Positions 1-64,000 of a stretch of 64,000 nt of DNA are shown in pieces. The DNA is taken from positions 4,340,001 through 4,404,000 of the forward strand of contig NW_026889759.1 in assembly GCF_033153115.1 (NCBI RefSeq), given 5' to 3'. The DNA is from Saccostrea echinata. Taxonomy: Eukaryota. Both the position numbers and the translations under genes were made by a program. Every line of letters begins with the position of its first letter. Position 1 is the stretch's first letter. The notes beneath the pieces are model-generated. The model worked only from the letters and a program-made list of their open reading frames with translations. It had not been told where the DNA came from and ran no database searches.

Positions 1-10001
<10,001 letters not shown>

Positions 10002-10525
10002 TAATTAGCTTGTGTCTGAATCTGTGTGCATAATACAGGTTGTACAAATTCCTGGAACACTGCATCATCCTCACACCTAACAAAAATGGGAAGAATGTGG
10101 CATTGCATCCCCAGGACTGAGTGAATCACGGACACAGACACCCTGTTCTTTCACTACAGTACAAGACCATTAGTCCAGAAGGCAGTGTGCCTCAGCATTT
10201 AGCCCAGAAGTGCTTTGTATACACAGACAACCACAAGTAAAAATTTCGTTATTTGGACCAAATTATGTACATTCAAACCTTAGCAGTCTCAGCTCACCAT
10301 AGTTACTTGCAATTGCACAAGTGAAAATTATTCAGACAGTATTTTGAAATATTAATTAAATGTGCACTTAATGAAGCTTTGAATTGTGAAAAATTAAGAG
10401 TGGATGTGTGAAAAATTGTGTCTGTGAGAAAAGTATGTCAGAAGTGTGTCATTATCAAGAGATTACATCCATTTCATGTTGTACAAAGGGAAAAATATTC
10501 TCTTGCCATTTATTTATTGCTGTAA

Positions 10526-10531
10526 AATAAA
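10526..10531 (+). terminator. Candidate polyadenylation signal of FAK
   Basis: AATAAA about 525 nt after the stop codon, in AU-rich sequence. Confidence 0.45.
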
Positions 10532-10656
10532 ATTCATGAATTCTATAAAAAAAAAAAAATTTTCTTCGAAGTTTTGCACCAGGAACGAAAAATTTGTACC
10601 AGTATATAAGAAAGAAGTTTGAATCATTGATCTTCAACCGAAGCCTTGGTTCCTAT

Positions 10657-11185
10657 TTCAGTTCACCTTGACAAAGTCGAGATGAGCTTATGCTTTACTC
10701 ACCAGCAGTGGCATCCTGATTAAAGTTTTAGGGGCCAGTCCATTTCCACACATATATAAACTTGCATGGATGATGCATCTAGAGGTAGATACTACCAGAG
10801 TTGCTTCAGATGCTGGATCTGACCTACATTTTCCAGATGAGTGATGAAGTTAAAGTTTTTGGAGTATGTTAATTTCTAAGTAACTATAAGCCCTACCCGG
10901 ACTGAACTTGCAAGAATGATGCATCTAGGGATAGACACTACCAGACTTGCTTCATATGCGGGATCTGTCCTAATTTTTGAGTGACTTTAATATTTGACAT
11001 GAGTGTTCATTATGACAAGACCTTTCCATTGGTACAGAAATTTTTGATCATGTGACCTCAACTTTAACCTTTGACCTACATTTGAAAAACTTTAACATTG
11101 GCCATAACTATTACACTGTAGTCTATGTCCCACTCCAGAATTGTGTTACCATCGAGGGCATAGTGTTTCACAAACGCATCTTGTT
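10657..11185 (+). mobile_element. Short or chimeric HINE (Helentron-associated non-autonomous element), 146-bp-unit family
   Basis: The 5' box (AGTTCACCTTGACAAAGTCGAGATGAGCTTATGC) and about 2 repeat units are shared with 16352-17858 and 62031-63355. The 3' end (...GTGTTTCACAAACGCATCTTGTT) differs from those copies. Confidence 0.6.
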
Positions 11186-11505
11186 TTCTCTCTATCCATC
11201 TGAGTTATTTTTCTTTTTTTATCAATTTTCTTGCAATATCTACTGCGTGCATTCATGTAACATCAAGATTTTGACAATATCAATTCTTTGACGTTAGTAT
11301 ATTTAGGACACGCAAAAAAAAAACCGACATAATATTCTTTAAGAAGAAAAAAATACATGCAAAATAATAGTAATGCCGCCTGTTTTAATCACGAAACAGT
11401 ACAGGAACGAAATAATAATTTGTCTCTTTCGGAAAGTATTTGACTTTTTCATTTCTCACATGCACTCTCGGGATTTTTCATTATGATTGATTGTTAAGTA
11501 ACAAC

Positions 11506-14500
11506 ATGGCTACAACCTTGTGTCGTTTTCTGAGAAAGACGATTGTAAACGCATCTAGAGTTCCCACAGTATACGCTCATACACTGTCACAGACAACAGA
11601 AACGAAGCCAGTGGATAAGTCAGAAAATCAGAAAGATACGCCCATTTCTACATCTCAAGGAGACCAAGCACCTGCTGAAATCGACAGCGTTTACCGTGCA
11701 AATGCAGGTACATGTACTCACAATATCAAGTAACACAAATATGACTGATTAATTTTGTTATTTCTTGCACTTGATGTTTTTCGAACTAAAGTAATTCGGA
11801 CGATAGGAAAACGAGATATGTATCATACATTGTAGAACAATTTTAAAACAATGTCATATCACAGATAGGCTTATTTTACCATCAATGTGAACTTGTGATC
11901 TAAGATTAAAAGACAATGTTCTTGCAGATGTTCATGGCCCCATTCCAGAGTTTACTGGGTTTGCCTTAGGTTTAGAGCAGTACGAAATGCTAACAGCTGA
12001 AGAAACAAAGGTAAATGTTATGATTATAGGGGTAGACACTCCATATTCCTGACAGCAATCTACACTCCATATTTATTCCTGACAGCAATCTACAACTAAG
12101 AACAGGCAGGCTGTAAATCCCTTACTCTGGATTCTTGACTCCCAGCATATTTGGATTGCATTTTTTATTTTCTTCATATACTTTTTTAGCCAGTGGTAGA
12201 AAACATCAAAGACTGGTTCAGGTTTCAGATAAGTTTAATGAAGATGTTGAATAAAGAAAAACCTGAAATATTATAATGACACACAACATATAAATGACAC
12301 AAAACACAGACAATATAGATGAACATACAGACAGTTATAACAGACTAGACTTTATAGTTCCATGAATGTATTGTCTTAAATTCTTACTGGGACATGCACA
12401 AGCACATTAACAAATATTGCTCTCTGTTTTTAGTGACATCTATCCAGTTGAATGGCTAGGCTAGGAGTGTGGGTTGTAAGTAAAAGAAAGCGGGAATTTA
12501 GTGAATAGTATGTAAAGTCATGTGACTGTCTGTTCAGTGTCTATAAATAACATACCACAATGACATTCACACAAACTCTTTCATACCCCATACTCGCATA
12601 TACTAAAGTAGACAAGTTGCATTTGTACATAACTCTGGTTACATTTCATAGTCACATTTTAAAGTTATGTTGAACAAAATTCTCACATACATAAATACAT
12701 CAGAAATGTAAGAAGAAAGAATGTGTCTAAGAACATACTTCAGGGCCTGAAGACATTTTAAGACGATCACACCTGTACAGATTACTCGCACCTATACCTT
12801 AGATCTATCATTTGGTAAAAAAAAAAAATCTTGGCCTTTAACAAAAGGAAAATTCTACTTGCTATAGTTATTTGGGCAACTAGATTTAAACTTGGATAGT
12901 TCAGATGAAAGTCAAGAGTAATTTGGTCTGTATCACTATGTTAACATTTTCATGCTTGTTTTCTTGTAGGATGTATTTTCAACAGGAGTGATACACATGA
13001 CGCCTCAATATGGGCAGCATGAAAACCCTTATGTGATACCATCAACCAAGGAAAAAAGGCTTATTGCTTGTCTTTGTAAGTTATTATGGTATATCATTCA
13101 AAGTTGTAAACAAAAATAATTATTGAAGACAAGGTCTATTTAAAAGCATAGGAGTCAGTGAACCTATCAATTTTATCAATATTTTCAGTATTAAAAAAAA
13201 GAAATATATGTAATACCTACCATAAAATAATATATTGTGTATATTTTTATTAACTGAATATGTGGAGAAAATTGATAGGTACACAAATTGCCATTGTTAC
13301 AGATTTGGTTGTCTATCTATCATGTATTTGAAATTGTCCATATCCAACACAAAGAAAGCAAAGGATGTAGAGAAGATAATTTACCCCAGGTCATCATTTG
13401 AAAAAATTAAATCTACACTTTCTCAGGATGTTTCCACATAAATATGACTAATCATGGCTTTGCAGTTCTTGAGAAGAAGATTTTTAAAGATCTCTTCTCA
13501 TATATGGTATTCCCATGTAAAACTTTGATTGCCTATTGTGGCCCCACCCTACCCCTGGGGCAATGATTTTAAGAAAATTTGAATCTACACTGCCTGAGGA
13601 TGCTTCCTGCAAAAATTGTTGTTCTTAGGTTTTGTATCTTGGTTCTAAAATATGTCCTGCTCTCTCTTTAAATATCACAAAGCTGTCAATGGTGGTGGGC
13701 TGGTGGCCAGTATTTTGTTGAATGAAGTGCAAAGCTTTATAAATAAAGAACAATACCCAGTAGGAAATTAATTGTTGGTTTAGGATGAAAAAAAGGTAGA
13801 ATTTGTAATATATGGGGGAACTTAACCTTTGAATATTATTCAGGGTTATAATGACTAAATTACTGGAACATGTCATTCACTTGACCTATTGCTCCCTTGT
13901 CCTTCCTGTAGAGTTCATTGATTGTAAATTTTTGAACTTTAAAAGACCCTTCTTTAAACATATGTGTGTTTATTTCAATATTTAGTTCACCTTGATGAAG
14001 TGGAAATGAACTTATGCTATATCCCCAGGTTAAAGTTTAAGGAAATGGGGCCTGAGAGATGTGACCAAAATCATCTGAATTAATTTAGTCTTCAAAAATC
14101 TTATTCAGATGAACATCAAGCATGAAAACTTTTTGTGAGATTATAATGAGAAATAGCCTTCAAAAAACTGTGAAATTTATGCTGCATGCATTCTGGATAC
14201 AAACTCCAGGGTGGGCATAAGTTAGTCCTATACATGTTTAAATCTGTATTACTTCATAGAAATTCTTCCTGACATCCAACAAGCAACCTATGCAAGAAGG
14301 GATAATAGCCCTTCACCAAAAATTTGAAATTTATGACTTATGGGGTCTGAATTTGACATCCAGAGAAAGGCTAGGTTGGTCATGAAAGGGAAATGCATTA
14401 TTGAAAATTTTCAAAAGGCATAAGTTTCATGGAAATTTTTCCTGACATCAAACAACTGGTTTTTATGTAAAATAATAAAAATGAATCAGTGTCCACCTAC

Positions 14501-15210
14501 AAGAATCGTTACATATATGATTTCCTATAATAGGGTTCAGGCACCAAGATGGGGGGGGGGGGGTTAAGTTGGTCATTGTACATATATGTAATATGTGTGC
14601 AATATATAGAAAAATGCTCCCTCCCTGGACATCAAGCAAGCAAACTCTTGCATAATTTAAAAAAAAATACATGTACTTATAATAACAATTTTGGTAAAAA
14701 TTTACACATAGTTTTAATTATATGCCCCCTCCCCTTTACCCTGCATTCAACTCTAATACATGGAAAAATGAATGATAAAATACCATTATCTCAAAGTATT
14801 TTCTCAGTCCCTTAGAGTTTGAGATAACAAGGTTTGACTGTATATTGTTTTTTTAAGTTTAAAGGTTTCTCCTAACAATAAGAGCTTGAACAGATGCTTC
14901 ATGTTGTTTTCTAAAGTTTAACATTGTTACAATACTTAAGTCAATGATATAATCATGATTATATTGTTTTTAATTGTACATGCCCCTTGAGGGCCCTTGA
15001 TTGGTGAATAAACATATTCAAATTCGATACCTGCAGGTTGCAGGAGCATGGTCAAAGAATTCATTGTAATTGATGTGAACTTTTATTTTAGGTGATGAAG
15101 ACTCGAACACTTTAGAATATATGTGGCTACATAAAGGGGAACCACAAAGATGTTTATGTGGAATATTCTTCAGGTTGGAAGAAGTTGATGCATTTGGAGA
15201 TCCCAAATGA
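11506..15210 (+). CDS. COX5B: Cytochrome c oxidase subunit 5B-like paralog 1 (divergent). Exons 11506-11707, 11928-12010, 12970-13075, 15092-15210
   Basis: Arg-rich mitochondrial presequence (MATTLCRFLRK), GLEQYE, NPYVIPS..KRLIACLCDED..YMWLHKGEPQRCLCG with four Zn-ligand cysteines. The frame is intact across GT-AG introns. Confidence 0.88.
13280..14700. repeat. Degenerate HINE/satellite fragments in COX5B-1 intron 3
   Basis: 13280-13610 resembles the reverse complement of the ~167-bp unit (GGTTCTTGAGAAGAAGATTTTTAAAGA-like, GTGGCCCCACCCTACCCC). 13983 begins with the 5' box of the 146-bp family. Confidence 0.5.
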
Positions 15211-16351
15211 CCTTAGAATTGTTTTCAACTGTAAATATAAATGTGCAAAATTACACAATTTATTTATCATTGTTTATGTTCAAACTTGTACCTGTTTTTT
15301 AAAAAGAATAAAAACTTAAAAATTCTCTGCTCCTTTTTAGATGTGTGTAAAGTTCCAGATTTTAATGAGTTTCTGGGTGCATAACTTAACAGGTGGTGTG
15401 AAATATTATCTTGATTTACTTGTATTTCTGCAAACAATGCAAATGCAAGAGTGATCAAAATATTTTTCCAGTGTTTAAAGGATAATACATGTACATTGTG
15501 CTATGAAATAAAAACTAGAAATCTCAATGGAAGGATCAGGAAATTGTGATTTAAATACAAAATAGCTTTAAATTCAAAACTGATGTTAAATGAATGTTTT
15601 CTTGACAACTTGTTACCAAAATAAGCAAATTAAGCTGTATACAGTGTAAAACCTGAGAAACAACATTTTTGTCTGTTTTGATTGGTATACAAGGTGATAA
15701 GATTTTTGGAATTCAAAAATAAACATATCACCTACAACCTGCTTTAGAATATTTATCACTTTTTTTTCCTATTCCATTGCAAATCTCTCTCCCTCTTTCT
15801 CTCTCTCTCTCTCTCTCTCAAGACATGGATTTTGTCTTCTTTGAAAATCATAAAAGACTAAACATAGTGTGATTTGATAAATGATAACATCAAACAATAT
15901 TATATACCATGAAATTATCCATTTCTCTCTATTCTTTAAAGATGTAGGGAAATCATGGGAGATTATCAATGTGATGATTTCATTTTATTCCAAGCCAAGA
16001 ATTTTGTTTTAAAGTCCTATGAAGAATGCTCTTTTGGTAGTTGTACATGATGTTGCCTATTAAAAAAAAACAGTAAAAGGAAGTTATTATCTTGTTCTAG
16101 TCTTTTATTTTAAAATACCAGTTGTAATATATTATTAAAATTACTATTGTTATTTTAGATATACACATTGAGAATTCATTCAAAGAGTTGGGAGCATTTC
16201 AGGTGTTTCTTTGTAGGTGTTTATCTGAGTTGGTTCCTCATTCAAGGACAAAAGAAAAAATGGATCAATTTGGAAACCAAGAATGAACTCACTTCAATAT
16301 AATGCAGATGTTTTCCATTAAAAAACAGAAGGTGTTTGATCTATCATTTTT

Positions 16352-17858
16352 ATTAGTCCACCTTGATGAAGTCAAGATGAGCTTATGCTATACCCCCGGT
16401 GTCGGCGTCCCGGTTAAAGTTTTAGGAACAAGTCCCATTCCCAAGTAACTATAAGCCCTACCTGGACCAAACTTGCATGTATGATGCATCTAGGGATGGA
16501 AACTACCAGACTTGCTTCGGATGCTGGATCTGTCCTAGACTTTCCAGATGAGTGAACAGGTTAAAGTTTTTGGAGCAGGTCCATTCCCAAGTAACTATAA
16601 GCCCTACCTGGACTAAACTTGCATGGGTAATGCATCTAGGGATGGAGACTACCACACTTGCTTCGATGCTGGATCTGACCTAGATTTTCCAGGTGTGTGA
16701 CCAGGTTTAAGGTTTTTGGAGCAGGTCCATTCCCAAGTAACTATAAGCCCTACCTGGACCAAACTTGCATGTATGATGCATCTAGGGATGGAAACTACCA
16801 GACTTGCTTCGGATGCTGGATCTGTCCTAGATTTTCCAGATGAGTGACCAGGTTAAAGTTTTTGGAGCAGGTCCATTCCCAAGTAACTATAAGCCCTACC
16901 TGGACTAAACTTGCATGGGTAATGCATCTAGGGATGGAGACTACCACACTTGCTTCGGATGCTGGATCTGACCTAGATTTTCCAGGTGTGTGACCAGGTT
17001 TAAGGTTTTTGGAGCAGGTCCATTCCCAAGTAACTATAAGCCCTACCTGGACCAAACTTGCATGTATGATGCATCTAGGGATGGACACTACTACACTTGC
17101 TTTGGATGCTGGATCTGACCTAGATTTTCCAGATGAGTGACCAGGTTAAAGTTTTTGGAGCAGGTCGGTTCCCAGGTAACTATAAGCCTTACCTTGATCA
17201 AACTTGCATGGGTAATGCATCCAGGGGTGGACACTACCACACTTGCTTCATATGCTGGATCTGAGCTAGATTTTCCACATGTGGGAACAGGTTTAGATTT
17301 TGGAGCAGTCCCATTCCCAAGTAACTATAAGCCCTACCTGGACCAAACTTTCATGGATGATGCATCTAGGGATGTACACTAACCAACCTGCATCGGGTGC
17401 TGGATCTGACCTAGATTTTCCACATCAGTGAATTTTAGCCATATTTTAACCAAATTAGCATGGATGATGTATATAGGAATGGACACTTCCAGACTTGCTT
17501 TGGATTCTGAATCTGACTTACATTTTACAGATGAGTGACCAGGGTAATTTTTTTTTAGAGAAGCCATATAATATTATGGCCTGTTATGATTAAACTTGCA
17601 TAGATGGTGCATCTAAGGATGAAAATGTCCAGACTTGTTTTGGATGTTGGAACTGACCACAATTTTTTGATTACTAAACAGGTTAAAAAGTTTTTTGAGC
17701 AGGTCTATTTCCAAGTAACTACAAGTCCTACTTAAACCAAACTTGCATGGATATTGATCTTGGGATGTACCCTAACTAGAAAAAAAAATATCTGAAATTT
17801 GCCTTACTTATAGATAACATTCGTCGAGGTGAGCTTCGTAATCTCGATTACCTATGTT
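16352..17858 (+). mobile_element. HINE-type element with an internal array of about nine 146-bp tandem units
   Basis: TT-flanked 5' box with subterminal IR. Unit starts at 16436, 16582, 16728, 16874 and 17021. The 3' end has subterminal IR CGAGGTGAGCT plus hairpin GTAATC-TC-GATTAC. Confidence 0.82.
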
Positions 17859-17997
17859 TTTTTTTATCAAAAAAGAATAATTTTGTGAGCTCATTGATCA
17901 AAGTACCCCTAGTTTACCCAAGTTTTGTTGCAGTGACAATTGTTTCCTTCCATTCACTGTTATGTTTACTTTTGTTGTTAATGTATCATACAGGTCA

Positions 17998-19068
17998 TTA
18001 TACTCCCTGCTTGAAAAACGGGGTATTTAGTGATGGTGTTGTCCGTACGTCCCTTACACTTGGAGGTACCTATCTCTTATCTGCAACTCCTCCTAATTAT
18101 CACTGAATAAAATTTTCTGAGACTTTCACAGAATATTTTTTACATAATGCCACTAAGTCACCCCTATTTTACATTTTGATGAGACACATATTTGGGGTTT
18201 CCCTTAGCAAATATGGACAGTGGCATTCTTTCTATAATACTGGGGGTAGCTGGTCTCTTGGCTGCAATTCCTCCTAATTATTATCACTGAATAAAATTTT
18301 ATATGTTCCTATCGAGGGGGACAATAAACTTGCTATTGTTCGAATATTCAGTAAATAGGTGATTTATTATATCGAAGAAGACTTTACTTGTGTAACGTCA
18401 CGATCTAATAAACTTTGAATTAAAAAAGAAGAAGTGTGTTTCTCTTCAAATAATCGATTATGAGAATTTCACAGAATCTTTATTACATTGTGCACCTCTT
18501 ATTTTATGGATTGATCAGACAGAGTCATTTCAGGTTTCTCATAGCAAAACAATGTATACATGTACTGCCATTCTTTCTATAATATATACTGGGGATACCC
18601 ATCTCTTATCCACAACTTCTCCTATATCACTGAATAAAGCTGAATGAGACTTTCACCGAATCTTTATTACACAGTCCTATTGTGCCTTGTACATTTTGAT
18701 CAGATACATAATTGGAGATTTCCCACAGCAAAACAGAGAAACTACCATTAATTCTTTCCATAGTGTGACCATCTTAAGCTCTTATAATTATCCGCAACTC
18801 CTCCTATACCACTGAATAAAATCCGCAACTCCTCCTATACCACTGAATAAAATCCGCAACTCCTCCTATACCACTGAATAAAATTTATTGGGGAGACTTT
18901 CCCAGAATCTTCACTACTTATATAATTCCATTGTGCATCTCCTATTTAATGTACGTTTGATATCAGTCACATTATTGGGCCTTCTGATAACAAAACATGG
19001 ACTTTGCCATTATACTCATAATGGAGCAGGGTTATCATTTTGTGAGCTCATTGCTCAGGGTACAAAAC
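17998..19068 (+). mobile_element. Degenerate HINE-type element with internal repeats, including a 31-bp unit x3 at ~18790-18882
   Basis: 5' TTATACTCCCTGCT / 3' GGAGCAGGGTTAT inverted boxes, hairpin TGAGC-TCATT-GCTCA, and repeated GCAACTCCTCCTA..CACTGAATAAA units. Confidence 0.6.
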
Positions 19069-19229
19069 AGTTGCATCTTCATCAGCAGATCAGGATAAGA
19101 CCAAAAAAAAAACACATTTAATGTAATACATGCATGTATATGATAATATTATATATGTGTGTGTGAATTAATGGAGAAATATATGGCATCAAGAGCCTGT
19201 ACCTTTTTGAAAAGTTTCTGCATGCTTCA

Positions 19230-19260
<31 letters not shown>

Positions 19261-19772
19261 AAACTTAAAAAAAAATGAAAAAAGTTATAATTTTATGATC
19301 AGACATGTTTAACATTTTTGATCAACCTTAATTAAATCAGGCTAATAAGAAAAACTTTTTACATTGACAATTTTGTTTCAGTTGGTGGAATTCTATATAT
19401 GTATACATGTAAATGATGACTTTCTGTTCATTATTTCACATTGCAATTATGAAGCATCATTTAATATTTTTGAGTTATTAACTGACATAAAAATGTACAT
19501 TTTGATCTCAAGAATTATAATTAAGTTATTTTCCAGTATCAAAAGGTTGATTAGTTGATTATATGATACCATTAAATGATTTTTTTCTTCTTTACATCTT
19601 ATATCATGCATTTCATGTATATAAATCATTAAATTTTAGTAATTTTTGGTTTTTGAGGATGGGAATCAAATCCGAATAATTTAAAGAACCGGTTACTCAG
19701 TTCATTTGACCTCTCCCGAGAGCGAGACTTCGGCGCGAAGTTCTTGACCTTGATCGCACTCTCTTTGCAAAA

Positions 19773-22700
19773 ATGGCCTCGTCCTTGTGTAGGACTCTTC
19801 TGAGGAGTGTGAGGGACTCAAAGCGACTGCTACATACGAGTGCGCCGGTTACGGCGAAAGCCATTAATCTTGGAGGCTCTCTCACGGACCATTTTAAAGG
19901 AAATAGAGGTGACATAGAGTTGGGATAAGAAAATTTATATTTAATCCTTGTCACGTATTCCATAACAATTATGAAAAATAATTATTTTATTATCATTTAT
20001 AATAATAAGATGTATGTTATCTCAATAACAGCTCAAAATCTTGACAATAATTATACTCTGAAGGTAATCGGCGAGGTTGCTAGTGCATATTCTCGAAGAT
20101 TACTATTTTTCGAATTTCCTCTGACTTTTAAAGAATTATCGAAATATGCCGGAAAACGACGAAGTTTTATATTTATTGTCATGAATTAAACATGCTCATT
20201 TGTAATACCCATATTGTTAATATTTAAACACTGTGATCAGAAGAAAACGCGCTTAGAACAGAAGTTGTTGTTGTGTTGCTTAAATGTCCTTCAAAACTAA
20301 ACATTAAAGGAGACAAATGTCGAAGTGTATAAGAATTAAAATTTCTGATTTGTTTCTATTTATTTATTCATTTTTTTTATATTAATATTTGTAATATTTA
20401 TTATTAAAAATGTTTTAGTATATTCCAGATTTTCCCCTGATTTTCTTTCAATTAATATTACATCTTTTAATGGAAATATTAAAGATAAACAAAATGTCAA
20501 ATGGTTTTTAGATCAAATGCACAGACTTTTTATTGATAATGTTGACAATTCCTTTTTGTTTGTATCTTAGAATTAAATAAACTATGGCATAATCTTGTTT
20601 TTTTTTCTTTAATAACTTTTAAATGAAAATGGTAATTAAATGGATCAGCTAGTAGTCCAATCCACAGTCCACACTTTGCAAATTTTGCTAATTTCATTTG
20701 TCAATCCATCATGTTAATAACTATTTAAAATTCCCTTCTGTCAATAATGTGTTTTTACAAAGATGCATGTATTCATGCTGGTCAAATTTAGAAATTAATA
20801 TTCAAACATGTCATCTATCATTGAAAAAAGTGATAGGGGAATTATTAAACAAGGATGCATGTATTATGATGATAATAATTGCAATCTTGAATCATATTTT
20901 TAGAAATTGAGGGTCAGGTTCCAGACTGGGGAGGACATGCTGTTGGACTAGAACGATTTGAAATTTTGTGTGAGATGGAAGGAAAGGTAGGAAGAAATTT
21001 TTATTGGAGGTATTGTTGTAAGTGTGTGTTTGACGGCAATTATTTTTTCAAGAAAAAAATAATTAGACTCAGAATAAGAAAAATTGTGTTGTTAAGAAGG
21101 GGGATTTTTATTAATATGGGCTTGTATAGATTAGCATGATAATGATAAAGTATTTGCAACTATATAATTAAATACTTCTAACTGGATGAGAAAATTGTGG
21201 AATGATTAACACAAACATAATCATTTCCTGGAGGTTTTTAAAAAGTTTTCAGTCGGGCCATTTTTAGTCAGTCAGTGGGGAAAGGGCAAAGGCAAACAGA
21301 CAATTTGTTAAAGATGGTCTTACTTAATGTTAGAACCAAAGTAAAGTTACATTTTCCTGTTTTGTGACAAGGACATTGTGTACATTGATAAGAGTAGTGA
21401 ACGTTTCCTCTACTGCTAGTGCAATTAATGATCCAAGAGCTTTATGTTAATCAAAAGCTATTTGGTTTATTGGTTTAGTGGAACCCTGATTTAGATAAAA
21501 TTACCAGTACTTACCGGTATGTAATACCATGCATTAAAGCTTTGTCTATAGATGGCAATCAAATGCTGGTCTGAACCAAGTACCAATCAGAAAAAAAAAA
21601 AACCATTAAAAACTATTCTTTTCAATGTTCTTTTCGGCACTACATGTACAAGACTGTGAAGACAACAAATTGTCAATATACTGGTATATAAAATGCAAAC
21701 ATGCACATGTATGCAAAGATTCAAGATTGTTCAGGCTATGTATTGTAGAACACAGCCTGAACAATCTTCTGTTGTAGAACATGTATGAAAAATTTAATAA
21801 AAAAAAAATTATCAAGTGTTAAGGATATGCATTGTCAGATTAATATAAAAATGTTATCAAATAGCTTGAATTCATATTTGATTACTTCATTGCTCATACA
21901 ACAAGAAGAAATATAGTTCAATATACTAGTATTTGATCTCTTAAGTTTGGTAAGAAAAAACATGCACACATAACATGGCTGAGGAAAAGAAATATTTTTG
22001 ATTTTTATACTTTTGTTTGATTTCCTTAGTCAATTGAACATTTCTTTTATGATTTTCATCTTTGGAAACTGGTTTTCTCATTAGGCATTTGAATCTGATT
22101 CAACCCCTCTGCCTCTCAGTGTAACACTATGCTAGTATCAAATTCAAAAATTTAAAAAAAAAAAATCAGGTTTACTGGGTAATGCTTAGAGGTCAAAAGT
22201 TCTATAATCACCAATATCATTAAAACTTGATTGAATTCTTAAATGTTTATCTAAAAGTATAGCTAATGTAGTCTGTGGAATTAAGAAGTTTTACAGAGAC
22301 ATTTATTTGGTTTATTTCTTCATCTGTTTTATTCAAGAAGCAATTAATTAATTAATTAATATAACATGCAAGCTCTGTCTTCTTCTGACGTTCTACTATA
22401 CTGAACAAAATAAATACTTGCTGTGTTTTAGAAGATTTTATTGAGTTTTTTCTTTTTTTTTTTACAGGACCCATTTGAAAATAAAACATACATTAAACAG
22501 CCAGGATTTGGAACAAAAGCAAACCCACATATTGTACCATCAGTGTTTGACAGACGTCTTGTAGGGTGTATATGTAAGTACATGTTTCAGTGTATGGTTC
22601 TATCACTCTAGCTTAATATCAAACTGTACAGACTTATAGGTGAATGCAATACTGAAAATACTCACTGTACACTTGAGAGATACACACTACAGACATACTA

Positions 22701-24431
22701 GTACAGAAAGTATAGACTGTACACACATATAGATACACTGTACAGACCTACATATATGTACATGTACTGTACAGACTTGTAAGGTATGTCACTCATGACA
22801 TAATACATATCAAAGAATTTTTGAGAAGTATATTTTAGATAACTATTCATATAGCATGAATTGTGAAGAAAATTGGGAGTCAGTGAGCATATTGCTGAGC
22901 AACGGTACAATACAATTAAGTTGACCTTCTTGCACTTTAATTATAACTTAAGTAATTTAGTTTAATCACTTTAACCTTTATCATATTTTACCAAATGCAA
23001 TCATGGCAATAAATATAATCTTATTTTGTGTAAAATAGTTTGAATAATATTTATTATTGAAATTAATGCACATAAATTATTTTGTGAAATTTTTACACTA
23101 ATAAATATCATATTTGGGGGATATTAAAAATCTAAATAGACAATAAAATATTTAGATATATGTATAAGGCTTTTTATGATTTTAGTGCTTATCAGTTGAA
23201 AGTATCATGTATTTTAAAATAATGAAAGAAAAAGTAGGGACCAGTGATGTAAATTTTGAGATATTGGTCAAAATATGTGATTTTCAGGCCAAAATAAATG
23301 TGAATTTTATCTTATACATGTATCTTTCTTTTTTACCCCCGCAAAGTCTGTCACAGTGATATTAAATAAAAAAAATGTGTAGATTTGAAGAATTTTCTTC
23401 TTAATATCCTTCCACCACAAGAAACAGTCCCCCATAAATCTTGTTTCTTATGAATTTGTGAGCAGTTTTTTTAAATTGAATATTGCATGATTTGCATTTA
23501 ATTCAAATATGTCATAAAAATTAAGTTGTAATCAATTATTTTGAAGTTGGAGGTTCTGACCAAACTTTTCTCAAAAGCTGAGGAGTGACATACATGTACC
23601 TCAAGATTCAAACTACAAACCGTATATAAACAAAATACCTGATTATATAGAAACTTTTATACTTAAATAGAGAAACAAACTGTGGTGATGTACAGATATA
23701 CAGGGAATAAGCTTGTAGGTACAAAATGTTCAGCATATTCTATAATTTAAAGTTGCCTTTATGTACACTGTGCAGACTTGCGTATAATCAATGCACATAC
23801 TGACGGATAATTCCTAAGACTTCAAGTATTCACTGAACAGAAAGACACAAACTGTCCAAACTGAGTTTACAGTTAAGTTTTTAAATATGAAAACCTTTGT
23901 AATTATGGGTTTTGATACATGAGAATAGGTTCTTAGAACAATGTGAACCACAGGCACCTGACATATGGATGCATTTATACATCAGGTGCACATGTTCTGA
24001 ACTGTCCAAATTTAATCTGTAGGTTAATTAGCTGATATTTTGGTAACTTTTTACTATAAATTAGACATTTCATCATTAATGAAATAAAATATTTAAACAT
24101 TTCATAACAATGATGCATAATCAGACCAAATTATAATATTATTTTAATTGTAATTTATGCAGTATTGCATTGATTTGGAAAATTTTTACTCAGTAATGTT
24201 GATATGTGTAGGAATTTGAACAATATTCAACCTTTTTTGTATGATTTTGAAAATAACAAATGATTCTGTTCTACAGGTGATGAAGACACTGCCCAAATGC
24301 AGTACTTCTGGTTATACAAGGGTGAGCCCAAAAGGTGCTGGTGTGGCCATTTCTTTCAAATTAAGGAAATTGATCCTAACGATTTCCCAGAATATCCCAG
24401 GGAAGAACTAATTTCCATGGAGCAGGATTAA
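19773..24431 (+). CDS. COX5B: Cytochrome c oxidase subunit 5B paralog 2 (more canonical). Exons 19773-19908, 20904-20986, 22468-22573, 24277-24431
   Basis: Presequence MASSLCRTLLRSVR, then [61 protein letters not shown] follows at ~24480 and ~24571. Confidence 0.93.
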
Positions 24432-24683
24432 TGCTATTTAGTCATTTAGAGCCTTTTCAAATATACATGAACTCTGAAGAATAAAGAGTTTGAGTTTTTG
24501 TTTTGTTTGCAAAGAAAAAAAGACATATGTTGTGTTGGAAAGAGAAATTGGAGTCCAAGACGTTGTAATCAATAAACAAGTCTTAATTTATGATGTTGGT
24601 TCATTTTTCTTGTTAATTTCTTAAAATTGAAAAGTAGAAGTCCAAAGACATGAGCTTCAATATCTCAAACATCAATATGCATA

Positions 24684-24879
24684 CTGTAAAATCACTAATT
24701 TTCGTGGTTTGAGGAAAAATTACTGGTACGAAAGAATTTGATTTCGTGGTTAAAGGAGAAACATTATAAAGGACTATGTGATTTTCACATTTTATGGGAG
24801 GTATGAATTCATGGATCTCGGACTCTTCATAGCACAAAAACAACACAAATTAATCCCCCATGAAAATCTGATTTCCCAG
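24684..24879. mobile_element. MITE with TA flanks
   Basis: TA|CTGTAAAATCA ... TGATTTCCCAG|TA imperfect TIRs. Confidence 0.55.
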
Positions 24880-24947
24880 TATTTTAAGAGCAATAATACC
24901 CACATCCATGAAACCATATGAGTGTATTTGCAACTTCTTTCTGTAAC

Positions 24948-25333
24948 AGGGCAGCTGGAGGGAATCGAACCCAGGACCCCTGCATCACTAGCCAGGTGTT
25001 CTATCAACTGAGCTTCCCAGCTGATATTCATGGCCCTAACCATCACATTCCTCCCTCTTTAAATTGTTCTTCGCTCTTGAAGACACAAGTCATGTTCTTA
25101 TTTGCCCCTGAAAGGACTTTCACCTGTAAGTCCAGGGGTGGAAATCTTTTTTTTTAACATTAAAATACGTCTTCACCAATTTTTCCAAATTATCCGACTT
25201 AAAATATCTGTAACGGGAAAGGAGAAAATGTATAGCTGAACTTGGAATCGAACCTGGCACCCCTGCATTACTAGTCAGGTGCTCTACCAACTGAGCTACC
25301 CAGGCTGATATCCATGGTCCTAACCATCACATT
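24948..25333 (-). mobile_element. Two tandem tRNA-Thr(AGT)-like pseudo-tRNA / SINE heads (about 25305-25233 and 25020-24948)
   Basis: The minus strand reads GGGTAGCTCAGTTGGTAGAGCACCTGACTAGTAATGCAGGGGTGCCAGGTTCGATTCC, with A and B boxes and an AGT loop. Acceptor and T stems are mispaired. Both copies share a ~30-nt upstream leader. Confidence 0.7.
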
Positions 25334-25344
25334 TTCAAGACTAT

Positions 25345-25794
25345 CCTTTTAACTTTCATGATTCTGCTCCAAACAATGTGTGATTGATAGAACATTGCTC
25401 TGGAAGATTCTTAATTTGAGGATGATGCTGATTTTTTGAAGATTTCCAGATATTCCTCAGTGATTGAAAAGCTTCTATGGTTTTTGATCAAGAGGCAAGT
25501 ACGTCTGTCTCAGAGTTAACATCTGAGATGATCTTATTTCCCATATGGACAAAGTCTTGCACTTCCTGTTTTATTTTCTGCATTTTTCAGTATGATACGT
25601 TCTGCTGCTCTCTGCTCCCGTATTGATCTTCAAGACATTGGTCTCTCTGGACCTGGCACTTGTGTCACCTTGCACCATTAAGACATACAGAGCAAGACAA
25701 ATGTCTTAGCTGCATTGGTGAACCAAATTGGGCTCAACATCAGCACCAAAGTACAGGTCTTCCAAAATAACTGTCAGGGTCCAGCTGATATCCA

Positions 25795-25795
<1 letters not shown>
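25345..25795 (-). mobile_element. RTE-like LINE reverse-transcriptase remnant (3' part), with segment 25640-25795 inverted
   Basis: The minus strand translates EVQDFVHMGNKIISD..AFQSLRNIWKS..KLRIFQSNVLS..FGAES (with stops and frameshifts). The plus strand 25640-25795 gives DIQSKTNVL..QIGLNISTK. Confidence 0.7.
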
Positions 25796-25796
<1 letters not shown>

Positions 25797-25841
<45 letters not shown>

Positions 25842-25869
25842 ATTTTGTCTGGCGTCCGTCTGTCTGTCT

Positions 25870-25949
<80 letters not shown>

Positions 25950-25952
25950 AGT

Positions 25953-26002
<50 letters not shown>

Positions 26003-28815
26003 CTTTCAAGGGGAGATAATTAGGAATTAGTGAAAAAATAATGGCAACATTTAAAAATCTTCTTCTCAAGAACCATACGGCCAGGAAAGATGAAACTCAT
26101 GTGGAAGCGTCCTCAGGTAGTGTAGATTCAAGTTTGTTCAAATCATGACCCCCAGGGGTAGGGCGGGGCCACAATGGAGGATCAAAGTTTTATATAGAAA
26201 TAATATATAGGAAAAATCTTTAAAAATCTTCTTCTCAAGAAAAGCAAAGTCATGATGAGTAATATTTATATGGAAGCATCTTCGGGTAGTGTAGATTCAA
26301 GTTTGTTAAAATCATGACCCTAGGGGGTAGGGCGGGGCCACAATGGAGGATCAAAGTTTTAAATAGAAATATATAGGAAAAATCTTTAAAAATCTTCTTC
26401 TCAAGAACAGCAAAGCCATGATGGGTCATATTTATATGGGAGCATCATCAGGTAGTGTAGAATCAAGTTTGTTCAAACAATGACCCCCGGGGGCAGGGCG
26501 GGGCCACAATGGAGGATCAAAGTTTTACATAGAAATATATAGGAAAAATCTTTAAAAATCTTCTTCTCAAGAACAGCAAAGTCATGATGAGTAATATTTA
26601 TATGGAAACATCCACAGGTAGTGTAGATTCAAATTTATTCAAATCATGACCCCCAGGGGTAGGGCATGGCCACAATGGAGGATCAAAGTTTTACATAGAA
26701 ATATATAGGAAAAATCTTTAAAAATCTTCTTCTCAAGAACAGCAAAGTCATGATGAGTAATATTTATATGGAAGCATCTTCGGGTAGTGTAGATTCAAGT
26801 TTGTTAAAATCATGACCCCAGGGGTAGGGCGGGGCCACAATGGAGGATCAAAGTTTTACATAGAAATTTATAGGAAAAATCTTTAAAAATCTTCTTCTCA
26901 AGAACAGCAAAGTCATGATGAGTAATATTTATATGGAAACATCCACAGGTAGTGTAGATTCAAATTTATTCAAATCATGACCCCCAGGGGTAGGGCAGGG
27001 CCACAATGGAGGATCAAAGTTTTACATAGAAATATATAGGAAAAATCTTTAAAAATCTTCTTATCAAGAACCACAAAGTCATGATGAGTCATATTTATAT
27101 GGAAGCATCCTCAGGTAGTGTAGATTCAAGTTTGTTCAAATCATGACCCCCAGGGGTAGGGCGGGGCCACAATGGAGGATCAAAGTTTTATATAGAAATA
27201 ATATATAGGAAAAATCTTTAAAAATCTTCTTCTCAAGAAAAGCAAAGCCATGATGAGTCATATTTATATGGAAGCGTTCTCAGGTAGTGTAGATTCAAGT
27301 TTGTTCAAATCATGACCACCGGGGGTAGGGCAGGGCTGCAATGGACTACCAAAGTTGTACATAGAAATATATAGGAAAAATCTTCTTCCCAGGAACAGCA
27401 AAGCCCAGATTGTTCATATTTATATGGAAACATCCACAGGTAGTGTAGATTCAAATTTATTCAAATCATGACCCCCGGGGGTAGGGCGGGGCCACAATGG
27501 AGGATCAAGGTTTTACATAGAAATTTATAGGAAAAATCTTTAAAAATCTTCTTCTCAAGAACAGCAAAGTCATGATGAGTAATATTTATATGGAAACATC
27601 CACAGGTAGTGTAGATTCAAATTTATTCAAATCATGACCCCCAGGGGTAGGGCAGGGCCACAATGGAGGATCAAAGTTTTACATAGAAATATATAGGAAA
27701 AATCTTTAAAAATCTTCTTATCAAGAACCACAAAGTCATGATGAGTCATATTTATATGGAAGCATCCTCAGGTAGTGTAGATTCAAGTTTGTTCAAATCA
27801 TGACCCCCAGGGGTAGGGCGGGGCCACAATGGAGGATCAAAGTTTTATATAGAAATAATATATAGGAAAAATCTTTAAAAATCTTCTTCTCAAGAAAAGC
27901 AAAGCCATGATGAGTCATATTTATATGGAAGCGTTCTCAGGTAGTGTAGATTCAAGTTTGTTCAAATCATGACCACCGGGGGTAGGGCAGGGCTGCAATG
28001 GACTACCAAAGTTGTACATAGAAATATATAGGAAAAATCTTCTTCCCAGGAACAGCAAAGCCCAGATTGTTCATATTTATATGGAAACATCCACAGGTAG
28101 TGTAGATTCAAATTTATTCAAATCATGACCCCCGGGGGTAGGGCGGGGCCACAATGGAGGATCAAGGTTTTACATAGAAATGTATAGGAAAAATTTTAAA
28201 AATCTTCTCAGAAACAGCAAAGCCCTGATTGATCATATTTATATGGAAGCATCCTCAGGTAGTGTAGATTCTATTTTGTTCAAATCATGACCCCCGTGGG
28301 TAGGATGGGGCCACAATGGAGGATCAAAGTCTTAAGTAGAAATATATAGGGAAATATCTTCTTCTGAAGAACTGCAAACCATGATTAGTCATTTTGATAT
28401 GGAAGCATCCTCAGGTAGTGTAGATTCAATTTTGTTCAAATGATGACCCCCAGGGGTTGGATGGGGCCCATTGGGGGATCGAAAGTTTTACATAAGAACA
28501 TATAGAGAAAATATTTCTTCTCAAGTACAGGAAAGCTATGTTTAGTCATATTGATATGGAAGCATCCTCAGGTAGTGTAGATTCAAGTTCAAATGATGAC
28601 CCCTGAGAGAGGGAGGAGCCACAATGGAGGATCAAATTTTTACAAAGGAATATATGGGAAAATTTTTTTAAAATCTTTACAAGTACAATAAAGCCATTTG
28701 TTATATTGACATGGAAGCATCATCAGGTAGTTTAAAATTCAAGCCCCCCTCCCCCCCAAACCCCAGGTAATCTTTTCAATACTGAACTGATTTGTGCTTT
28801 TGCCTAGCCAATGTG

Positions 28816-28850
<35 letters not shown>
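25797..28850 (+). mobile_element. HINE/Helentron non-autonomous element with about sixteen 165-170 bp satellite units (Cg170-like oyster satellite)
   Basis: 5' TTTTAGCTCACCTGAGCTGAAAGCTCAAGTGAGC box, (GTCT)n microsatellite, tandem array 26050-28740, 3' GCTCAGGTGAGC subterminal IR, hairpin GGCCCATGGGCC and CTTGTT end. The family name is from recall, not from a search. Confidence 0.88.
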
Positions 28851-28851
<1 letters not shown>

Positions 28852-30047
28852 GCTCTACTGGTCAGAGACCAGAAGAGCTTATGCAATAGTAAGGTGTCCA
28901 TTGTCTGTCCGTCTGTCTGTTTAGGTGTCCGTCCATCAGTAAACAATTTTTCAAAATGCTACTCCTCCTACAGATTTGATCTGATTTCAATATAACTTGG
29001 CACATAAGTAGACTACACTAAGATACATAATTCTGTATATCGGTTTTTGATTTCAATGAACGGTATTGCCATGGTTACTAAAAATGGAGATTTCTGGGAG
29101 AACTTTCTAAATGCTACTCCTCCTACAGATTTGGTCTGATTTCAGTATTACTTGGCACACAAGTATACTACACTAAGACACATAATTCTATTTATCGGTT
29201 TTTGATTTCAATGAATGGTGTTACCATGGTTACTAAATATAGAAATTCCTGTTAAAAACTTTCAAAATCCTACTCCTCCTACAGTTTTGATCTGATTTCA
29301 ATACAACTAAGCTCACATATAGACTACACTAAGATACATAATTCTATTTATTGGTTTTTGATTTCAATGAAGGATGTTGCCATGGTTACTAAAAATTTTT
29401 CACAGGAATTTCTATTTTTAGTAAAAATAGAAATCTCTGTGAAATACTTTTAAAACCTTACTCCTACAGTTTTGGTCTGATTTCAGTATATCTTATCACA
29501 CAAGTATACTACACTAAGATACATAGTTCTTTATATTGGTTTTTGATTTTAATGAAGGATGTTGCCATAGTTACTAAAACTTGAAATTTCTTTGAAATAC
29601 TTTCAAATCTTACCCCTCCTACAGTTTCGGTCTGAATAACCTGTATCAGTTTTTGATTTTGATGAATGGTGTTGCCATGGTCACTAAAAATAGAAATTTT
29701 CTTGAAATGCTTTCAAAACACTACTCCTCTTACAGTTTTGGTCTAATTTCAATAGAATTTAGCACACAAGTAGACTTTACTGAGAAACATAATTGTCTTT
29801 TTTTTTTTTATTTTGTTGAATGATGTTGCCATGGTTACTAAAATCGAAATTTCTGTAAAATTCTTTTAAAAGGTTACTCCTCCTACAGTTTTAGTCTGAT
29901 TGCAATCTTGCCACAAAAAGAGACTAAATCTAGGATAATTATTCTATTTATTGCTGTTGCAAAGTTTGAAGTCCAAGTGCTACTTTTTTCTTCCTTTGTT
30001 ATAAGTACAAACCAGTAGAGCTACAGTCTCGACAGAGACTTCTGGTT
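28849..30047 (+). mobile_element. Second HINE-type element (about 160-bp units) directly abutting the previous one
   Basis: 5' AGCTCTACTGG / 3' CCAGTAGAGCT (30012-30022) subterminal IR, GTCT/GTCC microsatellite, repeated CTACTCCTCCTACAG..GCCATGGTTACTAAA units, 3' hairpin AGTCTC-GACA-GAGACT. Confidence 0.85.
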
Positions 30048-30075
30048 GTGTTCATGGTTTACTGGTTACTATTAT

Positions 30076-30150
30076 TTCCTTCATGAACTAGTCTGTGCAC
30101 AGTGTGAAGAGGAGTGGCGAGAGCAAGCACCCTTGTTTCACTCCGGTATG
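30076..30150 (-). mobile_element. LINE reverse-transcriptase remnant (core motif)
   Basis: The minus strand translates TGVKQGCLLSPLLFTLCTD*FMKE, matching the non-LTR RT motif GVxQGxxLSPxLF. Confidence 0.75.
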
Positions 30151-31223
30151 AATGTAAAATTCTGTAAGACTTGTTCCAACGACGACCTGAAAATAAACGT
30201 TTTTTTCCCTGAAAATCGCAAAAAACCTCAAAATACATTACTATTGCAATATGAAAACGAGACCCTTTGATCCGCTCAGTAGATCGCAAACAAAGAAATA
30301 ACAATCTACGTGATCGAATCAAGAGATCCTATTTTAACTAGATTTAGCAGATATGACATTAACTTTTTGATTCTTTTCCCCCGTAACATATTGCCTTGAA
30401 AATATTACGAATAAATGTCAAAATAACTACATGTATATACTTTGTGTTTGATCTTACAGATACCTGGAAAAAATATTGTTTTTAAATTTTGTCATATTTC
30501 TGATATTGCGGTCCCAAACAATTTCCCTATTTATAGTATAATCACTAAAACAAGGTCGGTAATAATTTTGTTATCCCGGTAAGTCTGACACAAGCAGTAA
30601 GTTACTGCCAGTAACCAGTTCATCTTTTGGAATATGATTCGCGGTGTCCTAAAGATGTGCAATAAAGTTTCTATTGAAGTTTTCATTTTCATCTTGGGGG
30701 CAAACTGGGAGTTTTTTCTACATAAATCTGGTTGCCAGAACTCTCACATTTCACGCATTAGCCAAATACGTGCAAGAAGGTTTTGGAGTTTTTCTTCTCT
30801 TCTAGAGGACCAATTATTGGCGGAGAATTTAAACGACGATTTCTTGAGTCATTTGAAAATACTTAATATACATTGAAAGCAAATGAGAAATGTAGGAGGA
30901 GAGGAATAACTTTGTCATTCATTCTTGCAACCAAAAAAAAAAAGACAAAAAAACTGAGGGTTAGGTCATAATGTTCAGTATATTTTTATTTGGTATTAAT
31001 AAGCGAGGAAAGAAATCACGGATTTAATTTTTGTTAATTGTTTTTTATATTCTTTAACAATAAAAATATACGCGAGAATGAAATTCTCGCGAAAAGACGA
31101 TCTTAATTACGCAAAAAAAATGTGATTTACAGAGGTATGTTATAAACAAGTTTATTTACATGTTATAAACCAGGCTGTCTCCCTTATAAGACAGCAGTTG
31201 CCTCCAAGACATTAGATTATGTA

Positions 31224-31231
31224 TGACGTCA
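31224..31231. promoter_or_regulatory. Palindromic CRE (TGACGTCA) upstream of orphan gene A
   Basis: Perfect CRE about 70 nt before the ATG, conserved in paralog B. Confidence 0.55.
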
Positions 31232-31294
31232 TAATGTCGAACGTAACAGTTGATATGACGAAATAATTGTCGCTACAACAAAACTTGGATAAAG

Positions 31295-34200
31295 ATGTCG
31301 GAGGTAAAACTGCTTTCATAAATTACAATATTTCGCTTTTTTGTAAGTTCAATTACAGAATTTTTTGTGTCAAACTTTTCATATTCCTTATCCTTTATAG
31401 AAAATCATATATGACGTGTTGGATTTTGGAGCCGAGGCTGTAAAAGACGTGGTAAGTGCATTTGCAAAGAATTCGTGAATAATATTGTTTCAACAATACA
31501 ACTGGAAATTATGGCATTGAATTTACTCTTTTTGGTCATATTGCTGAAATGTTAGCGTATATAATAATGGATTTTTATTAAGAAAAAAATTGGCTTCTTG
31601 ATATCAAAATAGCATTTTGACGCAGGATTGCACTTAATGATTTCTCTAACATTTTAGTGCATAAAATCTAGCTGTTTTGTCTTTAACTCGTGGTCCAACT
31701 CTGCCTTCATATATTTGAAATTGAATTTAAAAAGAAAGATTTTCTCGTAATTAGAATTTTTGAGTATCTCAAAACCTTTCTTATTATTTTTTTTTTTTAT
31801 TTTTAGGATGCGAAACTGGCGATTTTAAAATTTGATTACAGTTGGGTGGCTGAAGTGGAGAGGGAAGAGAGAATGATGAAGGTAAATATACTAGTATACA
31901 AATGGCACAAACAGTTTACTTCATTTTTGCTTGTGAGAAGATATTTATCATTACACAACACACTGCTAATGTCTGATTATAATATTAGCAAAATAAAGTC
32001 TTCTTGACTATCTATTACTCTAAGTTATCATTATTGGGGCCTTTCAATGCTTTAATGCTTTACTACTGTGATGGCATAATGTTGGGCTCAAAACTACAAT
32101 TCAATTATGGTAGCTAACATTTAAAAATAAAACCAAACAAACAGGCAAAAAGAAAAGGGAGTCTTTATTAGTATGCCTTTTTTTATCAATAAAAAGCAAT
32201 AGTTTCATTATGTCGATTTTCCCTATAGGAAGCAAAAAAGCAATCCCTGGAACAAACAGATGCCCTGAAAAAGACACAAATGGAGTTAGACGACGATAAC
32301 AAGACCATCAATAGGTAATATTCGACACCATAGAGAAAGCGTTTTCCAGTAACCCCTCCCAAACATAGCGAAAGTTATTGATACATCAAAGCATGGCGAT
32401 TTGCAGAACTATACATTAATTTGAAATTTTCCTGAATCTTTCGCCGTTTTCTTTGTAGACAATCAATTCTTGATTTTGGTGAGGAGCCAGTCAGAAATTT
32501 GGTAAGTACATTTTTTTTTGAGATGTATGTCTCCGAGTTCTTTTTAAAATACTGCATGGGTAGAAAAATACTGATGTTGACTATTTTAAATATTGACTAG
32601 CAAGTTGTAAATGTCCTATACGAAATATATTAAAATATAAGCCCACATACTATACAATAGACGATTTTCTAACATCCTTTATATTTCTGTCCCAATTTGC
32701 TAAATCTATTTTTCTCCCTCAGGATGCGAAACTGGCTATTTTGAAGTTTAATTACTCTTGGGTGGATGAGGTGGAGAGAGAAGAAAGAATGATGGAGGTA
32801 AATATATACAAAGCGATATCACCTAATGTATCATCTAACCGTATAATATATATATATTTATACACACATTGCATATTTATTTTGTCTATTCACTGTTAAA
32901 TTATAAGTTTATCATTATTGGTATCTTTCGATGCTATGTAATTCAATTATTATGAAAGCATAATTTTTATCAACATCTGAAATGTTGCCAAAAAAACCAA
33001 TAATAAGGGGACAGTACTTATTGTAAAGCATTAATAATAAGCAACAGAGTCTCATTATGATAAAAATTTCCCCTCTAGGAAGCAAATGGGCAGCCCCTGG
33101 AACAAAAAGATGCCTTGAAACAGAAGCAGCGGGTGTTAAACGAAGAAAACAAGGCAATTGATAGGTAATACACTAGTTAACTGACTCTATAGAGAAAACG
33201 TTTTCCAATAACCTACTCGCGGAACTGCAAAAAATCATTGATATGCCAAAGTAAAGCCGATTATAGCACTATACATGCATTTGGATAATTGCTGAAAATG
33301 TCACTGTTTGTTTTTGTTTTTGTTTTATAGCCAAGCAATTCTGGATTTTGGCGAGGATCCAGTTAAAAATTTAGTAAGTACACTTTCTGAAAAAGTACCC
33401 ATATGTATCTCAGTACTGATTTCTTTTCAAATACTGGATGGAAAAATACTTTTTAGACTTAGATTTTGAATTCACGGTGAAAATGACATAACATGTCTAG
33501 GTATTGAACACCGGATCACTAATAAAAATGATATACATATGTATGTTTGGAAATTCGACGAAATTCTGTGAATGTTTGGAAATTCAACAAAAATTCAACA
33601 AAATTTTTACTTAACAAATTTGATGTTATACTTTCAGGATGCTAAGTTAGAGATATTGAAGTTTTCGTATGATTGGGCAACAGAAGTTGAAGAAAACGAA
33701 AGAAGAATGAAGGTATGCAAACTAGCAAATAATCAGATTTATATGTATTCAAAGCAGTGGTATCACATTTTCATGTACATGAGCAGTATATACATGTGTA
33801 ATTATGTTCAAAATAATCAAAACATCTCAGCATCTGTAACTATGCTTGCTCTCTATAGGATGTTCAAGCAAGAAATGAAAAGGAAGAAGATGTTACAGAG
33901 AAAGAGATTCGTGAAACAATTCCAATGGATAAGGCAAAAGTGAAGATGCCAGAGAAACCCCAGGAAGTTACACTTAAGGACAAGGCAAATGAGACGTCGG
34001 TAAAACTTCAGAATCTGCTGTCAGGGGAGGAGGTGCAGGAGAAGAGGGATAACGAAACAAGGCACTTCATCTTTTACTTTCTAGTTAATGATTATAGATC
34101 TGACTGATCTAATTAATGGAATTAATGAGTGAAGTCTTAATTAATTGATGTACATGTATAATTCTTTTTTTTTTAATATGATTGTGTGTACATTCATCAT

Positions 34201-35322
34201 TTATTTCATAACTCATTACAGTAACCCGCTAGAACCTCTCAATGCCCAGAAGACAATCAGTTTGGGGACAGAAGACTTAGAAAAGTACCATCATGAAAGA
34301 CAGCCAGGAAACTTGCAGGTACAGTTCTATTGGCATGGTTGAAATCATATAAAGTGATGATGATTAGACATATTTTAACGTAAAATTTCAAATAAATAAA
34401 ACAATAAAATGAAGTTTAATTGTTAAATAAGAAGAATATGTGTTTCAAGACTGGTATAAGTTATCAGACTATTAGTGCTATAACCTAAGTGTTTCCTAAA
34501 GTAAAACATGTATACTGTTTTTTATGGTAAAAAGTCACAATGAATACTAAGAAAAATGTTAATTTATAACCAGACATAGTTACTAGCACGACCATGTATA
34601 CATGCTATGAGACAATATATTACTAGTATGTCTTTTACAGCAACTGACCGATCACAAGGTTGAAATTGTTGATCATTTTGTTCCAAGAAGACTTTTCCTA
34701 TTTGGGATAGACAAATTTAAGGTAGATGTCTGTTAAAAAACTTACATTTTGAAAGCGACAGTCAGTTCTATGCCCTGTTCCTATCTGTTTCACAATAATT
34801 TAAAAAGTAAATCATTCATTCAATTCAATGAAACATATATTTGTCTAAATTTCTAATTAAATTTAACAAGAGATTGTCCGCTTTGATAACTTGAACTTCA
34901 CAAGATTCATTTTTCCACTGAATAAAATGTTTGTCATTATACTGAAAAAAAAATCCATCATTTTTAAAAGTCTATCAACAGAAATATAATGTATGCATGT
35001 ATTTGTGCTGTGAGTATTATTTCCACACTGATCGATATATATTTTTTTTAAAATCTAGAATGAGGAGGCAAGACAGATCAACTCATGCAAAGATAATTCA
35101 TGCACAGAATCATCCAATTCTCCCAACCCTTTGAATGAAGTAATCTCATCTGCAAGAAAGGCAAGTTTTTAACTTACTTTAAAAAATGGCATTTTATCAT
35201 TATCAAATTAGAAAACTTAAGTGGGTTTAATATCTAATTTTTTTTTATTTCAGGCAACTACATCCACATCTATCAAGAAGAATCTCCGTAGAAGAATAAA
35301 GAATTTTTTTGGTTTTAAATAA
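31295..35322 (+). CDS. Uncharacterised repeat protein A, about 364 aa. Exons 31295-31303, 31401-31451, 31807-31881, 32229-32314, 32459-32501, 32723-32797, 33079-33164, 33331-33373, 33638-33712, 33859-34061, 34222-34318, 34641-34721, 35059-35160, 35254-35322
   Basis: The 14 exons sum to 1095 nt with an open frame. There are three repeats of LDFGxExV..DAKLxILKFxYxWxxEVE, and the C-terminus is LRRRIKNFFGFK*. It is homologous exon for exon to 41885-45790. The model needs two GC donors (34062 weak, 35161 strong). Confidence 0.8.
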
Positions 35323-36314
35323 AATGACCCCAATTTACATTGTGTACCCCATTGACTGGACATCATATAATAGTATAGCGAATTGTTCATTTCATTTGAT
35401 AACATATGTCAAATGGTTTATTTTAACATCTATTAAATATCATCTGTTTATTGATTGTGGGTTTTCTAGTTGTTGTCATTTTGATTTTTAAGAGGACATC
35501 CTTGTCTCTGTATTGCATTTGAGAGAGAGATCGAGATCCGTACAAAACGGAACCGATAAATATTAAAGCAGATGTGGATGATATGTATGATTTGTAGATG
35601 TTTCCAGGGAAGGAGAGAGTGAACTTCTTTTACTAAAAATTTTAATATTCAGTTTTAGGGTCATGTGAAAGGTTGTGGATATCATTTCTTAAAACATATA
35701 CATCATGTTTCCATGCAATTTTCTGGATGGTTTAAGTCAGATTTTATATAATTCGATTTTTATCTCCCATCTCCACCCCTCCCCCACCCCACCCCACCCC
35801 ACCCCCAACAGTGAACACCTAAGAGTAAACAGTCATCCACGGAATCTATGTATAGAACAAGAAAATGATGAAAATAATTATGCATATGTGTGAGAAATGG
35901 GGAATACTGAAGAAAAGAATAAGATATGGTGTATGGTCAAGAGGGAAAAAGAAGAATGGGGGATCCGTGTTCATCATATCTTGAGTAATGCGATTTTGCT
36001 CTTACCATCTTGAATGATATGAATATGTCAACAAGGAATATGTATATGTTCCTGTATACATATAGATGAAATCTGAGAATGACGAACAATAATTTAAGGT
36101 CAAAATCAAACAACAACAAAATTGATATCGGACCAAAATCGGACCCAAGGCACCAAGGCCATAAACTGAGAAGAGACCAAGTCAAACTTTAGAATTTGAA
36201 TATCTTGAGTTTTATCTAACGATCATGTTTAACAAAGTGCAAAACAAATTTATGCTATATTTATTTGAAATTTGACTTGTCTTCTCATTTTATGATGTTT
36301 AGACCTTGAAAAAC

Positions 36315-36640
36315 AAAGGTGGGATCAGGTGCAATTGAGGGGTAAGCAACCCCTGTCGACTGCTCACACACGCCAATCAGAATTGTGCAAGAATGTGGTC
36401 TTACAATTTGTAAGGAAACTTCAGTCAAAATTCTACTCAATGAAAAGTTGCACTTCCAAACAAGGTCATAGTGAAGACCATAAAATGTGCGAAATATATT
36501 GACTTTAAACAGATTGATGATACCCATAACATAAACTTATTTGTTAGTAACCTGTTTCGGTTTAGAAACTGTTGTTGCACATAAAATGTTCTTGCCAATC
36601 GAATAAACAGCGAAACAAATATCAATTACAACTCCTTCTC
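36315..36640 (-). mobile_element. Degenerate Penelope-like retroelement remnant
   Basis: Frameshifted minus-strand peptides (FVSLFIRLAR..QQFLNRNRLLTNKFML, FRTFYGLHYDLV) resemble the C-terminal RT region of mollusc Penelope-like elements. Recognised from recall. Confidence 0.55.
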
Positions 36641-38072
36641 ATGAAATTTTCTTAAGCCCAAGTGAAGAATTTTCAGTTTCGTTATTACGCCTTTTTATGT
36701 CGTAATGCATGTAATAACTTTTATTTTGTTTTCTTCATTTGATTCTTCTAGGCGTTCGTAATTTACAGCTAGGACTTGAATTAAGAATCTTTCACAACGT
36801 TTCATGTAAATATCTAAGGGATTCGTGCTATTGTATAGACGAATAATGTCAGTACCTGTAAGATTGTTGTAAATTGCGGAAATTTTACACAAAGTATACA
36901 TTAGTGTCTACCTACCTAAAATAACCCAAGAAAAATTGTTGTGATTAAGATTTAATTTTTGGTTTATTTGTCTAACGATGGGTATTGTCTTTTCTTGCTC
37001 GTCCATCATCTTTATTGCAACGCCAATCAGATAGAATTATAAAACAAATCCAACAAGCTAATTCAGGGAAGTTTTGTGGAAAAAAGAAAGGGGAGAAAGA
37101 CCTGAAAAAATGCAGATGGAGAGGGGAAAAAGAGTCAACCCTGACCTTTCAGCTTTTGGTTTTAACTTCAATAGAGGTCTTTTTTTTAAGTTAAAGAAAT
37201 TCATCACCTTACGTTTCATTGTTTGTTTTCAACGTTTTTTATTGACAAACAATCAATAGCGTCGGAAACAAGTTCTATCAACTCACAAGTTCCTCTCAAC
37301 GTTTCATTGCAAACGCTTATGGAGACCGAAAGTTATCATCTGAAAACTATACGTATGTAACATATGCATTTCTGACCTTGTTCTTTGACCTCAAAATCAA
37401 TAGGAGCCTTCTTTAAGTTATAGTGATGAAAGTAAAAAAAAAAATAACGTTGAAATAAGTTTTTTTTTCTCCTTAAAAATTATATAAAACTATCAAATAC
37501 TATTGAATAAGGAGCCGCTTATATGCAATAAACTTAAAATTAGTTGATCTTTGAATGAAGATCCTGAAAATTAAAATTTCATGTAAAAAGTACGCGTGTA
37601 TTGATAAATTTCTGCTCAAAAAGTACATTGAATTCTAAAATGGCCATACCACATAATTTGATAAGCTAACAGCAAAAGCAAACTATTTCCAAGAACCCAA
37701 GATATACCTTTTTTATGTATACGTTTTGCTGGCGTTTTTTTTTTTAAGATAATGAATTTGCCTGTTAAAAATGATACTATCTGGGAATTATGGAGCACCA
37801 GATTATCATATTATCGAGTTAACTCGAACAACTGAAGATGTCTTTAATTATTTGAAAAAAAATCATCTATTAATCTTAAGTGCTCAACAATTCAATTAGA
37901 GAGCTCTCATAAATTATAAATGATATTTTCCATTTTGAATTATTGCGCAGTTTTGAGTTATACTGAATAATTGTTAATATCACAATTAATTTGCCGAATT
38001 AAGGCGCACAACAATTAAATTGTTTCTGTCTTCAAATTAATTAATGATATCAGCAATCGATTCGATGCGCGC

Positions 38073-39056
38073 CGCTGCATTTCATTTCCGGAATTTTGCA
38101 TAGCATTTCCGACATTTTTTAATTTCATTCGACAATTTATTTTTTTTTTTATTTCCGACATTTAATCTTTTTCATTTCCGGATTTTTTGCAAGGCTACTC
38201 TTCGGCAATTTAATGTTAACCAAGTAGGTGGAAATGGAATTTTAAAAAATATAAATAAAAACATATAATACACCCTTTATGTATACATGTTTTTCATTAT
38301 TAGCCATATTCATCCGTTGCACAGAATAGATTTATTGCATCTTTCCTTGCGCTACATGCGTATATATGTCTCCTTTCTTAATTAAACAAAGAACAAAAAA
38401 AAACAAAAAAAACAAAAAAACAAGAGGCCTAAGGGCCTTAACGGTCACCTGAGTATCATACAACAATTTAGAGAATCCATAGAGTATAAAATGAACTAAA
38501 AGGTGAAGCTTTGTTGCCCAAAAGCAAGAAAAATAGGGTGATCAGGATCAACAAAATAATTAGTCTAGTATTCATCAACAGTTCATAAATTAGGTTTTAA
38601 TCTCTTCCCCATTTATCACTCTCACCATAAGTATATTAACAAACTATCAGTGTTTCTGTAATATTTTAATTCCTTGTTGAAATCTCTTACATTGGCCTCT
38701 CTTGATCTTTGATGAACATTTCATAAGACAAGTTATTTTTGTCTGATTTTTATTTATCTACTACTTACAAGTCTACCTGATCATTAAAACTAAGAAAGTA
38801 CTTTTTGTATTATACAATAACAATTCTTGCATAATTCTCCTATTCTATTAACCTTTCAAGTACATTATTTACAGTGATTAATTATCAAAAGTAAATGGCA
38901 AAGGGGAATAACTCCTCTCAGTAGAATACAAATTATTAGAGCCCTGGCCAGGACCAGAACACTTGAACAAATGGTCCAGATGTTCAAAAATCTGGTAAAA
39001 ATACCCTTCCTTATTAAAACTTTTACTCTTTTTGCCTCTGATATGCCCAGGTGCAG

Positions 39057-39089
<33 letters not shown>

Positions 39090-39714
39090 ACAGATTCACT
39101 ATATTCACTATATTATCAATAGAGCCCCCCCCTCTCCACCGAGAAACGCCAGAGCCTCTCACCCTGGGACCAGAAGTTTGCTCATCATAAGTAATCACTT
39201 TGTTTGTCTGCTTAACACTAAGAGCAGACAGGATTATTTAATAGAATTAATGCATTTTCACTATATTATCAAGAGCCCCACCCTTACACCAGTACATCTG
39301 ACCCAGGGGGTCATGAAATTCACTACTCTGGAAGAAGCACTCTTGCTCATCATAACTATACACTTAGCTTCTTTGCTTTTTAACCAGAATATTTTCAAAG
39401 AAATGTTGCTTTCTCACTATATAATCAATAGAGCCCCCCCCCCTTTTCACCAGAACCCTTGATCCTGGGAGCCTGAAATTCACAATTTTGGAAGAGGCAT
39501 CCTTGCATATCATAACAATGTATTTAGTTTATTTAAATAATACCCAGGGGCAGAGAAGAAGATTCTCAAAGAAATAATTCACCTTCACTATAGGATCTAT
39601 ATAGCCCCACCCTAGCACCAGAACCCCTGTCCCTGGGGCCATGAATTTCACAATTTTGGTAGAGTCACCCTTGCTTATCATAACTATGTATTCAATTTGT
39701 TTCAATAATACCCA

Positions 39715-39749
<35 letters not shown>

Positions 39750-40118
39750 CTTTCACTATATGATCTATATAGCCCCGCCCTAGCACCAGAACCCCTGACC
39801 CTGGGGCCATGAATTTCACAATTTTGGTAGAGGGCTCAATGCTTATTACAATCATGCCAACAGTTTGACCCCTTGTTGTCCAGGAGTAAAGAAGAAGATT
39901 TTTAAAGATTGCATTAATTTTGGTGGTTTTAGCCCCACCCCTCAGGCCCCAGGGGGGCAGGGACCGTGAAATTCACAAATTTTGTTCCCTTTTACACATA
40001 GATGCTATATGGGAAAATTGGCTGAAATTGGTTCAGCGGTTTCAGAGAAGAAGCTGAAAATGTTCAAATGTTAACACACGACGCACAACGCACGACGGAC
40101 GACGACGGACGAAAACGG

Positions 40119-40158
<40 letters not shown>

Positions 40159-40393
40159 AGAATTCCATCAACGATGATAGTGTATTCCCTCGAATGGTTT
40201 CTGTATGCCTGATAATTTGCATACTAGCATATCTGATTTCAATCTTAACTTCAATTCTGCTTTCATTGTCGAAAAGTACTACCTTATAAATGTCGGTGAT
40301 AAAAACTTTAAAATGTCGGAAATGAAAACTATAAAATGTCGGAAATGAAAAGTTGAAAATTTGAAAAAAAAATTCCGGAAATGAAATGCAGCC
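38073..40393. mobile_element. TIR element with an 8-bp target-site duplication ATGCGCGC (middle of the nested set)
   Basis: GCTGCATTTCATTTCCGGAATTTT ... AAAATTCCGGAAATGAAATGCAGC inverted repeats, internal TTTCCGACATTT / AAATGTCGGAAA subrepeats, TSD at 38065-38072 and 40394-40401. Confidence 0.8.
38419..40155 (-). mobile_element. HINE-type element, reverse orientation (innermost of the nested set)
   Basis: AACAAGAGGCCTAAGGGCCT hairpin plus GGTCACCTGAGT at the left; GACG microsatellite and palindrome AGGTCACCTGAGT-G-ACTCAGGTGACCT at the right; internal ~170-180 bp units. Confidence 0.85.
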
Positions 40394-40879
40394 ATGCGCG
40401 CAATAACTCAATTAAAGGGAGCAATAATTCAATTAATCCGCACAATAATTGAATTTTTGTTCTCTTCGTTTAAATTAATGATATCGTTATTCAATAAATC
40501 CGCGAAAGAATTCGTTACGAGAGGGCAACAATTTCAAAAGAGCTAGGTATCTTCTGTTCAACATCCATGAATTAAATAATGATATCGTTAATACAACTGT
40601 TTCTCTCTTTAAAGGTATTTTTGCTTGCATTGAATCGTCCTTCAAAATCGCTGTAATATAATAAAAAAAAATATCTCCAGTTGTATCATTTATACCCGAC
40701 CGAGGTCTAAATTAATGTCTGCGAGCAATATCTCCACCATATTATTGCTCTCTCCAATTGAATTGATGCTCCTTTCATTTCAATTGATGAGAGCAAAATC
40801 AAATTGTGTGCAATATAATATAAAATGATATTTTCAATTACTCGAGTTTATGCTTAATTTGGCGCTCCATATACATGTA

Positions 40880-41215
40880 CTGTCTACAGAGAAATGTTCG
40901 CCCCCGTTTTATTTCCGAACTATTACGTCCTATTCGCGAGAGGGCGAATTCAAACATGGACGAATTGAAGGGAGACAGCATTCATTCTTTAACATACTGT
41001 GTCTAAATGAAGTTAAAACGGGGGAAATTGTTTACAAGTGTGTGAGTCGCCAGCGTGGCGCAATGGTTAGGCCTAGAGTTGATCCTTACGTCGCGAGTTC
41101 GAATCCCACTGTGAGACGTGGAGACCGGTCCTTCGGATAAGACCGTATAAAGGGACGTTAAAAAAACAAGTGTATAAAGGGAGAAAATAACACGAGGCGA
41201 AAAAACTCTGTATAC
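40880..41215. mobile_element. MITE carrying an inserted tRNA-derived SINE fragment (about 41044-41165, + strand)
   Basis: Imperfect TIRs (TGTCTACAGAG..TTCGCC / GGCGAA..CTCTGTATACA). The insert has A box TGGCGCAATGG, B box GTTCGAATC and an A-rich tail, and is flanked by ACAAGTGT direct repeats (41034, 41166). Confidence 0.65.
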
Positions 41216-41229
41216 ATGACACGATCCTT

Positions 41230-41344
41230 GTGTCCTTTCTGACATATTTTATTTTCCTAAATCAAATCTGCAACTTGACGACTTTAAAGTCGATCGTCAT
41301 GTTGCAGATTTTATTTAGGAAATAAAATATGTCAGAAAGGACAC
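41230..41344. repeat. Near-perfect long inverted repeat (about 51-bp arms)
   Basis: 41230-41281 is the reverse complement of 41294-41344, with 2 mismatches and 1 indel. Confidence 0.9.
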
Positions 41345-41803
41345 TTCTTTTCTATATCATTAAAAAACTTGCAACCCTATGCAAGTAATCTGGAACCCTT
41401 GGACAATTTTGACTGAAAAACACCAAGTGAACATATAGAAATTTTGCCATTTATAATATATCACAAAATCAGCACCATACAATCAGAACAAAGAATTATT
41501 TATGTAAAAAAAAAAATTACAGGGAAATAGAATAATTAATAAACCGACTTCAACTGACTATTCCACAGTAACCAATATGAATTGAAGAGAATAAATTCCT
41601 TTCACAAATGTTAATCCATTGCTTCATAGGCATAATGTATATGGAGGGAAAAGAAATCCTAAATTTGTTTAATATGAAAATAATAATAATAAATACAGAT
41701 AGTAAACCAGAACCATATAGCCATATGATAAACATATTATAAGTCCGCAGTCACATCTTGAACGCATAAATATTCAAGTTTTAGCGAAACGAAATTATGT
41801 GCA

Positions 41804-41811
41804 TGACGTCA
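41804..41811. promoter_or_regulatory. Palindromic CRE (TGACGTCA) upstream of orphan gene B
   Basis: Perfect CRE about 80 nt before the ATG, at the same position as in paralog A. Confidence 0.55.
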
Positions 41812-41884
41812 TAATAACACGTGATATCGAACGTAACAATTGATGTGACGAAACAATTGTCGCTACAACAAAACTTGGATAAAG

Positions 41885-44800
41885 ATGTTGGAGGTAAAGA
41901 TGCTTACATAATTACAATAATTCATTCCATGTTTTTTACGATAAATTCAGTTACAGAATATTTTTACGTTTATCATTTCATATTTCATATTCTTTGTAGA
42001 AAAGCATGCATGACGAATTGGATTTTGGAGCTGAAGCAGTCAAAGGTGTGGTAAGTATATATAGTTGCTATTTGTGAATAATATTGTTTCAACAATAAAG
42101 CTGGAACACATAATTACACGTACATAGTTTAATCTCTAGTGCATATCATATTGACGTTTTTTGTCAAAATGTTGAGTTTAACATGATTTAAATGAATAAA
42201 TATTATCATATTGATATAAAAATAAAAGCATTTTGAGGATCCTTTTACAAGACAATTTCATCTGACATTTATTTCATGCTTTATCTATTTTAAGTAATAA
42301 AATCACTTGAAACCCTTAAAATTCTGCGTTCTGCTTTTTCATTTTTAATTAAAAGATATTTCTTTTTACCATAATTTGAATTTTTGAATACATATATCTT
42401 CAATCATTGAAAAAATTGTATTTTATCATTTTTCAGGATGCCAAACTGGCGATTTTAAAGTTCAATTATAGCTGGGCGGCTGAAGTGGAAAAAGGAGAGA
42501 GAATAATGGAGGTAAATGTATACAAAGTTATACACATTGATTTACTGTATTTTGCTTGTGAGAAGAGATTTATTATTATACACTGCTTACATGTCTGATA
42601 ATGTTAGCAAAATATAGTCTTTCGCTTCTATGTTTTATTACTGTGATAGCATAAAACCAATTTTTGATAAGATATCATACCCAATATGTTAAAAAAAAAC
42701 AGCCAAACAAACAAACAATAAGAAAAGGGAAAGTTTGTATTGTTATGACTTTTTTCTTAAGATAAAAAGCAGTAGACTCTCATGATGATAAAAATTTGTT
42801 CTCTATAGGAAGTAAAAAGACAACCTTTGGAGCCATCAGATGCCATGAAACAGAAACAATGGAAGTCCGAAGAAGATAACAAGACCGTCGTCCATAGGTA
42901 ATATTCTACCCTAGAGGAAGTGTTTTCCAGTAAAATCTTGCCAAACTCTAGCGAAAGTTACTGACACGCCAAAGCAATCTGATTTCCAATTCTATATATC
43001 AATTGAATATTTTGTTAACCTTCATTATTTTCTTTGTAGACAACCAATTCTTGATTTTGGTGAGGAGCCAGTTAAAAATTTAGTAAGTAGACGTTTTGAA
43101 AATTAAGGCCGTATTTTAAGATATTAGGTAGTAATATAGGGTTATTGACTAGCAAGTAGTATTGTAAAATATACATAACGAAATTTGTTGAAATATTGAA
43201 GTCCATGCACTGTACCACCGACGATGTCTATTGTAGATATTTAACATTCTTTGAATTTATGAAATCCCCCCCCCCCCAAAAAAAAAAATGAACAAACTTT
43301 GTGGTTTTATTTCCAGGATGCAAAGTTGGAGATTCTGAAGTTTAATTACAGTTGGGTGGATGAGGTGGAGAGAGAAGAAAGAATGACCGAGGTAAATAAA
43401 TACATATCAGTTATCCACATTAACTTTGTCTGTGAGAAGACAATACAAATTACTTACTTGCCCGATTCTGAAGAAGTGTGGTCATTCATTATTTTAAGTG
43501 TATTATCATTTGTATCTTTCGATGCTTTACTAATTTACATACTGTTAAAACATAATATTTTGTGAACAACAAAATCACCAAATGACTCTTTGCTAACATG
43601 AACAAAACAAGTATGACCGTTTTATTTTTATGGTATAAGACGATTTAAAAAGAAATGATAAGCAATATTGTCCTCTAGGAAGCAAAATGGAAAGCTTTGG
43701 AACCTACAGATGTCATGAAACAGAAACAATGGCCGTCAGACGATAATAACAGATCCATTTATGGGTAATTTTCTATAGCATTGGAAACTTGTTTAATTAC
43801 GTACTCGTGGAACTGGAATAAAGTTACTGATATATCAAAGCAAGTTGATTTACCGTACTTTATATATGTGTACTGATATGCTTTTGGATATTTGCCTGAA
43901 AGTCTCACGATTTTCTTTGTAGACAAGCATTTCTGGATTTTGGCGAGGAGCCAGTTACAAATTTAGTAAGTACAATTTTCCAAACTGTTGCTATATATTT
44001 CCCAGTGCTGCATTTTTTTTTCTTCAAAAACTGTGTGGAAAAAAACTTTTATTAACTTGTAAATTTCATGTAAATGACAAAATACATGTCCGTATACTGT
44101 AGACCAGAGAATGTTTTACCAATACCTTAATACCCAAAATACAAATAAACCAATGAATTGATCATAATCATGGGACTACTGAAATGTTTTGAATTTCCTT
44201 CTATTTTTTAAAGAATACATTTTTAATATGATTTCAGGATGTTAAGCTAGATATTTTAAAGTTTAACTATAGCTGGGCTACAGAAGTTGAAGAACACGAA
44301 AGAAGAACGAAGGTATGTACAATAGCAAGGGTATTTCAAGCAGTCTTCTCACATTTTTATGTAAAGGAGCGTGATATAAATAGATTCAGGAAAATCAAAA
44401 TATTCCTCCATTCTTTTTATTATTAGGAAGCTCAATTACAAAGCAAAGATCAAGAAGACGCAACAGAAAAAGAAATTCAAAAATCAGTTCCGATTGAAGA
44501 GGTAAAGGTGAAGATTCCAGAGAAACCCCAGAAAGTTACCCCAGAAGACCAGGCAAGAGAGATGACAAAGGTCCAAAATGCAAAGGAAGAGGTGCAGGAG
44601 AAGACGAATAACGGTTTAAGGTATTGCATCACTGAAATTAATGAGTTTGTCTTATCACTTAATGTGTAACTATATATATATATATTTTTTTTTACATAAT
44701 TGCGTTTGCACTCATATTTTTGCGGATTCTAAAAAGAACATCTCATAATTTATACAGCAAACCTACAGAAATTTTCAATGATGAAAAGCCAGAGACCGGT

Positions 44801-45790
44801 TTGAAAACAGAAGTGTATCAGCATGGACAAAAAATAAGTAACATACAGGTATGCCATATCATTTCTTGACTTTTTGTCATGAGAAAAATTTAAAATAGTT
44901 AAAACAACAGAATGAAGGTAAACTATCGGCGAAAAGAGGATATTAAGACTGTATATATAACGAATGACACTCTATTATAATTGTTATGTCCTCAACGATT
45001 TTTAAAGCACCGAGTACAAGAGCTATTGATTTAATGGTTAATAGTGTTTAATTAATAATGAATATGTTAGTTTCAATTAAAATCTTATGTTTTTTGTAGC
45101 CACTGACCAATATCGAGGTTAAAAACGAGGACCATTTTATTCCAAGAAGGCTCTTTCTATTCGGGATAACCGAATTCAAGGTACATGTTAAAACTTTTCA
45201 GTTACACATGTATTCCCTATTGAAACTTATTTTTTTAATAATTAAAAAGTAGTTGAAAGTGAATGGTAAATGAACATTTAAAAAACTTTTTGTTTATTTC
45301 TGATTAAAGTTGTAATAAGAGACTGTCCACCCTGGTAACATAGCCTTTAAAATGTGGACTTGATTGTTCAGGCTTCTAAATAAAAGTATCTACGCATAAT
45401 AAAAAAAAATCATTCACATTTGAAAATCTATTTACGAATGTATTTATATTGAAGTAAATGTTATATCATATTCCATCATGGTTTCCACACTGTTTGAAAT
45501 TTTTCCTCTTTTTTTGTTTCATTCTAGACTGATGCAGCACATACCAACATATACACTGAAATCTCCATGCCCAATGTTTGTAACTCTTTGGACGAATTAT
45601 CCACAATTTGTATATCTGAAGCAACAATGGCAAGTTTACAGTATTGACTTACATTGTCATTTTATCATTATCACACTAAAAGACTTTAGGAGGTGTAATA
45701 ACTTATCATACCTTTTTTTCATTTCAGGCAACTGTATCTCCCAAGAAGAGCCTTCGCAGAAGAATTAAGAATTTTCTTGGTTTTAAATAA
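41885..45790 (+). CDS. Uncharacterised repeat protein B, about 358 aa. Exons 41885-41893, 42000-42050, 42437-42511, 42809-42897, 43040-43082, 43317-43391, 43679-43764, 43923-43965, 44238-44312, 44427-44620, 44758-44848, 45100-45180, 45528-45629, 45728-45790
   Basis: The 14 exons sum to 1077 nt with an open frame. It has the same repeats, the motif DHFIPRRLFLFGI and the C-terminus LRRRIKNFLGFK*. The last intron is GC-AG. Confidence 0.85.
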
Positions 45791-47829
45791 AATGACTCCA
45801 ATGATATTGAATATTGATCAGAGACTCGACATCAAGAAAACTAGAAAGAATTCGTTGTTTTCATTCCATGTTATATGTCATAGATTTATTCAAACATCTA
45901 TTAAATGCCATCTGTTTATTGATTGTGGGTTTGTTAGTTATTTATGAATTTTATTTATTGATGCACAAAGTCGAGGCGACATAATTGCCCCGCCTATGAT
46001 TTTGTCTGTTCTGTGAATGTTCGGACAAATTTAATGAAACTTTACAGAAATAATAATCACTAACTCTAGTTTTAAATTTTTCAAAATATCCACCGTTTCT
46101 TTGGAAATGAAATGTAAAAATTCTTCATTTCAATTTTTCTTAGTAACTGTCCAGGATTTTCCTTGCATCGTGCGTGCGGGTATTATTGTCTTATAAATGA
46201 CAGCATCTATTTACATTTGACAGCCGACTTTCTTAAGCTTTCTTCATTATAGTCTTAATAAACTTCATAATAAAGAGTTGCAGAAACATAAAAGCACTTG
46301 CGATGGAACTCTTGAACTTTGACCAGGAAAGTTGGTCAAGGTCAATGGAGAAAATGCTGATGGCAATGGTGTGAGCAGGTAGCCTTGACCTTTGACCTTC
46401 TTTGGTCCTCAAGTCACATGTAATCTTCAAGTCGAGTTATATTTTTTCCCAAATGGTTAGTTGTTACCAAATTACCTTACTTCAGTATAATTTATAAAGT
46501 TACAATCAGTTTAATGCGATCATATGCTTATTTTAATTTTACCTGTTCTTTCTGGATACGCTAGGGATGGGGTCAATTTTCAACAGATGTCAATTTCTTG
46601 TAGGTTGCACATGCTGATCCCTAGGGGTTCTTTTCTATACACAAAAAAACAACAACAAAAAACCCCCACACTTTTCAACATTTTTCTACAGTTTGGGGGG
46701 AGGGGGCATTTTTCCACATCGAACTCTCCCTCCCGGTCATTAAAAACCACCTTAATAAATCACCAAAATTTCACAATACATATGCATAAATACTAGTAAT
46801 CATAAAATCTAGATACTTGACTAACTTAGACTGCCCAAGCCAGAAGAAAATAAAAATCTCGAGACACCATGCATGCGCTGATCAAGGAATTTTTCACGGA
46901 GGGGGTTGTGGTTGTAAAGAAAAACTATTTCGTTGGATTGGGGGATGGAGTTTACAATGTGATTCCTTCATGACTTTTATATGAATCTCGTTACCATCTT
47001 ACATATGTACATGTGGTCCGTGTTTCCTGGGTGAGGGGTTCCAAGGTCATATTTTTACTGAAAACTTGAAACGATAAAAATCCGGAGGGGGGGGGGGCTT
47101 TAATCCGAATTTGTTTTTATCAAACTTACAATAAACTTTGAAAAAAACATCTTATTAGGTAAAACTTTGTAAAATATACTCTTTTTAAATTACATGTCAC
47201 AGAAAAAAAATCAGAGATCTCAAGCATGGAATGCTTTAATAATGATAGGTATATTGTTAAAATGCATTGTTTGTTAGTTAAATTTGAAAATATGGATGAA
47301 AATGCACCTGCCCCCCGTCCCCCTCCCAGTCTGAAAAAAAAGTTTCAAACGGGCGTGACAGTAAAGGACGAACCAACAAATTGCCATCGAGTTGGGTACT
47401 GGGACTAAATTTAAATGGCTAATATGCTGATTTATTGTTTTCTCATTTAAAGAAGGATAAGATTCTTCAAAAGCTCAATGGTATATCTTTGGATACATTT
47501 AAAAAATAAAAAATAATTCACTCTCATACATTTTCAAGTTTCATTTACTGAAACATGGATTAGAGATCTAACCAATCTTTGGCCAGTTAACTATCTCGTC
47601 ATAAAAGATTTTCGTATCAACCGTAAGGAGTTATCCCCCCTTTAGAGAACTCTTCTATGTTATTAAATTGTAAACATGGAAAATGTCTTCCCAAATATTT
47701 TTGTTGTGTAAAAATATAGATTACTCAACGAAACACGTTAAATATGTTGAAAATCAAGGAATATTGTTCTAAGTATGACGAAATATACTGATATACCTGT
47801 GGCACTTAGAGAATGACACCCGAATGAGC

Positions 47830-47919
47830 GGAATTTGCTGTTCTTTATTCATTCGTCATCTGGTCGATCAGAAGACTGAATTTGTAAACATAACAGATCA
47901 AGGTGATCAAGTGCAACAG
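47830..47919 (+). promoter_or_regulatory. Probable promoter / non-coding first exon of RB1CC1
   Basis: CpG-richer patch ending in a CAG|GTAGGT donor, with forkhead-type GTAAACA at 47670 and 47884. The start coordinate is approximate. Confidence 0.4.
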
Positions 47920-48856
47920 GTAGGTAACAAAGAAAAAGTAAAAAATTAATATCTATTAGTTTTGAAATGAATTTGTATTTATAATTAATTGCTGTAAGGT
48001 AAAAAGGTCGATAAATCAGGTATTGCATAATAAAACAGCTGGTAACTTAGGAGCAAGTAACTTGAGAGTGATTGCCTCAGCTGGGTGCAATGTCTTTCAT
48101 GATAGCAGAATAATTCATTTGAAATGTTTTTTTTTTCTTTTTCCTTTTATTCAGAAAAACTCATATGAACACAGTCTAGGGATATAATTAGTATCTTGAC
48201 TCAGTTATCAATTCCAAGAATTTTTATGTGCAGGAAATAGGATATCTTAGCCTCATCTCAGTTAACCAATAGAAATATATTGAAAAGTTTTCATTTGTGC
48301 TTTAAAATAATGAATCCTGACATCTTCTCTATTAAGGACTTCCATCATAAATGGTATTTTTAAAAACTTTTTTCATAAATCTATATTCCTCACACATGAA
48401 TTAAATTTAAAATTATCAATATTGCCACAATGATTGATATATTTGATTTTGAATATTTAATTTCTGACAAAATCTTGAAAAAATCAGAAATATATTAAAA
48501 ATTAAAACACACACACTATCCATATATCAAATGGCATTCTGTTTTCAAATAGATTTCAATTTTGCATAGAATAGAAAATTCTATCTGTATAGGAACATTT
48601 ATTCATAATTGGCAGCCACGAAGCATATATGTAATATGTAAGTTTTAAATGGCATAGTATTATGCATCGCTACAACCCTTGTGCATTTGAAGAGCGTAAA
48701 CTTCTGGGTAAGTAAATCATAATCAGATTTTCCATAAAAGAAATATATATGTATACCACTCATAGCAAACATTTATGAAATAGAACAATACAAGAATGAT
48801 AATTTCATTTGATTTGATTTTATTATTATTATTTTGTGATTTCAGATTGATCCAAG

Positions 48857-51800
48857 ATGTTGTATGTCTTCCATGTTGATACAGGAACCATGATGACCTT
48901 TGACATGGGTCTCCTAGCAGGAAGGTAAATAATTCCAAGTTCAAATTATACTGTGTACATGCAGACCTAAATACAACAATATCATTTGTAATTAAATGAA
49001 AATTTCTAGTATATTTAAGGGAAAAAAGGGCATGTTGAACTTCAGTATTTTCACATGTTTATTTCACTTATGTTTATTTACTTCTCTTATGAACTTTCTT
49101 CCAGTGTGGCTGATCTACAAAAGGTGATCAGTCAGGCATGTCACATATCAGAGGACAAGCAGGTGTTACTAATCAGTGGAGGAGAAAGTCTGGACCCCAA
49201 TACACATGTCCACAAATACCACGCTGGCACTGTGAGTACTCGAGTATAAGTACTGTGTAAGTATGTCTGTCCTTAGTACGCACATCAACAGTACCATCCT
49301 CAGTGCTGGCACTGTAAGCACTCAAGTATAAGTTCTGTGTAAGTATATAACACAGGGGCCAGTATCATACTTTGCTTGATTTTACCTGATCACTATATAT
49401 ACAAAAATGAAATTTTCCTTTTTGTTTACATAAAAACATAGTATGTTACCGGCCCCTGTGGTATGTTAGTGTGTGGACATTAGTCCACATGTACCCTGGT
49501 AATACTGACTGTTACGTGTAAAAGAAAAACATTTAGAACTGTTAATTTGATTTAACTTTATTTTTTTTAGGTTTTTAGAATGCATATATATAAATTATGA
49601 ATGTAATTTCATTAATTATTGCATTCCAGGATACAAACCCTATCTATCTGTTCAGCAAAATGGCGATAGAGGCAGCAACCCCTCCATCACCAAGTGTACA
49701 CTATGGTTCAGGTAAGTTACAGTGCTGGATCCAAATTAACCAGGTGGAATTTTATTAGACAAGTAAATAGAAGATCTAACTTTCTGAAACAATTCTACAG
49801 ATGTGGATATTCCTAGTCAAGTGGAGGGTTCACTCCTTCTGCCTCCAACCTTTGGGACCGTCGTGGCAAGATCTCAACTGGCAATAGTAAGTAAAAATAG
49901 TAAAACAGTTCAATTGAATATTTGATCTGATATTGAAGAATAATATCAATCTGTAAATAACTTTAAAACAAATGATTTTTATGCAACTATTTCATAGGTC
50001 TGTATCATGTATCATGTTGTGCAATTATTTCATACGTCTGTATCATGTATCATTTAGAAAGTTCAAAGCACAAGTAAAGCATTTCTATTTAAGTTTAATT
50101 TTATAAACTTTTAAATCAGTTATTTTTTAAATAATTTCAGCAAATTCATGATGTTGACAAAGAGGAAGAGGAGGCCTGTGAGAAATTGGTTCATGATCAA
50201 CATCTACAACAACAAGGCTGGGCAGCTGTCGTTGCCAACTTAGAAGACATCACATGGTAAATTTTGTTGGAAATACAAATTTCTGATCAGCCTCTTCTTA
50301 TGCTTAGAAAAGTCATATTGAATATTCTGTTGTTTAGAGATAAACTTAGAGATAAACTTAAAATATGATATAAACACTGTAAATATGATGTAAACACTGC
50401 ATGTTGGCATGCTTCATCTTTCGCAAGTGGAGCAGTTGGCAAGCAAGTCCATAAAACTAAATAGCTAGTAATTGTATTTTATTTTTTTTGTTTACAGTGC
50501 CCTTAAACACAGATCAGAGATCTTCACAGAGGCTTACACCAGCTATATTTCTTGTCGTGAGGATTATTTGTCAACGCTGTCCAGGTCAGTAGTAATATTA
50601 TTTATTGTGCTCTGTAAGCAAAGTTAACAACACCGACTCAAAGTTAGGGTCACTAGCAAAGGAAATTCATATTTGATTCTTAACTTGTCACAAAAATATT
50701 GAAAATTATTAATGACCAGAGGGTAGGAAAAGATCTTGACTCAAAGTTATTTATGCAAGATACATTGGCAGAAAAAAAATAATTTTAATATTAGGTTGAA
50801 AGGCCATACTTAACATGAAGATTGCTTATTTCAAAAAATGAGTCTGTAAATCATATTTTGGTTAGGTTAAAGTCATTGTCAGATAACATTTTGAATATGT
50901 TTCCATGTTTTAACTCTGTTATGGAGAAACACTGAAAGTTACAATTTCTTGACTCACTCATTATATAAGATTCAAGTTGTATCAAGACTCTCATCCAATG
51001 TTAATCATTCAAATGCAAACTAATCGAAAAAGATGAAATTTGTTTCCAAGAGCCACATTAGTAGCTTATTTTAGCTTACACAAATTTTTCTATTACAAGA
51101 TGATGTTTTATCATGTATAATAAACCTAATGTGATGATCTGTATACACAGAGAGTCAGTCACTTGTTGACACCCCCCTCCCCCCACCGGTGAGCTCACTC
51201 ATGGAAATCCATGTCTCATGTTTTTACGGTATGTCATTATGTATTGCTAATACATTTACAATGTACCTGCTTTTTTATTTCAGTGTGGCATCCTCACTAG
51301 ATCTTCTGTCTAAGATTCCTGTTCTGCCATGTCTTCTGCAAACTGTGGAGGACTCTTCCATATCAAATAAAAACTTGTTTGATTGGATAAGCTCACAGGT
51401 ACTAGTATACAATAATGTATGCTTAAATAGATCATCATCAGTAAAGCATATGTGCTTTTATAGAGTTAAAATTATTTTTGCTTGTCAAAGTACATGAAAT
51501 CTTAATCACCATTAATTTTTTTTTAATTTGGTGAATTGTTTCAAAAGGACCCCAAGCACAGTTTACACGACATGGTTCACCAGTGTTTGAAGGCAACAGA
51601 ACAGCTGGATCAGCAGGTACTAGACAACCTTATGTCAGAGGTCATGGACACCTTTAAACAGGTGGAAAACCCCAGCATGAAGGAGGTCAAGGGCATTGAG
51701 GACAGGTTGTACGGCTTGGACCAGATCTTAAATGGAGCAAAGAAGACTGTACAGGAACAAAGTGATCTGGCACAGGTTAGCAAAAAAGTTTCTCCATAAG

Positions 51801-54800
51801 TCTGGAAAATTTTATTATTTGATCATTTGATTATTTGAAAATAATAATGTTTTAAGCACTCATACTCTTTGTATTTATGACGGTAAGTTACTTTTATATA
51901 GTTTTGATAAATAATGCACAAAGAACCAGAATACACCGTTTCCTTACTCTCCAACTGCTATTTATATATAACAAGCATTCTGAGAGTATTGCATTAGCAA
52001 TACTAGTCCCCTACCGGCAAGTGTAATCTGGTTCCCGTTAAGAATTTAAAATGCCATAATTCCATCAAAAATCAATGAAGCGGGATGAAATACAAACTTG
52101 ATCTATAACTAATCAAGGTTAAGTCACATACCAAAAATCAACTCAATATCTAAAAGCGTTAAGAAGAAAATTGCGGAAAACCCCTAAAAATTGAAAAGGC
52201 CGTATTTCCATCAAAAATCAATGAAGCGGAACGAAATGCAAACTTGATCTGTAACTCATCAAGATACACTCACATACCAAAAATCAGCTCAATATCTGCA
52301 AGCGTTTAGGGAAAAAGTGCAGAAAACCAAGTGGGACAGACAGAGGGACAGACAGACAGACAGATGGACGGACAGACTCAGAGGAAACCTATAGTCCCCT
52401 CCGGTTTCACCGGTAGGGGACTAATAACAAACCAAGCTGCCTTAAGGCTTGAAAAAGGGTCACTGTGTAGCCGAGTTTTAAATTCATGTCTATTTTTTTT
52501 TTGCTCAACAGGCATTATACCAGAACCAGACACGGGTCAGTAAACTAAGGGACACCTCCATCCTGCCAGATCTCTGTAACAGTCACAAAAAACAGTTAGT
52601 GGTGATGGTCAACAATCACAAAAAGCTCCAGGAAACCAAGAAAAAGTGCAAGATGGCCAAGGAAGAGCTGTCTGTCAATCTTCACACAAGACTCAGGTAT
52701 TGTGTCATTTACTCCTCAAAATGAAATACTTTAAATGGAATTTCTGATTTAAGGATGGATTGGTGCAATACATGTACTTTTTTAACCACTTGTCTTCTGT
52801 ATGAGCACATTCTAGTCTACATTTGGAAAAAAAATAGAAATTATAAAGATTTCCTTGGTGAAATGAGCAAAATCTCCCTTTATTGTAGATGGGTGATGTT
52901 GGTGGAAAAGAGGATCTGTGATGTAGATGGAAAGTTGATGATTTACCATGAAAACCTTAAGCGATTAAGGAAGAGGTTGGACATTTTAAAACAGATCCAT
53001 GAAGCTCCACAAGTGTATGCTAAACTGGTGGTGGAGGTGGTTCGACGAAGGAAGTTCTCTACTCAGTTTTTAAAGGTAAAATGACAACATATGAACATTT
53101 TTAATTCAGACAAAATCAAAAGACTGATTTAAAAAGCAGTTATTTGCTTGTTGTCATCTAACACAGCATGATTTATTAAAACAAGAATTTTAAATAGTTA
53201 TAAATGCACCAGTATTGAAATCTATCTCAAGTTTATTAGTTTATACATACAACCTCCAAAAATATTGATTTGTATACATGTCTGAGTTTATTTCTCTTAT
53301 ACCCATAAATTTATATTGATATTAATCATTCTCCTTACAATCTTATTTCTCAGATGTCCAAGTCAATTCTGGATTCATTCTATAATCCTATCTTGTCAAA
53401 TGTTGCTTTTGACCAGTGTGACTCAGATTTTTTTTCATTGAACCTTTGACTGGTTGATGTTTTACACTATTCTTGCTTTGAACTGGATAGCTTCATGCAA
53501 GATTAAACTCTCAAGGTCATCATAGTTCTGAATTTGTAACAGTGCGTAGATTAAAATCACATTTGTATTCTCGCTCTGAATGAGCTTTGTTTTACCCTTT
53601 CTTAGCAACTACTCATCACAGATGCTTGAAATTTTAGCACAATCTTTGTTAAGGCAATCCATGTAATGGGATTCTTTTTTGTCTGAATCTGATGTCAACT
53701 TCCTGTTTATCCGTGCGTCTGTCTGTACTAAATTTCCGTCACAGTTTTTTCAGCAACTACTTGGTGCAGATGCTTGAAAGTTAAACACAATGTTTGTTTA
53801 GGCATGCCATATGGTGGGATTCAATTTTATATGAATTCGATGTCAACATGAGAGGGTATATTCACATCAGAGCAGGGGTATTACTAGTGAGAATTCTCTT
53901 ACAGACAAGAATTCTGTGAGAGAATTCTCACTAGTAATACCCCTGCTCACACAAGTCTTGTTTTTGACTGATGTTTATATGATGCTCAAAGTTATATCTT
54001 CAGACTCAAGGGACACATAATTCCAAAGTTAGCACTTCTACAAACAATCAATATGAGTTAAAAGTTTGCTTTTGACAAATGCTAATGTACTTCAAATAAG
54101 GGTATTTTGGATGTGGAACTTTAAAAAAAATGTATCTAATTTTCTTTAGATGGAAAAAAGCCACATATTCAAGTATCTTCATTTTAAACTACAATAATCC
54201 ATCATCTCATCTTCTTGTCTTTACAGTGGGCATCACATTTAGCAGTGGAATCACAGAATGTTCATGAAGATGAAGTAAAGAGGAGAGAATTATTCCAAAC
54301 AGAAGTTGGTAAGTACAACACAAATCATTGCAACATAGCTGAAAAATGCTGAGAAACAAATGCACTTTAGTCTAATACTCTCAAAAGTTTATTGATAACA
54401 ATTTTATCCAGTTTAAAATCATTCTCTACAACAGATACCAGTTATGCTTATGCATTTGAAAATTTCAGTTATGATAACATTTTTTTATGTAATATTCTCG
54501 CAGAATTCATAATTAAGTATTTGATACTTACAAATGTATTTCTCTTGAAGTCAAGAATACCGGTAAGTGATTTATCTGTTGTAGGTAACCATTTCCTTCA
54601 GTCACTTTTCAATGGACTGGAAGATTCTCCTGCATCTTTTGCCGTAAGTAGTGCCATAATTATTATCCCCAGTCTGATGAATGTATGTACATGTACATGT
54701 GTTTCATCAAATACATTGAATAAACGTTATCCATTTCACAGACTGAGGAACCAAAGGCATTTGATCAGAGTCTGCCACCAATTACACCTGATGATGTGAC

Positions 54801-57800
54801 CATGCTCAGAAATCAGGTTCCAGAACTTGCTCATAATCTCCAGTAAGTTATGATAATCAATATTTTGCTCTGTGTTTGCCATATCACGAAAGACATACTG
54901 GTAATGTTCAAAAACATGTACTCTTGGTAGCTTTAATTTTGCTGACTGATGTTTAAGGTATTGAGTCAATCATATTTATACTACATTTTGAGCTCAATTG
55001 TTCTACAAACTGTGAAAACAGTAGCAAAGAAACTGTTGCAAAATTACAGCTGTATACAATGTATTTGTTGTAGTACTTTCTGTTTTATATGATTGGATGA
55101 ATTCACAGATCTTTCATCTAGAGAGAGAAAGAGAGAGAGTTGATGTCATGGAACTTTCACAAAAAAATGAATTGGTTTATTTTCTTCGTAGGGTTCCTTT
55201 GGATGTGTCATTCTTAATGAAGGATGTATTCTTTGAGAGGTCATTATTCAAGTTTGGTGAAGCTGCTGCAAAGGGAGGCACTGGGCATGGATTGGCTACC
55301 TCAGACATAGAGATAATCAACAATTGTGATGAAGAAGAAACCTTTCTAACCACAGAACAAAGTCTTTCATTGGAACAGCAGGTGGCTAGCAGTGAGATGG
55401 ATCCAAATCTCCTGCTGCAGATTCAGAAGGAAAGTTGTACTGACAAACCCGAACTATTAATGCCTAAAAGTCTTTCAGAAGAACTGACAAAACAAATGAA
55501 AATTATCAGTAAAGACAAATTACCAAGTGCTACAAGTGTAGACAATTTTAACAAAACTTATCCAGGGGAAAGTGCAATAAAATGTGAGAGTAATGATAGT
55601 GCCAAAAAATCTGTGTGTGGTTTGGAAGCAACCAGTGAATCATTTGGGGCCTCAACTTCTTCAGGAGAGCAGTTAAAATCTACAGAGAGTGAACTGTCTG
55701 GACAAGACAAAACCTCCGAGAGTGTCCCATCAGGGAAGAAGAGGGTAAGGAGACAAACTGACCCAGACATGGAGACTTCACAGGAATTCACTACAGCAGA
55801 CTTCTACATTGAGGATTCCATGCCTTCTTCAATTGCTGACTCACCACCTAGTAAAGAAGACAAACCAAAAGCAAGACCATTACTCCCTGTGGAGAAATCA
55901 GAGGAAGTGAAAATATTGAAGGATAGAGTTCAAACACTGACCCAAGAACTGGAAGAGTCCAAAGGCAAAGTGGACAAATTTGTGAATTTTTCAAGGGAGG
56001 CATTAGAACTTAAGTGTGATTTGTTGCAGTTATCAACCTGTGTACGAGAAAATAAGAATGTTATGTCATCTGAAATTGCAAATACTAAAGACACATTGAA
56101 AGATAGTCTTGTTTCATTTCAACAAGATCTTGACAAAGCAAAGAGGGAGTTAGAGGAAGAGAGAGAAAAGAGTATTGAAAAAGAGGAAACTATTGCTCAG
56201 TGTTGTGAAAAAGAAAAAGTGCTCAAAAAACAAATCTCTGAAAAGGAGTCTGCAATTTCCAGCCTAAACAATGACATTGAAAATCTAAAACAGAAGGTAA
56301 TGGACTTGGAGACTAAAATTTTGAAAGAAAAGGAAAATTTTGAAAGAGAGAAACAGGAATTGGAAGAGGAACATAAAAATAAGATTGAAGAAATTAATAA
56401 AGAAAATTCTCTTGAGCTAGAAGTTGAACTGGATAAGATAAGGGCAGAGTATCAAGAACAAGTTTCAGAACTGGAAAACAAATTAATTGATCGGGAAGCT
56501 ATTGAAGCCAAACTTACTGAAAAAGTTAAAAGCTTAAGCACAGAAAAAAGTAAAGTGGAAGAAAAATTATTTTCTCAATTTCAACAGGAGAAAAATGACA
56601 TCACAAAAATACTTCAGGCTGAGTTTGAAGAAAAACTGAAAAAGGAAATGGATGAACACAGAATGTCACTGGAAGCTAAACACAGAGAGGAAACTGAGTC
56701 TATACAGAGAACACACATTGAAAGGTTAGAAAGTGAGTTGAAGGAACAAAAGGAAAAGTTGATGAAGGAAAAGGATGATGAACTAGAAGTACTGTCTCAA
56801 CAACTGAATACAGAATTTGATAAATCATATCAAGTATTAAAAGAAACCTTAGAGGAAGATCATAAGAAAGCTTTAGGAGATTTCATGTCACAAAGTGAAC
56901 AGAAGTATCAAGAAGAAAAACTCCATAATGAGGAAGTAGTAAAGAAACAAATTGATGAACTTCAATTAAAACTAAACTTATACACAGAGAAAGAGTATGA
57001 TCACAAGGAATCACAGACCGCTAGCAAGGAGAGTGTACAACAGGAAGTCCAAACAGATGTGAAAGACACAAGTCAAACAGAGATTCAAACCGAACAGTGG
57101 CAGGGAATAGAGATGAAGACACAGACAGATACTACACCCGTGACTCAACAGGAGGCTCAGACAAGCCTTCTGTGGACTGAAGGAATGGAAGTAGATACAC
57201 AGACAGAAGGGGTGACAGTGGTTCAGCAGGAGGCCCAGACTCACTTGACTATGGAGGAAGGGAAGGAGAGGAATACACAGACAGATACCCCAGTGATTGT
57301 TCAGCAAGAAATGCAAACAAGCCTCACTATGAATCCTGAAGGAATGGATATAGAAACACAAACTGAAATCAAAACTCAAATCCCTCAAGGTATACAAACA
57401 AGTGTGTGTTTGGAGAAAAGTGAGGAGGGAACTGAAATGGAAACTCAGACAGACATTAGACAAGTCCAGCAACAAGAGATTCAAACATCACTTGAGGTGA
57501 CAAATAGTAGAGCAGAGAGTGAGAAAGAAAAGGCAAATCAAGAAAAGGAGATTCAGACAAGTCTGGGTGATGGTGAGACTGTCATTAGTGCCCAAGAACA
57601 TAGCAACCAGATGGCATTTTTGCAAGTGAGGCTTACAGCTGAAAAAGATAAGGTACATTGATAACCAAATGTAGACTAATCTTAATTTTCCAAACACCAT
57701 TGTTCTAGGAATATGATATTCTCAGACATGTATTAGGAGTTTGCAAAGGAAAAGTATATTGGTTTTCGTTTACTATAAATGACTTATTTTCATGGGGTCA

Positions 57801-60800
57801 ATATTTTGGTTTGAAGAGAGAAAAAAAAAAAATTAATGTTAAATTGATTGCATGGTTGAAGGAGTGAAGAATTATTTGAAGTTTGAAATTTTAATATTCA
57901 GTGAAGGACATGAATTCATGGGTCAAACCATGAAAGCAAGGAAAATTAAATCTTTAAAATATCACATATTTCACAGGATGGATATTTTATGGGAAAATTT
58001 TGAAGTAAAAAAAATTAAAGACAATACAGTCAAACCTCGTTATCTCGAATTTGATAGGACTGAGAAAAAACCGAGATATCTGTGTTCGAGATACCGAAGT
58101 TCAACTGTATGTATATATTTTGCTGCTTAGAAAGCTGATCTTCAGAGACATGTATGATTAAACTATTTTTTTCTACAGGCTCTAATAGAATTGAAACAAA
58201 AGTATGAAAAAGACATTTCTGAACTGATTGGCAAGCTTGAAAAAGAAAAGTCAGATTCTCTAACAGCCATCCAGAATAGTTTACAGGCTGAAAAACAGGT
58301 CAACACATCCAGGATAAAATCTCTTAATTAGTGATGAAAAATCTTTCATTCAGAAATGCTTTCAGGAAGAAAGTCTTGTTTAATCGACTTACTTTTACCA
58401 ATTCCAGGTTGCCTTTAATGAAGCTGTAATCAAACTGGCTCAAGAAAAAGACAAAGTTATAGAAGATCTCAGAAATAAGGAAAAAGAGTTTCTGGAACAG
58501 CTGTCCACTGATCAAGGTATGCATATATTGTATAGATGATACTTACACTGTTAAGCATGTATTATTAGCCCATACATAAAACTTAATGAGCATTTACCTG
58601 TATGCTGGTATTTTGTAGAAACTATTCTGAAGCTGAATGAGGAAAAAAGTAAATTAGAGGACATTAAGACAAGGGCAATGTCACACCTTACAGATAAGGA
58701 AAGAGAGATAAAAGAATATAGGTTAATACTTCATCCTTCATATAAATCCTGCACTCAAACCATAATTTGTGAATTGAAACAATGCTCAGTGCTTTCAGAT
58801 TAACTTTTAAGTTTGTACTTGATTTCTCATAAATTTTGAAAGTGATAAATTATTGCATAATATTTGTCTTTCACAGTGCTGCTAAGCGTCAAATAGAGGA
58901 TGAACTAGCCATGACACGTCAACAGTTGTCTCAGTATCAGTCACAATTACAGGCCATGTCAGCTGTCTCTGTACCCTCAGTGATGGAGATTAGGTATTTT
59001 TTCTTTTTTCTACATTGTACAAGACATTTTTGAAATTTGAGTGAATTGTCATTTTTTATTTAATAAATGTGATTAATGTTTTTTGTAGTCAAACAAATGA
59101 AGCTTCCCGTATTACAACATTAGAAGATGTAAGTTTAGATGTTGGAATTATATTTATATATACTTCAAGTTTTGAGATCCTAGATTTAAAATTCAATTCC
59201 ATTCTTGTATTCAGAGAGTCATGTTTTTTTTATGACACAAATTCTGCTTACAGGAGTTAAAGAATAAATCTGAGAAGATTGTGGAATTACAGCAGAAAAT
59301 GGTAATTTCTTGACATTAATCATTGCTTATGCATGACAGTTTACAGATCATACTTGTATCTATACTTATTGTAAATATAAATATTCTTTGTAAAATCATA
59401 GGTTTGTAACTGGGAAAATATAACTATTAATGTAAAAATGTAAATGTTGGCTTTGAAATTTAATCATATCAACTAAAGAAGGTTTCATGTTATGCAATGA
59501 ATACTGTTGTCTTATATACAAATACTACATACTTATTTTTCCCTGCTAGATGGAGATGTCAATGACTGCTAGCACAAGGAATATTGCTGAAGATAAAGTA
59601 TCTATTACTAGGTCAGTGTATATATTTATACCCCCGCTCCGAAGGAGAGGGGGGTATACTGTTTTACCCTTGTGTGTCTGTCTGTCCATCTGTCTGTCTG
59701 TCCGTAACAAATTTTGGTCGCAGTTTTCTCAGCAAACTCATTGCAGATGCTTGAAATTTTAGCACACTTTTTGTTTAGGCATGCCATATGGTGGGATTCA
59801 TTTTTTACAATTCCGATGTCAACTTCCTGTTTATCTGTGCGTCTGTCCATACCATACATAACAAATTTTGGTCACAGTTTTCTTAGCAACTCATTGCAGA
59901 TGCTTGAAATTTTAGCACACTCTTTGTTTAGGCATGCCATATGGTGGGATTCATTTTTGTGCGAATCCGATGTCAACTTCTTGTTGATCGGTACGTCTGT
60001 CCCTAGCATACATAACAAATTTTGATCGCAGTTTTCTCAGCAACTACTCATCACAGATGCTTGAAATTTTAGCATACCCTTTGTTTAGGCATGCCCTATA
60101 GTGGGATTTATTTTTGTACGAATCCGATGTCAACTTCCTGTTTATCCGTACATTTTTCCGTACTTTACATAACAAATTTTGGTCACAGTTTTCTCAGCAA
60201 CTACTCATCGCAGATGCTTGAAATTTTAGCACACCCTTTGTTTAGGCATGCCATATGGTGGGATTCATTTTTGTACGAATCTGATGTCACCTTGTTGATC
60301 CGTGCGTCTGTCCGTAGCATACATAACAAATTTTGGTTGCAGTTTTCTCAGCAACTACTCATCGCAGATGCTTGAAATTTTAGCACACCCTTTGTTTAGG
60401 CATGCCATATGGTGGGATTCATTTTTGTATGAATCTGATGTCACCTTGTTGATCCGTGCGTCTGTCCATAGCATACATAACAAATTTTGGTCGCAGTTTT
60501 CTCAGCAACTACTCATCGCAGATGCTTGAAATTTTAGCACAACCTTTGTTTAGGCATGCCATACGGTGGGAATCATATTTGTATGAATCGATGTCAACTT
60601 CCTGTTTATCCGTGCATCTGTCCGTACCACACATAACAAATTTTTGTATGTGTATTCACATCAGAGCGCAGGGGTATTATTAGTGAGCACTGGCTCACAG
60701 ACTTCTTGTTTTTTATACGAATAAAAGATATTCATTCCTGTCATGCAAATAGTGTCCTGAAATTGGTGACATTGAGGCACTTGGTATATATGCATCAGCA

Positions 60801-61959
60801 AAATTTCAGTGACTCAGTATCTCATGAAAAATCTACATTGCAGTTCTTAAGGACATACGCAATATACCTTACCTACTGATAATTTTTCAAGATATTCTTA
60901 ATATAAGATTATGGTGCCATCAGATGTTCGTAGACAAAAAATCAGCATGCATTACCAGGGGTTTTGAAAAGATATCAATTAATGAAAATTCTTGTATAAT
61001 TCAAAGAAAAATATACAAAAATTACTAAACATGTATTCTAGATGTTTTGTTTATCCAAACTTGTTTTAGAAGTGTACAAAAGCATATATAGACATTAAAA
61101 TGTAGCACACAGTTCCTTTAAGTATTGGAACTCTTCAACTCCAGGGAAAGAGACAAAGTTCAAACTACGTTGCGTAGGTTCTTAAGCTTTAAGTGATAAT
61201 TTGTTTAGTTCACAGTCATAACTAAAATGATGTTCAAACAAATTGAAATGTGTGTGATAGAAAGAGAATTTATGACAGTGCACTGCAAAAGAATCATTTG
61301 CACTGACCTTTGTGTTTCCACTAGTCATTCAAGAGATATTTCCTAGGTTATCACTGTGACACCATGTCTGCATAAAACGACATGTGACACAAGTTTCAGT
61401 ATTAGAAGTCAACTATACAACAGACATATTTATAAGTGACACTAGTCCCTCCCTTATCTAATGCAAGTCCTCTTCATTTTCAGCTGTAATGTTGGAGATC
61501 TGGCACTGTTCTGTTTAGATGACAGACATGACCAGTATGTTGTGTTCACTATAGGAAGTACCCTTCACTTTCTTCATACAGACTGCCAGGAAACTCTGGG
61601 TCTTAGACCAAGTAGGTCAAAGATATATATGTAAATAACATACTACAGTCAAACTTCATTACCTCAAACTCGACAGATTTAAGATTAAATTTCAAGATAT
61701 CTTGAATAGAGTTAACAAGAATAAAAAACATAAAGAAAAAGTGGTTGGGACTGTCAACTCACCTTGGCATATCCTGGTATACCAGATATTGGTGTTCGAG
61801 ATAACAAAGTTCAACTATATTTGTCTAAATTCTTTCTTGATAAAAATGGGTTAGTTATTTGCTAATAATGATGAAACATTGTTTACAGATCCCGGTGAAA
61901 CAAAGAAATCATGGGTACTGGCAGAAATTACAGAGAAGGAGTACTGTCAGGCTAAAAAG
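48857..61959 (+). CDS. RB1CC1: RB1-inducible coiled-coil 1 / FIP200 (Atg11/Atg17-like autophagy scaffold), 3'-truncated by the window. Exons 48857-48924, 49105-49231, 49630-49711, 49801-49886, 50141-50256, 50498-50584, 51284-51398, 51548-51775, 52512-52696, 52889-53075, 54227-54308, 54585-54643, 54742-54842, 55192-57652, 58179-58298, 58408-58516, 58619-58721, 58877-58993, 59089-59128, 59254-59301, 59550-59611, 61484-61611, 61889-61959
   Basis: N-terminus MLYVFHVDTGT..VADL..QVLLISGGE..AGTDTNPIYLFSK, then LVHDQHLQQQGWAAVVANLED, LPDLCNSH and VVEVVRRRKF, a long coiled coil, and the Claw domain (VGDLALFCLDDRHDQYVVFT..LHFLH..WVLAEITEKEYCQAKK). Confidence 0.95.
49351..49460. mobile_element. 110-bp MITE
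   Basis: CACAGGGGCCAGTATCATACTTTG / CATAGTATGTTACCGGCCCCTGTG, about 24-bp TIRs. Confidence 0.7.
51970..52427 (-). mobile_element. Short HINE-type element, reverse orientation
   Basis: Hairpin GTATTGC-ATTA-GCAATAC plus TAGTCCCCTACCGG at the left; two internal units and (GACA)n; palindrome TAGTCCCCT.CCGGT..ACCGGTAGGGGACTA at the right. Confidence 0.85.
53570..53962 (+). mobile_element. Fragment of the 154-bp-unit HINE family with a fold-back 3' end
   Basis: Two units match 59625-60710. The terminal box is duplicated in inverted orientation at 53870-53948. Confidence 0.75.
57001..57565 (+). repeat. Coding repeat within RB1CC1: 15 QT motifs (5 TQT), about 25-aa di-motif period
   Basis: Read from the translation of ORF 55097-57661: alternating EGxExxTQT[DE] and QQExQTSL. 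Confidence 0.9.
58027..58107. mobile_element. Minimal 81-bp MITE, same family as 92-269
   Basis: TA|CAGTCAAACCTCGTTATCTCGAA ... TTCGAGATACCGAAGTTCAACTG|TA. Confidence 0.75.
59625..60710 (+). mobile_element. HINE-type element with six ~154-bp units
   Basis: 5' hairpin TATACCCCC..GGGGGTATA, GTCT microsatellite, units near 59743, 59896, 60053, 60210, 60364 and 60518, 3' GGGGTAT box plus GTGAGC..GCTCAC hairpin and CTTGTT end. Confidence 0.85.
60851..61181. mobile_element. Degenerate TTAA-flanked (Kolobok-like) element
   Basis: TTAA|GGACATACGCAA ... TTGCGTAGGTTC|TTAA. Confidence 0.55.
61646..61817. mobile_element. MITE, same family as 92-269
   Basis: TA|CAGTCAAACTTCATTACCTCAAA ... TTCGAGATAACAAAGTTCAACT. 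Confidence 0.65.
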
Positions 61960-62030
61960 GTACAAATATATACATTTCTTAGAATCCTGTGTAAAACACT
62001 GAAATAACTCTCCATCTGTAAATAGTATAT

Positions 62031-63355
62031 TTAGCTCACCTTGACGAAGTCAAGATGAGCTTGTGCTATACCACGGACATTGGTGTCCTGGTTAAAGTTA
62101 TAGGAGCAAGTCCATTCCCAAGTAACTATAACCCCTACCATGTACCTGGACCAAATTTGCATAGAAGATGCATCTAGGGATGGGCGCTTTCAGATTTCCT
62201 TTGCATGCTGGATCTGACATACATTTTATGGATGAATGAACAAATTAAGTTTTTGAAGCAAATCCATTTCCAAATGGTTATAAACCTCACCTTTACCCAA
62301 CTTGCAGGGATGACGCATTAAGGGGTGTACACTAGCCGACCTGCTTCAGATGCTGTATCTGACCTACATTCTCCAGATGAGAAACTATTAGCTCTACCTG
62401 GACCAAACTAGCATTCTGTGGAGTCATTAGATTTCTTTGTGGAATTCATGGCTACCCTTCATCCATGAATTTACATCCTCCACAAATTAATATACTGGGG
62501 TTTCAGTCAGATACAAGTGAATACTTGAAATGACATCCCCACGAACCTTTTAAGCAATCCATGAAAGTTGGCCTCCACGAATTATGATGATTCCACAGTA
62601 GATGATGCATTTATGGATGCAAACTATCAGACTTGATTTGGATGCTGGATTTGACCAACATTTTCAGGTTGAATGACCAAATTAAAGTGTAACGAGTGAA
62701 TTCCCAAGGAACTGTAAGCCCTACCTAGATCAAACTTGCATTGATGATGCATATAGTGATGGACACTACCAATCTTTGATGCAGATGCAGAATCTTACCC
62801 ACATTTTGTGGATGAATGAACAGGTTGAAGTTTTCGGAGCAGGTCCATTCCCAAGTAATTATAAGCCTTACCTATACCTACGTTGCAGAGATGATGTATC
62901 TAGGGATATGCACTACTTGATCGGCTTTGGATGCTAGATCTGACGAACATTTTCCAGATGAGTGACTATTAGCAGGACATATACTAAATTACCATGGATG
63001 ATGAATCTAGGGATGGACAGTATTAGACTTGCTTCTCATGCTGGATCTGACCTACATTTTTTGGATGAGTGAACAGGTTCCCAAGTAATTTAAGACCTAC
63101 CTGGACCAAACTTAAGGAGATGATGCATTTAGGGATGCACACTACCAGACTTGCTTCAGATGCTGGATCTGACCTATATTTTCCAGATGAGTGACCAGGT
63201 TAAAGTTTTATGAGCAGGTCCATTCCTAAGTAGCTTACAAGTCCTACTGAAACCAAACTTGCAGATATGCACACTTACATGTACTAGAAAAAATTTAGTG
63301 CGAGATTTGCCTTACTTTGTCAAGGTGATCTTCATAATCCTCTATTAGTTATGTT
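62031..63355 (+). mobile_element. Older HINE of the 146-bp-unit family, interrupted by a MITE (62416-62598)
   Basis: Same 5' box and units as 16352-17858, ending GTCAAGGTGA. The insert is bounded by CTGTGGAGTCAT / ATGATTCCACAG and splits one unit. Confidence 0.8.
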
Positions 63356-64000
63356 TTTAATTGATAAAGGGATAATTATAGGAAAATGCAAAGAATTTTA
63401 AGTCCACTGATTAAAGAATATTATTGATATATAATTGCTTGAATGGTGCTTTGTGACATGTTGACCAATGTATTCTGTAGTAAGGTAGGAATTGTTACAA
63501 ACCTTTATGGATATGGGAAGACTTGGTCAAGGTCAATAGATACTGGGAGACCTGGGTGAACTTGTCTCGTTTTCTTGATTCAAAGAAAATATTACCCATC
63601 AGTATTTTGTCCTTAATGACAGTATATTCTCTCTTTAATACTAAAGGAGTTCAAATACAGATTTCTATCTATTCACTAATACTTTCATGGGTTGGAAAAG
63701 CAACCTTTACATTTCATACAATAAATAGATCTTTTTCTACCTTTGCTGACTATAGAGAATAAGAACGATTTGAGGGAGACAACATTTTACTTTAATTTCA
63801 CTTGAACAATTATCAAGGCCAAAAGATCAAATCTGTATGGCCTTGTCAGTTTTCTAGTTTACTACAATGCTAACCTGCACCAACATATATACCAGGTATG
63901 TATACAGTAAAACATGGTTGTAGTAAACACGCTTATAATGAATTCACACTTACAGCAAAGCATTTCTTTCCCCATGGTTTAGAAATGTATAGTGAACTTA

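What the first reader, a model, noticed from the sequence alone, without database searches (positions are those of the whole stretch)
57001..57565. FIP200 carries a 15-site QT/TQT array: candidate multivalent LC8 (dynein light chain) module in the autophagy scaffold
Seen: between two coiled-coil stretches the large RB1CC1 exon encodes about 190 aa with 15 QT motifs (e.g. MKTQTD, VDTQTE, RNTQTD, DIETQTE, METQTD, alternating with QQExQTSL). They are regularly spaced 12-14 aa apart in the core, indicating tandem expansion of a two-site unit. Established: TQT-anchored motifs in disordered regions next to coiled coils bind the LC8/DYNLL dimerisation hub, and multivalent arrays occur in ASCIZ/ATMIN and Nup159. 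Inference: LC8 could zip two FIP200 chains into a rigid, tunable spacer ahead of the Claw domain, or couple autophagy initiation to LC8 levels. I do not recall such an array in vertebrate FIP200. An alternative reading is an ATM/ATR SQ/TQ cluster.
Basis: partly seen in the sequence, partly recalled or inferred. Interest (0 to 1): 0.82.

Follow-up and report, generated by a model that had tools for sequence, protein, structure and literature searches.

The report
Oyster FIP200 carries LC8-type QT array
The oyster autophagy scaffold FIP200 has a conserved, expressed, disordered stretch with 15 "QT" motifs that look like docking sites for the dimer-clamping protein LC8; binding is plausible and would be new for this protein, but nobody has tested it.

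Summary
The window is Saccostrea echinata. The large RB1CC1/FIP200 exon (55192-57650, +) encodes 15 QT dipeptides between 57014 and 57559. Five are TQT[D/E], set in five diverged 26-29 aa two-site units. QT is about three times enriched over local composition; TQ is not.

Spliced transcript contigs from four runs keep the whole array. AlphaFold2 predicts it as disordered, directly after about 360 helical residues.

Among six oysters the Q/T anchors are far better conserved than the linkers, and all five TQT anchors are invariant. QT[D/E] arrays occur in nearly all autobranch bivalves sampled and in no non-bivalve orthologue. Many other molluscs and a brachiopod keep one QT[D/E] site at the homologous position.

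The 106-site logo resembles the published LC8 motif at -1, 0, +1 and +2. One site (MDIETQTE) matches validated ATMIN/ASCIZ binders at 6 of 8 positions. A co-fold with the genome's own LC8 gave weak support (0.55; best control 0.02).

Caveats:
- AQT and MQT anchors are unattested as binders.
- E or Q at -4 is unfavourable.
- Binding is untested.

The ATM/ATR reading is not supported. Verdict: a credible new multivalent LC8 client, confidence about 0.55.

The parts
55192..57650 (+). Large RB1CC1/FIP200 exon. It holds a disordered region, a long helical coiled-coil stretch and the QT array.
   Evidence: GT..AG junctions 54842>55192 and 57650>58177 appear in spliced contigs of runs X1, X2, X3 and X7. 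One 3061-nt contig of X2 spans the whole exon plus four neighbouring exons. The translation is 100% identical to P0029 residues 509-1327.
55904..56986 (+). Predicted long helices (coiled-coil part) immediately upstream of the array.
   Evidence: AlphaFold2 of the exon gives helices at exon residues 238-403 and 408-598, pLDDT about 80-92.
57014..57559 (+). QT array: 15 QT dipeptides in about 185 aa, predicted disordered.
   Evidence: Site list. Shuffle statistics. pLDDT 25-37 and no secondary structure for exon residues 600-819. The array is unique in the 923-Mb genome.
57101..57508 (+). Five tandem two-site units of 26-29 aa. Each holds one TQT[D/E] site followed by one QQE-x-QT-S-type site.
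   Evidence: Units share 31-59% protein and 56-72% DNA identity. All five are present in six oyster orthologues.
57107..57130 (+). TQT site 1, 8-mer IEMKTQTD (positions -5 to +2).
   Evidence: Passes my regex transcription of the published LC8 positional rules. The TQT anchor is invariant in six oysters.
57185..57208 (+). TQT site 2, 8-mer MEVDTQTE.
   Evidence: It resembles the non-binder EEGDTQTE except at -5 and at the -3 residue (V instead of G).
57263..57286 (+). TQT site 3, 8-mer KERNTQTD. It lies inside the segment co-folded with LC8.
   Evidence: Co-fold of 57245-57352 with LC8 gave a median score of 0.55 against a best control of 0.02, 'weak support'.
57344..57367 (+). TQT site 4, 8-mer MDIETQTE. 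This is the best LC8-like site.
   Evidence: 6 of 8 identical to validated binders ATMIN LDIETQTD, dASCIZ RDIETQTP and LDMETQTE, and ATMIN SDTETQTE. Ostrea has MDTETQTE, 7 of 8 identical to ATMIN SDTETQTE.
57431..57454 (+). TQT site 5, 8-mer TEMETQTD.
   Evidence: 5 of 8 identical to validated dASCIZ LDMETQTE and OFD1 CNMETQTS, but also 5 of 8 to the non-binder EETETQTC. The anchor is invariant in oysters.
57539..57562 (+). Last QT site, 8-mer QEKEIQTS. It is positionally homologous to the single QT[D/E] site of gastropods, cephalopods and Lingula.
   Evidence: An alignment of C-terminal regions puts it in register with Haliotis ESQTE, Gigantopelta ETQTD, Octopus QCQTS and Solemya DMQTD, all about 330-350 aa from the C-terminus. 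Lingula ESQTD aligns less cleanly.
61446..61631 (+). Open frame holding the Claw-domain exon of the same gene. It fixes the gene's identity.
   Evidence: phmmer against PDB hits RB1CC1 Claw chains (7d0e, 6dce, 6gma and others) at E=1e-10.

Best explanation
The segment is a lineage-expanded array of LC8 (DYNLL)-type short linear motifs. It sits in a disordered spacer of about 200 aa that interrupts the coiled-coil region of oyster FIP200, about 320 aa before the Claw domain.

Proposed mechanism (inferred, not shown): FIP200 is a parallel dimer. Each LC8 dimer would take one [T/V/I]-Q-T-[D/E] strand from each chain into its two grooves. Several LC8 dimers in register would then turn the floppy spacer into a beads-on-a-string duplex, as shown for Nup159 and KANK1. 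That would set the distance and stiffness between the N-terminal ULK-complex scaffold and the C-terminal cargo-binding Claw, and make this geometry depend on free LC8.

The five invariant TQT[D/E] sites are the likely primary sites. The VQT, IQT and SQT sites are possible weaker, cooperative sites. The AQT and MQT sites probably do not bind.

Shown here: the motifs, their statistics, their conservation, transcription, predicted disorder and their taxonomic distribution. Inferred: LC8 binding and its consequence.
For: 1. Motif fit.
- My regex transcription of the published positional rules is: -4 not hydrophobic, -3 large, -2 not aromatic, -1 T/V/I, Q, +1 T/V, +2 not hydrophobic (PMC6607443). 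Nine sites pass it, including all five TQT sites.
- MDIETQTE is 6 of 8 identical to validated ATMIN and ASCIZ binders.

2. Logo of 106 QT sites from 10 bivalve lineages.
- -1 is T/V/I in 52% of sites against a 27% background (p=5e-8).
- +2 is D/E in 71% against 19% (p=2e-31).
- E at -2 occurs in 38% of sites. That residue is found in 13 of 79 validated binders and 1 of 32 non-binders.

3. Selection on the anchors. In six oysters the mean pairwise identity is Q 0.98, T 0.87, position -1 0.78 and linkers 0.50. The TQT anchors score 1.00. Permutation p<5e-5.

4. Deep persistence. QT is 3-5 times enriched in every autobranch bivalve lineage sampled although the linkers are unalignable. One site at the homologous position is kept in gastropods, cephalopods and a brachiopod.

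5. Context. The array is predicted disordered and directly follows about 360 helical residues. It is retained in spliced transcripts of four runs from three studies.

6. Partner. A canonical 89-aa LC8 gene is present in the genome (G000:C54:21418185-21418436, minus strand).

7. Co-fold of an LC8 dimer with two copies of 57245-57352.
- Scores 0.55, 0.55 and 0.58; best of 3 controls 0.02; verdict 'weak support'.
- The mark was reached by 51 of 78 solved complexes and 2 of 108 mismatched pairs.
- At 0.60 or under it was reached by only 5 of those 78 solved complexes and by all 4 mismatches that passed (of 180).
- The runs agree in at least 80% of contacts, and the partner's pLDDT is about 51.

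8. Spacing. Sites 12-14 aa apart leave 4-6-residue linkers. That is close to the 6-9-residue linkers that gave homogeneous ASCIZ-LC8 complexes (PMC10046861). It also resembles KANK1, where 15 LC8 dimers sit on about 250 aa (10.1101/2025.07.16.665182).
Against: - There is no binding measurement.
- The co-fold is only 'weak support' and may reflect the model's memory of the many solved LC8-TQT complexes.
- Four of the five TQT sites have E at -4. That residue occurs in 4 of 79 binders against 4 of 32 non-binders.
- Q at -4, the commonest residue in the bivalve logo, occurs in 0 of 79 binders.
- Acid-rich TQT peptides such as EEGDTQTE and EETETQTC are documented non-binders.
- About a quarter of bivalve sites have A, M or C at -1, which no validated binder has. 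AQT (IRS1) and LQT (PLK1) peptides did not bind.
- Position -3 is often small (S, G or T) outside the oysters.
- What is invariant across bivalves is Q-T-[D/E], not the full LC8 8-mer, so another reader could be the selective agent.
- Dreissena has only two such sites and the protobranch Solemya only four widely spaced ones.
Confidence: 0.55

Rival explanations
1. The array is a conserved Q-T-[D/E] motif array read by something other than LC8. One version is repeated threonine phospho-acceptor sites for an acidophilic kinase, since E at T-3 and D/E at T+1 are common. Another is docking sites for an unidentified autophagy partner. The likeness to LC8 motifs would be coincidental.
For: Across bivalves the invariant core is only Q-T-[D/E], with E at -2 in 38% of sites. 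Position -1 tolerates A, M, C and S. Positions -4 and -3 do not match the preferred LC8 residues D/S and K/R. The ancestral single site usually has an SQT anchor.
Against: I know of no reader for Q-T-[D/E] other than LC8. The enrichment of beta-branched T/V/I at -1 (p=5e-8) and of D/E at +2 is exactly the LC8 signature. There is no acidic enrichment at T+3, as CK2 would need. SQT anchors do occur in validated LC8 binders, namely BSN, KIBRA, WWC3 and ASFV p54.
Confidence: 0.23
2. The array is a neutral or merely compositional spacer. A Q/T/E-rich low-complexity linker grew by tandem duplication, and the repeated QT reflects common descent of the units rather than selection.
For: The five units clearly descend from one two-site unit. 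Pfam finds no family. Copy number and linkers vary widely between bivalves.
Against: QT columns are far better conserved than linker columns among six oysters (0.92 against 0.50, p<5e-5), and better than T residues outside the motif (0.60). Q residues outside the motif score 0.80. Q codons are mixed CAG and CAA. QT enrichment recurs in lineages whose arrays are otherwise unalignable. One site is conserved across molluscs and a brachiopod.
Confidence: 0.08
3. The array is a set of caspase-type cleavage sites ([I/V/T/M]-Q-T-D, cut after D) that would sever the Claw domain from the scaffold during apoptosis.
For: Sites such as VQTD, TQTD, IQTD and MQTD resemble IETD/VEID-type P4-P1 motifs; this comparison rests on my own knowledge. 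D is the commonest residue at +2, at 41 of 106 sites.
Against: E is nearly as common as D at that position (34 against 41), and S also occurs (11). Caspases strongly prefer D at P1. Q rather than E at P3 is atypical.
Confidence: 0.05
4. The array is an ATM/ATR/DNA-PK SQ/TQ cluster domain.
For: In Saccostrea the array holds 7 TQ and 2 SQ in about 200 aa, which numerically meets the usual definition of three or more in 100 aa.
Against: TQ is not enriched over composition (7 against 5.3, p=0.26). The Potamilus and Mercenaria arrays hold no TQ, and the Mactra and Mya arrays hold one each, while QT stays 3-5 times enriched. The conserved order is Q then T.
Confidence: 0.03

Closest known systems
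ASCIZ/ATMIN (7 LC8 sites in Drosophila ASCIZ; 10 human ATMIN sites in the binder table)
   Same: An array of xxxETQT[D/E]-type motifs in a disordered region. Individual 8-mers are nearly identical, for example ATMIN LDIETQTD and SDTETQTE and dASCIZ LDMETQTE against oyster MDIETQTE, MDTETQTE and TEMETQTD. Strong and weak sites are mixed.
   Different: ASCIZ is a zinc-finger transcription factor that senses LC8 levels, has no flanking coiled coil and has mixed short and long linkers (PMC10046861). Here the array is inside a coiled-coil autophagy scaffold, its spacing is regular at 12-14 aa, and -4 is mostly E or Q rather than D or S.
Yeast Nup159 DID-Dyn2 and KANK1 L2-LC8 rods
   Same: Closely spaced QT-type sites on two parallel chains that LC8 dimers convert into a rigid beads-on-a-string rod. 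KANK1 carries 15 LC8 dimers on about 250 aa for a rod of about 53 nm. Nup159 has five sites. The oyster array has 15 QT on about 185 aa.
   Different: Those complexes are shown experimentally, whereas here nothing is measured. KANK1 motifs are mostly non-canonical and individually very weak. The oyster array has five canonical TQT anchors.
AMBRA1-DYNLL1/2 tether in mammalian autophagy initiation
   Same: An autophagy-initiation factor holds LC8 through TQT motifs, and ULK1 regulates the link (PMC2953445; summarised in PMC8526019).
   Different: It is a different protein in the PI3K-complex arm, and I do not know of any tandem array of sites in it. I found no paper linking FIP200 itself to LC8.
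FIP200/RB1CC1 of vertebrates and other animals
   Same: The gene is orthologous. It has the Claw domain (E=1e-10 to PDB chains), the ATG17-like N-terminal domain (Pfam PF04108 and PF10377 precomputed on P0029) and a long coiled coil.
   Different: None of the non-bivalve orthologues in the 94-protein set has more than 5 QT in any 200 aa, and most have 1-3. Pteriomorph bivalve proteins are about 150-200 aa longer than those of gastropods, Octopus and Lingula, which fits an inserted or expanded spacer.

Membership tests
RB1CC1/FIP200 (Atg11/Atg17-like autophagy scaffold) | C-terminal Claw (ATG11, PF10377) domain | tested here: met
   Open frame 61446-61631 matches RB1CC1 Claw chains in the PDB at E=1e-10. 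P0029 carries precomputed PF10377. A six-frame genome search with PF10377 found nothing, because the domain is split over exons.
RB1CC1/FIP200 (Atg11/Atg17-like autophagy scaffold) | N-terminal ATG17-like domain (PF04108), upstream in the same gene | tested here: met
   There is a weak exon-wise PF04108 match at window 52158-53078 (E=7.7e-4) and a weak match to the human FIP200 N-terminal domain, residues 450-511. The annotated full-length protein P0029 carries precomputed PF04108 and is 100% identical over this exon.
Multivalent LC8/DYNLL client (QT-motif array) | 8-residue motif with a [T/V/I]-Q-[T/V] anchor and compatible flanks | tested here: met
   Nine of 15 sites pass my transcription of the published rules. 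All five TQT sites have a large residue at -3 (M, V, R, I, M), a polar residue at -4 and D/E at +2. Caveat: -4 is E in four of the five, which is rare among binders.
Multivalent LC8/DYNLL client (QT-motif array) | Motifs lie in an intrinsically disordered region | tested here: met
   The AlphaFold2 model gives exon residues 600-819 pLDDT 25-37 and no secondary structure. This is a prediction, not a measurement.
Multivalent LC8/DYNLL client (QT-motif array) | The client dimerises on its own or has an adjacent coiled coil | tested here: inconclusive
   Upstream helices of about 360 residues are predicted with high confidence. The downstream coiled coil and the parallel dimer are inferred from homology to human FIP200, whose CC-Claw dimer is solved (6gma). 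They were not modelled here.
Multivalent LC8/DYNLL client (QT-motif array) | Anchor residues conserved above the surrounding disordered sequence | tested here: met
   Mean pairwise identity is Q 0.98, T 0.87 and position -1 0.78 against linkers 0.50. The TQT anchors score 1.00 among six oysters. QT enrichment is seen in all sampled autobranch bivalve lineages.
Multivalent LC8/DYNLL client (QT-motif array) | Physical, QT-dependent binding of LC8 dimers | not testable with these tools
   The only proxy is the co-fold. It scored 0.55 against a best control of 0.02, verdict 'weak support'. At 0.60 or under, the mark was reached by 5 of 78 solved complexes and by all 4 mismatches that passed.
SQ/TQ cluster domain (ATM/ATR substrates) | Enriched and conserved S/T-Q dipeptides | tested here: not met
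   TQ is 7 against 5.3 expected (p=0.26). The Potamilus and Mercenaria arrays hold no TQ.

The most novel reading that the evidence does not exclude
FIP200 is an ancient LC8 client in Lophotrochozoa through one conserved QT[D/E] site at the start of its last coiled coil. Bivalves have expanded this site into an 8-16-site zipper. When loaded with LC8 dimers it would become a rod tens of nanometres long, and its occupancy would tune the reach of the Claw domain and so selective autophagy. That would give a direct structural link between the ULK/FIP200 complex and the LC8 hub, which has not been described in any organism.
Probability: 0.3. Interest if true: 0.75.

Novelty: new member of a known kind. 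Interest (0 to 1): 0.6.

Why it matters
FIP200 is the central scaffold of autophagy initiation and the receiver of selective-autophagy cargo receptors. How its long coiled-coil arm is organised is still poorly understood.

LC8 is known to touch autophagy through AMBRA1 (PMC2953445) and, from my own knowledge, through Bim-Beclin 1, but not through FIP200. A natural FIP200 with a regular, conserved multi-site LC8 array would be a new multivalent LC8 client. It would also be a ready-made system for asking how the stiffness and length of the arm matter for phagophore nucleation.

It is also a clean evolutionary series for studying how short-linear-motif arrays grow: one site in gastropods, cephalopods and brachiopods, four spaced sites in a protobranch, and 8-16 sites in other bivalves.

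If LC8 does not bind, the deeply conserved Q-T-[D/E] motif still marks an unknown functional element in mollusc FIP200.

Tried and rejected
- Pfam on the whole exon found no family.
- PDB sequence search with the whole exon found no hit.
- The PF10377 six-frame search of the genome found no hit, because the domain is split by introns. Gene identity was settled through the PDB and the annotated protein instead.
- Tandem Repeats Finder found no DNA-level repeat apart from a 12-bp chance match. The units are too diverged, so they were defined at protein level.
- A search for paralogous arrays in the genome found only the array itself.
- The first homologue search, with the exon as query, missed full-length oyster proteins because of the length window. 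Repeating it with a full-length scallop protein fixed this.
- I did not build an LC8 scoring matrix from the published binder and non-binder lists. That would have required typing about 110 peptides into a script, so I made the comparison by eye.
- The ATM/ATR reading was considered and rejected.
- CK2 was considered and rejected because there is no acidic enrichment at T+3.
- A pseudo-FIR that autoinhibits the Claw domain was considered. There is no aromatic or hydrophobic core pattern and it could not be tested, so I left it aside.
The annotated NCBI protein returned by the search (P0029) was used instead.
- The large representative-protein search was not used. The 94 orthologues were enough for the distribution claim.
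- The window holds no N, and no contig was taken for human.
Full report
**Observation**

Read in the correct frame (open frame 55025-57658, + strand), the stretch 57001-57565 encodes a Q/T/E-rich sequence with exactly 15 QT dipeptides. The Q codons run from 57014 to 57554.

Five sites are TQT followed by D or E: MKTQTD, VDTQTE, RNTQTD, IETQTE and METQTD. They alternate with QQE-x-QT-S-type sites at 12-14 residue spacing. Together they define five tandem units of 26-29 aa. The units share 31-59% protein and 56-72% DNA identity. That is too diverged for Tandem Repeats Finder to detect.

In 20,000 shuffles of the array's own composition, QT (15 against 5.3 expected) and TQT[DE] (5 against 0.18) were never reached. 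TQ (7 against 5.3, p=0.26) is not enriched. The Q codons are a CAG/CAA mix, 8 and 7. The array has no other copy in the 923-Mb genome.

**Gene and organism**

The open frame at 61446-61631 matches solved RB1CC1 Claw domains at E=1e-10. An upstream exon gives weak matches to PF04108 and to the human FIP200 N-terminal domain.

The exon translation is 100% identical to residues 509-1327 of P0029. That is the 1630-aa NCBI protein 'RB1-inducible coiled-coil protein 1-like [Saccostrea echinata]', with precomputed PF10377 and PF04108. So the window is Saccostrea echinata, and the array is about residues 1104-1307 of FIP200, roughly 320 residues before the C-terminus.

The annotated protein returned by the search served as the full-length model.

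**Transcription and splicing**

Contigs of four public runs from three studies skip the introns at GT..AG junctions 54842>55192 and 57650>58177. One run (X7) is a roughly 91%-identical relative. All four cover the exon without any internal joint. One 3061-nt contig spans the whole exon and four neighbouring exons.

The exon is therefore 55192-57650 and the array is in the mRNA. Contigs cannot exclude rare isoforms.

**Structure context**

AlphaFold2 on the exon, with four orthologues as the alignment, predicts three zones:
- exon residues 1-237 disordered;
- helices at 238-403 and 408-598, pLDDT about 80-92;
- residues 600-819, which hold the array, with no secondary structure at pLDDT 25-37.

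The downstream coiled coil is inferred from sequence character and from homology to human FIP200. It was not modelled.

**Conservation**

Six oyster orthologues, about 68-73% identical over the exon, align almost without gaps across the array. Mean pairwise identity by column class is:
- Q: 0.98
- T: 0.87
- position -1: 0.78
- linkers: 0.50
- T outside the motifs: 0.60 (Q outside the motifs: 0.80)

All fifteen columns of the five TQT anchors are invariant, and permutation gives p<5e-5.

**Taxonomic distribution**

I analysed 94 FIP200-family proteins retrieved in two searches.
- Arrays of 8-16 QT per 200 aa occur at the same place, about 430-570 aa from the C-terminus. They are found in oysters, pearl oyster, scallops, mussels, ark clam, unionids, venerids, Mactra and Mya.
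- Dreissena has two sites.
- The protobranch Solemya has four [V/M/I]QT[D/A] sites about 50 aa apart.
- No non-bivalve exceeds 5 QT per 200 aa, and most have 1-3.
- In every array-bearing lineage QT is 3-5 times enriched. TQ is not, and the Potamilus and Mercenaria arrays hold none.

An alignment of C-terminal regions puts the last oyster site (EIQTS, followed by 'VIS..EH') in register with a single site in other taxa. These are Haliotis (ESQTE), Gigantopelta (ETQTD), Octopus (QCQTS), an unnamed protein P0018 (ESQTD) and Solemya (DMQTD). The Lingula site (ESQTD) aligns less cleanly. So a single ancestral Q-T-[D/E] site appears to have been expanded in bivalves.

**Comparison with the LC8 motif**

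The published rules (PMC6607443) are:
- an anchor of a mid-sized residue at -1, Q at 0 and T/V at +1;
- +2 prefers P, D or E and rejects hydrophobics;
- -2 is anything but a bulky aromatic;
- -3 is large, often K or R;
- -4 is polar and never a large hydrophobic.

Nine Saccostrea sites pass a regex transcription of these rules, including all five TQT sites.

The logo of 106 sites from ten bivalve lineages reads:
- -1: T 21, V 18, I 16, then A 10, M 10, S 9, C 7;
- +2: D 41, E 34, S 11;
- -2: E 40;
- -4: Q 29, E 20, D 12.

The enrichment of T/V/I at -1 (p=5e-8) and of D/E at +2 (p=2e-31) is the LC8 signature.

I compared the sites by eye with the paper's 79 validated binders and 32 non-binders. 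Points in favour:
- MDIETQTE is 6 of 8 identical to ATMIN LDIETQTD and SDTETQTE and to dASCIZ RDIETQTP and LDMETQTE.
- Ostrea's MDTETQTE is 7 of 8 identical to ATMIN SDTETQTE.
- E at -2 is typical of ASCIZ/ATMIN sites.
- SQT, VQT and IQT anchors are all attested.

Points against:
- AQT and MQT anchors are absent from the binders, and AQT (IRS1) and LQT (PLK1) peptides are non-binders.
- E at -4, as in four of the five TQT sites, occurs in 4 of 79 binders against 4 of 32 non-binders.
- Q at -4 occurs in no binder.
- The acid-rich peptides EEGDTQTE and EETETQTC do not bind.

**Co-fold**

The genome encodes a canonical, single-exon 89-aa LC8. I co-folded two copies of it with two copies of 57245-57352, the segment that holds KERNTQTD and the following MQT site.
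- Scores were 0.55, 0.55 and 0.58. The best of three controls was 0.02. The verdict was 'weak support'.
- The mark was reached by 51 of 78 solved complexes and 2 of 108 mismatched pairs.
- At 0.60 or under it was reached by only 5 of those 78 solved complexes and by all 4 mismatches that passed (of 180).
- The runs agree in at least 80% of contacts, and the partner's pLDDT is about 51.
- A pass may stem from the model's memory of the many solved LC8-peptide complexes. It shows likeness, not binding.

**Interpretation**

The best-supported reading is a lineage-expanded multivalent LC8-binding array in a disordered spacer of a parallel dimeric scaffold, with confidence about 0.55.

By analogy with Nup159 and KANK1, LC8 dimers would pair the two chains in register and stiffen the spacer between the ULK-complex platform and the Claw. 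In KANK1, 15 LC8 dimers on about 250 aa make a rod of about 53 nm. The 12-14 aa spacing leaves 4-6-residue linkers if neighbouring sites are both used. That is close to the 6-9-residue linkers that gave homogeneous ASCIZ-LC8 complexes. All of this is inference.

Rivals, with confidence:
- another reader or kinase for Q-T-[D/E]: 0.23;
- a neutral low-complexity spacer: 0.08, contradicted by conservation;
- caspase-type sites: 0.05, weakened by E being nearly as common as D after the T;
- an ATM/ATR SQ/TQ cluster: 0.03, contradicted by the TQ statistics.

**Novelty**

Full-text searches found no paper that links FIP200 with LC8 or DYNLL. The known link is AMBRA1-DYNLL1 (PMC2953445). The oyster autophagy survey lists RB1CC1 without mentioning this feature. 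RB1CC1 does not appear in any supplementary file of the LC8Pred paper. The scan's own notes hold nothing comparable on other DNA.

If LC8 binds, this is a new member of a known kind, a multivalent LC8 client, in a protein where it would matter. If it does not, a deeply conserved mollusc FIP200 motif remains unexplained.

Noticed in passing
window 57098-57109 (W-Q-G-I, right after the fourth QT site): A W-x-G-[V/I/L] core preceded by QT[D/E] is conserved in pteriomorph FIP200s. Examples are oysters QWQGV/I, Tegillarca QTDQWQGI and QTDKWEGV, Pinctada QTEVWKGL and Mytilus QTDSWVGV. It looks like an LIR/AIM-type W-x-x-[LIV] motif with an acidic or phosphorylatable lead-in.
   Followed up: no
window 55772-55831 (exon residues 194-213): The block ETSQEFTTADFYIEDSMPSS in the disordered part of the exon is invariant in five bivalve sequences. 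It is nearly unchanged in Littorina and in an unnamed protein, P0019. It is a strongly conserved short motif of unknown partner.
   Followed up: no
P0013 (Nucella lapillus), residues about 490-640: This gastropod orthologue has no QT array. Its densest region instead repeats [V/I]-Q-[S/N/C/G]-[D/E] about nine times (GVQSD, GVQNE, DVQSE, SVQCD). That recalls the non-canonical LC8 motifs GIQVD and GVQCE.
   Followed up: no
P0032 (Solemya velum), residues 1093-1285: Four copies of F-[S/T]-x-x-[E/D]-[V/M/I]-Q-T-[D/A] sit about 50 aa apart and are separated by coiled-coil-like sequence. This may be an intermediate state between one site and a dense array.
   Followed up: partly
window 59700-60700 and 57940-58136 (introns of RB1CC1): Tandem units of about 150 nt carry recurring open frames ('LEILAH.LFRHAIWWDSF'). 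RNA-contig depths there run from hundreds to about 10,000. The introns appear to hold a highly repeated, transcribed element.
   Followed up: no
window 1453-3395 against 49000-62100: First-stage notes place a FAK (PTK2) gene in the same window, about 45 kb upstream of FIP200, whose name means 'FAK-family interacting protein of 200 kDa'. COX5B paralogues and two orphan genes lie between them. This is a synteny curiosity only.
   Followed up: no
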